From Eledone cirrhosa (lineage: Eukaryota), in contig OZ024752.1 of assembly GCA_964016885.1 (NCBI GenBank), forward strand, positions 9,858,001 to 9,922,000: 64,000 nucleotides of DNA. Direction: 5' to 3'. The position numbers and the translations under genes are program-made. How positions within the stretch are numbered: the stretch's first letter is position 1; each line of letters starts with the position of its first letter. The notes under the pieces are model-generated. The model searched no databases and was not told the origin of the DNA. It saw nothing but the letters and a program-made list of their open reading frames with translations. Of the stretch, positions 1 to 64,000 are shown piece by piece.

Positions 1-28
1 AGGAATAAGTGGGCAAAGAAGAAGAATA
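1..28 (+). mobile_element. 3' tip of an RTE-type element
   Basis: ggaataagtgggcaaagaagaag matches the 3' end and (AAG)n tail of the RTE-derived copy at 51888-51966. Confidence 0.55.
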
Positions 29-2129
29 ATTGTACATTTCAATCCTTAATGTGTAGCTTTGTTCTACAGGCGTGGTTTGTAAATTTGTTAAGAAAAGTAA
101 TGCATTACCAGAATAGTTATTCATTTTTGTAGTATTCGCCACTTTTTTAGCACCCCAATAGCTACATAAGGATGAATGACTTGGTTTAGAATTTACTTGT
201 CGAAAGTGTATCCGGTACAGATGCTGCAACTTATGAATAAATGACAAATTAATCCTCGCTTGTGTATCTGGTCGAGTGGCCGTTTAATCAGCCGCTCATT
301 AAGCCACTGAAGAAAACTATCAATCGTCAGGACAATATTAATCTATTAAAGATTTAGCTATGATACTTACTGAGATGGTGGTATATGGGAATTCCTGTGT
401 GTGAGCTCTCAGAACACAATCCTTAGCATACAGTAGATACATGACTAATTATCTAATTATCGTGATGATCAGCATGTTTCCAATGATGAAACGTTTCCCG
501 CTCTGTCGCGAGCCCACTCTAGTCTCTTAATATGGATGGGAAGATATTAGACAGTAGAGCAGATGGCATGCAAGTTTTCCTGATAGTAATATATAAGAGG
601 GCGTGGCCAGACATCTGCTCTTAAATAACAACCCTTCGCAAACAATTAGCGCTGGAAAGAAGGAGCATCTTCTTTTCCTAGATTAGTTATCATAGGCTTA
701 TGGAGCTGAAGAAGAACATTCTGCTTCCTACTGCATATATAAGGGAAAGAACGTCGGATTGACTTGGCTCCATGAGACTAGACAAGCAGGTGATAGTGTA
801 AGAAACATGGAGAGAATGGAAGAGAGGGCAACAGAGAAAGAGTTGTGCAAACCGTAAGGCGGGAAACTGCACTACTAGCAAGCTGACTGTCGAGGTAAAG
901 ATGCAGATATCTCTTCGGGTTATGTACAATTGTGCATTTTCTGAAGATGCTACATATATTGATATCCTCGCTAATATAAATTTATATATATATATGAGTC
1001 CCGGGTTCAATCGGGGGTAAACCCAGGAAGTATGGTACTCAATTCATTAGTAGAGTGTGTACAACTAGACCTGTAGAAAACATTTTTTATTAAATTTGTT
1101 TTATATATTTATATATACATTAGTAAAGTGATATGGATTAGTCGTTTGAATTGCAATCGAGAAACCTCTCGATTGCAATTGTGAATAAACCATAAGAAGA
1201 TGGATGTGAAAGAGAGAATGTAATAAATAATCTACGTGGAACTCACAAATATCCAGTAGAGTGTGTATGATAAATTACATTGTGTAAAACAAAACCTTGC
1301 CACTGTAACAATGTATTTTCAGACTCACTAGACAAGTCATTCAGTAAACTATATTCATGGAACACTTATTATACACTTATACAGAAAATAATAATTACAA
1401 ACTAAATATTATGCTATGTGTCAACGACAAACAGAAAATGGATGCATAAAACTAAACCATAGATAATTTAAAGAGAGATATTTCAAGTGGATTCCTGTTT
1501 GAGATTCTAAACTGGAATTCAGTGGGCTATAAATGTTATAGCAAGAAAAGTATCCCTCTCCTGTATATGGACGATATTAAGCTATAAGCTGCAGATGAGA
1601 AACGGACAGATACACAAATGCAGACACTACATGAATTCACAAAATGTATATACATGAAATTTGGACAGGAAAAGTGGGTCGAGGCAAATCTGAAGAGAGT
1701 AAATCTAGAGAGAATTTCTAATATCGTGCTAGGTAAAGTAACTTATATAAGATAATTAGATGGAAGAATAGCAAATAAATACTTAGGAATCAAGGAAGTA
1801 GACATGTTTCAATACACACAAATGGGAAGATTAGGCAGGAATACTATAAACTTATTAGTTTAAGCCAAGAACAACCATAATAAGTTAATAGTGATGAATA
1901 CTCTAGCGACTCCAGTCTCAACATTCGGAACTGGACAATAAAATATCAAGGAAGAGTAGGCAGAAGAAAACCAAGAAAATTTCACACCACGTGTTAGACA
2001 ATGAAATTACACACAATTTTACATGAAGTTAGTATTGAATGGGTAACAAAAAGAAACTTTATAAAAAAAATTAACACATTCTACATGTGTGTGTATGCAA
2101 CATATGGTGTGGTAAATAAATATATACAT

Positions 2130-2440
2130 ATACAACAGATCCGCACACCATGGAACCACATTCCCACTGCCTCCGACTCTCCCGCTTGTCTATCACTCAC
2201 AATTATGAGCAAATGAAGGCCCACGCGCTGGCTGACCGCGGCCCCAGCGGATAGAACAGAGAAGGCATTTCCCCGGAAGATGGCGAGGGAGATGCGCTGG
2301 AAGAGCCTTTGCAGCTCGTGAGGCTCATGCCTGCGGGTAGCCACGCCTGTGCCGATGGTGGTGAGGATGGAGGTGGTCCTAGTGCCAAGGACACCGGAAT
2401 TCTCCATTGCTACGAGCTCGAGCGCAAATCTGTCTGAGAG
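2130..2440 (-). mobile_element. CRE-clade retrotransposon 3' fragment (RLE endonuclease C-terminus and 3' UTR)
   Basis: Translation VAMENSGVLGTRTTSILTTIG..RHEPHELQRLFQRISLAIFRGNAFSVL fits the CRE C-terminal pattern (VET.G..G....FQR.S.A..RGNA). Confidence 0.8.
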
Positions 2441-2629
2441 CGACCGTATGACTGTATTCATAAATCACAACACAAAATCAGATGTAGAAGGATTATAGCA
2501 CAAACAGAGGGAGGCAGAGATCATATACAACTAGAACTCTATTATAAAACAAACACTATAGAACTACAAATATATACAATGAAAATTTATGGAAAGTTAA
2601 AATAGTCAACAAATGTTAAGGATAATTTT

Positions 2630-2940
2630 AATCAGAAAAAAATGAGAAAGAAAAAAAAAAAGAATGGGAAGGAGAGGGGATGGCAACAGCTCTGGTATCG
2701 CAGAAGAGAGGGGAGGGGTGAATGGGGAGGGTGATTGGCTTTGGGCCTTGAGCAAGAGGGCAGAAATGCTGCTTCCCGCTGTCAAGACGGCAAACGCATT
2801 CCCCTGGACGATGGCCAGTAACACTCGCTGCAACAGTCACCCAACTTCGCGGGGCTCCCTCCTCAGACAGGCCGCCAACGTTGCTACGATCTTGCGGAGG
2901 AGCTCGGCAGTACGGGGTCCAAGTACACCAGAGGTGTCAA
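2630..2940 (-). mobile_element. CRE-clade 3' fragment
   Basis: DTSGVLGPRTAELLRKIVATLAACLRREPREVG*LLQRVLLAIVQGNAFAVL followed by a T-rich end. Confidence 0.8.
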
Positions 2941-3326
2941 TAACTTCAAAACAGAAGCTGAATTGTCAGATAATGATAAGAATACAAAAACCGTGGGAAA
3001 AGATAATATCCAAATTGAAAACATCTCCAGAAAGTTATACTAGAACGATGGTCAAGAAAATAACCTTACATGGCCAAGAGCCAAACACAATTGAAAAGAG
3101 AAGAATTGGGCAATCAAAGTTAAAGGAAAACTGATTAAGAAGCACTGGACGCAAGGCCGTGAGTGAAGGCTTCATAATTATAGCTCAACATTAAAGCCTC
3201 GCCACAGGAAAACAAGAATACAAAAGGGATTAGAACAGTGTGTAACTGCAGAATATAATGTTGATGGTAGCTGAAATACTTAAACACATTATTTCTGGCT
3301 GCCCAGTTAAAAATGAATATATCCAT

Positions 3327-3570
3327 AATGTCGTGGGTTCGATTTCTGGACTGGTTTGTGTGTTGTGTTATTGAGCAAAACACTTCATTTCATTTGCTTC
3401 AATATATTCAGCTGAAAATGAGTACCAGCAATAGCTGGGAGTTTAACCCTGCGATGGACTGACATCCTGTCCAGTGGGGAGTCATGTACTCTCAATTGCT
3501 TCACACTATGAGGATAAGATAAGCACCGGTTTAACGAGCCTTCTGGCTTAAGACAGATTTTAGACAGGCT
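3327..3570 (+). mobile_element. 5'-truncated tRNA-derived CORE-like SINE
   Basis: B box gtgggttcgatt, then ttgagcaaaacactt..cagctgaaaatgagtac and aaccctgcgatggactg. Homologous to the 31503-31978 and 52165-52402 copies. Confidence 0.75.
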
Positions 3571-4203
3571 TTTTATAGAACTGCGGTCGATATACACAAG
3601 AAGTTATACTAACACAAAGAAACACAAATACCAATATAAAAGAAGCAGTAAAAAACATATTCTGCGATAGGCCAAACACACAGACTGGGTGATCAATGCC
3701 ATTATACCAGATATTATACTCAGATCACAATGGGGGGGGGGGGGGGTATATGAACTGAGCTTAAAGGGCCAATAACATTAAAATCTCTCTTTAGTGATGT
3801 GAACTTGAAGAGCAGTACGTTCGAACCTTCGTATACATTTCGGAGTCCTTAGATCTTAATTTCAGTGTGCTCAAATGATAATGTATATTGTGTCATCTAC
3901 TCCAAGATGTCTGCCATACGGAAGAATAATTTCGAAATTGGTGCTGCCATATGTGTAATTTCAAGTCAAAAGTGTATTTATTTAATTAATTATAATTCAC
4001 CAATAGTTGGAGTTTGCTAACCCTACTAATCTGGAACAGGAGAAGCCATTTAAATAATGATACTTCTCATCACTACGTGTAATAATTGCAATTAATTAAA
4101 TTTCCATGCAGCATCCGTCACAATGTATATTTTCAAAGTCATTCCTTGTGAGACTACGAATAGTTTATTCACAAATCGTTTCTATTATTCCATTTATTTA
4201 TTT

Positions 4204-4647
4204 AGGGTGGTGGATGGACAGTATCATTACAGAGTCGGACGCCATGCTTTTCAGCGTAGAGTTACGTCCCCTTACGGTCTGATTTCAAATCCCAGCGAGG
4301 TTAACTTTGCCTTTCATCCTAACCTGGTCGATAAAATAAGGTACCAATAACGTACTGGGGTCGATTTAATCGACTTTCTCATCCCCCCAAAATTACTGTC
4401 CTTATGCCTATACTAGAAACCCTTCTTCATGCGGTGGATTGGCAGTATTGGTAGAGAGTTGGACGCCATGCTTTGCAGCATAGAATTACGGCCCTTTACG
4501 GCCTGATTTCTAATCGCGCCAAGATTAACTTTGCCTTTCAGCCTAACCTGGTCTATAAAATAAAGTACCAGTAACATATTGGGTCGATTTAATTAACATT
4601 CCTCTCCCCTATATTACTGTCCGATTGCCTATACTATAAATCCTTAT
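4204..4647 (+). mobile_element. Two tandem Nin/Deu-domain SINEs (octopus OK-like family)
   Basis: Each copy has a ggtggattggcag-type head and aactttgcctttcatcc..ggtcgataaaataaagtaccag. Copies at 4204-4422 and 4431-4647. Confidence 0.85.
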
Positions 4648-6104
4648 TCACTATTTATTTAAAATGTCCCCTAACTTCGCAGATCGGGTCAGTTATTCGA
4701 TAGCTAAACATTAGATAGAGTAACACACCACTCTAGTCTATATTTGAAATTTTGAAATTATTTAATCTGTATTTTTGTTATGAGAGAAAACGCCATAAAA
4801 GACGATTTGTTCCCATCACTAAAAATTTAATATTATTTAATGAAAATTCTCGGATTACTATTTCAATTATTCTTTCGTTTGCATTACAATCACTATTTGA
4901 TGCAAATGGCGCCACTGGATATTTGTCTCCAACTCATTCTCAAATATTGATAAACAGTCGATTACAACTTCCATAATGTAAGATTATTACGTGAAAAATG
5001 TTAGCGCCTATTTTAACATTAAAATTGTTGCCGGCGTCGCTCTGAAATATCCTAGTCATTCTGTAATAATAAAATTAGAGATTATTCTAAAATTTGTTTG
5101 CAATCATTTTCATAAACTTCCTCCAAATTTCAACTATATATTAATGAATATAAGCGGAAAGGAATATTTTGGTTTGAGAGAGATATTCAAAATAATGTTT
5201 CGAAATTTCTTTGTGCCACATTTTTTATTAATTAAGAATCTGGTGCCACATGCTATTTTAATTACTGGTCCAGTCTAATCATTTCAACTTTTCACTTTAA
5301 TTAGTTTGTAAATGAAATAATACTAAACTCTGCATACTCCTGGAATATAAACTATATAATTATTTTGTCACAATAGTAAGCTAATCTTATTGTTTTAGGA
5401 GAAGTTAAATTTAGTGATTTTTTTCTTCTCAATTATCCGTTTCCACTAGTATACAAAAGCTAGTTCTGTTTTAATTACAAGTTTTCAATCAATATGGATA
5501 TTATTTCAGGTGATCCTGATTGCTGTTTCTATTCATTTTAAAATATCAGGTTGTAAGATTTCGATATGTTATTCTTCAAGAGAAACTGTGACAGACTTTA
5601 TCTACACCTTAATTACTTTTGCAATTATTTTATGTTTTTTAATTGTTTTTCTCATCTTGCTGTATAATATTAGAAGAGAGTACATGAATGATGCTTGACA
5701 AAATTATTTATCCATGTTATATCAGTGAGATTTTAATAGATTTAATTGTTGTGGAACAGGGGTAATTACAGTTGCAATGAATTTCGATTATATTGAAGCT
5801 CTCTTCACATAATTCTCATAGACGTATTGGCGTCTTATATAACACCAACACATCTCTTACGTGACAATTCATAACAAGATATTTATTAATTAACTAACAC
5901 GAGATTAGCAATCTCAGGTAGAAATGCTCTGCTGAAAAACTGTAAATGAACTGTTTAACAGGTAGGTTTCTAAATATATAGAAACAAATCACATATAATA
6001 CATTCAATGTGGATAATAAGTAAAATTGTTTTCATACAATACCAAATAGTTTCTGTATTATAAACGTTTGTCATACAAAATTTAATATATGTACTTAAGC
6101 ATAT

Positions 6105-6134
6105 AAACACACACACATATAGCACATATATACA

Positions 6135-6184
<50 letters not shown>

Positions 6185-6555
6185 TATATATATATATATA
6201 TAAACATACACACATATATGCATATATATATATATATGCACACACACACACACCCACACATATATGCACATATATATATATACATACATATATATATACA
6301 CATATATATAGACATACACACACATATATATATACACATATATAGAGACACATGCATGCATATATATATATATATATATATAGGAACCAGTAAGACCCCG
6401 ACAGCTGAGCTCAAGCCGTTTCGACGGCTAGCCGTCGAAACGGCTTGAGCTCAGCTGTCGGGGTCTTACTGGTTCCTATTACCCACTCTACTACCTCAAG
6501 TATTGAGTACTTTGGTGCGTTATGGTCCACCTGGTTCCTTACCACATTTCCTTCG

Positions 6556-6592
<37 letters not shown>

Positions 6593-6720
6593 CACATATA
6601 TATAGACATACACACACACATATGCACATATATACATACATGTATACATATATATATATATATTTATATATATATATATACACATATGGTTATATGTATA
6701 TATATATATATATATATGTT
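6105..6720. repeat. (TA)n/(CA)n microsatellite block hosting a fold-back element
   Basis: Direct dinucleotide runs. Confidence 0.95.
6381..6557. mobile_element. TA-embedded fold-back element, family A (half hammerhead core)
   Basis: Perfect palindrome of about 100 bp centred on cgacggctagccgtcg, plus a unique tail. Contains GAAA-cggct(tgagctc)agctg-TC. Copies at 7952, 9553, 13400, 45733 and 59603. Confidence 0.75.
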
Positions 6721-6804
6721 ATGTATTTCCGTAGGAAAGGTAAAGGAAAGAAGAATGCTCTATGAATAGTACAGATCTTTATATAATAAACAACACAATA
6801 TAAT

Positions 6805-6878
6805 TATTCCATTACTCAAGGTTTCATGAAACTATGCGATTCTAAACGAAGGATCCAGTTCGTTCATCAGATGAAATA
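6805..6878 (-). ncRNA. Type I hammerhead ribozyme
   Basis: Minus strand reads tatttcat CTGATGA [stem II] GAAA ccttgag TA| atggaata. Stem I is 8 bp including one G-U pair. Confidence 0.7.
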
Positions 6879-6898
6879 TCCATGTTATCCATGACAGA

Positions 6899-6972
6899 TA
6901 TTTCATCTGGTGAACGAACTGGACATTTCTGTTAGAATCGTCTAATCTCGTGAAAACTTGAGTAATGGAATA
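6899..6972 (+). ncRNA. Type I hammerhead ribozyme, degenerate core (CTGGTGA)
   Basis: tatttcat CTGGTGA acga...tcgt GAAA acttgag TA| atggaata. Confidence 0.55.
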
Positions 6973-6995
6973 ATTATATTGTGTTATTTATTATA

Positions 6996-7042
<47 letters not shown>

Positions 7043-7044
<2 letters not shown>

Positions 7045-7534
7045 CGGCGATGATTTAGCTTTGCGAGGTTTTTGATATGAAATCGTGTGTCGAAACAAAT
7101 ATTGTTATACTTGGGGAGGGTCATATTTGTGTAATATTGCCAGAATTAATAACAGAACACACTCACTGTTTGGTTGGTTTTCGCTTTTCGCTTCTGTGTC
7201 TTTTATATCGGTAATCTAATTTATTCGATCCTCAATGTTGCTATTGACTGACCAACGGTCAAAAATAATACAGATACAATATAGACACAAACACATATAT
7301 ATATATAGTTTATCAAAGTTCTTTCGTTGCACATCTGCAACATCGTCAGTGGTGCTATTGTTTCCTCCCGTTGCATTGCATTTTCTACGCCATCTTTTCT
7401 CAACATTGAGGACCGAATAAATTAGATTACCGATATAAAAGACACAGAAGCGAAAAGTGAAAACCAACCAAACAGTGAGTGTGTTCTGTTATTAATTCTG
7501 GCAATATTACACAAATATGACCCTCCCCAAGTAT

Positions 7535-7542
<8 letters not shown>
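7043..7542. mobile_element. Family C element (minus strand, 7400 to 7043) plus an inverted copy of its 3' part, between (TA)n tracts
   Basis: Near-identical arms of about 145 bp at 7097-7240 and 7400-7542. Homologues at 15985-16230, 32845-32958 and 61880-62030. Confidence 0.8.
7311..7355 (-). ncRNA. Minimal hammerhead ribozyme (family C)
   Basis: Minus strand reads gcacca CTGACGA t gttgca-gatg-tgcaac GAAA gaac TT| tgata. Stem II is perfect; stem I is eroded. Confidence 0.6.
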
Positions 7543-7570
<28 letters not shown>

Positions 7571-7667
7571 ATAATAATAAATGTGAAGACTAAATTCAAA
7601 AGAGGGCTTGATAAGGATAAATATATATCAAATATATAAGAACCGTAGAGCAAATATTTATTAAAAT

Positions 7668-7778
7668 AACAGATTAAAATTTAAGCAAAAGAACGCTGTT
7701 TTCACCCTTAGCGGGATATTCTGAAAGATCCCGTTAAGGGTGAAGCAGCGTTTCTTCGCTTAAACTTTAATCCGTTGT
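7668..7778. repeat. Imperfect inverted repeat
   Basis: Arms of about 50 bp around acccttagcgggat-attctgaaag-atcccgttaagggt. Confidence 0.7.
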
Positions 7779-7951
7779 TGGGGGGACCGTCCTGAGTAAG
7801 TCAGTCAAGACTGAAAGGAACAGAAAGTCGTCAGCCTTGCTTCTGCTGGACACCACCAGAGGGCGATAGCCCCGTTGTTTGCATAGCTACGGCTTCCTAA
7901 AACCGTGTTTCTTTAGAAATAAGAAATTTATATATATATATATATATATAT

Positions 7952-8108
7952 GAAAAAGTATGACGCCCTGCATCCAGAAATAGCCATCGAAAACGGCTTG
8001 AGCTCTGCCGTTGGGGTCATACTTTTTCTTATTTCAAACTCTACTACCCTAACTATTGAGTACTCTGGTGCGTTATAGTCCATCTGGTTCCTTACCACAA
8101 TGACTTTG

Positions 8109-8110
<2 letters not shown>
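7952..8110 (+). mobile_element. Family A copy (diverged) between (TA)n tracts
   Basis: atcgaaaacggcttgagctctgccgttggggtc...ggttccttaccac. Confidence 0.7.
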
Positions 8111-8151
<41 letters not shown>

Positions 8152-8153
<2 letters not shown>

Positions 8154-8395
8154 CAGGGAGTGTAACTTGAAGTTACTGCAGGTTCACCCGGGTGAGCACT
8201 CGATGTTTAGGTTCACTTCTGTGTCGAGGTGTAGAGCTATACAGAGTGTATTATATTGAAAAGATAACAAGGACGATTGGTTACTCCTTCATAACATTTA
8301 TTGGTTGGTGACGCGCGTTTCGCCACTGATCAGCTCCAGGTTCGATCTGTATCGATCTTACCCGACTCTAATCTGCGGCTCGACGGACGGACCCC
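8152..8395 (-). mobile_element. Family D element with hammerhead-like fold (8307-8389)
   Basis: Minus strand reads CCGTCGA gccgcagattag...ctgatcagtggc GAAA cgcgcg TC| acc, followed by AATAAA. The 3' end abuts (TA)n. Homologues at 62478-62700 and 36172-36205. Confidence 0.6.
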
Positions 8396-8499
8396 TTAAA
8401 ATGCTAGTAGAAAATGAAAACATGCTATATGATAAAGTCAGAAGTTCATATGTTGGTCAATAAAGATTGTTTTGATTGGTGGAATAGATGATAGGGATG

Positions 8500-8955
8500 T
8501 TTTCGCCTGTAGTGCATGTGGGGTGATAAGATGGTGGTGACGGTCGTAGGCTGAGGTGGGCTGTGGTGTGGGGGTGGCGGATTGACTTTCGCCTGTAGTG
8601 CATGGGGGGGGGTGATGATAAGATGGTGGTGACGGTCGTAGGCTGAGGTGGGCTGTGATGTGGCGGTGGCGGATTGACTTTCGCCTGTAGTGCATGTGGG
8701 GGGGGGGGGGGTGATGATAAGATGGTGGTGACGGTCGTAGGCTGAGGTGGGCTGTGATGTGGCGGTGGCGGATTGACTTTCGCCTGTAGTGCATGTGGGG
8801 GGGGGTGATGATAAGATGGTGGTGACGGTCGTAGGCTGAGGTGGGCTGTGATGTGGCGGTGGCGGATTGACTTTCGCCTGTAGTGCATGTGGGGGTGGAT
8901 GTGATGATAAGATGGTGGTGACGGTCGCAGGCTGAGGTGAGTGGTGGTGTGTGGG
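8500..8955. repeat. G-rich minisatellite, about 5 units of 86-99 bp with a variable poly-G tract
   Basis: ttcgcctgtagtgcatg(G)n..gataagatggtggtgacggtcgtaggctgaggtgg repeats. Confidence 0.9.
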
Positions 8956-9552
8956 TGGTGAATTGTTGGTAGACAGATTGGCGTAGAAATATAACAGGCA
9001 ACACTTACCTTACCAGAATGACTGGTGCTGAAATAATATAGGAAACAATTAAACACAGTTGTATAAATAACATTGCAAATTCGGCAAATATACTTTAAGA
9101 TGAATCTAGCTTTATTGATGTTTATAATAGTAAAAACAATTTAATAAAGAAAGAAAAAATAGATTGAGAAGAAAGAATGGAATGTAAACAAAATACTATA
9201 CTGATATGGTTTCAGATAAAAAGACAACAACGACATACTTATATCAATAAAAGTTACGATAAATTACCTACATAGGGGAGAGATTTGAGGAAGTAAACAG
9301 ACGAAATTAAGTTAAACAAAATGTGATTGACGAGAACAGTTGTAAGATTAATCATTTGTTTTTCATAGACACCTGGACCGTCGGTGTTATGTGAAAATTT
9401 GTTCCATAAGAATATATATTCCATATAATATCTCACTAAATAAGCTTCTATAAAATAATTATTTAACTAAAAACAAAAAGAGGGGGTGGGGGTATAATTA
9501 ATAGGAACACACACATACATATACTGTATACATACACACTCACACATACATA

Positions 9553-9617
9553 CACTACTACCCTAAGTATCGAGTACTCTGGGGAATTATGTTCCACCTG
9601 GTATCTTACCACATCTT
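9553..9617 (+). mobile_element. Family A 3' fragment
   Basis: ctactaccctaagtatcgagtactct..ccacctggtatcttaccaca. Confidence 0.6.
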
Positions 9618-9664
9618 TATAGAGAGAGAGAGAGATGTATACACACACAAATCTCTACAAGTAT

Positions 9665-9892
9665 ATAAAAAAGGAAAAGGAAGGGAAAGACAACGGCTCT
9701 TGGGTCACAGAAGAATGAGGGTAGTGGAGGGTGATAGGCTCTTGGCTCAGGGCGCGGCGGTGTTGGGGCTGCCCTCCGCCGACAAGACCGCGAAAGCATT
9801 TCCAAGGACAATGGCCAGTGATACACGCTGCAATAGCCACACCAACTCGAAGGGCTCGTTCTTCAGGGGGCTGCTGACGTTCCATCTTGCGG
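9665..9892 (-). mobile_element. CRE-clade 3' fragment
   Basis: Minus strand reads EPFELVWLLQRVSLAIVLGNAFAVL; homologous to 2630-2940. Confidence 0.7.
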
Positions 9893-10111
9893 GAAAAGAG
9901 AATACCCACCAATTTTAGATCACAGCCCTGTCTAATAAAACACAACCACACAATGCAAATCCTCCATAAATATATCTATTTTTAATTAGTCCTCATAAAT
10001 ATTTAAACACCTAATTGCCATAGCATGTTGTTTTTGTAGAAATTAGGCGTATTGATTTCTTCTGTGTGAAAATTATTAGTAGTGCTAAACAAAATTTATA
10101 AACCTTATATA

Positions 10112-10728
10112 TCTATAACTATATATATATATAACTGTGTGTGTGTGTGCGTGTGCGTGTGTAAAACTCGAGAAGTACCCAACCGGCATTTTTCAAACTT
10201 TACATGTGTATTACTTATGTTTCAGGGAGTGTTATGCATATAGCAAATTCAACTGTTTGACCCCTAGGGCTCGCATTAGGTGAAAAACTGCGTTTTTTTC
10301 AGTTTTTAGGGGTTTTTTGAGGCGTTACGTCAGGCCGATTTCCTTGAAATGGTTACTATGTATTAGTCAGTCTCTTCTTCATACCGTGAGCAAAGAAAAA
10401 TCCAACTTGTTATGGTCTAAATTAGGTGAAAAACTTCATTTCTTCAGCTTTTTTGAAGCGTTACGTGAAGCCGATTTTCCGAAATTTCAAGGGATATTAT
10501 GCACATTAAAAAAAATCCATTTTCTTGATCCCCTAGGGCCCGCATTAAGTGAAAACCTGAATTTTTCCTGCTTCATCGAGGAAAATCTTAAAGATTATCC
10601 AACCATCAGAGTATTCGGTTTATTTTCTTCACAAATTGTCCAGGAATGCAGTTTTTCCACTATTAGGTCAGTTGGCGGCCCGCGTTCCAAAATAACTTAT
10701 CCCGTTCAACGCCGGGTACCACTGCTAG
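10112..10728 (+). mobile_element. Non-autonomous Helitron
   Basis: A|TC 5' start, internal microsatellite and subrepeats, subterminal hairpin cccg-ttcaacgc-cggg, CTAG|T 3' end, no TSD. Confidence 0.75.
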
Positions 10729-11270
10729 TATATTATAAGAACAGATTGTAGAATTAACTGCGTTATCCATTTTCTCTCTGAATAGAAGTCTTAACAGTTG
10801 ACGATAAATGGAAATTAATCGATACATTTACTAAGAATTTGAAAACTTACAATGCATTTCTTTTTGCTTTGAAAATCTGCCGCAATCTTTATATTAACTA
10901 TAATGTATTCACATACGTAGGGTAAATTAGCCGTGAAGAGTGCAGTCATTTGATTGAACTTGCCGGCGGTAATCACATACCGTATCTGTTGTATGCCAGT
11001 GAGTTACAATAACTAAGTAAACGTGTTCTCACCGATAATTCACAAACAAAATTGAAAATTTACCGGCTGACTAGAAATGTAAAGAAAATGATAATTTTAC
11101 GAAGAAACTGAGCATGTTTTAAACTTTGAAATGTTTTCACATAGAGCACTTACATACTAATACATAGGCAATAATATGAAAACATTTTGTCTTGCATATG
11201 TTTCAATAGACGAAAACAAACAAACAATCGAATTGGTGAAAGATTCACGATTAATATATTGCAGTACATA

Positions 11271-12162
11271 CTATGTCTGTCTTAAAAGTAACAGGACTGG
11301 TGTCACAAACAATTTATTTCAATTCCAAACAATAAACTACATGGTTTCCCCTTCAAAGTAATCCCTTTCGAGTCTAATGTAATTTTCCATCCTTCTCTGC
11401 TACGCCTATATGCGGTTCAGAAAGGATTCTGAGATGCCCCGCCCTCTTTCTTTATGGCCCTCTTCTTGGCCTCAATACATTCAAAACGTGTCCCTTTGGT
11501 GACTTCCTTGAGCTTGGGGAAAAGGAAAAAGGTCCCACGTAGCAAGAGCAAGTAAATAAGGAAGTTTTTCCAGTGCGCCGATATTCATCTCGGCTAGGAA
11601 CTTTAAGAGGCTTTGGACGGTGTGAGCTGGCGACCCTCCACTTGCCCAAATCATTGGTGATAATTTTCAAAATGCTATCGTGGTTCATGCACAACTCAGC
11701 TGCGATTAATCAAATAGTCGGCCGATGATCGCCATGCACCACCTACCTGACACGCTCAACTCTGGCCACAGTCCTGCTCGTTGAAGCCCTCCCTCTCCTA
11801 GGGTCGTCTTCCACGTCCTTGCGTCCCTTTACACCTTTTGTGCCACTTGAAAATCCATGAGCTCGACATCATCTCATCTTCGTACACCTACTGCATTATT
11901 CTACGTGCTTCTGACGGAGTTTTCCCCAGCAGACCAGAAACCTCAGGTTGGTATGTTGCTCTGTGCCCAACTCTCGACGGTCTAAAATTGAGTAGCTGTT
12001 AACAAAAGCATGCCAAAAAAATAAACAATGGTTGCAGAAAACTGAGATTGCAGTTACATACTCCCCGGCTATTACGAAACACGACCAGGCAACCCGCTAA
12101 TCACTTCCTTACTCATAGCTCACATAGCACACTAAGTCCTGTTAGTTTTTAGACACACCGCA
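11271..12162 (-). mobile_element. Internally deleted mariner transposon (transposase pseudogene)
   Basis: TIRs gtctgtcttaaaagtaacaggact / agtcctgttagtttttagacacacc. Minus strand gives the N-terminus (GKTPSEA..VEDDPRRGRASTS..IITNDLG) joined directly to the C-terminus (PAHT..PY....WD.FLFPKLK..RDYFEG). Confidence 0.9.
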
Positions 12163-13007
12163 TTGTATTTTTACTGAATCTTTCGTATAATTGCAACTTA
12201 TGTAATACTATATAAAATGCAAATTCCTTGTCTTTATTATTAAGTATTATATTTAAATACTGCTACTTCCTTTTTGTATAATCAATCAAACTTATGTGGA
12301 TTCTCGATTTTATTCATGGAAGTTTTATCTAAGTCGCATGAGAATATATGTAGTCAAAATTATTTAAAATAACGCATTGATGTCTTATAGATAAATACAT
12401 AAACGCAAGCAAGATATTATATGATTGTTGCTGTTTTCCTGACTCTAGTATTAAAAGTCGTCTAGCATATTTGAACACGAGCTTACAGTAAATTATATTC
12501 TCAATAGCACATTCTTTATACCTAATGCATTAATCTAAGAATTAGGAATGGAGATGTTAAACCAGGTAGGACTTTAAATCAGAAGGAAAAGAAGTTAAAA
12601 TGTAATCGAACACCACAAGGTATATAGTCTGTCTGTGCTGACTGTGGAACCAATTACATTTCATAATATAGAAGGTTAGTCATCATATTCCAACCAGCAT
12701 CACCGTTTCTCTTCGATACTTTAGAAACTGGCGCCAGCTAATGCTAGAATGTAGGATGGGGTTAGTTATATGTACGTAAGTTATTTGACAGCAATTGAAT
12801 CAATAATCTTAAAGCGAGGTAGAGCGACAATATGAAAATATCTTATTCATTGAATTCCAAAATAGTTGTACAATATTTGAATTTTGTATATATTATGATA
12901 AAGGAAATGTCACCCATAGCGCACACTGCCACACTAAGTAATGTATTTCGATATTTTAATGCTAAGATTATATATCAAATATTGCTTTGTAGATTATCGT
13001 GATAAAA

Positions 13008-13190
13008 ATAATTGTTTCTACGTTTGGCACAAGGCCAGAAATTATCCAGTGCATTACTGGTACTTTATTTTATCGACCCCGTAATGATGAAAGGCAAAGT
13101 TAACCACGGCAGGATTTGAACTCAGAATGGCAACGGCCGCAACTCTATACGTCAAAGCATAGCGTCCGACCCTCTACCGATACTGCCAAT
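13008..13190 (-). mobile_element. Nin/Deu-domain SINE
   Basis: Reverse complement of the family consensus (ggtactttattttatcgacccc..gatgaaaggcaaagtt). Confidence 0.85.
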
Positions 13191-13271
13191 GTTTCCAAAA
13201 ATATTGAACGAGTTGCCTGATAAATTTTCTCAAGTAAAGTTAATTGTGGTTGTTTGAGAATCATATATACG

Positions 13272-13368
13272 CAGGGTGTCCCAAAATTATATACACTCTT
13301 CCACAGCATTCTAATAAATATTGTCTGTACAGGTAATCAAAATGTGTATATAATTTTTTGGGACACAC
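13272..13368. mobile_element. Tc1/mariner-like MITE
   Basis: TIRs cagggtgtcccaaaa / ttttgggacacact, with TA on the right flank. Second copy at 52672. Confidence 0.7.
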
Positions 13369-13399
13369 TATACATATATATATATATAAAACAGAAATA

Positions 13400-13456
13400 A
13401 AGTGTGGTAAGATACCAGGTGGACCATAACGGACCAGAGTACTCGATACTTAGAGT
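13400..13456 (-). mobile_element. Family A fragment between TA runs
   Basis: gtggtaagataccaggtggaccataacggaccagagtactcgatactta. Confidence 0.6.
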
Positions 13457-13928
13457 ATATATATATATATTGTAGCAAAATGCGGTCTCGAACTACAACA
13501 CGGCTCCATCAGTCCACAGTAGGCAGCTGGTAAACCACAAACCTGCCCAGCTAGGCTACTTACTTAGAACGGAAGAAATAGACCCACCAGCCTGGATGTC
13601 TTGTATACTGTTGTTCTTCGCCGCCCGTCTTCATGCCGACTACTCATATCACCGACTGACTATATCGCGCCACTGACTTTTCTCGCTGCAAACCTCACAC
13701 TAACTCCCTACATTGGTAATTCCACCAGTTTAAATAGTCTACCTCAAGTAAAATGCACAAAAAAGCCCGTGCATCATGCTTCAAATTTGTCACGTGATGC
13801 ATTGTTAAATTTTCCTCGGTTCCCTTTGTAGATCTGGTAAGCAGTGTTTCGAATTCCAGTGATACCATTTGTAGCTGATGACTGACTTTACAATCTCCTT
13901 CGTAACAAAAGCACCTTGATGGCATCTA

Positions 13929-13970
<42 letters not shown>

Positions 13971-14242
13971 CACTACTACCTTGTAGCACCTACACTCGCC
14001 TGCTTCAACGCATTTACATCATAAGCTGGCGACATCTGACTTTGAGAGATATACGCCGGCCTCCCACGCATATTTGTCGTTGTACGTAAAAGGAGAGTAA
14101 GATTCACTGGCCACTACCACCTATGAGGCCGTGTCCCCATTAGTGCTTTGGAAACCACAAGCAGTCACTAATAACAGGGGTCCGAAGCTCTCCTGACCCA
14201 ATGTCATCTCCAGAGATTCTGGTATTGAGATCCAGGACTTGG

Positions 14243-14358
14243 CATTCTGAGTTCAAATCCCGCCGAGGTTACTTTGCCTTTCATCCTTACGGGGTCGATA
14301 AAATAAAGTACCAGTAATACACAGGGGGAATTGCTGGCCTTGTGCCAAAAGTAGAAAC
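14243..14358 (+). mobile_element. 5'-truncated Nin/Deu-domain SINE
   Basis: ctgagttcaaatcccgccgagg..ccttgtgccaaaagtagaaac. Confidence 0.85.
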
Positions 14359-14548
14359 CTCATCGTTGCCATGATGATATCTTTTTTTTTATCGTCACCA
14401 TTATCATTATGTGTATCTTTATCAACATCATGTTCACCACCACAATGATGATAATCATCATCATCACCATCATGATATTGATCATCCTCGTCATCATCAT
14501 CATCGTCAGCATCGTTCGCGTCATATATATTTACGTATATATAAACAT

Positions 14549-14722
14549 GTGAAGGCACATGGCTTAGTTGTTAGAGCATTGGGCTTGCAATCGAAAGGTT
14601 ATGAGTTCAATTCTCGGACCGGGTGATGTGTTGTTTCCTTGAACAAGACCCTTTATTTCACGTTGCTCCAGTTTACTCAGCTGTATAAATGAGATGATAG
14701 GACTGAGGTCCCTATCATTAAA
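14549..14722 (+). mobile_element. tRNA-derived CORE-like SINE with a 3' hairpin
   Basis: A box tggcttagttgtt, B box gagttcaattc, ccttgaacaagac..cagctgt, and hairpin tgataggac-tgag-gtccctatca. A close reverse copy lies at 63532. Confidence 0.85.
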
Positions 14723-14734
14723 TGTAGATAAGAA

Positions 14735-15560
14735 TTACCAGTGCCTGACCAGTGACACTTGCTTCATCATCCACTCACCGTCATGGGGCTTGCTCCTCGG
14801 GTGGGCTGCTATCTTTCCGATTTTACCAAGAAACGCAGCAGTTCGGAGAACAAGAGAACCTGAGATTTCGACAGCGTTCGGTAGGAGAAGGAAATGATAC
14901 GTGAATCCTCGTATTTTTTTGGGTGGTGTGGAATTTTTGAGGGAGAACTAGACGAACACGTGGTGTCACATTCTGGGGATTTACATCCGTTGAAAGGGAA
15001 GAGGTATATACTGGTCTGGGCGTTTACCATCACTACGGACTAGGCCAGCTCGCTCCAGATATGACGAGAAGTCAATGCGTTAAGGCTCCACGTGATTGTG
15101 CCGTTGAGAGTGGCGTGTCTAAGGAACCGACCTGTAGTGTAGCAGCTAGAAAGCAGATAGAGACCGAACTCGTCAGCAATGACTCTAAAACCTTACTCAT
15201 CATTTTGATAGGTAGCCGTTACCAAATTATTTGTTAGTGAGGCGGAACGGAGGTAGACGTGTCGGTGTTGATCGAAAGAAGTTTTGATCCACCAGAAGGT
15301 TGACCTGCACTTCGATGGCGTCCGTGTTACGTGTTTGATCTCACTAACGAGGTTGCGGTTGGCGGAAAGTGTCTATACGTAGGTCGACAGCGCCAGATCT
15401 GAGGTGGCGCGGTGACCAAAGCTTACATTGAAGATAAGTTAGATGATGTGATCAGCGTGAGGATGTTAAGGTGCACCACTCAGCGTGAAGACTACTAAGT
15501 GAAGGGCAAAACCTTTCTCCAGATGGAAGAACGTCGAATGCTTGTCAATCCGCCACCTCT
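14735..15560 (-). pseudogene. Degraded CRE-clade ORF C-terminus (zinc knuckle and RLE nuclease)
   Basis: Minus-strand motifs CYTTGRFLRHATLN, GLVRSDGKRPD, KKYED, AVEISG..GEWMMKQVSLV, with frameshifts. Confidence 0.8.
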
Positions 15561-15984
15561 AGCTGAATTGACTTTGTGGTAAGCAGCCATAAGTGCGCTG
15601 GTTGTCCCATAAGAGGAATATAAAAGGAGCCTGTCTTAGACACGCCTTTTGGAAGAGATGCCGTCTAACGCTGTTAAAATGTTTAGCATGTATGGTATTG
15701 TAAGAAATCAATGTATCAGAGATATTATATTTAACGCTATGATTTGAGACGAATTTTATGAGATATGGCGATGTCAGTATCTTAATTGAATGACTTAACA
15801 TGAAGCAAACTGGGGGACATCAAGAACTCAATATGTCAGAAATACAATACAATGACAAGCAAGGCTTGACATATCTATTGAAGTACATCAACAATATTTA
15901 ACGAATTAATTGTTATAATCCTCTATGAAAAATATATTATCTAAATATCTGAATATTTCTAAAACTTCCAGACATTTACTGCAT

Positions 15985-16230
15985 ACACATCGGGAGAAAA
16001 TCACTGACGTTGTTACAGAAAAATGTGTGACGAAGAATTTTGAGAAATTATATTTAACTGTTGGTCAATTAATGATAAACATTGATTGCCAGCTTAATTA
16101 TTTATAAGAATATAAAGACATAGTAAAGCGAAAGCCAAACCAAATAGTGAGCGTTTTTTATATTATTTTTGGTAACACTAGGACACCATGACCCCCCCCC
16201 CCCCCCCCAACGTAGAAGAATATATTGTTT
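15985..16230 (+). mobile_element. Old family C copy with a decayed hammerhead (16000-16045)
   Basis: atca ctgacgt t gttaca..tgtgac gaa, followed by the family C 3' sequence. Confidence 0.55.
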
Positions 16231-18424
16231 TCTCTGAAATCATAAATCTTACATCAATCCTGACTATTGTATGTTATAAAGAATTCCCATTCAACTAGAA
16301 ACAAACATAGTTTTGAGAGTAACAAAATAATTAGGTTTGATTAAAATGCACACAACTGTCTGGATATTAAAGATAGACTTTATACTGTAAGTCTCTGCAT
16401 GTCTGGAATGTTCCTCGAGGTCTCTGTCCCAGCCCTAAACAATATAATTTACAAATATTCAGATGTTTAGTTTGTCATTATATATTACACCATTCACAGA
16501 TTTCCTTAGGAAGTACTCTATTATATTAACTTCATGCCTATTTCTTATATGTACATATTATTTATGACAATTGTAAGCGGCCAGTGCTTGGGACCCCGTT
16601 TGCTCCTAATAGATGTGGAGGGCGCGAGAGACGGAGGAGATGACTGGGAATTTGGTGTACTTTTGGTGGTTTTTCCTTTTTGTGTGAAACAAAGGATACA
16701 CTAATACTACCATCACCACCCACACCGAAACAACATATTTAAACAACATGTGTAAATAAAACTAAACTCGTTTCAGATTCAATACGACGTAAACAGATTT
16801 CAATTGCACGCAAATGTCTATGAGATGCTACCAAAAAGTTTATTCAGCATCATATATGAATGTTATGTTTTACAAGATTCCTCAGACATACAAATACATT
16901 ATTTGAGATTTTATATCCGTTATCACTAATTACGTACATTCATAACATACATGGCATATATCTAGAATATTATGAAACATATTTGAAGTTTACTTATAGT
17001 AAAGAATTTGTAAGATACGGAAGAAGCTGAATGATTCGTTATAACCATGGCTGGGAGGAAATGAAAAGAAATGTAGTTCTAATAATGTATATACAATTGA
17101 AAGACTACGTCCCAGCTTATTCCACACCATTTAATCGATTTTAAAGATTTTTCAAACTATATATTCTTGTTTGTATTTATAACCTCTAAAAATATTAATA
17201 TTGAATTTATTATATATGGTTGTCCTGCTACTGCAGACATTCTGCCATAACAAACCGGGTTTGCCCTTACGTGGGGTGGGTATTTCGACCTTTATTCTCC
17301 AGTGTGTTCCTCATTAGGTTACGATGCTTGCCTGTGATTTGAGGAAGGTATTCCTGTCAGGTGAATTATGACAAAAAAAAAAAAAAAAAGCTGTTCAGTT
17401 GCCATCACATTCACCAGCTTATGTAGCTTTAGGTAAAGAATGTTGAATCCTTATATTTTCTCTTTCACTGTATCATGTGACGACGAAATGAAAGCAAGAA
17501 ATAAATCAATGCCTATACACTTTGATAAATGAATGAACTTAACTAAACTAAATAGCCTGAATAACGGAAAATTTAACAAAATAAATCATATAAATTGTAT
17601 ATAAAAAAATTCAAGAACTTCGAAAGAAACATTACAAGAAAATGCATAAAATTTCTGAATGAGAAAAATGTTTAATGTACACAAAGGATTGATGAGGAAA
17701 ATTAGAAAGCAAAGAAGGAAAATATAGAATTGATCAAGGAAATAACTATCAGATGGAATGAAACTAAAATACGTAAAATTGAGAAACAAATAAATACAAA
17801 GAAAAAAATGATATCAAATTACTCTGTTTTGGTATTTTTTGCCACAATTAATTATTTCAACATCGTTTTAAATATTCTAAAAGAAATAATAAAAATAAAG
17901 AAATAACAGATAGTTCAAGAATAGTTATGTTCTCTGAAATTGATGAAACTAGAAAATTACGTGATTATTTTCAAAGCATAATTTTTTTATAGAATGTCAA
18001 ATGCGGAATGCATTTGCGTTTCAACAAATACAATTCTCATACGAAGTTTTCATTGTAAAGTTTTCATTGAAAAAGTAATTCTTTACATCGGCTCCAAACT
18101 TAATTTTAAACAAGTCTATCTTTCTAATATATTACTTCAATGATAAGATATCCAGGTGTTATCTTTCAATGGTAAATCTAGAATATGTCGAATATATCAT
18201 TACTATGTCTAGGGATGACAATTGTTTTGTTTTGATATTGAAAATATTTCACAATGAAGATTATATTTGAATTTAGATTATTCATCATACACGATTTAAA
18301 TCATCTGATAAAGACGCACTCCATCATCCACCTTTCTAAAATATAAATCATACACAAAACACCAGCACCAACAGTTTTGCAAGACATGTCAACATGAATG
18401 GACTTGTAATTTTGATATGAGGAC

Positions 18425-18640
18425 ATTTTCTTTTCCAATTCCAACCCGCCCGTCCCCTCAATCTATCTTATTTCTCATTCTTTCTTCTGATGAAGACCCT
18501 CTTCCTGCTATATCAAGCGTTAATCTAATATATCCCTTCAATATACTGTACCGATTCTGTTGTTATTTCTGTTTACCTTTTACATACATATATATAAGCC
18601 TATTTATACTCGTGTTCCTCACAGTTTTATGCACACATTT
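18425..18640 (+). mobile_element. Family E element with the hammerhead centre deleted
   Basis: Homologous to 62760-62940 (minus strand), but ctgatgaag is joined directly to accc. Confidence 0.65.
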
Positions 18641-18684
18641 CATTACAGATTTGGATAAAATTGGGCGTTAAAGATTGTGAAATA

Positions 18685-18785
18685 ATTGTTAGAGAATTGA
18701 ATTTGCAATCATGAAGTTGCGGGTTCGATACCCGGACCAGGCATTGTGTTATGTCTGTCAGGAAGACACTTTATTTCATGCTGCT
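18685..18785 (+). mobile_element. CORE-like SINE head fragment
   Basis: gcgggttcgatacccggacc..aagacactttatttcatgctgctcc. Confidence 0.65.
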
Positions 18786-19049
18786 CCCCCCTGCCATGAG
18801 TTGCGACCAGTAGATTAAATCAGCATTGGAATGACCAAAGAAAACATTGATCATTTGTCCGGGTTGCCAGGTTGTACCCCATACGACAAGCGAATAATGT
18901 CTGGGATCTGCGTTTATATATATTAAAAGCGCACACGGCCAATACATACAAAACACTTCCGAATAGAAACACACACAACGATATACATGGGTTAAAGAAT
19001 ATAATTCTTGGCTGCAAGTATTTTGATGTAAGTGTGTCTCTGTGAAACA

Positions 19050-19465
19050 TCAGGCTGGAACACAAATGAATCAAACACCCTATGTCACTGCCTCCATCTC
19101 TTTCACTCTCCCCTTCTCACATATACACCAATTCCGAACACAAGGGAACCAAACTCCCACTGCCACTGCATCCATCTCTCCAGCTCTACCCATCTCTCAT
19201 ATATACCAGGTCGAAACACAAAGGAACCAATCTCCCACTGTCACTGCCTCCGTCTCTCTCACTCTCCTCATCTCTCATAAACACCAGGTCCGAATTCAAA
19301 GGAACCAAACACGCACTGTCACTGCATCCGTCTCTCACTACTATGAGTAAGGGGGGGGGCACGTGCTGGTCACACCGCGGCTCCGGTAGACATAACAGAG
19401 AATGTGTTTCCCCGGAGGAAAATGGGGGAGATGTGCTGAAAGAGCCATTCCAAATCGGCTAAGGC
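19050..19465 (-). mobile_element. CRE 3' end with about 4 degenerate 78-bp tandem repeats in its UTR
   Basis: 19330-19465 is homologous to 2200-2310. Units start at about 19057, 19135, 19213 and 19291 and resemble 2135-2180. Confidence 0.65.
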
Positions 19466-19707
19466 TTGTCGGCTGCTTCTGTTCCTCTGCGTTAAATGGC
19501 TTGAAGTGTGATTATATGTCACTTATAAAAGGCAATGTCTTCAGTAATTACTTCTTATGATAACATTCATGTAACACCTAACGTAAAATAAGTTTAAGTT
19601 GTGAGCATTTTCAATAACCAACAATCCGTAGCTCGTATCTTCATACACAAATGTTTATATTGTAGTCTGCGCCACCAGAATCCTCATCTGAATCTCAGCT
19701 GGTTGTT

Positions 19708-19905
19708 AATAACAGTTTCTGCTTTTGGCACAAGGCCAGCAATTATCCCAATACGTTACTGGTACTTTATTTTATCGACCCCGTAAGGATGAATGGCAAA
19801 GATTACCTCGGCGGGTTTTTGAAATCATATCATAAAGGGCCGTAACTCTTTGCTGCAAAGCATGGCGTTCGATCTTCTACCGATACTGCCAATCCACGGC
19901 CCTTC
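19708..19905 (-). mobile_element. Nin/Deu-domain SINE
   Basis: Full-length reverse copy. Confidence 0.85.
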
Positions 19906-19954
19906 AGCTGGTTATTAATAACATAATTAAATAAGTATTGATATTCTCTCTCAT

Positions 19955-22900
19955 TCATTCACTGCCTCTGTTTCTTTCGCTCCCCACATCACTCACTATT
20001 TTAAGCAAATGGGGGCCCACGCGCTGGCTGCCCCACGGCTCTGGAAGACAGAATAGAAAAAGTGCTTCTCCGAAGGATGGTGACTGAGACGCGTTGCAAG
20101 AGCCATTCTAGCTCGCGAGGTATCCAACTCCGTGCCAATGGGGGTGAGAAAGGAGGTTGTCCTAGGGTGTAATACACAAAAAGGTATCCCTCTGCTGGTA
20201 TTCAACCCCGTGTCAATGGTGTGGGAGGAGTAGGGAGGTGGCCCTAGGGTGTAGGACACAACAAGGTATCCATCCGCTGGTATTCAACTCCGTGTCGATG
20301 GGGGTGGGAAAGGAGGTGGCCCTCGGGTGTAGGACACAACAAGGTATCTATCTGCTGGTATTCAACTCCGTGTCGATGGGGTGGGAAAGGTGGTTGTCCT
20401 AGGGTGTAGGACACAACAAGGTATCTATCTGCTGGTATTCAACTCCGTGTCGATGGGGGTGGGAAAGGAGGTGGCCCTAGGGTGTAGGACACAACAAGGT
20501 ATCTATCTGCTGGTATTCAACCCCGTGTCGATGGGGGTGGGAAAGGAGGTGGCCCTAGGGTGTAGGACACAACAAGGTATCTATCCGCTGGTATTCAACT
20601 CCGTGTCGATGGGGGTGGGAAAGGAGGTGGCCCTAGGGTGTAGGACACAACAAGGTATCTATCCGCTGGTATTCAACCCCGTGTCAATGGTGTGGGAGGA
20701 GTAGGGAGGTGGTCCTAGGGTGTAGGACACAACAAGGTATCCATCCGCTGGTATTCAACTCCGTGTCGATGGGGGTGGGAAAGGAGGTGGCCCTAGGGTG
20801 TAGGACACAACAAGGTATCTATCCGCTGGTATTCAACTCCGTGTCGATGGGGGTGGGAAAGGAGGTGGCCCTAGGGTGTAGGACACAACAAGGTATCTAT
20901 CCGCTGGTATTCAACTCCGTGTCGATGGGGGTGGGAAAGGAGGTAGCCCTAGGGTGTAGGACACAACAAGGTATCCATCCGCTGGTATTCAACTCCGTGT
21001 CGATGGGGGTGGGAAAGGAGGTGGCCCTAGGGTGTAGGACACAACAAGGTATCTATCTGCTGGTATTCAACCCCGTGTCGATGGGGTGGGAAAGGAGGTG
21101 GCCCTAGGGTGTAGGACACAACAAGGTATCCATCCGCTGGTATTCAACTCCGTGTCGATGGGGGTGGGAGGAGTAGGGAGGTGGTCCTAGGGTGTAGGAC
21201 ACAACAAGGTATCTATCCGCTGGTATTCAACTCCGTGTCGATGGGGGTGGGAAAGGAGGTGGCCCTAGGGTGTAGGACACAACAAGGTATCTATCCGCTG
21301 GTATTCAACCCCGTGTCAATGGGGGTGGGAAAGGAGGTAGCCCTAGGGTGTAGGACACAACAAGGTATCTATCCGCTGGTATTCAACCCCGTGTCAATGG
21401 GGGTGGGAAAGGAGGTAGCCCTAGGGTGTAGGACACAACAAGGTATCTATCCGCTGGTATTCAACCCCGTGTCGATGGGGTGGGAAAGGAGGTGGCCCTA
21501 GGGTGTAGGACACAACAAGGTATCTATCTGCTGGTATTCAACCCCGTGTCGATGGGGTGGGAAAGGAGGTGGCCCTAGGGTGTAGGACACAACAAGGTAT
21601 CTATCTGCTGGTATTCAACCCCGTGTCGATGGGGTGGGAAAGGAGGTAGCCCTAGGGTGTAGGACACAACAAGGTATCCATCCGCTGGTATTCAACCCCG
21701 TGTCGATGGGGGTGGGAAAGGAGGTGGCCCTAGGGTGTAGGACACAACAAGGTATCTATCTGCTGGTATTCAACCCCGTGTCGATGGGGTGGGAAAGGAG
21801 GTAGCCCTAGGGTGTAGGACACAACAAGGTATCCATCCGCTGGTATTCAACCCCGTGTCGATGGGGGTGGGAAAGGAGGTGGCCCTAGGGTGTAGGACAC
21901 AACAAGGTATCTATCTGCTGGTATTCAACCCCGTGTCGATGGGGTGGGAAAGGAGGTAGCCCTAGGGTGTAGGACACAACAAGGTATCCATCCGCTGGTA
22001 TTCAACCCCGTGTCGATGGGGGTGGGAAAGGAGGTGGCCCTAGGGTGTAGGACACAACAAGGTATCTATCCGCTGGTATTCAACCCCGTGTCGATGGGGG
22101 TGGGAAAGGAGGTGGCCCTAGGGTGTAGGACACAACAAGGTATCTATCCGCTGGTATTCAACCCCGTGTCAATGGGGGTGGGAAAGGAGGTGGCCCTAGG
22201 GTGTAGGACACAACAAGGTATCTATCTGCTGGTATTCAACCCCGTGTCGATGGGGTGGGAAAGGAGGTGGCCCTAGGGTGTAGGACACAACAAGGTATCT
22301 ATCTGCTGGTATTCAACCCCGTGTCGATGGGGGTGGGAAAGGAGGTGGCCCTAGGGTGTAGGACACAACAAGGTATACATCCGCTGGTATTCAACTCCGT
22401 GTGGATGGGGTGGGAAAGGAGGTGGCCCTAGGGTGTAGGACACAACAAGGTATCTATCCGCTGGTATTCAACCCCGTGTCAATGGGGGTGGGAAAGGAGG
22501 TGGCCCTAGGGTGTAGGACACAACAAGGTATCTATCTGCTGGTATTCAACCCCGTGTCGATGGGGTGGGAAAGGAGGTGGCCCTAGGGTGTAGGACACAA
22601 CAAGGTATCTATCTGCTGGTATTCAACCCCGTGTCGATGGGGGTGGGAAAGGAGGTGGCCCTAGGGTGTAGGACACAACAAGGTATACATCCGCTGGTAT
22701 TCAACTCCGTGTGGATGGGGTGGGAAAGGAGGTGGCCCTAGGGTGTAGGACACAACAAGGTATCTATCTGCTGGTATTCAACCCCGTGTCGATGGGGGTG
22801 GGAAAGGAGGTGGCCCTAGGGTGTAGGACACAACAAGGTATACATCCGCTGGTATTCAACTCCGTGTGGATGGGGTGGGAAAGGAGGTGGCCCTAGGGTG

Positions 22901-23843
22901 TAGGACACAACAAGGTATCTATCCGCTGGTATTCAACCCCGTGTCAATGGGGGTGGGAAAGGAGGTGGCCCTAGGGTGTAGGACACAACAAGGTATCTAT
23001 CTGCTGGTATTCAACCCCGTGTCGATGGGGTGGGAAAGGAGGTGGCCCTAGGGTGTAGGACACAACAAGGTATACATCCGCTGGTATTCAACTCCGTGTG
23101 GATGGGGTGGGAAAGGAGGTGGCCCTAGGGTGTAGGACACAACAAGGTATCTATCCGCTGGTATTCAACTCCGTGTCGATGGGGGTGGGAAAGGAGGTGG
23201 CCCTAGGGTGTAGGACACAACAAGGTATCTATCCGCTGGTATTCAACTCCGTGTCGATGGGGGTGGGAAAGGAGGTTGTCCTAGGGTGTAGGACACAACA
23301 AGGTATCTATCCGCTGGTATTCAACTCCGTGTCGATGGGGGTGAGAAAGGGGGTAGCCCTAGGGTGTAGGACACAAGGTATCTATCTGCTGGTATTCAAC
23401 TCCGTGTCGATGGGGGTGGGAAAGGAGGTGGCCCTCGGGTGTAGGACACAAGGTATCTATCTGCTGGTATTCAACTCCGTGTCGATGGGGGTGGGAAAGG
23501 AGGTGGCCCTCGGGTGTAGGACACAAGGTATCTATCTGCTGGTATTCAACTCCGTGTCGATGGGGGTGGGAAAGGAGGTGGCCCTAGGGTGTAGGACACA
23601 ACAAGGTATCTATCCGCTGGTATTCAACTCCGTGTCGATGGGGGTGAGAAAGGAGGTGGCCCTCGGGTGTAGGACACAAGGTATCTATCTGCTGGTATTC
23701 AACTCCGTGTCGATGGGGGTGGGAAAAGAGGTGGGCCTAGGGTGTAGGACACCACAAGGTATCCATCTGCTGGTATTCAACTCCGAGTCGATGGGGGTGG
23801 GAAAGGAGGTGGCCCTAGGGTGTAGAACACCAGAAGTCTCCAA
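19955..23843 (-). mobile_element. CRE 3' fragment split by an internal 78-bp satellite
   Basis: Minus strand starts LETSGVL at 23843 and resumes RELEWLLQRVSVTILRR at about 20120-20065. Confidence 0.8.
20120..23830. repeat. 78-bp tandem array, about 47 copies
   Basis: Unit ggaggtggccctagggtgtaggacacaacaaggtatctatccgctggtattcaacYccgtgtcgatgggggtgggaaa, with shorter and longer variants. Confidence 0.97.
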
Positions 23844-24395
23844 TGTTCATTATAACCGAAATTTCATGGCGGATCGAAGATATTTTAATATAGCAGATGT
23901 CAATGGTTATCTATTCGAGTTAGTAAGTCTTATACATCAAATATTTATTCATAGGACATAATCGATGAGACCACTGATCACAGAAAACTAATGTAATTTG
24001 AAATACAAAATTCGATGTTTGAGACATAGATCAAAGTCATTCTTATTCAGTTCGTTAATATCTCGCCAAAAGGTGTATATTCATCGATTACTTAAATACG
24101 TGTAAATAGTCTGATATAGGATGAATCAATGTTGACAGAGCAGATGTGTTTTGCTGAGACTTCTTAATGGGTTTTTGAAGTTTACATAAAGTTGGCCCTG
24201 ATCGAGCAAAGCAATTATAGAACTTTCTTTAGTCGTCATCATGATCGTTAGAGTAGCATTATCTAAACATTTCTTTCCTCACTTAATACGGTAAGGAAGG
24301 AATGAAGGAGATGTGATTGCTATGTCCAGCAAGTTGAGAAGTTATAAAGACTCTCGCTGAATAGCTCCTTTAATTACTGGTAACGATTAAGTAAA

Positions 24396-24589
24396 ATAAT
24401 TGTTTATACTTAGAGCACAAGGCCAGCAATTATCCCAGTGCATTAGTGGTACTTTATTTTATCCACCCCATAAGGATGAAACGCAAAGCTAACCTCGCCG
24501 GGATTTGAACTCAGACCGTAAGGGGCCGTAACTCTATGCTGCAAAGCATGGCGTCCAATGCTCTACTGATACTGCCAATCGACCTCCCT
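24396..24589 (-). mobile_element. Nin/Deu-domain SINE
   Basis: Full-length reverse copy. Confidence 0.85.
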
Positions 24590-24845
24590 AAGTGATTAAT
24601 CAAAAATAATATGGCACCAGCTGATATTAGTAAAACAAACATTTAATTGTATATTTCTCTTCTGTCACTCACTACAACTCTTGAGTATATGTATTCTCTA
24701 AAGTATTAATCGGCTGATTAACCTAATTTGCATACAGAGCGATTTTACAGTTGGCTTTGCCGAAAATTAAAAACAAAATTAGAATTTGGTTTTTCGCTCA
24801 AACATAGCGGATATGTAAATGCATTCCTGGGGTTATATCGAATTA

Positions 24846-25000
24846 CAATTGTTTCTACTTTTGACACAAAGCCAGCAATTACCCAGTGCATTACTGGTAC
24901 TTTATTTCATCGACCCCGTAAGGATGAAAGGCAAAGTTAACCTCGACGGGATTTCAACTCGCCGAGATTAACTTTGCTTTTCATCCTTACGGGGTCTATA
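24846..25000. mobile_element. Nin SINE insertion with an internal inversion and TSD
   Basis: Minus piece 24846-24960 plus plus-strand piece 24961-25000, with atatcgaa on both flanks. Confidence 0.7.
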
Positions 25001-25214
25001 AATATCGAACAATAATATTCGATTCATTTGTAAGCAAACAGCCTCATTACGTTATGTTTTTAGATGATGTTTGCCATCCTTTTGTTCTAACGGTGACCGA
25101 GAGAGAAACAATCGACAATATTTGTTGTGGGTTATTGCACTTTTTCAAGATTGTGTATCTTTTTTCTGTCTGACTCGTTAGAACTGTTGAGAATATAGAG
25201 TATTCTCTAAATAT

Positions 25215-25960
25215 ACTTCTTTGACGCTAAACACCGCAAGTTGCAGACTACGCATCAACATGTGATATCTCTCTCCACAAAGTTCGATCACCAACAGCAG
25301 ACTATTAAAGAGCAAAGATCAAGTCCAGTCCATAAGTTGACATTGTCAAGTCATCGTTTTGGCTGCCGGCCTCTGCTTCTCTTACCAGCCAACCTTCCTT
25401 CCAGGCATAACTTACTCACACCACGAGTTGATATTTTTATATGACCATATAGTTTGAGTACTCTTGACTTGACAATTGATGTAATTGGTCTATGTTTGGT
25501 AATGTTGAGCAGCTCACTGATACAGATACGGTCGCTGAGCCACTTCCCAGTCATAAGTCTCATGATGTGGTTCTGGAATGTAGAGAGCTTTTGAAGTGAC
25601 CTTGTTGTCCAATTACCACAGTCAAGACCATATAACACAACTGGTAGGATGTAAGTATCGAAGATTTTAGCCTTCAAATGATAGGAAACTCGTTTTGATG
25701 TTAGTACTTCCTTGTTTTCGTTGAAAGCTGCCCAACCTAGAGCGATTCCATATTGCTCAGCAACCATTCAATTGTTGTTTGATTATAGTTTCTTACCGAG
25801 ATATACAAACTCCGTAACTTGAACAATTTGCTGGTGGTAGATTGTGAGTTAGATATTAGCACAGTTGTCATACTCTTTGTTTTGGAGATGTTGATGTGTA
25901 AGCCAGCCTCTAGCGAATGTTTGACCAGTACATTCAGAAAGTCTTGCAGATCGTATACCT
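25215..25960 (-). pseudogene. RTE-clade LINE 3' fragment
   Basis: FVYLG, WAAFNENKEVLTSKRVSYHLKAKIFDTYILPVVLYG..LKLYGHI..LEGRLAGKRSRGRQPKR. Confidence 0.9.
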
Positions 25961-26149
25961 AAAGTATACCTCGACTGAATAACCCAGAAACAATATTGTC
26001 AATATTGACAATGTTAGAACAAAAGGATGGCGATAAACATTTAATTAAAACTAACTATTAACACTACTGGCCCTATTGGAATATGCTTCATATAAAATAC
26101 TTTATCGTAAAACATCAAATGAAATAACGCAAGAAAGCACCATGATGGA

Positions 26150-26358
26150 CGCATTTACATTACTCTATATATTCTATTGTATTTTCATGGTAAACACTCT
26201 ACTTCATATAATTATCTCACATAATATCGAATCTATGAGATTTTGATATTATTTTGAGAACAATGCCTTAACATCAGTATGAGCTGCCAGTCACAGCTGG
26301 ATTGAACAGAAAGAAGTGAGAGAATTCTGGCCGGATACGGCCGGTTTAAATACTAAAT
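26150..26358 (-). mobile_element. piggyBac-like MITE, reverse copy of 43189-43527
   Basis: agaattctggccggatacggccggtttaaatactaa and the internal sequence match the 43.2-kb element. Confidence 0.55.
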
Positions 26359-27174
26359 AAAGAGCATTTGTCGGTTGGTACTCATGTAAACAAGTCGTAT
26401 ATTTTATATCTAGAAAAGGAAGGGAATTGTGAGTTATAAGTAAGTTAGATTAATGCCAGTAAGAGTTAATAGTTGACATGAGTTCATATTTCATATACAA
26501 TAAGTCTTATGGTGCTGGCTACCCGCAGGTATGAGCCTCGAGATCTGGAATGACTCTTCTAAATCATCATTTTCACCATCATCGTCAACATCATTTCTTC
26601 TCTCGCTGCCGTTCGGAATTGAAAAACTGAGTCTCTTCTTTCAGAAATTAACCTGAATCTATATGAAATGATGAATTAGAATTATATGATTTCCTTTCTA
26701 TAGAATCAATATGAAATTTTGAAAGTATTATATCATAATGAATTAGTTAATATATGTTGTTGCTTTTATTATAAGTTAGGCGCATGGCCTAAAACATAGA
26801 GCAGACTGGTGATGAAACAAATATCGGATTTAACCCGACAATTTTGTGTCTTCAGAAGTAGCATTGGTTTATCAATATATACTATTTCTAATGCAGAAAT
26901 CCTTGGGAATAATATGTACAGGAAGGTTCAGAAACTAAATCAATGAATGTCAGCAAGATTATAAGAGAATTAATTTTACTCAATAAAGAAAAACAGTGAA
27001 GAAAACTACCTTTCGTACGATGGTAAAACAAAGAAAGGAACAAAAGGAAACTGCTTAGTAAGCAGTTTTTATGAAGAAAGCCTAATGGCTAAATGAATAA
27101 TAGATGGTGCTAGAGCTAAAGTGGTTTTGAAGATAAAAGTAGCTTCCGACTCTGAACTGAAGTGTAATAGACTG

Positions 27175-28128
<954 letters not shown>

Positions 28129-28242
28129 AGTTGAAAAAAAATGAAAACGAAATTTCATTTCTCACTCTTAGTATGGCACTTACTTAAATGTAAGTATGTA
28201 TGTATACGTACATACATATATGTATACAGACGTACAGTAGCA

Positions 28243-28310
<68 letters not shown>

Positions 28311-28477
28311 CACACATATGCATACAGGTATACATACATATATGCACGCATCAGTTTAGCCGACGTTTATTATAACGCAGCTTTGTTCGCTTGTTTGTCA
28401 GCAAATCGAACAGCCTGAATTTATGCCATACGGTGTTAAGGCAAACACGTCACCTTTTTGTTCAACACTGACACAGG

Positions 28478-28522
28478 AACGATGTACTAGTTTCAAGCTT
28501 GTTAGCTATCATCAGCACCGTT
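28478..28522 (-). ncRNA. Minimal type I hammerhead ribozyme
   Basis: Exact mirror of 28892-28936. Confidence 0.8.
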
Positions 28523-28891
28523 TACCCATCTGCCAGATAGTTGAACGTTCGAAAGTATATACTTTCCTTATGAAAATTAACGGCTGAGCAGCCTAATTTG
28601 CATATTGAGTGAGTTAAATCGGTCAGGCATACCGAAAACGACAAGTTGAAAAAAAATGAAAACGAAATTTCATTTCTCACTCTTAGTATGGCTCATACAT
28701 ACATACTTACATTTAAGTAAGTGCCATACTAAGAGTGAGAAATGAAATTTCGTTTTCATTTTTTTCAACTTGTCGTTTTCGGTATGCCTGACCGATTTAA
28801 CTCACTCAATATGCAAATTAGGCTGCTCAGCCGTTAATTTTCATAAGGAAAGTATATACTTTCGAACGTTCAACTATCTGGCAGATGGGTA

Positions 28892-28936
28892 AACGGTGCT
28901 GATGATAGCTAACAAGCTTGAAACTAGTACATCGTT
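28892..28936 (+). ncRNA. Minimal type I hammerhead ribozyme
   Basis: aacggtg CTGATGA t-agct-aaca-agct-t GAAA ctag TA| catcgtt. Stem I is 7 bp, stem III is the palindrome ACTAGT, and the cleavage triplet is GUA. Confidence 0.8.
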
Positions 28937-29094
28937 CCTGTGTCAGTGTTGAACAAAAAGGTGACGTGGTTGCCTTAACACCGTATGGCATAAATTCAGG
29001 CTGTTCGATTTGTTGACAAACAAGCGAACAAAGCTGCGTTATAATAAACGTCGGCTAAACTGATGCGTGCATATATGTATGTGTACCTGTATGC

Positions 29095-29139
<45 letters not shown>

Positions 29140-29189
29140 TGCTACTGTACGTCTGTTTACATATATGTATGTACGTATACATACATACT

Positions 29190-29191
<2 letters not shown>

Positions 29192-29220
<29 letters not shown>

Positions 29221-29405
29221 ACCTACCTACATACATACATATATACATATATATACACATATTCATACATCTATACATATATATATATATATATATAATA
29301 CATACAGACATACCCAGATACATACATACACACACACATATATATACCTACCTACGTAGATATATACATATATATACACATATTCATACATACATACAGA
29401 CATAC

Positions 29406-29438
<33 letters not shown>

Positions 29439-29519
29439 TATATATATATATACCTGCCTACATACATGTATACATATATACACATATTCATACATCCATA
29501 TATATAATACATACATTCA

Positions 29520-29555
<36 letters not shown>

Positions 29556-29865
29556 CATACCAACATACATGCACACGCATATATATATATTTTTTTTTTT
29601 TCTTGTTTATTAGAGAAAAGAGGCGAGTCTTATTCTGGAATTTAACCTCAGTTCTCATAGTATCATCAAACAAGACATAAATATATTGCAAATCCCTCTG
29701 ATATAAACTGTTATATGTTAGATATAGAAGTGTATATGTGCGCATGTGCGTGTGTGCGTGTGTGCGTGTATGCGTGTGTGTGTGTGTGCGTGTGAGAGCG
29801 TGTGCGTGTGTGCGTGTATGTGTGCGCGCGTGGGTGTGTATGTATGCGCGCGTGTGTGTGTGTGC

Positions 29866-29895
<30 letters not shown>
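29192..29895. repeat. Mixed TA/CATA/GT microsatellites
   Basis: Direct runs. Confidence 0.9.
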
Positions 29896-29896
<1 letters not shown>

Positions 29897-30164
29897 TAGC
29901 CACTGATGTCAGCATTTTGCTTCAGTTGTTTTAGCTGTCTCTGGTGTGCTATATAAATGATGTGAATAAGAATACATTGTGGTATGCCTGGGAATAGAAA
30001 TGTGTTTGTTTGTAAGTGTCCTAGTAAAGATCAGGTTGAGATATACTCAACACGACATTTACCAGTGTATGTTATGTAAGAAAGGTGAATAGGTTACTAA
30101 AATAGAAATTGGCAATTATTAATTTTAACTTTATTATATTCAGATACTTAGGATATTGATAGCC

Positions 30165-31135
30165 ATTTCTTCGAATTGAGATATCACAGCACCGATATTA
30201 TGGCCATGTGGTTAGAATGCCTCAGGAAAGAAACTGTGAATTGAGAGATCATTGTTCCGATATTATGGCCATGTGGTTAGAATGTCTCAGGAAAGAAACT
30301 GTGAATTGAGAGATCATTGTTCCGATATTATGGCCATGTGGTTAGAATGTCTCAGGAAAGAAACTGTGAATTGAGAGATCATTGTTCCGATATTATGGCC
30401 ATGTGGTTAGAATGTCTCAGGAAAGAAACTGTGAATTGAGAGATCATTGTTCCGATATTGTGGCCATGTGGTTAGAATGTCTCAGGAAAGAAACTGTGAA
30501 TTGAGAGATCATTGTTCCGATATTGTGGCCATGTGGTTAGAATGTCTCAGGAAAGAAACTGTGAATTGAGAGATCATTGTTCCGATTTTATGGCCATGTG
30601 GTTAGAATGCTTCAGGAAAGAAACTGTGAATTGAGAGATCATTGTTCCGATATTATGGCCATGTGGTTAGAATGTCTCAGGAAAGAAACTGTGAATTGAG
30701 AGATCATTGTTCCGATATGATGGCCATGTGGTTAGAATGTCTCAGGAAAGAAACTGTGAATTGAGAGATCATTGTTCCGATATTATGGCCATGTGGTTAG
30801 AATGTTTCAGGAAAGAACTGCTGGAGAGTCACTCCAAGTAGAGCTGCTACTTCTCCGAATTAAGAGATCACAGCTCCAATACTATGGGCATGCTGTTAGA
30901 ATGTCTCAGGGAAGAATCGCTGGACATATTTTACGGGCAAAACTAACCGGCAGGAGACCCAGGGGTAGACCCTGAGCAAGATAGTTGGATAACACCCAGG
31001 AGCTTGGCTGGTCTTGATTGTGGATCCAGCCGGATTAGTTGAAGACGGCTGGTACTTAGTGGACCCGCAAGAAGACATGTTTGCAAACTCTGTCCCCATG
31101 ACCCTCTCAAAAATAAAGGGGTAAGAAGTAGAATG
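30165..31135 (+). mobile_element. RTE-derived 3' fragment preceded by a 65-bp tandem array
   Basis: LLLRIKRSQLQYYGHAVRMSQGRIAGHILRAKLTGRRPRGRP; homologous to 51604-51966. Confidence 0.85.
30172..30818 (+). repeat. 65-bp tandem array, 10 copies
   Basis: Unit gaattgagagatcattgttccgatattatggccatgtggttagaatgtctcaggaaagaaactgt. Confidence 0.95.
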
Positions 31136-31502
31136 TATGAAATCACGTTGGCAGGGGTGACGTGAACTTTAGATGATCAATGATTTCATATGATGGATGA
31201 AGTAGAATCGATCTGGGTGTTGGGTGCATTATTTCGATGCATAATTATACATTTATGACAGGTTGTGATCGATGTGACATTTTATTATGTGTAGGAGTTT
31301 CGTCGAATGAGTGGAGATCTTTTCCTTGACTGGACATGTTTATTCATCGAATGATACGTAAAAGCCAGGTAAATATAATATTGATATTTCTATTTGTCGT
31401 TGTGATGAGATATTTAGCAATAATGTATTGCCATAACAGCTTTCTGGAAAGTGTTCCAGTAGAATCTAAAAAAAAATGTCTAAATTCTATCTGAAGTCAG
31501 AA

Positions 31503-31978
31503 AGCTCATCGGGCCGGTGCTTATCCCGGTTTCATGGCGTGAAGCGACTGAGAGTACACGACTCCACCCTGGACAGGACGCCCGGCCATCGTAGGGTTAA
31601 ACCCCCAGCTATTTACTGGCGCTTATTCCGGTTTCATGGCGTGAAGCGACTGAGAGTACACGACTTCACCCTGGACAGGACGCCCGGCCATCGTAGGGTT
31701 AAACCCCCATCTATTTACTGGTGCTTATCCCGGTTTCATGGCGTGAGGCGACTGAGAATACACGACTCCCCCCTGGACAGGACGCCCGTCCATCGTAGGG
31801 TTAAACCCCCTGCTATTTACTGGCACTCATGTTTTTCAGCTGAGTATACTAGAGCAACGTGTAATGAAGTGTTTTACTCAAGAACACAACACAACACAAC
31901 ACACAACCCGGGAAATGAACCCACGACATGACGATCGTAGCTCCAACACCCTTACCACTAGGTCACGTGCCTCCACGT
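31503..31978 (-). mobile_element. tRNA/CORE-like SINE with a triplicated 102-bp body segment
   Basis: Head at about 31978; units start at about 31516, 31618 and 31720. Confidence 0.85.
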
Positions 31979-32339
31979 TCCAGTAGAATATCTTGTCTGA
32001 AATTAGGTACTTTCAAAAGGTACTCTCTAAACAAACTATATAAAGATTTCATGTTTTTTTACTTGGACTACCTTTTATTATCCGTATCTATCTTTTGTGG
32101 ACCTGTTCTTATTTTTATAACCCTGAACAAGGGCTAAAGCTCAACACATCCGACTTACCCTTTCGGGAAACTAATAAGACATTCTGTACCTGTTTGTCGT
32201 TTTCTTGATCTATATAAAGTATCTATTAAAATATATAATTGAATGATGGATGTGATGCTATAGTCTAACTATATAGCTCTCCGGCTCAAATGAAAGATCA
32301 TTGCAGACGATAACACGAAATACCAATGATAGAAAAATT

Positions 32340-32435
32340 ATACTACTTCTACTACTACTACAACTACTACTACTACTACTACTACTACTACTGTTGCTAC
32401 TACTACTATTGCTACTACTACTACTACTATTATTA

Positions 32436-32482
<47 letters not shown>

Positions 32483-32558
32483 GCGGCCACTACCACTACT
32501 ACTACTCCTACTATTACTGTTGCTACTACTACTATTACCGTCGCTACTACTACTGTTG

Positions 32559-32614
<56 letters not shown>

Positions 32615-32642
32615 GCTACTACTACTACTGCTGCTGCTGTGG
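32340..32642. repeat. (TAC)n microsatellite
   Basis: Direct run. Confidence 0.97.
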
Positions 32643-32869
32643 CTGTTGATTAGCCTAGAAGTACATTAATGTGTTTCATGATCTAAGAGAACTTAAGCAA
32701 ACACCGACAACAATTTACCTGAAGGAATATTTCGATATAATAGTGAATCTATAGATGTGAAAGTACCCGTGATAAATAGTCGGGAAATGATCCTCAGACT
32801 AAGTCATTTATTTTGATGTATTTTACATTCAGAATAAATAAATAAGCAATACAACGGGAGGAAACAAAA

Positions 32870-32913
32870 CATCACTGATGATGTCACAATTCTGTAGCGA
32901 AAGATCTCTGAGA
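32870..32913 (+). ncRNA. Minimal hammerhead ribozyme (family C)
   Basis: catca CTGATGA t gtcaca-attc-tgtagc GAAA gatc TC| tga. Stem III is the palindrome AGATCT. Confidence 0.6.
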
Positions 32914-32955
32914 AATTATATTTATATCTATATTTTTAACTGTTGGTCAATCAAT

Positions 32956-33046
32956 GGTTTCTTATATAGGCATAAGGCCAGAAATTATTGTGGAGGGGAA
33001 AACTCGATTAAATCTACCCCAGTGCGTGACTGGTATTTTATTTTAT
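32956..33046 (-). mobile_element. Nin SINE 3' fragment
   Basis: ggcataaggccagaaatt..accccagtgcgtgactggtattttatttta. Confidence 0.7.
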
Positions 33047-33232
33047 TGGCAGTGGAGACTTCTGGTGTCCTTGGCCCTAGGGCTACCTCCCTACTCACCA
33101 CCATAGGCGCTGAGATGGCCAGCCGCAGGTGTGAGCCTCGCGAGCTGGAATGGCTTTTCCAGCGCGTCTCCCTTGCCGTCCTCCGAGGAAACGCCTTCTC
33201 CATTCTGTCCGTCGGGGCTGTGGGGAGGCCAC
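33047..33232 (+). mobile_element. CRE-clade 3' fragment
   Basis: LAVETSGVLGPRATSLLTTIGAEMASRRCEPRELEWLFQRVSLAVLRGNAFSIL. Confidence 0.85.
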
Positions 33233-34714
33233 CAATATTATTGACTGACTTGTCATTTCATCAGTCAGATGTTCTAATGGTTCTATATATATATACAAGC
33301 ACTTTTATATTTTTTATACTTTACTGAAATCATGAAAATACTCGAACTGTATTCTAAGAGCCGAAAAAGGTAAGTTTATTTTTGTCACTGCTTAATATTC
33401 AGTTATGTCATAACTGAAATGTTAGTAGATTTCACTAACGGTTTACACCAAATCAAATTAACTTAATAATTTTAACCGGTCAACCATTATTAATATCAAA
33501 TTAGCACTGCACAGTTGAGTGATAGTTATTTGCTTTAGAGAATTGTAATGTATATACATGTCCTCCTGTAAATTCCGAGCAGAAATATATTCAGATCTGA
33601 AATTTAATGACAGTTATGTCAAGTAATACTATGTTACATACGGCTCTTAAGAGATATTTATATTTCTGTTACATAATTCCAATTCTTCATCGTGTGTATG
33701 TAAAGAAACGTTGCTTTCTTTAATGGTTGCATTCCTTGCTGCCAATATTTACTCGAATTAACCAAGAAGACCTGTCTCGATCTGGCATGGGTTGTTTTAC
33801 TTTAAATTACTTTGGCATGTTTCTAAGATGACAGAAATAAACACTGTGGAAAGTAAAGATATACTTTTATATTGGAAGAAACTATTTTGCAAACACAACA
33901 ATATTTTTCCAATGATATTTTTTTATATGTAAGTCTTCGTGTTCATATCAGTGTTACTAAAATTAGTATTGTTAGGTATTCTTACTTTTTTTTCTTCAAA
34001 GAACTGCACAAACATACATAACTTTCAATATATATATGGTTCACCTTTTCTTATCTTACATTTAGCATACACATATAACTTATATGTGTGTAAGTTTGTG
34101 TGTATAAGTGTGTGTGTGTGTTTGTATATGTGAATGTGTTTGTGAGATTATACATGCTGACGTGTCATCAATAGATATGAGCTGCAACAATCACACGAGA
34201 AATAAACAATGCAAATGTTGTCACGCAACTACGATCGATGTTGTTCGGGTTTATTTCCAAATGTTAAGTACTTAGGAACCGAGATTATAATGATTTTAAT
34301 GGTAAAACAAGTGAGGAGAGAGCTACTTTTGATAATGCTTAATATTAAAAAAAGCAAGGAGAGAGTGCTTTGTCTAACAAAGGCTCTGTCGGTTCAGATA
34401 GGTATTTTCATTATTCAAAAAATAGAGCATTGTGTTCGTAGAGATAACTTACATGAGTGTAATCTTTATGCCCGTAAGTTAAAATTGCATTCACTGTATT
34501 AGTAAAGGTGGAAGTGAATCATAGCACATGGGAATGTAATTGATTGTTTCTCTGATCAAAACTAGTCCTATCTCTGGCTGGCCAAATAGATTATATATAA
34601 ACCTTATATAGCATTGAGTCAGCTTTCTTACGTTTGTTAACACAGTTGTACATATGTTCTTGTCGAATTACAGCTGCTTGAGTAGCATAAACAGGTTAAA
34701 CTTATGAAGAGTCC

Positions 34715-34908
34715 TAGTGTCAGGATGGTGACGGGCTTTAGGCTTAGGGGGCGGCGAAGTTGGGGTTGCACCCTGCGGAAAACACCGCAAAAGCATTTCA
34801 GTGACACTTGCTGCAACAGCCACGTCACCTCGTAGGGGCTCCTTACTGAGACGGGTTTCTGACGTTATGATCTTGCGGAGGAGCTCGGCAGTACGGGGCC
34901 CAGATACG
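34715..34908 (-). mobile_element. CRE-clade 3' fragment
   Basis: GPRTAELLRKIITSETRLSKEPLRG..WLLQQVSL; homologous to 2630-2940. Confidence 0.75.
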
Positions 34909-35539
34909 CATGTGATCACGACAGTGACCGGCAAGATGAGGAAGCGTCCGACAATCTATTTTCATTTTCATTCCGAGAATTTTCCGGAAGCAGAAACATT
35001 TATTTATTACAGAGATTTTGCTGCTCTAACAATTTACTGAAATCAAGGAAATATTCGAACTGTATTTTAAGAGCCGAAAAATGTAAGGTTATATTTGATA
35101 ATGCTTAACGAGAATGTTCAATATCAAGTGAGTGATAACGAGGTTCAAATATACATCAAAATATTGAAGAAGGTTTTCTACTTTGACAAACGTATATTTA
35201 ATGAACCAAATATTTTACGTTATGTTTTAAGTCAAGTAAGAATAGTGTTTCTTATGAAATATGTGAAAGGATCCCGTCAACTTAATTATGTTTATAGATA
35301 TTTAAGGGTAATAACCGAAACAATATTGTCCAAACTAAAACGAACGAGGATCGGCCGCGGTTCTCAACTTCCTGCAAGGTATTTCTGAATGTAGATAAAG
35401 CAAAATATATAAATGTTCCTGACAGAATTAATTAATATTGATAATTATTGGATAATATTTATAAAACATACAAACGTCTAGTAAATTATATAACAGTATA
35501 TTAAAATAAAAAAAGGCAGAGAGCAAAAGATAGATAATA

Positions 35540-35824
35540 GAACAAAATTAGAATTTTGTTTTTCGCTCTAACATAGCGGATACGTAAATGAATTTGTAAG
35601 ATTTGTATCGAATAATATTAATATTTGATTCGTTTGCAAGCAAACAATCTCATGACGCTATGTTTTAGAGATGAGCCTCGCCATTCTTTTGTTCTCGCGG
35701 TGAGGGAGAGAAACAATCCTGTTACTTCGTGAAACCGCGAGAACAAATGGACGGTAGTGGTTATCTATAAAACATAGCGTCATGAGGTTGTTTACTTGCA
35801 AACGAATCAAATATTAATATTATT
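35540..35824. repeat. Dispersed repeat with an inverted duplication (arms about 35612-35701 and 35734-35824)
   Basis: Arms are complementary. The left part is homologous to 24770-24843 plus 25003-25112. Confidence 0.75.
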
Positions 35825-35826
35825 TT

Positions 35827-36112
35827 TTATATATTACTAAAAGTCTGTGATTGCTTGTTTGCTTGCTTGCTTGTCTTTAATGTAATACAGCCAAAAGGGC
35901 GCATAATGGGAAAATACTTTGAAAATACCCTGAAATGGGAATACAAATGGATTAACACAAGTTTCGCGTAAATCGAAGCTGGGCTTCAAGGGTATCTTCA
36001 GAGAAAGGGAGAGAGTGGTTTTGAGAGAGTAGATTGAAAGAAAGACAGAGAGAGAGGGAAAGGAGACAGAGAAGGAGAATGGAAGAGAGAGAGAGAGAGC
36101 TGGTGTTGTTGT

Positions 36113-36161
<49 letters not shown>

Positions 36162-36201
36162 AAAGGATAAGTAACTGCAGTAACTCCAAGGTATATCCCC
36201 T

Positions 36202-36259
<58 letters not shown>

Positions 36260-36357
36260 GCGTGTGTGTGTTTGTGTGTGTATGACTAGTGTATATAGAT
36301 CACAGTCACCCACACATATATAAATGTACACACAAACACATACACATATATAAAAAG

Positions 36358-36404
<47 letters not shown>

Positions 36405-36556
36405 CACGCACGTATATATATGGGCCTGCCAGTTACATTTCACATTATATACATGTCTGTGTATATTTTAATTATTTAAAGATTATTTTTAAGTGAACGA
36501 GATTATTTAAAAATAGTTTGATATGAACGTGACCCAACGGATCTCGGGTGGTCTAG
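35827..36556 (+). mobile_element. Putative non-autonomous Helitron
   Basis: 5' tatattactaaaag followed by a (GCTT)n microsatellite. 3' end has hairpin accc..gggt followed by ggtCTAG|T. Confidence 0.55.
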
Positions 36557-39500
36557 TTTATATATATAATATATGGTAGCCTAGTACTATATAATATATG
36601 GTAGTCTAGTGCTATATAATATATGGTAGTCTAGTACTATATAATATATGGTAGTCTAGTACTATATAATATATGGTGGTCTAGTACTATATAATATATG
36701 GTAGTCTAGTACTATATAATATATGGTAGTCTAGTACTATATAATATATGGTGGCCTAGTACTATATACTATATGGTAGTCTAGTACTATATAATAGATG
36801 GTAGTCTAGTACTATATAATATATGGTAGTCTAGTACTATATAATATAAGGTAGTCTAGTACTATATAATAGATGGTAGTCTAGTACTATATAATATATG
36901 GTAGTCTAGTACTATATAATATATGGTAGTCTAGTACTATATAATATATGGTAGTCTAGTACTATATAATATATGGTGGTCTAGTACTATATACTATATG
37001 GTAGTCTAGTACTATATAATATATGGTAGTCTAGTACTATATAATATATGGTGGCCTAGTACTATATAATATAAGGTAGTCTAGTACTATATAATATATG
37101 GTAGTCTAGTACTATATAATATAAGGTAGTCCAGTACTATATAATATATGGTAGTCTAGTACTATATAATATATGGTGGTCTAGTACTATATAATATATG
37201 GTAGTCTAGTGCTATATAATATATGGTAGTCTAGTGCTATATAATATATGGTGGTCTAGTACTATATAATATATGGTAGTCTAGTACTATATAATATATG
37301 GTAGCCTAGTACTATATAATATATGGTAGTCTAGTACTATATAATATATGGTAGTCTAGTACTATATAATATAAGGTAGTCTAGTACTATATAATAGATG
37401 GTAGTCTAGTACTATATAATATATGGTAGTCTAGTACTATATAATATATGGTAGTCTAGTACTATATAATATATGGTAGTCTAGTACTATATAATATATG
37501 GTGGTCTAGTACTATATACTATATGGTAGTCTAGTACTATATAATATATGGTGGTCTAGTACTATATATGGTAGTCTAGTACTATATCATATATGGTGGT
37601 CTAGTACTATATAATATATGGTGGCCTAGTAATATATAATATATGGTAGTCTAGTACTATATAATATATGGTAGCCTAGTACTATATAATATATGGTAGT
37701 CTAGTACTATATAATATATGGTAGCCTAGTACTATATAATATATGGTAGTCTAGTACTATATATGGTAGTCTAGTACTATATAATATATGGTGGTCTAGT
37801 ACTATATAATATATGGTAGTCTAGTACTATATAATATATGGTAGTCTAGTACTATATATGGTAGTCTAGTACTATATAATATATGGTGGTCTAGTACTAT
37901 ATAATATATGGTAGTCTAGTACTATATAATATATGGTAGCCTAGTACTATATAATATATGGTAGTCTAGTACTATATATGGTAGTCTAGTACTATATAAT
38001 ATATGGTGGTCTAGTACTATATAATATATGGTAGTCTAGTACTATATAATATATGGTGGCCTCTTACTATATAATATATGGTAGCCTAGTACTATATAAT
38101 ATATGGTAGTCTAGTACTATATATGGTAGTCTAGTACTATATAATATATGGTAGTCTAGTACTGTATAATATATGGTAGTCTAGTACTATATAATATATG
38201 GTACCCTAGTACTATATAATATATGGTAGACTAGTACTATATAATATATGGTAGTCTAGTACTATATAATATATGGTACCCTAGTACTATATAATATATG
38301 GTAGACTAGTACTATATAATATATGGTAGTCTAGTACTATATAATATATGGTACCCTAGTACTATATAATATATGGTAGACTAGTACTATATAATATATG
38401 GTAGTCTAGTACTATATAATATATGGTAGTCTAGTATATATATATATAATATATGGTAGTCTAGTACTATATAATATATGGTAGTCTAGTACTATATAAT
38501 ATATGGTAGTCTAGTACTATATAATATATGGTAGTCTAGTACTATATATGGTAGTCTAGTGCTATATAATATATGGTGGCCTAGTACTATATAATATATG
38601 GTGGTCTAGTACTATATAATATATGGTAGTCTAGTGCTATATAATATATGGTAGTCTAGTACTATATAATAGATGGTAGTCTAGTACTATATAATATATG
38701 GTAGTCTAGTACTATATAATATATGGTAGTCTAGTACTATATAATATATGGTGGTCTAGTACTATATAATATATGGTAGTCTAGTACTATGTAATATATG
38801 GTGGCCTAGTACTATATAATATATGGTGGCCTAGTACTATATAATATATGGTAGTATAGTACTATATAATATATGGTAGTCTAGTACTATATAATATATG
38901 GTAGTCTAGTACTATATAATATATGGTAGTCTAGTGCTATATAATATATGGTAGTCTAGTACTATATAATATATGGTAGTCTAGTACTATATAATATATG
39001 GTAGTCTAGTATATATATATATATATAATATATGGTAGTCTAGTACTATATAATATATGGTGATCTAGTACTATATAATATATGGTAGTCTAGTACTATA
39101 TAATATATGGTGGCCTAGTACTATATAATATATGGTGGCCTAGTACTATATAATATATGGTAGTCTAGTACTATATAATATATGGTAGTCTAGTACTATA
39201 TAATATATGGTAGTCTAGTGCTATATAATATATGGTAGTCTAGTACTATATAATATATGGTAGTCTAGTACTATATAATATATGGTAGTCTAGTACTATA
39301 TAATATATTGTGGCCTAGTACTATATAATATATGGTGGTCTAGTACTATATAATATATGGTAGTCTAGTGCTATATAATATATGGTAGTCTAGTACTATA
39401 TAATATATGGTAGTCTAGTACTATATAATATATGGTAGTCTAGTACTATATAATATATGGTGATCTAGTACTATATAACATATGGTGGTCTAGTACTATA

Positions 39501-41057
39501 TAATATATGGTAGTCTAGTACTATATAATATATGGTGGTCTAGTGCTATATAATATATTGTGGCCTAGTACTATATAATATATGGTGGTCTAGTACTATA
39601 TAATATATGGTAGTCTAGTGCTATATAATAGATGGTAGTCTAGTACTATATAATATATGGTAGTCTAGTACTATATAATATATGGTAGTCTAGTACTATA
39701 TAATATATGGTGGTCTAGTACTATATAATATATGGTAGTCTAGTACTATATAATATATGGTGGCCTAGTACTATATAATATATGGTGGCCTAGTACTATA
39801 TAATATATGGTAGTCTAGTACTATATAATATATGGTAGTCTAGTACTATATAATATATGGTAGCCTAGTACTATATAATATATGGTAGTCTAGTACTATA
39901 TAATATATGGTAGCCTAGTACTATATAATATATGGTGGTATACTACTATATAATATATGGTAGTCTAGTACTATATAATATATGGTGGTCTAGTACTATA
40001 TAATATATGGTAGTCTAGTACTATATAATATATGGTAGTCTAGTACTATATAATATATGGTAGTCTAGTACTATATAATATATGGTAGCCTAGTACTATA
40101 TAATATATGGTAGTCTAGTACTATATAATATATGGTGGTCTAGTACTATATAATATATAGTAGTCTAGTACTATATAATATTTGGAGGTCTACTATATAT
40201 ATATAATATATGGTGGCCTAGTACTATATAATATATGGTAGTCTAGTTCTATATAATATATAGTACTCTAGGACTATATAATATATGGTAGCCTAGTACT
40301 ATATAATATATGGTAGTCTAGTACTGTATAATATATGGTAGTCTAGTACTATATAATATATGGTGGTCTAGTACTATATAATATATGGTAGTCTAGTGCT
40401 ATATAATATATGGTAGTCTAGTACTGTATAATATATGGTAGTCTAGTTCTATATAATATATGGTAGTCTAGTACTGTATAATATATGGTAGTCTAGTTCT
40501 ATATAATATATGGTAGTCTAGTACTATATAATATATGGTAGTCTACTTCTATATAATATATGGTAGTCTAGTACTATATAATATATGGTAGTCTAGTACT
40601 ATATAAAATATGGTAGTCTAGTACTATATAATATATGGTGGTCTAGTGCTATATAATATATGGTAGCCTGGTACTATATAATATATAGTAGTCTAGTGCT
40701 ATATAATATATGGTAGTCTAGTACTATATAATATATGGTAGTCTAGTACTATATAATATATGGTAGTCTAGTACTATATAATATATGGTAGTCTAGTGCT
40801 ATATAATATATGGTAGTCTAGTACTATATAATATATGGTAGTCTAGTACTATATAATATATGGTAGTCTAGTACTATATAATATATGGTAGTCTGGTACT
40901 ATATAATATATGGTAGTCTGGTACTATATAATATATGGTAGTCTAGTACTATATAATATATGGTAGTCTGGTACTATATAATATATGGTAGTCTAGTACT
41001 ATATAATATATGGTAGTCTGGTACTATATAATATATGGTAGTCTAGTACTATATATA
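36557..41057. repeat. 25-bp satellite, about 180 copies
   Basis: Unit ggtagtctagtactatataatatat, with 20-bp deletion variants. Confidence 0.97.
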
Positions 41058-41664
41058 GCCTAATACTTGGGACGAATCTTTGTCTATATTTATTTCTCAG
41101 TTCCACCCTATCACTTGCTCTCCTTCACTAGAATCAATCGGCTGCGTTCGGTTATAAATATATTCAGATCTGAGATTTAATGACAGTTATGTCAGGTAAT
41201 ACTACGTCATATAAAGTTCTTAAGAGATATTTATATTTCTGTTATATAATACTAATTCATCATCGCATGTAAATAAGGAAACCTCACCTCCGAAATAATA
41301 ATTCGTACGTTAGTCTTTATAGGTATAATTAAATGATGGTCAGTTTCTACAAGTCGAAATGCTCCCGTATTAAGTTCTTCAGAGGGAGTCATATACCAGT
41401 CAAATTCAATATTTATGAAGTCTGAATATTCATATCTTCAATAGCATTGGCGTCCTATAACTTTGATTGTTAATAAGGGGTCAATTGATTCATCTAGTAA
41501 ATATAGTAGATTTAAGGAATGAAGGGCTAAGAATAGTAAAATGATTCTTAGAATTATTGTTCCTCTGTCAGCTTTCCTTCTCTGCAATTAATCGGCTGAG
41601 TTCAGAGCAGGAAAAGCGATGAATTTCCCAAGGATTAACATGAGACAACGACGTCCTTAAAACT

Positions 41665-42145
41665 CTTCTTGTGACGCTAAACTCGCCAGTTGCAGATTGC
41701 ACATTAACATGTGATATCTCTCTCCACAAGGTTCGATCACCAGTAGCAGAGTTTAAAGAGAAAAGATTAAGTCAAGTCCATAAATTGACCTTGTCAAGTC
41801 ATCGTTTACTTGCCGGCCTCTGCTTCTTTCAACCAGCCAACCTTCCTTCCAAGAATATATAATACCGTTCGATCAGCAACAACAGAGTTTAAAAAGCAAA
41901 GATCAAGTCCAGTACATAAGTTGACCTTGTCAAGCCATCGTTTTGGCTTCCGGCCTCTGCTTCTCTTACCAGTCAACCTTCCTTCCAGGCATAAGCTACT
42001 CACACCACGAGTAGATCTTTTTATAAGACCGTATAGTTTGAGTACTCTTGACTTGACAATTGATGAAATTGGTGTAAGTTTGGTAATGTTGAGCAGCTCA
42101 CTGATTCAGATACGGTCGCTGAGCCGCTTGCCAGAAATAAGTCTT
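41665..42145 (-). pseudogene. RTE-clade 3' fragment with a duplicated terminal segment
   Basis: LCLEGRLTGKRSRGRKPKRWLDKV. The 3' segment occurs twice (about 41730-41855 and 41866-41985). Same family as 25215-25960. Confidence 0.85.
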
Positions 42146-42469
42146 AAACTAAACAAAGCTAAATCAGAATGGAATTCACAACTCTTGGTGATAAACACCA
42201 ACATCGTACGTACTTGTCCGCGTTAGATTTTGTTTGCAGTACACAATCTTCATTCATTTTTAATTGTCAAAATATACTTAAATACTCCTTTCATCAGCGG
42301 ACTTATTTCATGAAAATCTTATACTTTTAAAACAATGTCTGTACTTTTAGTCGAAAGTTATTCCGATCAATGTTATTTCTGTATCCGTTTACCAGAATTA
42401 TGGTAGTGTATTAATTAAGTAATGTGTGAGTGTAAATTTGTGCATGTGTCTACATGGTGTGAGAATATA

Positions 42470-42509
<40 letters not shown>

Positions 42510-42530
42510 CACACACTTTCTGTTATTCCG

Positions 42531-42585
<55 letters not shown>

Positions 42586-43188
42586 TACATACGAAATTTG
42601 TGAATTATCTTCTTTCTTTTAACAGGAACTAACTGGAACTAAGCAGTAAATAGGTTTATATTTGTAAACACAGCTTCCATGCAGCTGCATAACTTCTAAG
42701 TGAAAGAGATTTAAAGATGAAAGCTTATGAAGACTGGAAAACTGTCATTTCAGCTGAGCGTTCAATATAAATCTATGTATATCTGTACCATAGCTGACTG
42801 ACAGAACTGCTTCCTTATTTAGCACATATATCTATAGGCAGTTTAAACATTGTTTTGGAAATATTTTGTTGATGCATTTAGACGCGATTAGCATTATTAA
42901 AATAGCATTTTGAAATTTAAAAGTTCTAGTGATGTTAAAGGCAGCATTTCAAAATTATATGTGTTATCGATAATGAGTTTGATCACGTTGATAAATATGT
43001 TTTTTACGTTTACTTTCACAGAATTCATATCCTGCATTTAAAGCTGGTATTTTCAGTATAGCTAAATCTCTTCTATTGTACTTCCTACCAAATGAAGCAC
43101 ATTTGGGTATGCTCTAACTCCTAAAATCTTGTAAAATGGTTAATACTCGATGCTGACATCAACCGAGTGCAGCATATTCGAACGTCAT

Positions 43189-43527
43189 TAAGCCGTTAGA
43201 ATTTAAACGGGCCATATCAGGCCAGAATTCTCCCACCTTTTTCTGTTCAAACTGGCTGTAACCGGCCACTCATAATGATGATAAGGTATTGTTCTCGAAA
43301 TAAGTAATATCAAAATCCATAGATTCGATATTATGTGAGATATTATGTTAGATAAAGCCTTTACTACGAAAATATAATAGTAAATATAGAATAATTGTTT
43401 CTACATTTGGGACAAGGCCAGCAATTAAGCCAGTATATTACTGGTGCATTATTTTATCGACCCCGTAAGGATGAAAGGTAAAGTTAACCTCGGTAAATAT
43501 AGAATGATGTAAACGGTAAAGGGTTAA
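43189..43527 (+). mobile_element. piggyBac-like MITE carrying a nested Nin SINE fragment (43393-43492, minus)
   Basis: Ends ttaagccgttag..aaac and gtaaacggtaaagggttaa. SINE is flanked by TSD gtaaatatagaat. Confidence 0.6.
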
Positions 43528-43855
43528 ATGCTCGCCTTCTATTCACTTTCCTTGATTTTATGTATATACTGCAACATGTCTTTAAGACGTGCATGTAAGC
43601 GATTCAAACCGAAATATCAACGTTAAATATCACAATATTCTTAAATGGATGTCATCTATGGTCTAAATAGCCCCATGAAATCACACTGGCCAAATGTGGT
43701 GAGTACACCAAGACCCAAAACCAAATAGAAAATGGTGAACCTTAACCATGGAGCTGTTCGTCCAACAAGAGCGTGAAGGCCCTGGATTGAATTGGATCTG
43801 GTGTCGTTTCAGCTATAGAATTGTTAAAACTTTAACTCATTTAAATATCAAAACC

Positions 43856-43950
43856 AGGCACGGGCAACCTTTTTCCAGAAGCGGGTCGCACGCGATATGG
43901 CTCATCATCAGGCGGGCCGTGAGCGCTGATTTACATTCGTGCCCACATTA
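43856..43950 (+). mobile_element. hAT-like terminus fragment
   Basis: caggcacgggcaacctttt..gcgggtcgca resembles Charlie-type ends. Confidence 0.4.
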
Positions 43951-44617
43951 AAAAAAAAAAACGGCGGTAACTCAGGTTGCTTTGATTTGTTTCTTCTGAA
44001 TTCGTACACGTTGTTTTCCTTGATCGTAAAAATGATAGAGAGATAAATTACGACTGAAAAGTTGGGATAAAAATATCAGATTTCACTGAGGTGACTTAGG
44101 CGAGCCATTCAGAAAGGTTCGGGGTGCAGGTTGTCTATAACGGATCAAAACATTTGCAACCTTCGTTATTTCAATTATACATTATTGTTTTATTTTTAAA
44201 GGAAATATATTCATCTAAAAACGTTCCATTAGAATTTTATGTAAGAATTGTTGGCACATTGTGCTTCTACGATCGGGGTGATGATTAGAAATGTAGTTTT
44301 AATATTAAATATATCTAAATTCTTCGTTATTTTCATGATTAATTGTAAATCATAAGCTGTATCTTTTATTAGAAATACGAAATGGTTAATCTAGAGTTAC
44401 CACGATAGATTGACGAATGGTCAAATGTGTTTGCATGTATTTCTCTATAAATACATATATCTATATCTATCTAACCCATTTGTGGCGCCACCCCCCTATT
44501 GGGGATTTCTATTGTTATAATTATTTGTTTCAATATTTTACACGAATGTATGTAAAATCCCCGGCATGTTTCTTTGTATTGTCCCCTTTTCTTGTGCGCC
44601 CTTGTGGCAAATAAAGA

Positions 44618-45034
<417 letters not shown>

Positions 45035-45076
45035 ATGATATTAAATAAATGGAAACTATATTTATAAAACCATATT

Positions 45077-45141
45077 TATTTTATTATATATATTTCAAGG
45101 GCAACCAAGACACTATTGGTGCGCTTTCATCAGATAAAATA
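45077..45141 (-). ncRNA. Type I hammerhead ribozyme
   Basis: Minus strand reads tattttat CTGATGA aagcgcaccaa-tagtgtc-ttggttgccctt GAAA tatata TA| ataaaata. Stem I is a perfect 8 bp. Confidence 0.7.
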
Positions 45142-45275
45142 CAAAGTTTGTTTTATAAATAGAGACGTACCTATGAAAATCATATCTTATCGGTTGGAGA
45201 TTCACTATACAGTGAATTTCCAAGCGATAAGGTATGATCTTCATGGGTACGTCTCTATTTATAAAACAAACTTTG

Positions 45276-45341
45276 TATTTTATCTGATGAAAGCGCACCT
45301 AATGGTGTCTTGGTTTCCCTTGAAATATATATAATACAATA
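45276..45341 (+). ncRNA. Type I hammerhead ribozyme (mirror copy)
   Basis: Same fold, with one mismatch in stem I and extra mismatches in stem II. Confidence 0.6.
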
Positions 45342-45640
45342 AATATAGTTTTATAAATATAGTTTCCATTTATTGAATATCATGGAATATTTACTCCAGT
45401 AACTTGTTGAGTGCTCTAAATCAGTTGTAAACATTTATGTTTATCGGTCTTCCCTCTCATATATATATATATATATATATACCTTGATTAAATCTTAACC
45501 ATCTACCATGTCAGGGTTTGTCATGTATCATTTTATTTTATATGATGAGGACGTACTGTTCAACTTAATTCAGTGCCTCTGAAATATGTATAATAAAATT
45601 TAATTGATCACAAGAATATCTATTTTTGTTAATATTCGAA

Positions 45641-45732
<92 letters not shown>

Positions 45733-45733
<1 letters not shown>

Positions 45734-45812
45734 AACGAAGGAAATGTGGTAAGGAACCAGATGGACCATAACACACCAAAGTAGTCAATACTCGGGGTCC
45801 TACTCGTTCCTA
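45733..45812. mobile_element. Family A copy with the centre deleted, between (TA)n tracts
   Basis: aacgaaggaaatgtgg..aatact joined to cggggtcctactcgttccta. Confidence 0.7.
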
Positions 45813-46374
45813 TATATATATATATGTATATATATAGATTTATATATATAGATGTGTTTGTGTGTTTGAGTAGCAAAGTCATTATGTCAGTGACGTTATG
45901 AAGTCACCATTCTAGTCTGTCTGGCATTAAGGTTTTGTACAGAATATAAATACAATAATCAAGAAAGCAATAACTACATTCCAGCTTTTGAAAAATTCTG
46001 AGATACCATATCTAATTTTAGCAAGTGATGATTTTCTCTTACTGTAAAAACTATAAGAAAAGTAAATTGAAAAATGGCTGACAAATAGCCGGTTCCTTTC
46101 TCGCCACACGTCTAAGCATGCTATGCAGGTGGTGAGAAATATAGAAATCGAATGACTACTCACTAAAATAGCATTAAATTTCACACTATTAATTCTTGCG
46201 TTTATGCAGACTTTTATGTAAACAAGCCAGCGCTGCAAATGGGTCACTAAGGCGTTAATGGCAACAGAGTAGAACGGTGACTGTGTAACCATGAGCGAAA
46301 TGAAAGACAAAACGTTTGTATAAATAAAATATCTAGAAAGCTATCAAATTCTTTTCTTCTCTATCGGTATCTAC

Positions 46375-46445
46375 TATTCTCTTTCTCTTTCTTTCTTTCT
46401 CTCTCTGTCTGTCTCTGTCTGTCTTTCCTATTATATCCACTTCTG

Positions 46446-46494
<49 letters not shown>

Positions 46495-47805
46495 TGTCTT
46501 ATTACCTCTTCACTCTCATTCTCTCTCTGTCTTTCCTCTTCTCTTCTTCTTCACTGTCACTCTCTCACTCTCTCTCTGTTTTCCTCTTATCTCCTCTTCA
46601 CTCTCTCTCACCCTGTCTCTTTCTCACTCTCTCTCTCTATCTGTCTTCCCGCTTATCTCCTCTTCATCAACACACCACTCCTTCTTTCTCTTTCTCTCTG
46701 TCGTTCTACGTCTCCCCCTCCCCCTCTCTATCTCTCCTCTTCTCACCCTCACTCTCTCTCTCACACACTCTCTCTCCTTCTCTGTTTTTCGTCTTCCCTC
46801 TCTCCAACAGTCTTACGTCTTCACCTCTTCTTTCTCGAATAATTTTCACTGATAATATTTGAATCGTTTACCCCCCCTCCCCGCCCACACTTCGATTTTT
46901 CCTTTATGTTTTCCTTGAACATTGTCAACTCTCCCTCTTTCTCGCTCCCTCTCCCTCCCCCTCTCACTCTCTATCACGCTTCTCGTCCTTACTCTCTCTC
47001 CCTCCCTCTCGCCATCTATGACGCTTCTCATCCTTATTGTCTCTCTCTCTCCCTCCCTCTCCCCATCTATGACGCTTCTCATCCTTATTTTCTCTCTCTC
47101 TCACACCCTCTCGTCCTTACTCTCTCGCTCTCACCCCCCTCTCGTCCTTAAACTCTCTCCCTTCTCGTCCTTACTCGCTCTCTCACTCCCTCTCTTCTCG
47201 TCCTTACACTCTCTCTCACTCCCTCTCTTCTCGTCCTTACTCTCCCTCTTCCTCTGCCTTCTCGTCCTTACTCGCTCTCTCACTCCCTCTCCCTTCTCGT
47301 CCTTACACTCTCTCTCACTCCCTCTCTTCTCGTCCTTACTCTCCCTCTTCCTCTGCCTTCTCGTCCTTACTCGCTCTCTCACTCCCTCTCCCTTCTCGTC
47401 CTTACACTCTCTCTCACTCACTCTCTTCTCGTCCTTACTCTCTCTCTTCCTTCCTCTCCCTTCTCGTCCTTACTCTCTCTCCCACTCCCTCCGTTCTCGT
47501 CCTTACTCTTCCTCTCACTCCCTCTCTTCTCGTTCTTACTCTCTCTCTTCCTCTCCCTTCTCGTCCTTACTCTCTCTCTCACTTCCTCTCCCTTCTCATC
47601 CTTACTCTCTCTCCCACTCCCTCCCTTCTCGTCCTTACTCTCCCTCTCACTCTTCTCGTCCTTACTCTCTCTCTTCCTCTCCCTTCTCGCCCTTACTCTC
47701 TCTTTCACCCCTTCTCCCTTCTCATCATTACACTCTCTCACTCCCTCCCTTCTCGTCCTTACTCTCTCTCTCTCTCATTCCCTCTCCCTTCTCGTCATTA
47801 CCCCC
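46375..47805. repeat. CT-rich low-complexity region / minisatellite (ttctcgtccttactctc core)
   Basis: Direct observation. Confidence 0.9.
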
Positions 47806-47977
47806 CTCTATGTACTGTCTATGTTTATCTAACACCCTTGCGCCTTCCATCCCCAACTCCTTCTTTATCAGCCATTCATCTCTTTATATTTATCTTGGCT
47901 TCCTTTATATCCACCCACACAGATTACAACGACCACACTTTACCACACTAATACACGCATACATGCATACATTTACT

Positions 47978-50490
<2,513 letters not shown>

Positions 50491-51603
50491 AATCAATATA
50501 ACTTGCTCTCATACAATCTTTCTCAATCTCCCTCTCTCCCCGTTTCTCTCTCTCTTTCTCAATCACCCTCTCTCTTAATTTATACTATTTCTCACATACT
50601 ATTCTTCTTTCCCAAGTTCGATATTAAACTGCTCTTTGAACTCCGCCATGCATGGCGTTTATTATTCATAGTCTCTGGCTTTCTTCCAGCAAAGGTCATA
50701 GCTTTGAATCAGCGATAAAAGCAATTTGTTAGAAGCAAAAGTGTGCACACCATATCAATCTTTGTAATAAAGTACATTCTGAGAACTTCACATAACGACA
50801 TCTTTAAACTATCAAACTTTACAAGATTCGATTAGTTTTGATGCTATGTTATTTTTCTTTTGTAGTTTTTTCATAACCATGATATGTGGCTATGAAATAT
50901 GTAGCATGGATATGACTTATTAATCGATAAAATACAAGCAAAACTAAAGTTATCAAGAGATAAGTAATGATAGATTTTAATGTAAATCTTCTTAAACAAT
51001 AAACATTCTTTACCTCTCTTACATACCCACTCTCTCACTTTCTCCTCTCTCTAAACACACAATCTCATATATATACTTGAAACAGTATATCATTTTATAA
51101 ACCTCTTCTGCTTGAGATTATTTCTCTAAACTATGATATATCATTTAATTAAAATTAAGAGTTCTCTGTGGAATTGAGTGAGCTTCATGGCGTCTGCAAT
51201 ATCGTTGAGGCTGATGAAGTTATGGACGTTGACTTTAAGTTAAAACTTTCAAAGTTGTGCCTATATGTAAATAGTAGGTATGAATAGAATTTCAAAATAC
51301 TACCGCTTTGCTAATAATACAAGTCAAGCAATTCCCAATTGAAGTATCCCCTTTCGAACAATATGTCTGCCTATCACAAAGGAGACTGTATGAAATTAGT
51401 AATGCTTATTTATTCGTTTCGTTTTGTTTTTATTTATATATTCTATAAACTTTAGATCTTTGACTATATAAGTAAATGTCACTAATTATAGATTTGATAG
51501 TGACAGCGAATCTTTAGAGTGGGATGTACTCCAACATATGCCTGTAAAATATGTTAGATATGTGTAGAAATAATAGTATTTAATTAATACTATAGTAGAT
51601 CAG

Positions 51604-51966
51604 AGAGTCACTCTAGGTAGAACCGCTACTTCTCCGAATTGAGAGAACACAGCTCCGATATTATGGGCATGTCGTTAGAATGTCTCAACACAGCAAAGAA
51701 TCGCTGGATAGATTTTACGGGCCAAATCAACCGGCAGGTGACCCAGGAGTAGATCCCCAACCAAGATGGTTGGATAACGTCCATGAGCTTGGCTGGACTG
51801 GCTTGACGGTTCAACCGGAACTGTTGGAGAGGGTTACTTCGGACAGGAGCCGCTGGAAGCTGTGTCTCTGCCTCAACGACCCTCTCGGGAATAAGTGGGC
51901 ACAGAAGAAGAAGAAGAAGAAGAAGAAGAAGAAGAAGAAGAAGAAGAAGAAGAAAAAAAAGAAGAA
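51604..51966 (+). mobile_element. RTE-derived 3' fragment with an (AAG)n tail
   Basis: LLLRIERTQLRYYGHVVRMS..PRWLDNV..DRSRWK, then (aag)n. Confidence 0.85.
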
Positions 51967-52164
51967 CTGATAATATCCACGTGGAGAACCAGTGTCGAAA
52001 GTTATTATATCGACATGTCTAGTGGATAAAGTTACCTTCGAAGGGACATAGTGCAGTGAGTTCGGAAATGTAGAACATCTCATGAAAAATGAGAGTTGTT
52101 GTAGAACTAAAGAGAACTGTGGGTAATTATATCTAAAATGTCTAAATCATGTATCAAGCCAGAA

Positions 52165-52402
52165 GGTTCGTTAGGCCGTTGCTTATCCCGGTTTCGTGGT
52201 GTCAAGCGAAAGAGAGTATATGATTCTCTCCATGGACAGGACGCCAGCCCATCACATGGTTAAACCCCCAGCTATTACAGAGTATACTGGAGCAACGTGA
52301 AATGAATTGTTTTGCTGAAGAACACAACACGCAAACCACCCCAGGAATTAAGCCCACGATATCATGATCGTAAGTCCAATCCCTTGCCACTAGGCCACGC
52401 GG
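52165..52402 (-). mobile_element. tRNA/CORE-like SINE
   Basis: Homologous to 31503-31978, with a single body unit. Confidence 0.8.
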
Positions 52403-52671
52403 CCCGACATGTGTAATTACATGGCTGAGGTAAAAATGATTTAATTGAAATATATATGGAACTCTCATAGATGCGCTTACAAGAATGTCATGTCTTTCTT
52501 TGTGGCTGCTAATTACAAATCTAAGATAAGAAATAAACGTTGAGCTTTGCCTCTAGAGATTCAACGGAATACAAGTTATGTTTACATTTGATGGCGAGAT
52601 TAATTCATAATGAATATGTATAACAACATATCTTTGCAAATAATAGCTCAAAGGGGAAATGATGTGTATGA

Positions 52672-52745
52672 AGGGTGTCCCAAAAATGTATATATACTTC
52701 AACAGTATTTTAATAAAAGTATGTATACATTTTTTGGGACTCCTT
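52672..52745. mobile_element. Tc1/mariner-like MITE
   Basis: agggtgtcccaaaaatgtata / tatacattttttgggactcct. Confidence 0.65.
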
Positions 52746-53004
52746 TTATTTACAGGTGCAAAATTGGAATAATTGTCCATCTTATTTCGTTTAGTTTCTT
52801 TCGTTGAGCACTTTACAGATATGGGAAAACGTTTATTATATGTAAAAAAAGCTACAATTCTGTGGACAAATGTATATATGATAGCTGTGGGAACTTGTGA
52901 GATTCTCTTAGTATATTAATTAAAACGGCACCAATTAATTGCGAAGAGACATTGAGGAAATACATTGGGGATAAGACTATATACATTATCATACTCCCAT
53001 AAAT

Positions 53005-53182
53005 TAATTGTTTCTACTTTAGGCACAAGGCCAGCAATTACCCAGTGCATTACTGGTACTTTATTTTATCGACCCCGTAAGGATGAAAGGCAAAGTCAAC
53101 CACGGCGGGATTTGAACTCAGATTGTAAAGGGACGTAACTATGCTGGAAAGCATGCGTCCGACCCTCTACACATACTGCCAA
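53005..53182 (-). mobile_element. Nin/Deu-domain SINE
   Basis: Reverse copy of the family consensus. Confidence 0.85.
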
Positions 53183-53498
53183 ATGATGGCTTCCATGGTT
53201 ACTATACAGGATGTAAACATAAGCAAACACTACTTCTACAAATAGTCAACTGAAGACATCATATATATATATAAATATATATATAATATATAATATATAT
53301 ATATAATATATAATATATATATATAATATATAATATATATATATAATATATTATATAATATATATATAATATATATTTATAATATATATATTATATATAT
53401 ATAATATATATATATAATATATATAATATATAATATACAATATATACTATATAATATATATATATAATATATATATATAATATATAATATATATATAT

Positions 53499-53752
53499 AA
53501 TCCGCCTCTTCATTGCTGTAGTGGAGTCTGTGATGCTGTACGGGTCTGAGACTTGGACACTGACCAAGAAACTCACTCCGATGGTGGATGGGTGCTACAC
53601 GAGAATGCTGAGGATGGCTCTGAACATTAATCAGTATACACTGGGGATGAAAAACTCAGAGCTGTACGGGAGCCTCCCAAAAGTCAGCTCAAAAGTGACA
53701 CAGAGGAGACTTAGGTTAGTTGGACATGCTCACCGACATCCAGAGTTGACAC
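53499..53752 (+). pseudogene. RTE-like LINE fragment between TA tracts
   Basis: IRLFIAVVESVMLYGSETWTLTKKL..DGCYTRMLRMALNI..SELYGSLPKVS..RRLRLVGHAHRHPE. Confidence 0.85.
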
Positions 53753-53859
53753 CTACATATATATATACACAAATAAAATACAGAGTTACTAACTCATATT
53801 GATACCCTGCAATTAACAAACTCAAAGTATAAATGCTGAGCATTATATAATAATATATA

Positions 53860-53960
53860 CCGAGGTTAACTTTGCCTTTCATCCTTTCGGGGTCGATAAA
53901 ATAAAGTACCAGTAAACTACTGGGTATTTGGTGGCCTTGTGCCAAAAGTAGAAACAATTA
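53860..53960 (+). mobile_element. Truncated Nin SINE
   Basis: Flanked by attatataataatata on both sides. Confidence 0.85.
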
Positions 53961-54129
53961 TATAATAATATATGTAGAAATAAACACAGTGAATTCTGTA
54001 TCTAAAATTAGGAGGGTAGAAAATACCACATTTCTTTTATATATTTAACCTGAATCATACGTAAGACATACACATTTTTTCATGAGATATAAAAATGTTT
54101 TCATATACAGACCGTATCAATAACTATTT

Positions 54130-54220
54130 CATCTCTCTGACAGATTAGAGATTTAATCGATTTCGCCCTGTAAATTGTGTTTGTAACAGATAATCCGTAG
54201 GCTTTCCTCAGCGAGAGATG
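54130..54220 (-). ncRNA. Type I hammerhead ribozyme with an extended stem III
   Basis: Minus strand reads catctctcg CTGAGGA aagcc...gggc GAAA tcgatta-aatctc-taatctg TC| agagagatg. Confidence 0.7.
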
Positions 54221-54471
54221 GAATCAAATGAAACAAAACCCATGTAACTACAAATCACAGGGGTGAATATCACACCTCGTGTGTTGGACGTTATACGTGG
54301 TGTGAGTGGATATGCTAAAAATAATAGCCTTATTACACTCAACTTATAAGCTCACCTAGTTAGGGAGCCGAAATACAAATAAAATACAGAGTTACTAACT
54401 CATATTGATACCCTGCAATTAACAAACTCAAAGTATAAATACTGAGCATTATATAATAATATACCATCAGA

Positions 54472-54660
54472 TAGGGCGGTGGATTGGCAGTATCGGTAGA
54501 GGGTCGGACGCCATGCTTTCCAGCATAGTTACGTCCCTTTACCATCTGAGTTCAAATCCCGCCGAGGTTGACTTTGCCTTTCATCCTTACGGGGTCGATA
54601 AAATAAAGTACCAGTAATGCACTGGTAATTGCTGGCCTTGTGCCTAAAGTAGAAACAATT
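54472..54660 (+). mobile_element. Full-length Nin SINE
   Basis: Near-consensus copy with the same flanking duplication as the 53860 copy. Confidence 0.9.
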
Positions 54661-54908
54661 ATATAATAATATATGTAGAAATAAACACAGTAAATTCTGT
54701 GTCTAAAATTACGAGGGTAGAGAATACAACATTTGTTTTATATATTTTATTTGTATTTCGGCTGCCTAACTAGGTGAGCTTATACGTTGAGTGTAATAAG
54801 GCTATTATTTCTAGCATATCCACTCACACCGCATATAACGTCCAACGCACGAGGTGTGATATTCATCCCTGTGAATTGTAGCTACATGTGTTTCGTTTCA
54901 TTTGATCC

Positions 54909-54998
54909 CATCTCTCGGTGAGGAAAGTTACGGATTATCTGTTACAAACACAATTTTCAGAGCGAAACAGATTAAATCTCTAATCTGTCCGAGAGATG
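54909..54998 (+). ncRNA. Type I hammerhead ribozyme (mirror copy, C3G)
   Basis: catctctcg GTGAGGA ... GAAA cagatta-aatctc-taatctg TC| cgagagatg. Perfect 9-bp stem I and 7-bp stem III, with a GUC triplet. Confidence 0.7.
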
Positions 54999-55201
54999 AA
55001 ATGGTTATTGATACGGTCTGTATATGAAAACATTCTTATATCTTACGTATGATTCAGGTTAAATATATAAAACATTTGTGGTATACTCTACCCTCGAAAT
55101 TTTAGACACAGAATTCACTGTGTTTATTTCTACATATATTATATATATATATATATATAATATATGTAGAAATAAACACAGTGAATTCTGTGTCTAAAAT
55201 T

Positions 55202-55272
<71 letters not shown>

Positions 55273-55359
55273 GTGTGTGTATATGCATATATGTATATGT
55301 ATATATATTTATATATGTATATGTATATATATATATGTATATGTATATGTATATATATG

Positions 55360-55460
<101 letters not shown>

Positions 55461-55626
55461 GTCCCAAGGCTCTGTTACCATCAACACTATAAACACAGAG
55501 CTGGCATATCTAAAAACTGACCAACTGCCTGATGAGGTCATAGCCATTCAATGACTATCATTGAAATATATATATCAGCAAATAAAGGATTATTAGTTCA
55601 TGCAATAGACTTATGTTTCGTCACTG
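55461..55626 (+). mobile_element. TA-embedded element with a hammerhead-like core (55526-55580), family I
   Basis: tgc CTGATGA ggtcatagccat-tca-atgactatcatt GAAA tatatata TC agca, then AATAAA. Confidence 0.55.
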
Positions 55627-55628
55627 TA

Positions 55629-55690
<62 letters not shown>

Positions 55691-55699
<9 letters not shown>

Positions 55700-55921
55700 T
55701 AGGTTCGATCGACTTTCGTCCAATTGGACCGAGGAAACAATGTTTCCGTTGGTCTTTCCAGTTGCTAGTACTATCTATCGGTCGCAACTCCAGGTAGAAG
55801 GAGCACCGTGAAATAAAGTGTCTTGCTCAAGGACATAACGCATCGCCCGGTCCAGGAATCGAACTCACAACCTCAAGATTGGGAATCCAATTCTCTTAAC
55901 CACTCAGCCACACGCCTTCAC
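55691..55921 (-). mobile_element. tRNA/CORE-like SINE with a poly(A) tail
   Basis: Head gtgaaggcgtgtggctgagtggtt, B box gagttcgattcc, ccttgagcaagacactttatttcac. Confidence 0.8.
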
Positions 55922-55932
55922 CCATATGTATA

Positions 55933-55971
<39 letters not shown>

Positions 55972-57279
55972 GTATATATATATGTCAAGTAAGTATGTTT
56001 TGAAACATTGAGCAGGTTTGAAATTAGAAAATAGAATAGCTTTCTCCGTATTTTTGACTAAAGACATTTCTAGCCTGATAATGGGATTTAGAACCATCAG
56101 ATAAATGGAAAAAGATGAGTATTGACGTACAGTACTCATCCAGTGTTTGAGGTTTGGATCCATATTTTATATATTTATACTTAATACACAAAACATGGTA
56201 GAAAATCTACTTAGTTTTAATTAGTCTATGGGAAACCCTATGTAGTTAGTAGCAGCGAAGTGTTCACCTAGAGAGTACCTTGACAGCCCGTGACGCAAAT
56301 ACCCGATGATGTATACGTACTAAATTTATTTGTTTTAGCAATGTCAATCGATGTACAATTAAACTACTTCAGATTAGATGAATATGTTGTTTTTTTTTCA
56401 CTGTTTTTGCTGTCATTGTCTTCTCTATGATGTACAACCATTGTCCATGTTTCCTGTTCGTGACCCTTTCAAAATCGAAATATTTACTATTCTGAAACAA
56501 TGAATTCATTTCGTGTGACATGTAGTGTTGTAGGATGTAACTGAGATAAATCTACTTATGATGCTACTGTAAAAATATGGCATCGATATATATATATATA
56601 TATATATAAATACATATAGAATGGAAAGCGAAAAATTAGTGATGCATCGGAACTCAATTTAATGTGTGTTACAATTGTTTCCCCGGCGAACAGCTCGAGG
56701 TGCGATCTGTGTGTGGATCGACCTGTCTCTGGATTTACAGGTTCCTCGGATACGTCTATTGATTTCGGTGCATATCCTAATTGAGCATAGAGTGCTCAAC
56801 CGGCCTACCGCCTATGGAAGCATCTTAGCTATCATTAGAATATATATATATATATAGAGAGAGAGAGAAAAAAGTCAGGAACCAGACGGCTGAGCTACGG
56901 CTCTTTCGACAGTCACTTTTTTTCAGATAACATTTTTTTATCTCTTATAAAATTTAGTCTTAAATTAAAAACTTATTTTTGGTATTAGAAGGATTAGTGA
57001 TAAGAAATATAATGGGGAAGGCAACTTGCAAAGCTGGGGGTAGAGCGCAGGTTTAGGGTAAACATATATTTTTCGCTGTGGGAGCAGCAACATTTTAACG
57101 TTTGGAAAATTACCTATTGCTAAGGGCCACCCTAATATACATATATCTGTGTGTGGTTGACAGCTGATGGAAATGACTACTCGGTATTGAGTAATACATT
57201 TATATATGTATATATACAGCCTTGCCTTCATATTTCTCCTTGCTCCCTTTTTCTCATTGTATTTGTATGTAAACAAGAT

Positions 57280-58260
57280 ACAAGGAGAGGAAGGAGAAAG
57301 GGAGAGCAAAGAGAGCAATGAGAAGAGGAGAACAAAGAGAGTAAGGATAAAATGAGAGTAAGGATGAAAGGAGAGCAAGGAGAGCAATGAGAAAAGGAGA
57401 GCAAAGAGAGTAAGGATAAAAGGAGAGCAAGGAGAGCAATGAGAAAAGGAGAGCAAAGAGAGTAAGGATAAAAGGAGAGCAAGGAGAGCAAGGAGGGCAA
57501 TGAGAAAAGGAGAGCAAAGAGAGTAAGGATAAAATGAGAGCAAGGAGAGCAATGAGAAAAGGAGAGCAAAGAGAGTAAGGATAAACGGAGAGCAAGGAGA
57601 GCAAGGAGGGCAATGAGAAAAGGAGAGCAAAGAGAGTAAGTATAAAAGGAGAGCAAGGAGAGCAATGAGAAAAGGAGAGCAAAGAGAGTAAGGATAAAGG
57701 AGAGCAAGGAGAGCAATGAGAAAAGGAGAGCAAAGAGAGTAAGGATAACGGGAGAGCAAGGCGAGCAATGAGAAAAGGAGAGCAAAGAGAGTAAGTATAA
57801 AAGGAGAGCAAGGAGAGCAAGGAGAAAGGAGAGCAAAGAGAGTAAGGATAAAAGGAGAGCAAGGAGAGCAATGAGAAAAAGAGAGCAAAGAAAGTAAGTA
57901 TAAAAGGAGAGCAAGCAGAGCAATGAGAAAAGGAGAGCAAAGAGAGTAAGGATAAAAGGAGAGCAAGGAGAGCAATGATAAACAGACAGCCAAGAGAGTA
58001 AGTATAAAAGGAGAGCAAGGATAGCAATCAGAAAAGGAGAGCAAAGAGAGTAAGGATAAAGGGAGAGCAAGGAGAGCAATGAGAAAAGGAGAGCAAAGAG
58101 AGTCAGGATAAAGGGAGAGCAAGGAGAGCAATGAGAATAGGAGAGCAAAGAGAGTAAGAATAAAAGGAGAGCAAGGAAAGCAAGGAGAGCAAGGAGAGCA
58201 AAGAGAGCAAGGAGAACAAAGAGAGCAAGGAGAGCAAAGAGAGCAAAGAGAGCAAGGAGA
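57280..58260. repeat. GA-rich minisatellite (ggagagcaa / agagagtaaggataaaa modules)
   Basis: Direct observation. Confidence 0.92.
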
Positions 58261-59111
58261 GGTTAAAGCAAATATTCCTTAAGTTATGCTGGAAGCAGAC
58301 AAAGGTGAAGGAGAGGAAGAATAAAAAAAAATCAACTGAAAGGGTAGATTCTGCACCAAAATGACTTTTCTTCCTTTACAAACATCTTTTGTAACGCCTG
58401 GTAGAAAAACTTTCTACACGAGATTTTCTATCAGCACCAATTTCCGTGACATGGAAGGATGGTCCTGGTTACAAAAGTGGACTTGAGAAAAAAACTTGAG
58501 AACACAGTTGTTGTGAATGATGTTGCAGAAAGAGGTGTCAAACTCACTCAGGATTACAATAACATTCTCACATAAGATAAAACTGAGAAACAATTCGTTT
58601 TACAGATCGTTACCGAAAACCGTAGAACATACCCAACTGCCACTAAATCCTCTCTTATGGAAAAATAATGTTCAATATTCAGTGTTCACATGTTTTTGAT
58701 TCTATAGAAATTATTGTTGTAAATAGAAGCTGTGTATAGAAGTTGCGTGCTTTATTAAGAAAATCTAATATTTCTTAAGCTTCTCATGTTATATCAGGAA
58801 TTTTTCAAATTAACTATTGGTAAATTTGATTCAGAACGTTTTTGAAGATTTGCTGGGGTTGCCTGGATGTATCCACATGAATTACTCTAAGAAGGAAAGA
58901 GAAAATAGTCGAGATAGGGAACAGTATACAGCTTTTAAACAGAATTAACCGTTGTGTATACTATGTTCCATCTTCAAGGATTTTGAGCTGAAATTTTGCG
59001 CACCCCGTATTTCCGTTAATTGAAACAGGATGAAGGTTCGGAAAATTACCTATTGTTAAGGGTCACCCTAATGTATATATATGTACACATGTGTATACAT
59101 ACATATTTATA

Positions 59112-59352
59112 TATATATATATAATAAATGAAGAATTAGAAATAGAAGCCAGGAATATCTGTCTACTAGCCAAAGAGTTGGGTGAAAATCTCCAACCAAC
59201 TCTTTTTATCCCAATAACTTAATTTAGTTATTGTATCGCCTTAGCTTGAGGTATATGTTCTGTAATGCGAAGAAATACCTATGATGGCTAGAAGACCACT
59301 GATGACGGATATTCCTGGCTTCTATTTCTAATTCTTCATTTATTATATATAT
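59112..59352. mobile_element. Inverted-end element with a partial hammerhead (CTGATGA at 59299)
   Basis: Arms of about 48 bp (59116-59164 and 59303-59351). ggata..tatcc could close stem II, but GAAA is absent. Confidence 0.5.
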
Positions 59353-59602
59353 CCTATTTGCAACAAGACAGCTCGCCATTTTTTCATATATATCCTGATT
59401 ATTTTTTCGTTGCTTTGGTATTATGTGGCTAGGCTTGCCTGCGGCAGTTTTCAATTTGTTAAGCTATCTAACGTATGTTATTCCTCTAAGGTGACACAAC
59501 CTTATCGAGTACTTTGCTGTACATTCCTAATTTTATATAGTTAGCTTGGCCACAGCCAAAACTTCGATTTTGCTAAACTTCCATTTATATATATATATAT
59601 AT

Positions 59603-59791
59603 AACGAAGGAAATGTGGTAAGGAACCAGGTGGACCATAACGCACCAAAGTACTCAATACTTAGGGTAGTAGAGTGGGTAATAGGAACGAGTAGGACCCC
59701 GACGGCTGAGCTCAAGCCGTTTCGGCGGCTAATTCAGTCCAGAATTAGTCGTCGAAACGGCTTGAGCTCAGCCGTCGGGGTCCTACTCGTT

Positions 59792-59793
<2 letters not shown>
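59603..59793. mobile_element. Family A fold-back copy between (TA)n tracts
   Basis: Palindrome centred on ctaattc-agtcca-gaattag, with GAAA cggct-tgagctc-agccg TC| ggggtc. Confidence 0.8.
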
Positions 59794-59844
<51 letters not shown>

Positions 59845-60474
59845 GAAAGGTATAGAAATTGTTTTAGCGAGAATATATATATATATATATATATATATAC
59901 CCACATAAATATATATATATATGTACACATACACATACATATACATGTGTGTGTGTGTGTGTGTGTGAACGGCTGGATAGATTTATTATTTCAAGTGACA
60001 ACAAACCCCTGAGTGTCTTCTAATATAATTGATAATATACTTTCTTTGTTCACCTCATCACTAAACGTGATGCTCTATTTATTTTCCTCGCAATTAAAAA
60101 TTATTTTAAAGCTGATCTTCACATGGATAAATTTAAAACAAATCTGGATACCAAAATGGAGGACAGTCAAATGATTTCGAAATTCTTCTACGTAATACAG
60201 CCTACCTTATTTTACACAGTATTGCTGCAATCCTAAAATTCCATATATGCTTATTTTCTTTAAATGCATCTAACAATAGAGCGGTTTCAGACAGATTTCA
60301 TTGATTTATAGGAGCAACACACCTCTGCTATACATTTCAGGTCATAAAGATATGAATTTCACACAACAGAATGTTTCCACAAAATGGCTGCCAGATTATA
60401 TCTAAATTAGGATTATTGATAGCCTTAAAATCTGTAAACTAGGATATTCATCATTGTCATCCCTATTATTAATA

Positions 60475-61022
60475 TCATCATCATCATCATCATCAAAGGA
60501 ACGACCACATTTAACAACACCACCACCACTACCACCACCACCACCACCACCACCACCATCATCATCATAAACAACGCCACAATTCACAACGCCTTCCCCA
60601 CCACCACCATCATCAACACCGCCACCATCATCAACACCTTCTCTATTACCACCACCACCGCCATCATCAACAACGCCACAATTAGCAACACCTTCCCCAC
60701 TACCACCACCTCCACCAACATAAACACCTTCTCTACTACCACCACCACCATCAACGCCGCCACAATTAACAAAACCTTCTCTACTACCACCACCACCACC
60801 ATCATCAATACCGCCACAGTTAGCAACACCTTCACCACTACCATCATCAACACCGCCACCATCATCAACACCTTCTCTACTACCACCACCACCACCACCA
60901 TCATCAACACCGCCACAATTAGCAACACCTTCTCCACCACCAACACCGCCACCATCATCAACACCTTCTCTACTACCACCACCACCACCATCATCAACAC
61001 CGCCAGAATTACTATTACCAAC
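60475..61022. repeat. CAC/CAT-rich degenerate trinucleotide minisatellite
   Basis: Direct observation. Confidence 0.9.
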
Positions 61023-61023
61023 A

Positions 61024-61447
61024 AGGGCGGTGGATTGGCAGCCTCGGTTGGGTGTCAGGCACCATACTTTGCAGCATGGAGTTATGGCCCTTTCTGTTCT
61101 GAGTTCAAAACCCCCCGAGGAAAGCTTTGCCTTTCATCGTTATGGGGTCGATAAAATAAAGCACCAGTAATGTACTGGGGTCGATTTAATCGACTTTTCC
61201 CTCCCCTCCCCCCTAAATTACTGGCATTGTGCCTATACTATAACTCATTATTACGACCGGTGGATTGCCAGTATCGGTAGAGGGACGGACGCCATGCTTT
61301 GCAGCAAAGAGTTACGGCCCTTTATGGTCTGAGTTCAAATCCCGCCTAGGTTAACTTTGCCTTTCATCCTTACGAGGTCGATAAAATAAAGTACCAGTAA
61401 TGTACTGGAATAATTGCTGGCCTTGTGCCAAAAGTAGAAATAATTAT
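61024..61447 (+). mobile_element. Two tandem Nin SINEs
   Basis: Copies at 61024-61252 and 61257-61447. Confidence 0.85.
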
Positions 61448-61538
61448 TACCAACCACCCAATTTTAGTGAAAATTATCGCCATCCGAATTGCTGATGTGT
61501 TTCTTAAATTTGAACATTTTTCAGTAAATGTTCTAGAG

Positions 61539-61746
61539 CATGGATGACTGACATACGGCCCGTGGGCAGCATGCGGCCCTTTACAAGCTCACCTGCGGCC
61601 CGCACAAAGGTTTTTTACAGCGCGAGCATGTTTTATCTTCGTAAAATCTTTTTGTAATATGCGCAATTATTTGACGTGTGTGGCCCTCAGACAACACATA
61701 TGTGACCCATGTGGTTCTAGGGGAACCGTGAGTTTAGGCATGCCTG
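61539..61746. mobile_element. hAT (Charlie-like) MITE
   Basis: 8-bp TSD ttctagag/ttctagac, ends ca..tg, and repeated cggccc subterminal motifs. Confidence 0.75.
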
Positions 61747-61879
61747 TTCTAGACAGTAAGTGAAGTAATTCTTCATCATTGATTCCTTATATAAACACAC
61801 GATGTCAATTCCTATGTCTAAGAAGATACAGATATTCACAAAGTTCCAGTAATTATTTATTCATTTTGCGCCAATGTAT

Positions 61880-62030
61880 TTGTTTTGCAAGGTTTTTGAT
61901 ATGAAATCTGTGTTCAAACAAATATTGTTATAATATTGTCAGAAAATCCACCGAAACAGTGAGTGTGTTTTACTATATTTTTCTTGTAGCATTAGAACAA
62001 CATGACCTTCCTCCAAAATAACAATATATT
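61880..62030. mobile_element. Family C remnant, again in an inverted arrangement
   Basis: Left part matches 7060-7108; right part matches 7470-7542. Confidence 0.6.
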
Positions 62031-62477
62031 ATCATTTATTTTACGTTAAACATTTCGCTGTATTTCCTGATTTCATAAACAGAAGGGAAATTCGCATGAT
62101 TGAGAAATGTGAATAAGAACGCCCCTCTCTTTATCTGAACATATAACTTTAAATTATTATTGTTATATCCAGCATTTACTTGTCTAACTGTCAGCATTGG
62201 ATGTTTCCGTTTGAGAAGTTTCAAGATTAACATTTTGCAGAGTTCTACCCAACTCACCAGAGCAGTATGTTAAATTAGAACAGTTTGGAATCTATTAAGT
62301 CACGTTTTGCTAATGTTTTATTTGTTTCACTGCATGCATACCGGGTCAGGATCTCATGATGGAGAGGTAGCAACAGCGTATATATATGATAGAAAAAAAA
62401 TAAATTGACCGCCATATGAACACGATACGTTACAGATATTTCTATGCTTTATATGTTCAATCCGTTAATACAACAGC

Positions 62478-62700
62478 AGAGGTCCGACGACCTTTTAATT
62501 CCAGATTCTGGCCAGATCGATATAGATCGAACCTTGAGCTGGTAAATAGCGAAACGTGCGTCACCAATCAATAAACGTAATGAAGGCTTAACAAATCATC
62601 CTTGTATTATTATATTACACTGTTTAGCTCTACACCTCGCTACTGACTTGAACCGAAGCATCGAGTGCTCACCTGGTAATTTCATGTTACACTCCTTGTA
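62478..62700 (+). mobile_element. Family D element with a hammerhead-like fold (62481-62565)
   Basis: ggt CCGACGA ... GAAA cgtgcg TC| acc, then AATAAA; homologous to 8152-8395. Confidence 0.55.
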
Positions 62701-62844
62701 CACACGTACACACCTACACACATACACACACACACACACACACGCACACATATATATGTAAAAGGTAAACAGAAATAACAACACAATCGGTATAGTATAT
62801 GGAAGGGATATATTAGGTTAACGCTTGATATAACAGAAAGAGGG

Positions 62845-62880
62845 TCTTAACGTTTCGGATGCTAGTCCTTCATCAGATGA
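62845..62880 (-). ncRNA. Minimal Penelope-type hammerhead (family E, element about 62755-62940)
   Basis: Minus strand reads tcat CTGATGA a gga-ctagca-tcc GAAA cg TT| aaga. Confidence 0.65.
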
Positions 62881-63159
62881 AAGAATGATAAATAAGATAG
62901 AATGAAGGGACGGGCGGGTTGGAATTGGAAAACATCTCTTTAGGTATTGAAGGTACTAGGATGAGAGTGAAAAATAGATGGGTGAGAAGAAGGTGGTGGT
63001 GTAAGAAGATTGTAGTAGAATGAGAAATAAGATAGATTGAGAGGGGCGTTTCTAGGGCATGTTTTAAACCTGGAAGAGCCCATCTCCTCTTGAGGTCTGA
63101 ATACATCAGATCTCGTCCAGAGAAGGAGAGAGAATGAGAGAGAGATATTGAGGAAGAAT

Positions 63160-63312
63160 CAACCCCAGTACTAGACAGGAAATTATATTTTATCGACCTC
63201 GAATGAATAAAATGCGAAACTGACTTCTGCGAGATTTGAACTCAAAGAGCAGAGAGACGGCAAACGGCAAATCATTCTATCTGACGTTCCAACGACTCTG
63301 ATAATTTGCCCC
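63160..63312 (-). mobile_element. Old Nin SINE
   Basis: ttttatcgacctcgaatgaataaaatgcgaaactgac..gatttgaactca. Confidence 0.65.
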
Positions 63313-63531
63313 TTTATTTGCTCTACCAGATTAGCTTTAATTCGTGCGACTACAAATCAGTGAGGCATGTATAATAAACGTATGCTGAAACTGTTTCGGT
63401 CGAGAGAACTTTGTGGGAAAAAGTTTTACAAGTTTACGTTTTTTTTAGTGTGTGTGTGCCTGACAGCTCACACCTATGCAGATTTAGCTGGCCTCCTCCA
63501 ATGTATATCTCGTTGGAGATATCTTGGGTAG

Positions 63532-63706
63532 TTTAATGATAGGGACCCCAGTCCTATCATCTCATTTCTACAGCTGAGTAAACTGGAACAACGTGAAATA
63601 AAGTGTCTTGTCCAAGGAAACAACACATCACATGGTCCGAGAATTGAACTCACAACCTTTCGATTGCAAGCCCAATGCTCTAACCACTAAGCCATGCGCC
63701 TTCACA
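63532..63706 (-). mobile_element. tRNA/CORE-like SINE
   Basis: Reverse complement of 14549-14722. Confidence 0.85.
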
Positions 63707-64000
63707 TTTTGTAGTGTTTAATGTGTATGTAACGAAAAGGCTAGATTATTACATAAAAAAAAAACCCAACAACATGTAGTTGAATGTCCCTCTAACTATG
63801 TATTGTATAGAATTTTTAAAGATGAGAAATGTTGAAAAGATGTTCTTTTGATTTGATCTGTGTTTGAAACCTGAACAAAACTAAGCTAATATTTAAAGTC
63901 CAGCGTTAAATGTGAAATGCATGAACAGTGGCATATACTACATATTAAAATGCCAAAGATACAAAATAGATTTAATGAGATACTTTCTCTTTGCGGCCAT

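Follow-up and report, generated by a model that had tools for sequence, protein, structure and literature searches.

Our analysis indicates that the locus at 53769–55201 of the window (the whole 64,000-nucleotide stretch of Eledone cirrhosa DNA analysed here) is likely an ordinary, decayed and non-coding insertion of the Penelope-like element (PLE) type: a hammerhead unit of ~490 bp would have been laid down in (TA)n by a PLE reverse transcriptase acting in trans, and the SINE found in both tandem units would be a passive nested insertion without a role. Such a PLE-type origin, counted jointly with the alternatives of two SINE insertions and of a DNA-level duplication, is in our judgement very probable. 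The layout of the locus is ordinary within the window, and its sole unusual trait is the 8-bp stem III of its hammerhead. An initial annotation of this DNA was largely right about what is present, overstated the ribozyme, and offered a retrozyme reading that is unsupported at the locus.

Architecture of the element

The tandem-plus-inverted layout proposed in the initial annotation is seen as a 606-bp unit, a truncated second unit and a head-to-head inverted arm, ordered on the + strand as A, S1, B, A′, nine extra bases, S2, B′, inverted arm, TA run, 52-nt fold-back and (TA)n (Table 1). The period of 606 bp (53769 versus 54375) agrees with that description, and the ~490 bp given for the unit without its SINE correspond to 491 bp once S1 and one copy of the duplication are subtracted. 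The inverted arm (54743–55149) matches 53959–54386 and ends, as claimed, at the SINE site, which is TA-rich. Hammerhead sense is − in the direct arm and + in its inverted counterpart; the arms therefore stand head to head with their 3′ ends directed outward into TA repeats; both outer ends of the element are in (TA)n. The inverted arm runs 7–12 nt past the A/B junction, and the template would therefore have been multimeric or circular. Three features had been missed: the perfect 52-nt fold-back, a 21-nt duplication within unit 1, and the near-identity of S2 to the SINE at 53005–53182 (S0).

The unit has a GC content of 32–34%, and a six-frame search for coding potential gave no ORF, with none of at least 100 aa inside it. 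A blastn search (word size 7) returned no further copies of the element within the window; comparison with bacterial and archaeal genomes gave no match to the unit, as expected, and serves only as a check for stray host DNA. A 5′ splice-site-like motif lies at 54352–54358 (− strand), near the start of B in hammerhead sense; introns are present in some PLE repeats.

Sequence comparison suggests that young local events, or in the case of the fold-back an assembly error, touched the locus. A and A′ show 1 difference in 89 nt (P 0.009 at a rate of 7.3%); CpG decay as the cause of this low divergence was rejected, since only 4 of 29 B changes are of the CpG type. Perfect (100%) fold-back palindromes of ~100 nt, very young or artefacts, lie beside or around TA runs at 6380–6479 and 55097–55202.

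Table 1. Features of the element and its flanks (positions in the window)
Feature	Position	Strand	Remarks
SINE S0, neighbouring copy outside the element	53005–53182	−	4/172 sites from S2
(TA)n-type microsatellite, left of element	53261–53501	.	
LINE ORF remnant (endonuclease/RT, C-terminal) and short TA run	53503–53758	+	Flank, outside the element
Segment A, 3′ end of direct arm (“tail”-like extension)	53769–53857	−	Upstream copy of SINE duplication at 53842–53857
SINE S1, 5′-truncated, tRNA-type, antisense to hammerhead	53860–53956	+	17-nt duplication plus 1 base
Segment B of unit 1	53957–54374	−	Downstream duplication copy 53957–53972; 21-nt local duplication 54064–54084
Type I hammerhead, unit 1	54130–54220	−	Core intact (54211–54205, GAAA 54164–54161, C17 at 54139)
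Segment A′ of unit 2	54375–54463	−	Duplication copy 54448–54463
Nine extra bases separating duplication from S2	54464–54472	+	
SINE S2, full-length	54473–54657	+	16-nt duplication plus 9 extra bases; sister is SINE 53005–53182
B′, truncated body of unit 2, hammerhead absent	54658–54747	−	Meets inverted arm via ~5 nt of microhomology (54743–54747)
Inverted arm (final ~12 nt of A and all of B)	54743–55149	+	3′ end enters TA run at SINE site
Type I hammerhead, inverted arm	54909–54998	+	9-bp stem I, 7+1-bp stem III, GUC (C17 at 54989), C3 to G
Fold-back, 52 nt	55150–55201	−	0 differences from inverted-arm end; very young or assembly artefact
(TA)n microsatellite, right of element	55202–55460	.	

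Hammerhead motifs

The ribozyme was first described as having a 9-bp stem I, a 7-bp stem III and a GUC triplet. These stems are present in the inverted arm, but the core there is not intact (C3G); unit 1 has the intact core, but its stems I and III are broken by a G·A mismatch at pair 1.1 and by two mismatches at the base of stem III. The described hammerhead is a mosaic of the two copies: no genomic copy unites the stems with an intact core, and neither combines a CUGANGA/GAAA/NUH core with complete stems I and III in the same molecule. The topology is nevertheless above chance, as none of 3000 shuffles of the region and none of 40 shuffles of the window reproduced it under criteria of at most one core mismatch and of at least 9 (stem I) and at least 7 (stem III) contiguous pairs, thresholds that were picked after the hit was seen and applied with dinucleotides preserved only approximately.

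Stem II gains its G10.1–C11.1 pair only if two A following A9 stay unpaired, which leaves a stem of 3–4 bp with a loop of ~30 nt. The computed probability of this pair is 0.25 in unit 1 and 0 in the inverted arm; two in-silico chimeras give 0 and 0.10. The constrained hammerhead fold lies 1.5–5.5 kcal/mol over the minimum, and the minimum-energy state of the best chimera is without stem II. A single double change within stem II is possibly compensatory, at a place where the alignment is ambiguous. Searches of Rfam returned no hammerhead family at the gathering score, nor among the 34 matches obtained with E values of up to 10; sub-threshold microRNA-type matches on the perfect hairpin were rejected. 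A CTGATGA at 55529, directly right of the element, was likewise discarded as a hammerhead, its stem I partner being absent.

In a PLE hammerhead, C3G abolishes cleavage (PMC11167929, sections available to us). Both genomic hammerheads are predicted to be inactive, and the monomer cleavage suggested for the ribozyme is unsupported, with C3G in one copy, broken stems in the other and stem II unfolded in the chimera. The motif had also been set apart from minimal PLE hammerheads. In metazoan PLE motifs, the available sections of PMC4209133 describe a helix III that is minimal, absent or a tiny palindrome, and a single base left unpaired after A9; a long helix III is reported there for PLE hammerheads of fungi and protists, and one of these cleaves as a monomer. 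The 7+1-bp stem III is unusual for an animal, yet precedented, because fungal and protist PLE hammerheads have a long helix III. Long-stem hammerhead variants may be covered by Lunse et al. 2017.

Comparison with Penelope-like elements

The locus displays a partial tandem (pseudo-LTR), an adjacent inverted 5′-truncated copy, a type I hammerhead (both copies damaged) and an AT-rich/(TA)n target. The standard PLE layout, as set out in the sections of PMC8557442 available to us, consists of a partial tandem, an adjacent inverted 5′-truncated copy, a one-sided tail and a (TA)n bias. With EN+ PLEs (Neptune, Naiad and Penelope/Poseidon; PMC8557442 and PMC11167929, in part) the locus shares the partial tandem, the inverted 5′-truncated copy, two 3′ ends offset by a tail-like stretch and (TA)n, as well as a type I hammerhead 150–180 nt from the 3′ end. 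Naiads of octopus and bobtail squid prefer (TA)n, with core halves 35–50 nt apart, in the excerpted supplement of PMC8557442; the gap between core boxes here, 40 nt in unit 1 and 39 nt in the inverted arm, is like that of some Naiads. PLE hammerheads in the same portion of PMC4209133 share with ours the type I form and a G10.1–C11.1 pair with unpaired bases after A9, and include dual motifs on opposite strands 100–700 bp apart, compared with ~780 bp at this locus; they differ from the present motif in its helix III of 7+1 bp, two bases after A9, stem II of 3–4 bp and loop of ~30 nt.

Three observations stand against the PLE reading: the locus has no PLE ORF, no sequence match to a known PLE was seen in the Craig supplement, and its A extension offsets the two 3′ ends by 73–89 nt without the SINE, whereas the one-sided tail of PLEs is 30–40 bp. 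In these respects, and in the SINE nested in the unit, it is unlike EN+ PLEs. The RT plus GIY-YIG ORF that marks a PLE is absent, and because there is no ORF we file the locus as a PLE-type non-coding remnant rather than an autonomous PLE. Of four short family motifs, the two longer ones were unmatched in the available part of the Craig supplement (PMC8557442), and the other two matched coding regions of other entries. Identity with Naiad was considered and rejected: the 3′ ends of Naiad_Obim, Naiad_Ovul and Naiad_Omin, as excerpted from the source, look unrelated to the unit by eye.

Hammerhead-core motifs also occur in four further inverted repeats of the window, all next to (TA)n (6782–6995, 7099–7542, 28142–29070 and ~45033–45390). 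These repeats belong to different families, with core-box spacers of 14, 16, 30–31 and possibly 38 nt, and the one near 28.7k has an additional partial copy. The core pattern occurs 10 times in the window against 1.8 expected.

The SINE and its copies

The SINE is of the tRNA-derived type, with interspersed short copies, target duplications and a tRNA-like head; it is ~185 nt long and has box A/B-like motifs by eye, an ATT-type tail and a head hairpin. ARAGORN found no tRNA in it. The octopus OK type is a candidate family, which shares the length of ~185 nt, box A/B-like motifs, ATT-type tail and target duplications. The name “Nin SINE” used in the initial annotation does not fit: by eye, the SINE body does not resemble the Nin domains shown in the available part of the PMC4758252 supplement; one Nin motif had 8 matches against 6.2 expected, none of them in a SINE copy, and another had 0. 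Motif look-ups in the accessible portions of published SINE supplements gave no useful match.

Thirteen of the 15 copies in the window were aligned, two short ones (63.2k and 33.0k) being left out. A clear target duplication was seen in 4 of the 13 examined, all starting ATT/TTATT-like, and this motif occurs once on the + strand within the 176 nt of unit 2. Five of the 15 copies begin at positions 73–90. S43k (43391–43493) shares its truncation base with S1 and is flanked by a separate 13–16-nt duplication, so the end of S1 requires no deletion. The start of S1 coincides with the foot of the head hairpin, and this hairpin folds in either orientation; the shared truncation base is undecisive because such a foot would favour a stalled SINE insertion and a skip alike.

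Several other copies have features of their own. Head-to-tail dimers at 4204–4620 and 61024–61447 each have one target duplication by eye; a second subfamily is suggested by the longer 3′ part of the copies at 4204, 4431 and 61024. The copy at 24844–25002 has a 5′ inversion beginning near the head/body boundary, where other copies truncate. A tRNA-like head at 63629–63697 (− strand) scores slightly over the Rfam gathering threshold and likely belongs to another SINE family.

Relationship of S1 and S2

Both units carry the SINE between the same 16-nt duplication, as originally noted, one copy truncated (S1) and one full (S2), with 8 substitutions in 96 columns; their 5′ junctions differ. S2 departs from S0 in 1 of 95 S1-spanning columns and in 4 of 172 overall, and from the next nearest copy, S14.3k, in 4 of 110. 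S0 is physically the nearest SINE outside the element; no target duplication was found around it, and 6 of the 9 extra bases of S2 occur beside its 5′ junction. S1 and S2 have no exclusive derived site in common. Four derived changes are common to S2 and S0 alone, two of them within the S1 span, where S1 has the majority base.

The SINE phylogeny, which had been put forward as a check on the passenger idea, argues against its simple form: a clade of S1 and S2 is rejected on the shared columns (p-AU 0.0065) and borderline on all columns (0.072). A passenger survives only with later local conversion. A clade of S1, S2 and S0, a group defined after the data were seen, is not rejected (p-AU 0.055 on shared columns, 0.28 on all columns). 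The trees, built from 13 of the 15 copies, have no starred branch. Judged by these alignments, S1 and S2 are not sisters. The divergence of S1 from S2 (7/83) does not differ from that of B from the inverted arm (29/397; Fisher p 0.65), and the stem leading to S2 and S0 (0.033) matches half of the element divergence, the size expected of decay private to S2.

As separate observations on the S2 5′ junction (54463–54473), an 11-mer with the extra bases recurs at 56093–56103, 1.6 kb downstream; a 6-mer is found at the S0 5′ junction (53184–53189); and the extra bases show a likeness to a stretch inside S2.

Origin of the locus

The choice first posed, between an RNA that carried a SINE as passenger and two SINEs that hit one site, was the right question, but the passenger is viable only with later local conversion. 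In that form, a SINE inserted once into the donor, copied along and later altered locally, we regard it as about evenly poised between true and false. In the proposed sequence of events, a PLE endonuclease would nick a TA microsatellite on both strands; the reverse transcriptase would then extend the two ends by copying a tandem transcript, starting internally once at the end of A and once at the TA-rich site, giving outward 3′ ends that differ by the A “tail”; the two 5′-truncated products would be joined via ~5 nt of microhomology; S1 would lose its hairpin head by a skip or a deletion, and S2 and the neighbouring S0 would be homogenised; and both hammerheads, predicted inactive, would have decayed afterwards. 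The available sections of PMC11167929 report that a PLE protein in vitro nicks at ATT and extends both strands, with two internal start sites bounding the tail. The two outward 3′ ends offset by A fit this behaviour, with A longer than 30–40 bp.

A single insertion is supported by the same nick and orientation in both units and by a SINE divergence equal to that of the element; the absence of a duplication around S0 and the 6 extra bases that it has in common with S2 also speak for it, and the available part of PMC8230782 reports conversion among SINEs that lie within ~10 kb of each other. Against it, S1 and S2 lack an exclusive derived site and S1 keeps the majority base at both sites derived in S2 and S0. 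The model requires two or three unobserved local events, and it leaves the similarity of A and A′ unexplained without a further conversion or template switch.

Alternatively, the PLE-type insertion may have been SINE-free on landing, and two SINE lineages later hit the same ATT-rich nick of both units, a history that we hold to be possible, though short of probable. It takes the placement of S2 at face value, with S0 and not S1 as its sister (1/95 versus 8/96 differences), and the clean and distinct 5′ junctions of S1 and S2; the recurrence of the S1 truncation base in S43k and the clustering of copy starts agree with it. So do the ATT/TTATT-like starts of the copies with clear duplications, the motif being single on the + strand of unit 2, and the inverted arm and fold-back end at this same site, which may be nick-prone. 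A second hit on one nick within 176 nt has, however, a chance of ~1 in 100 (an estimate from 15 copies per 64 kb), and precise parallel insertions are rare for Alu (PMC8230782, in part); that the sister of S2 is also the nearest copy adds a coincidence of ~1 in 12.

In a second alternative, a simple PLE-type inverted repeat gained one SINE, and the direct arm was then duplicated at the DNA level by unequal exchange or break repair. This would account for the common nick without a SINE-bearing donor, and young local changes are at hand in A/A′ (1/89) and the fold-back (0/52); B, B′ and the inverted arm are, however, near-equidistant (6.8%, 7.3% and 8.2%), so that the duplication would be about as old as the insertion, and conversion between S2 and S0 would be required all the same. 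We find it improbable. The weights that we give to the single insertion, to two insertions and to this duplication are rough products of odds, judgements rather than computed probabilities.

The retrozyme reading supposes a self-cleaving, circularised RNA of ~490–700 nt that carried the SINE and was reverse-transcribed round the circle. Non-LTR retrozymes, described as non-autonomous PLE derivatives in the available sections of PMC7229834 and bioRxiv 10.64898/2026.07.22.740005, resemble the locus in having a type I hammerhead within a unit that is non-coding, poor in GC and a few hundred bp long; the unit is non-coding and, at 32–34%, below the 45% GC expected of them. The crossing of the A/B junction, the long stem III, the possibly compensatory change in ambiguously aligned stem II, and the proposal of circles as PLE templates (PMC4209133, in part) are also consistent with this reading. 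The criterion for a retrozyme, however, is a run of two or more consecutive tandem units that include a complete type I hammerhead (bioRxiv 10.64898/2026.07.22.740005, sections available to us). Here unit 2 stops at 54747, before the hammerhead, the direct tandem has only one, and there is therefore no retrozyme array; an inverted arm is present, which is a PLE trait. Moreover, in the accessible part of PMC11167929, a PLE used uncleaved RNA as substrate in vitro and its hammerhead mutants inserted normally. With the layout being standard for a PLE, a “retrozyme-like RNA” is not needed, and we consider it very improbable.

That tandem and inversion are assembly artefacts is scarcely credible: PLE structures are said to trouble assemblies (PMC8557442, in part) and the 52-nt fold-back is 100% identical within a TA run, but arms ~7% apart with independent indels are not expected from mis-assembly of one sequence, and only the fold-back is suspect.

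Significance

Animal genomes abound in PLE remnants that carry hammerheads, and with five such inverted structures in the window this locus by itself matters little. Described animal PLE hammerheads are without a long stem III and need dimers or protein help; should the family consensus be active, it would offer a clean test case for monomer cleavage by an animal PLE hammerhead. The SINE in both units is a marked template and could reveal whether a PLE tandem arises from a single RNA copied in a single event. A literature search, with subscription papers and Repbase outside its scope, listed no paper about PLE hammerheads of cephalopods or about a pLTR that contains a SINE. In a farther-reaching scenario, which we regard as unlikely, the locus would belong to an animal family of PLE-derived, non-coding mobile RNAs with an 8-bp stem III that cleave as monomers; a sub-lineage would spread an antisense SINE as cargo, and S1 would have arisen by a template jump at the SINE hairpin between two SINE-bearing transcripts.

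Genomic setting

The window is repeat-rich, animal-type DNA with numerous (TA)n tracts. A protein search with the left flank (53503–53758) gave 106 matches with a top identity of 79–81%; most contain PF00078, and several additionally PF14529/PF03372. Further putative remnants of LINE C-terminal ORFs lie at 2081–2464, 25351–25767, 32842–33327 and 51617–51970; a Pfam scan of four nearby ORF remnants, which covered the first three of these, gave a single weak match, to DUF6451 at 25354–25767. Satellite or minisatellite arrays occupy 20119–23830, 36563–41055, 30173–30817 and 31519–31824, with periods of 78, 25, 65 and 102 bp.
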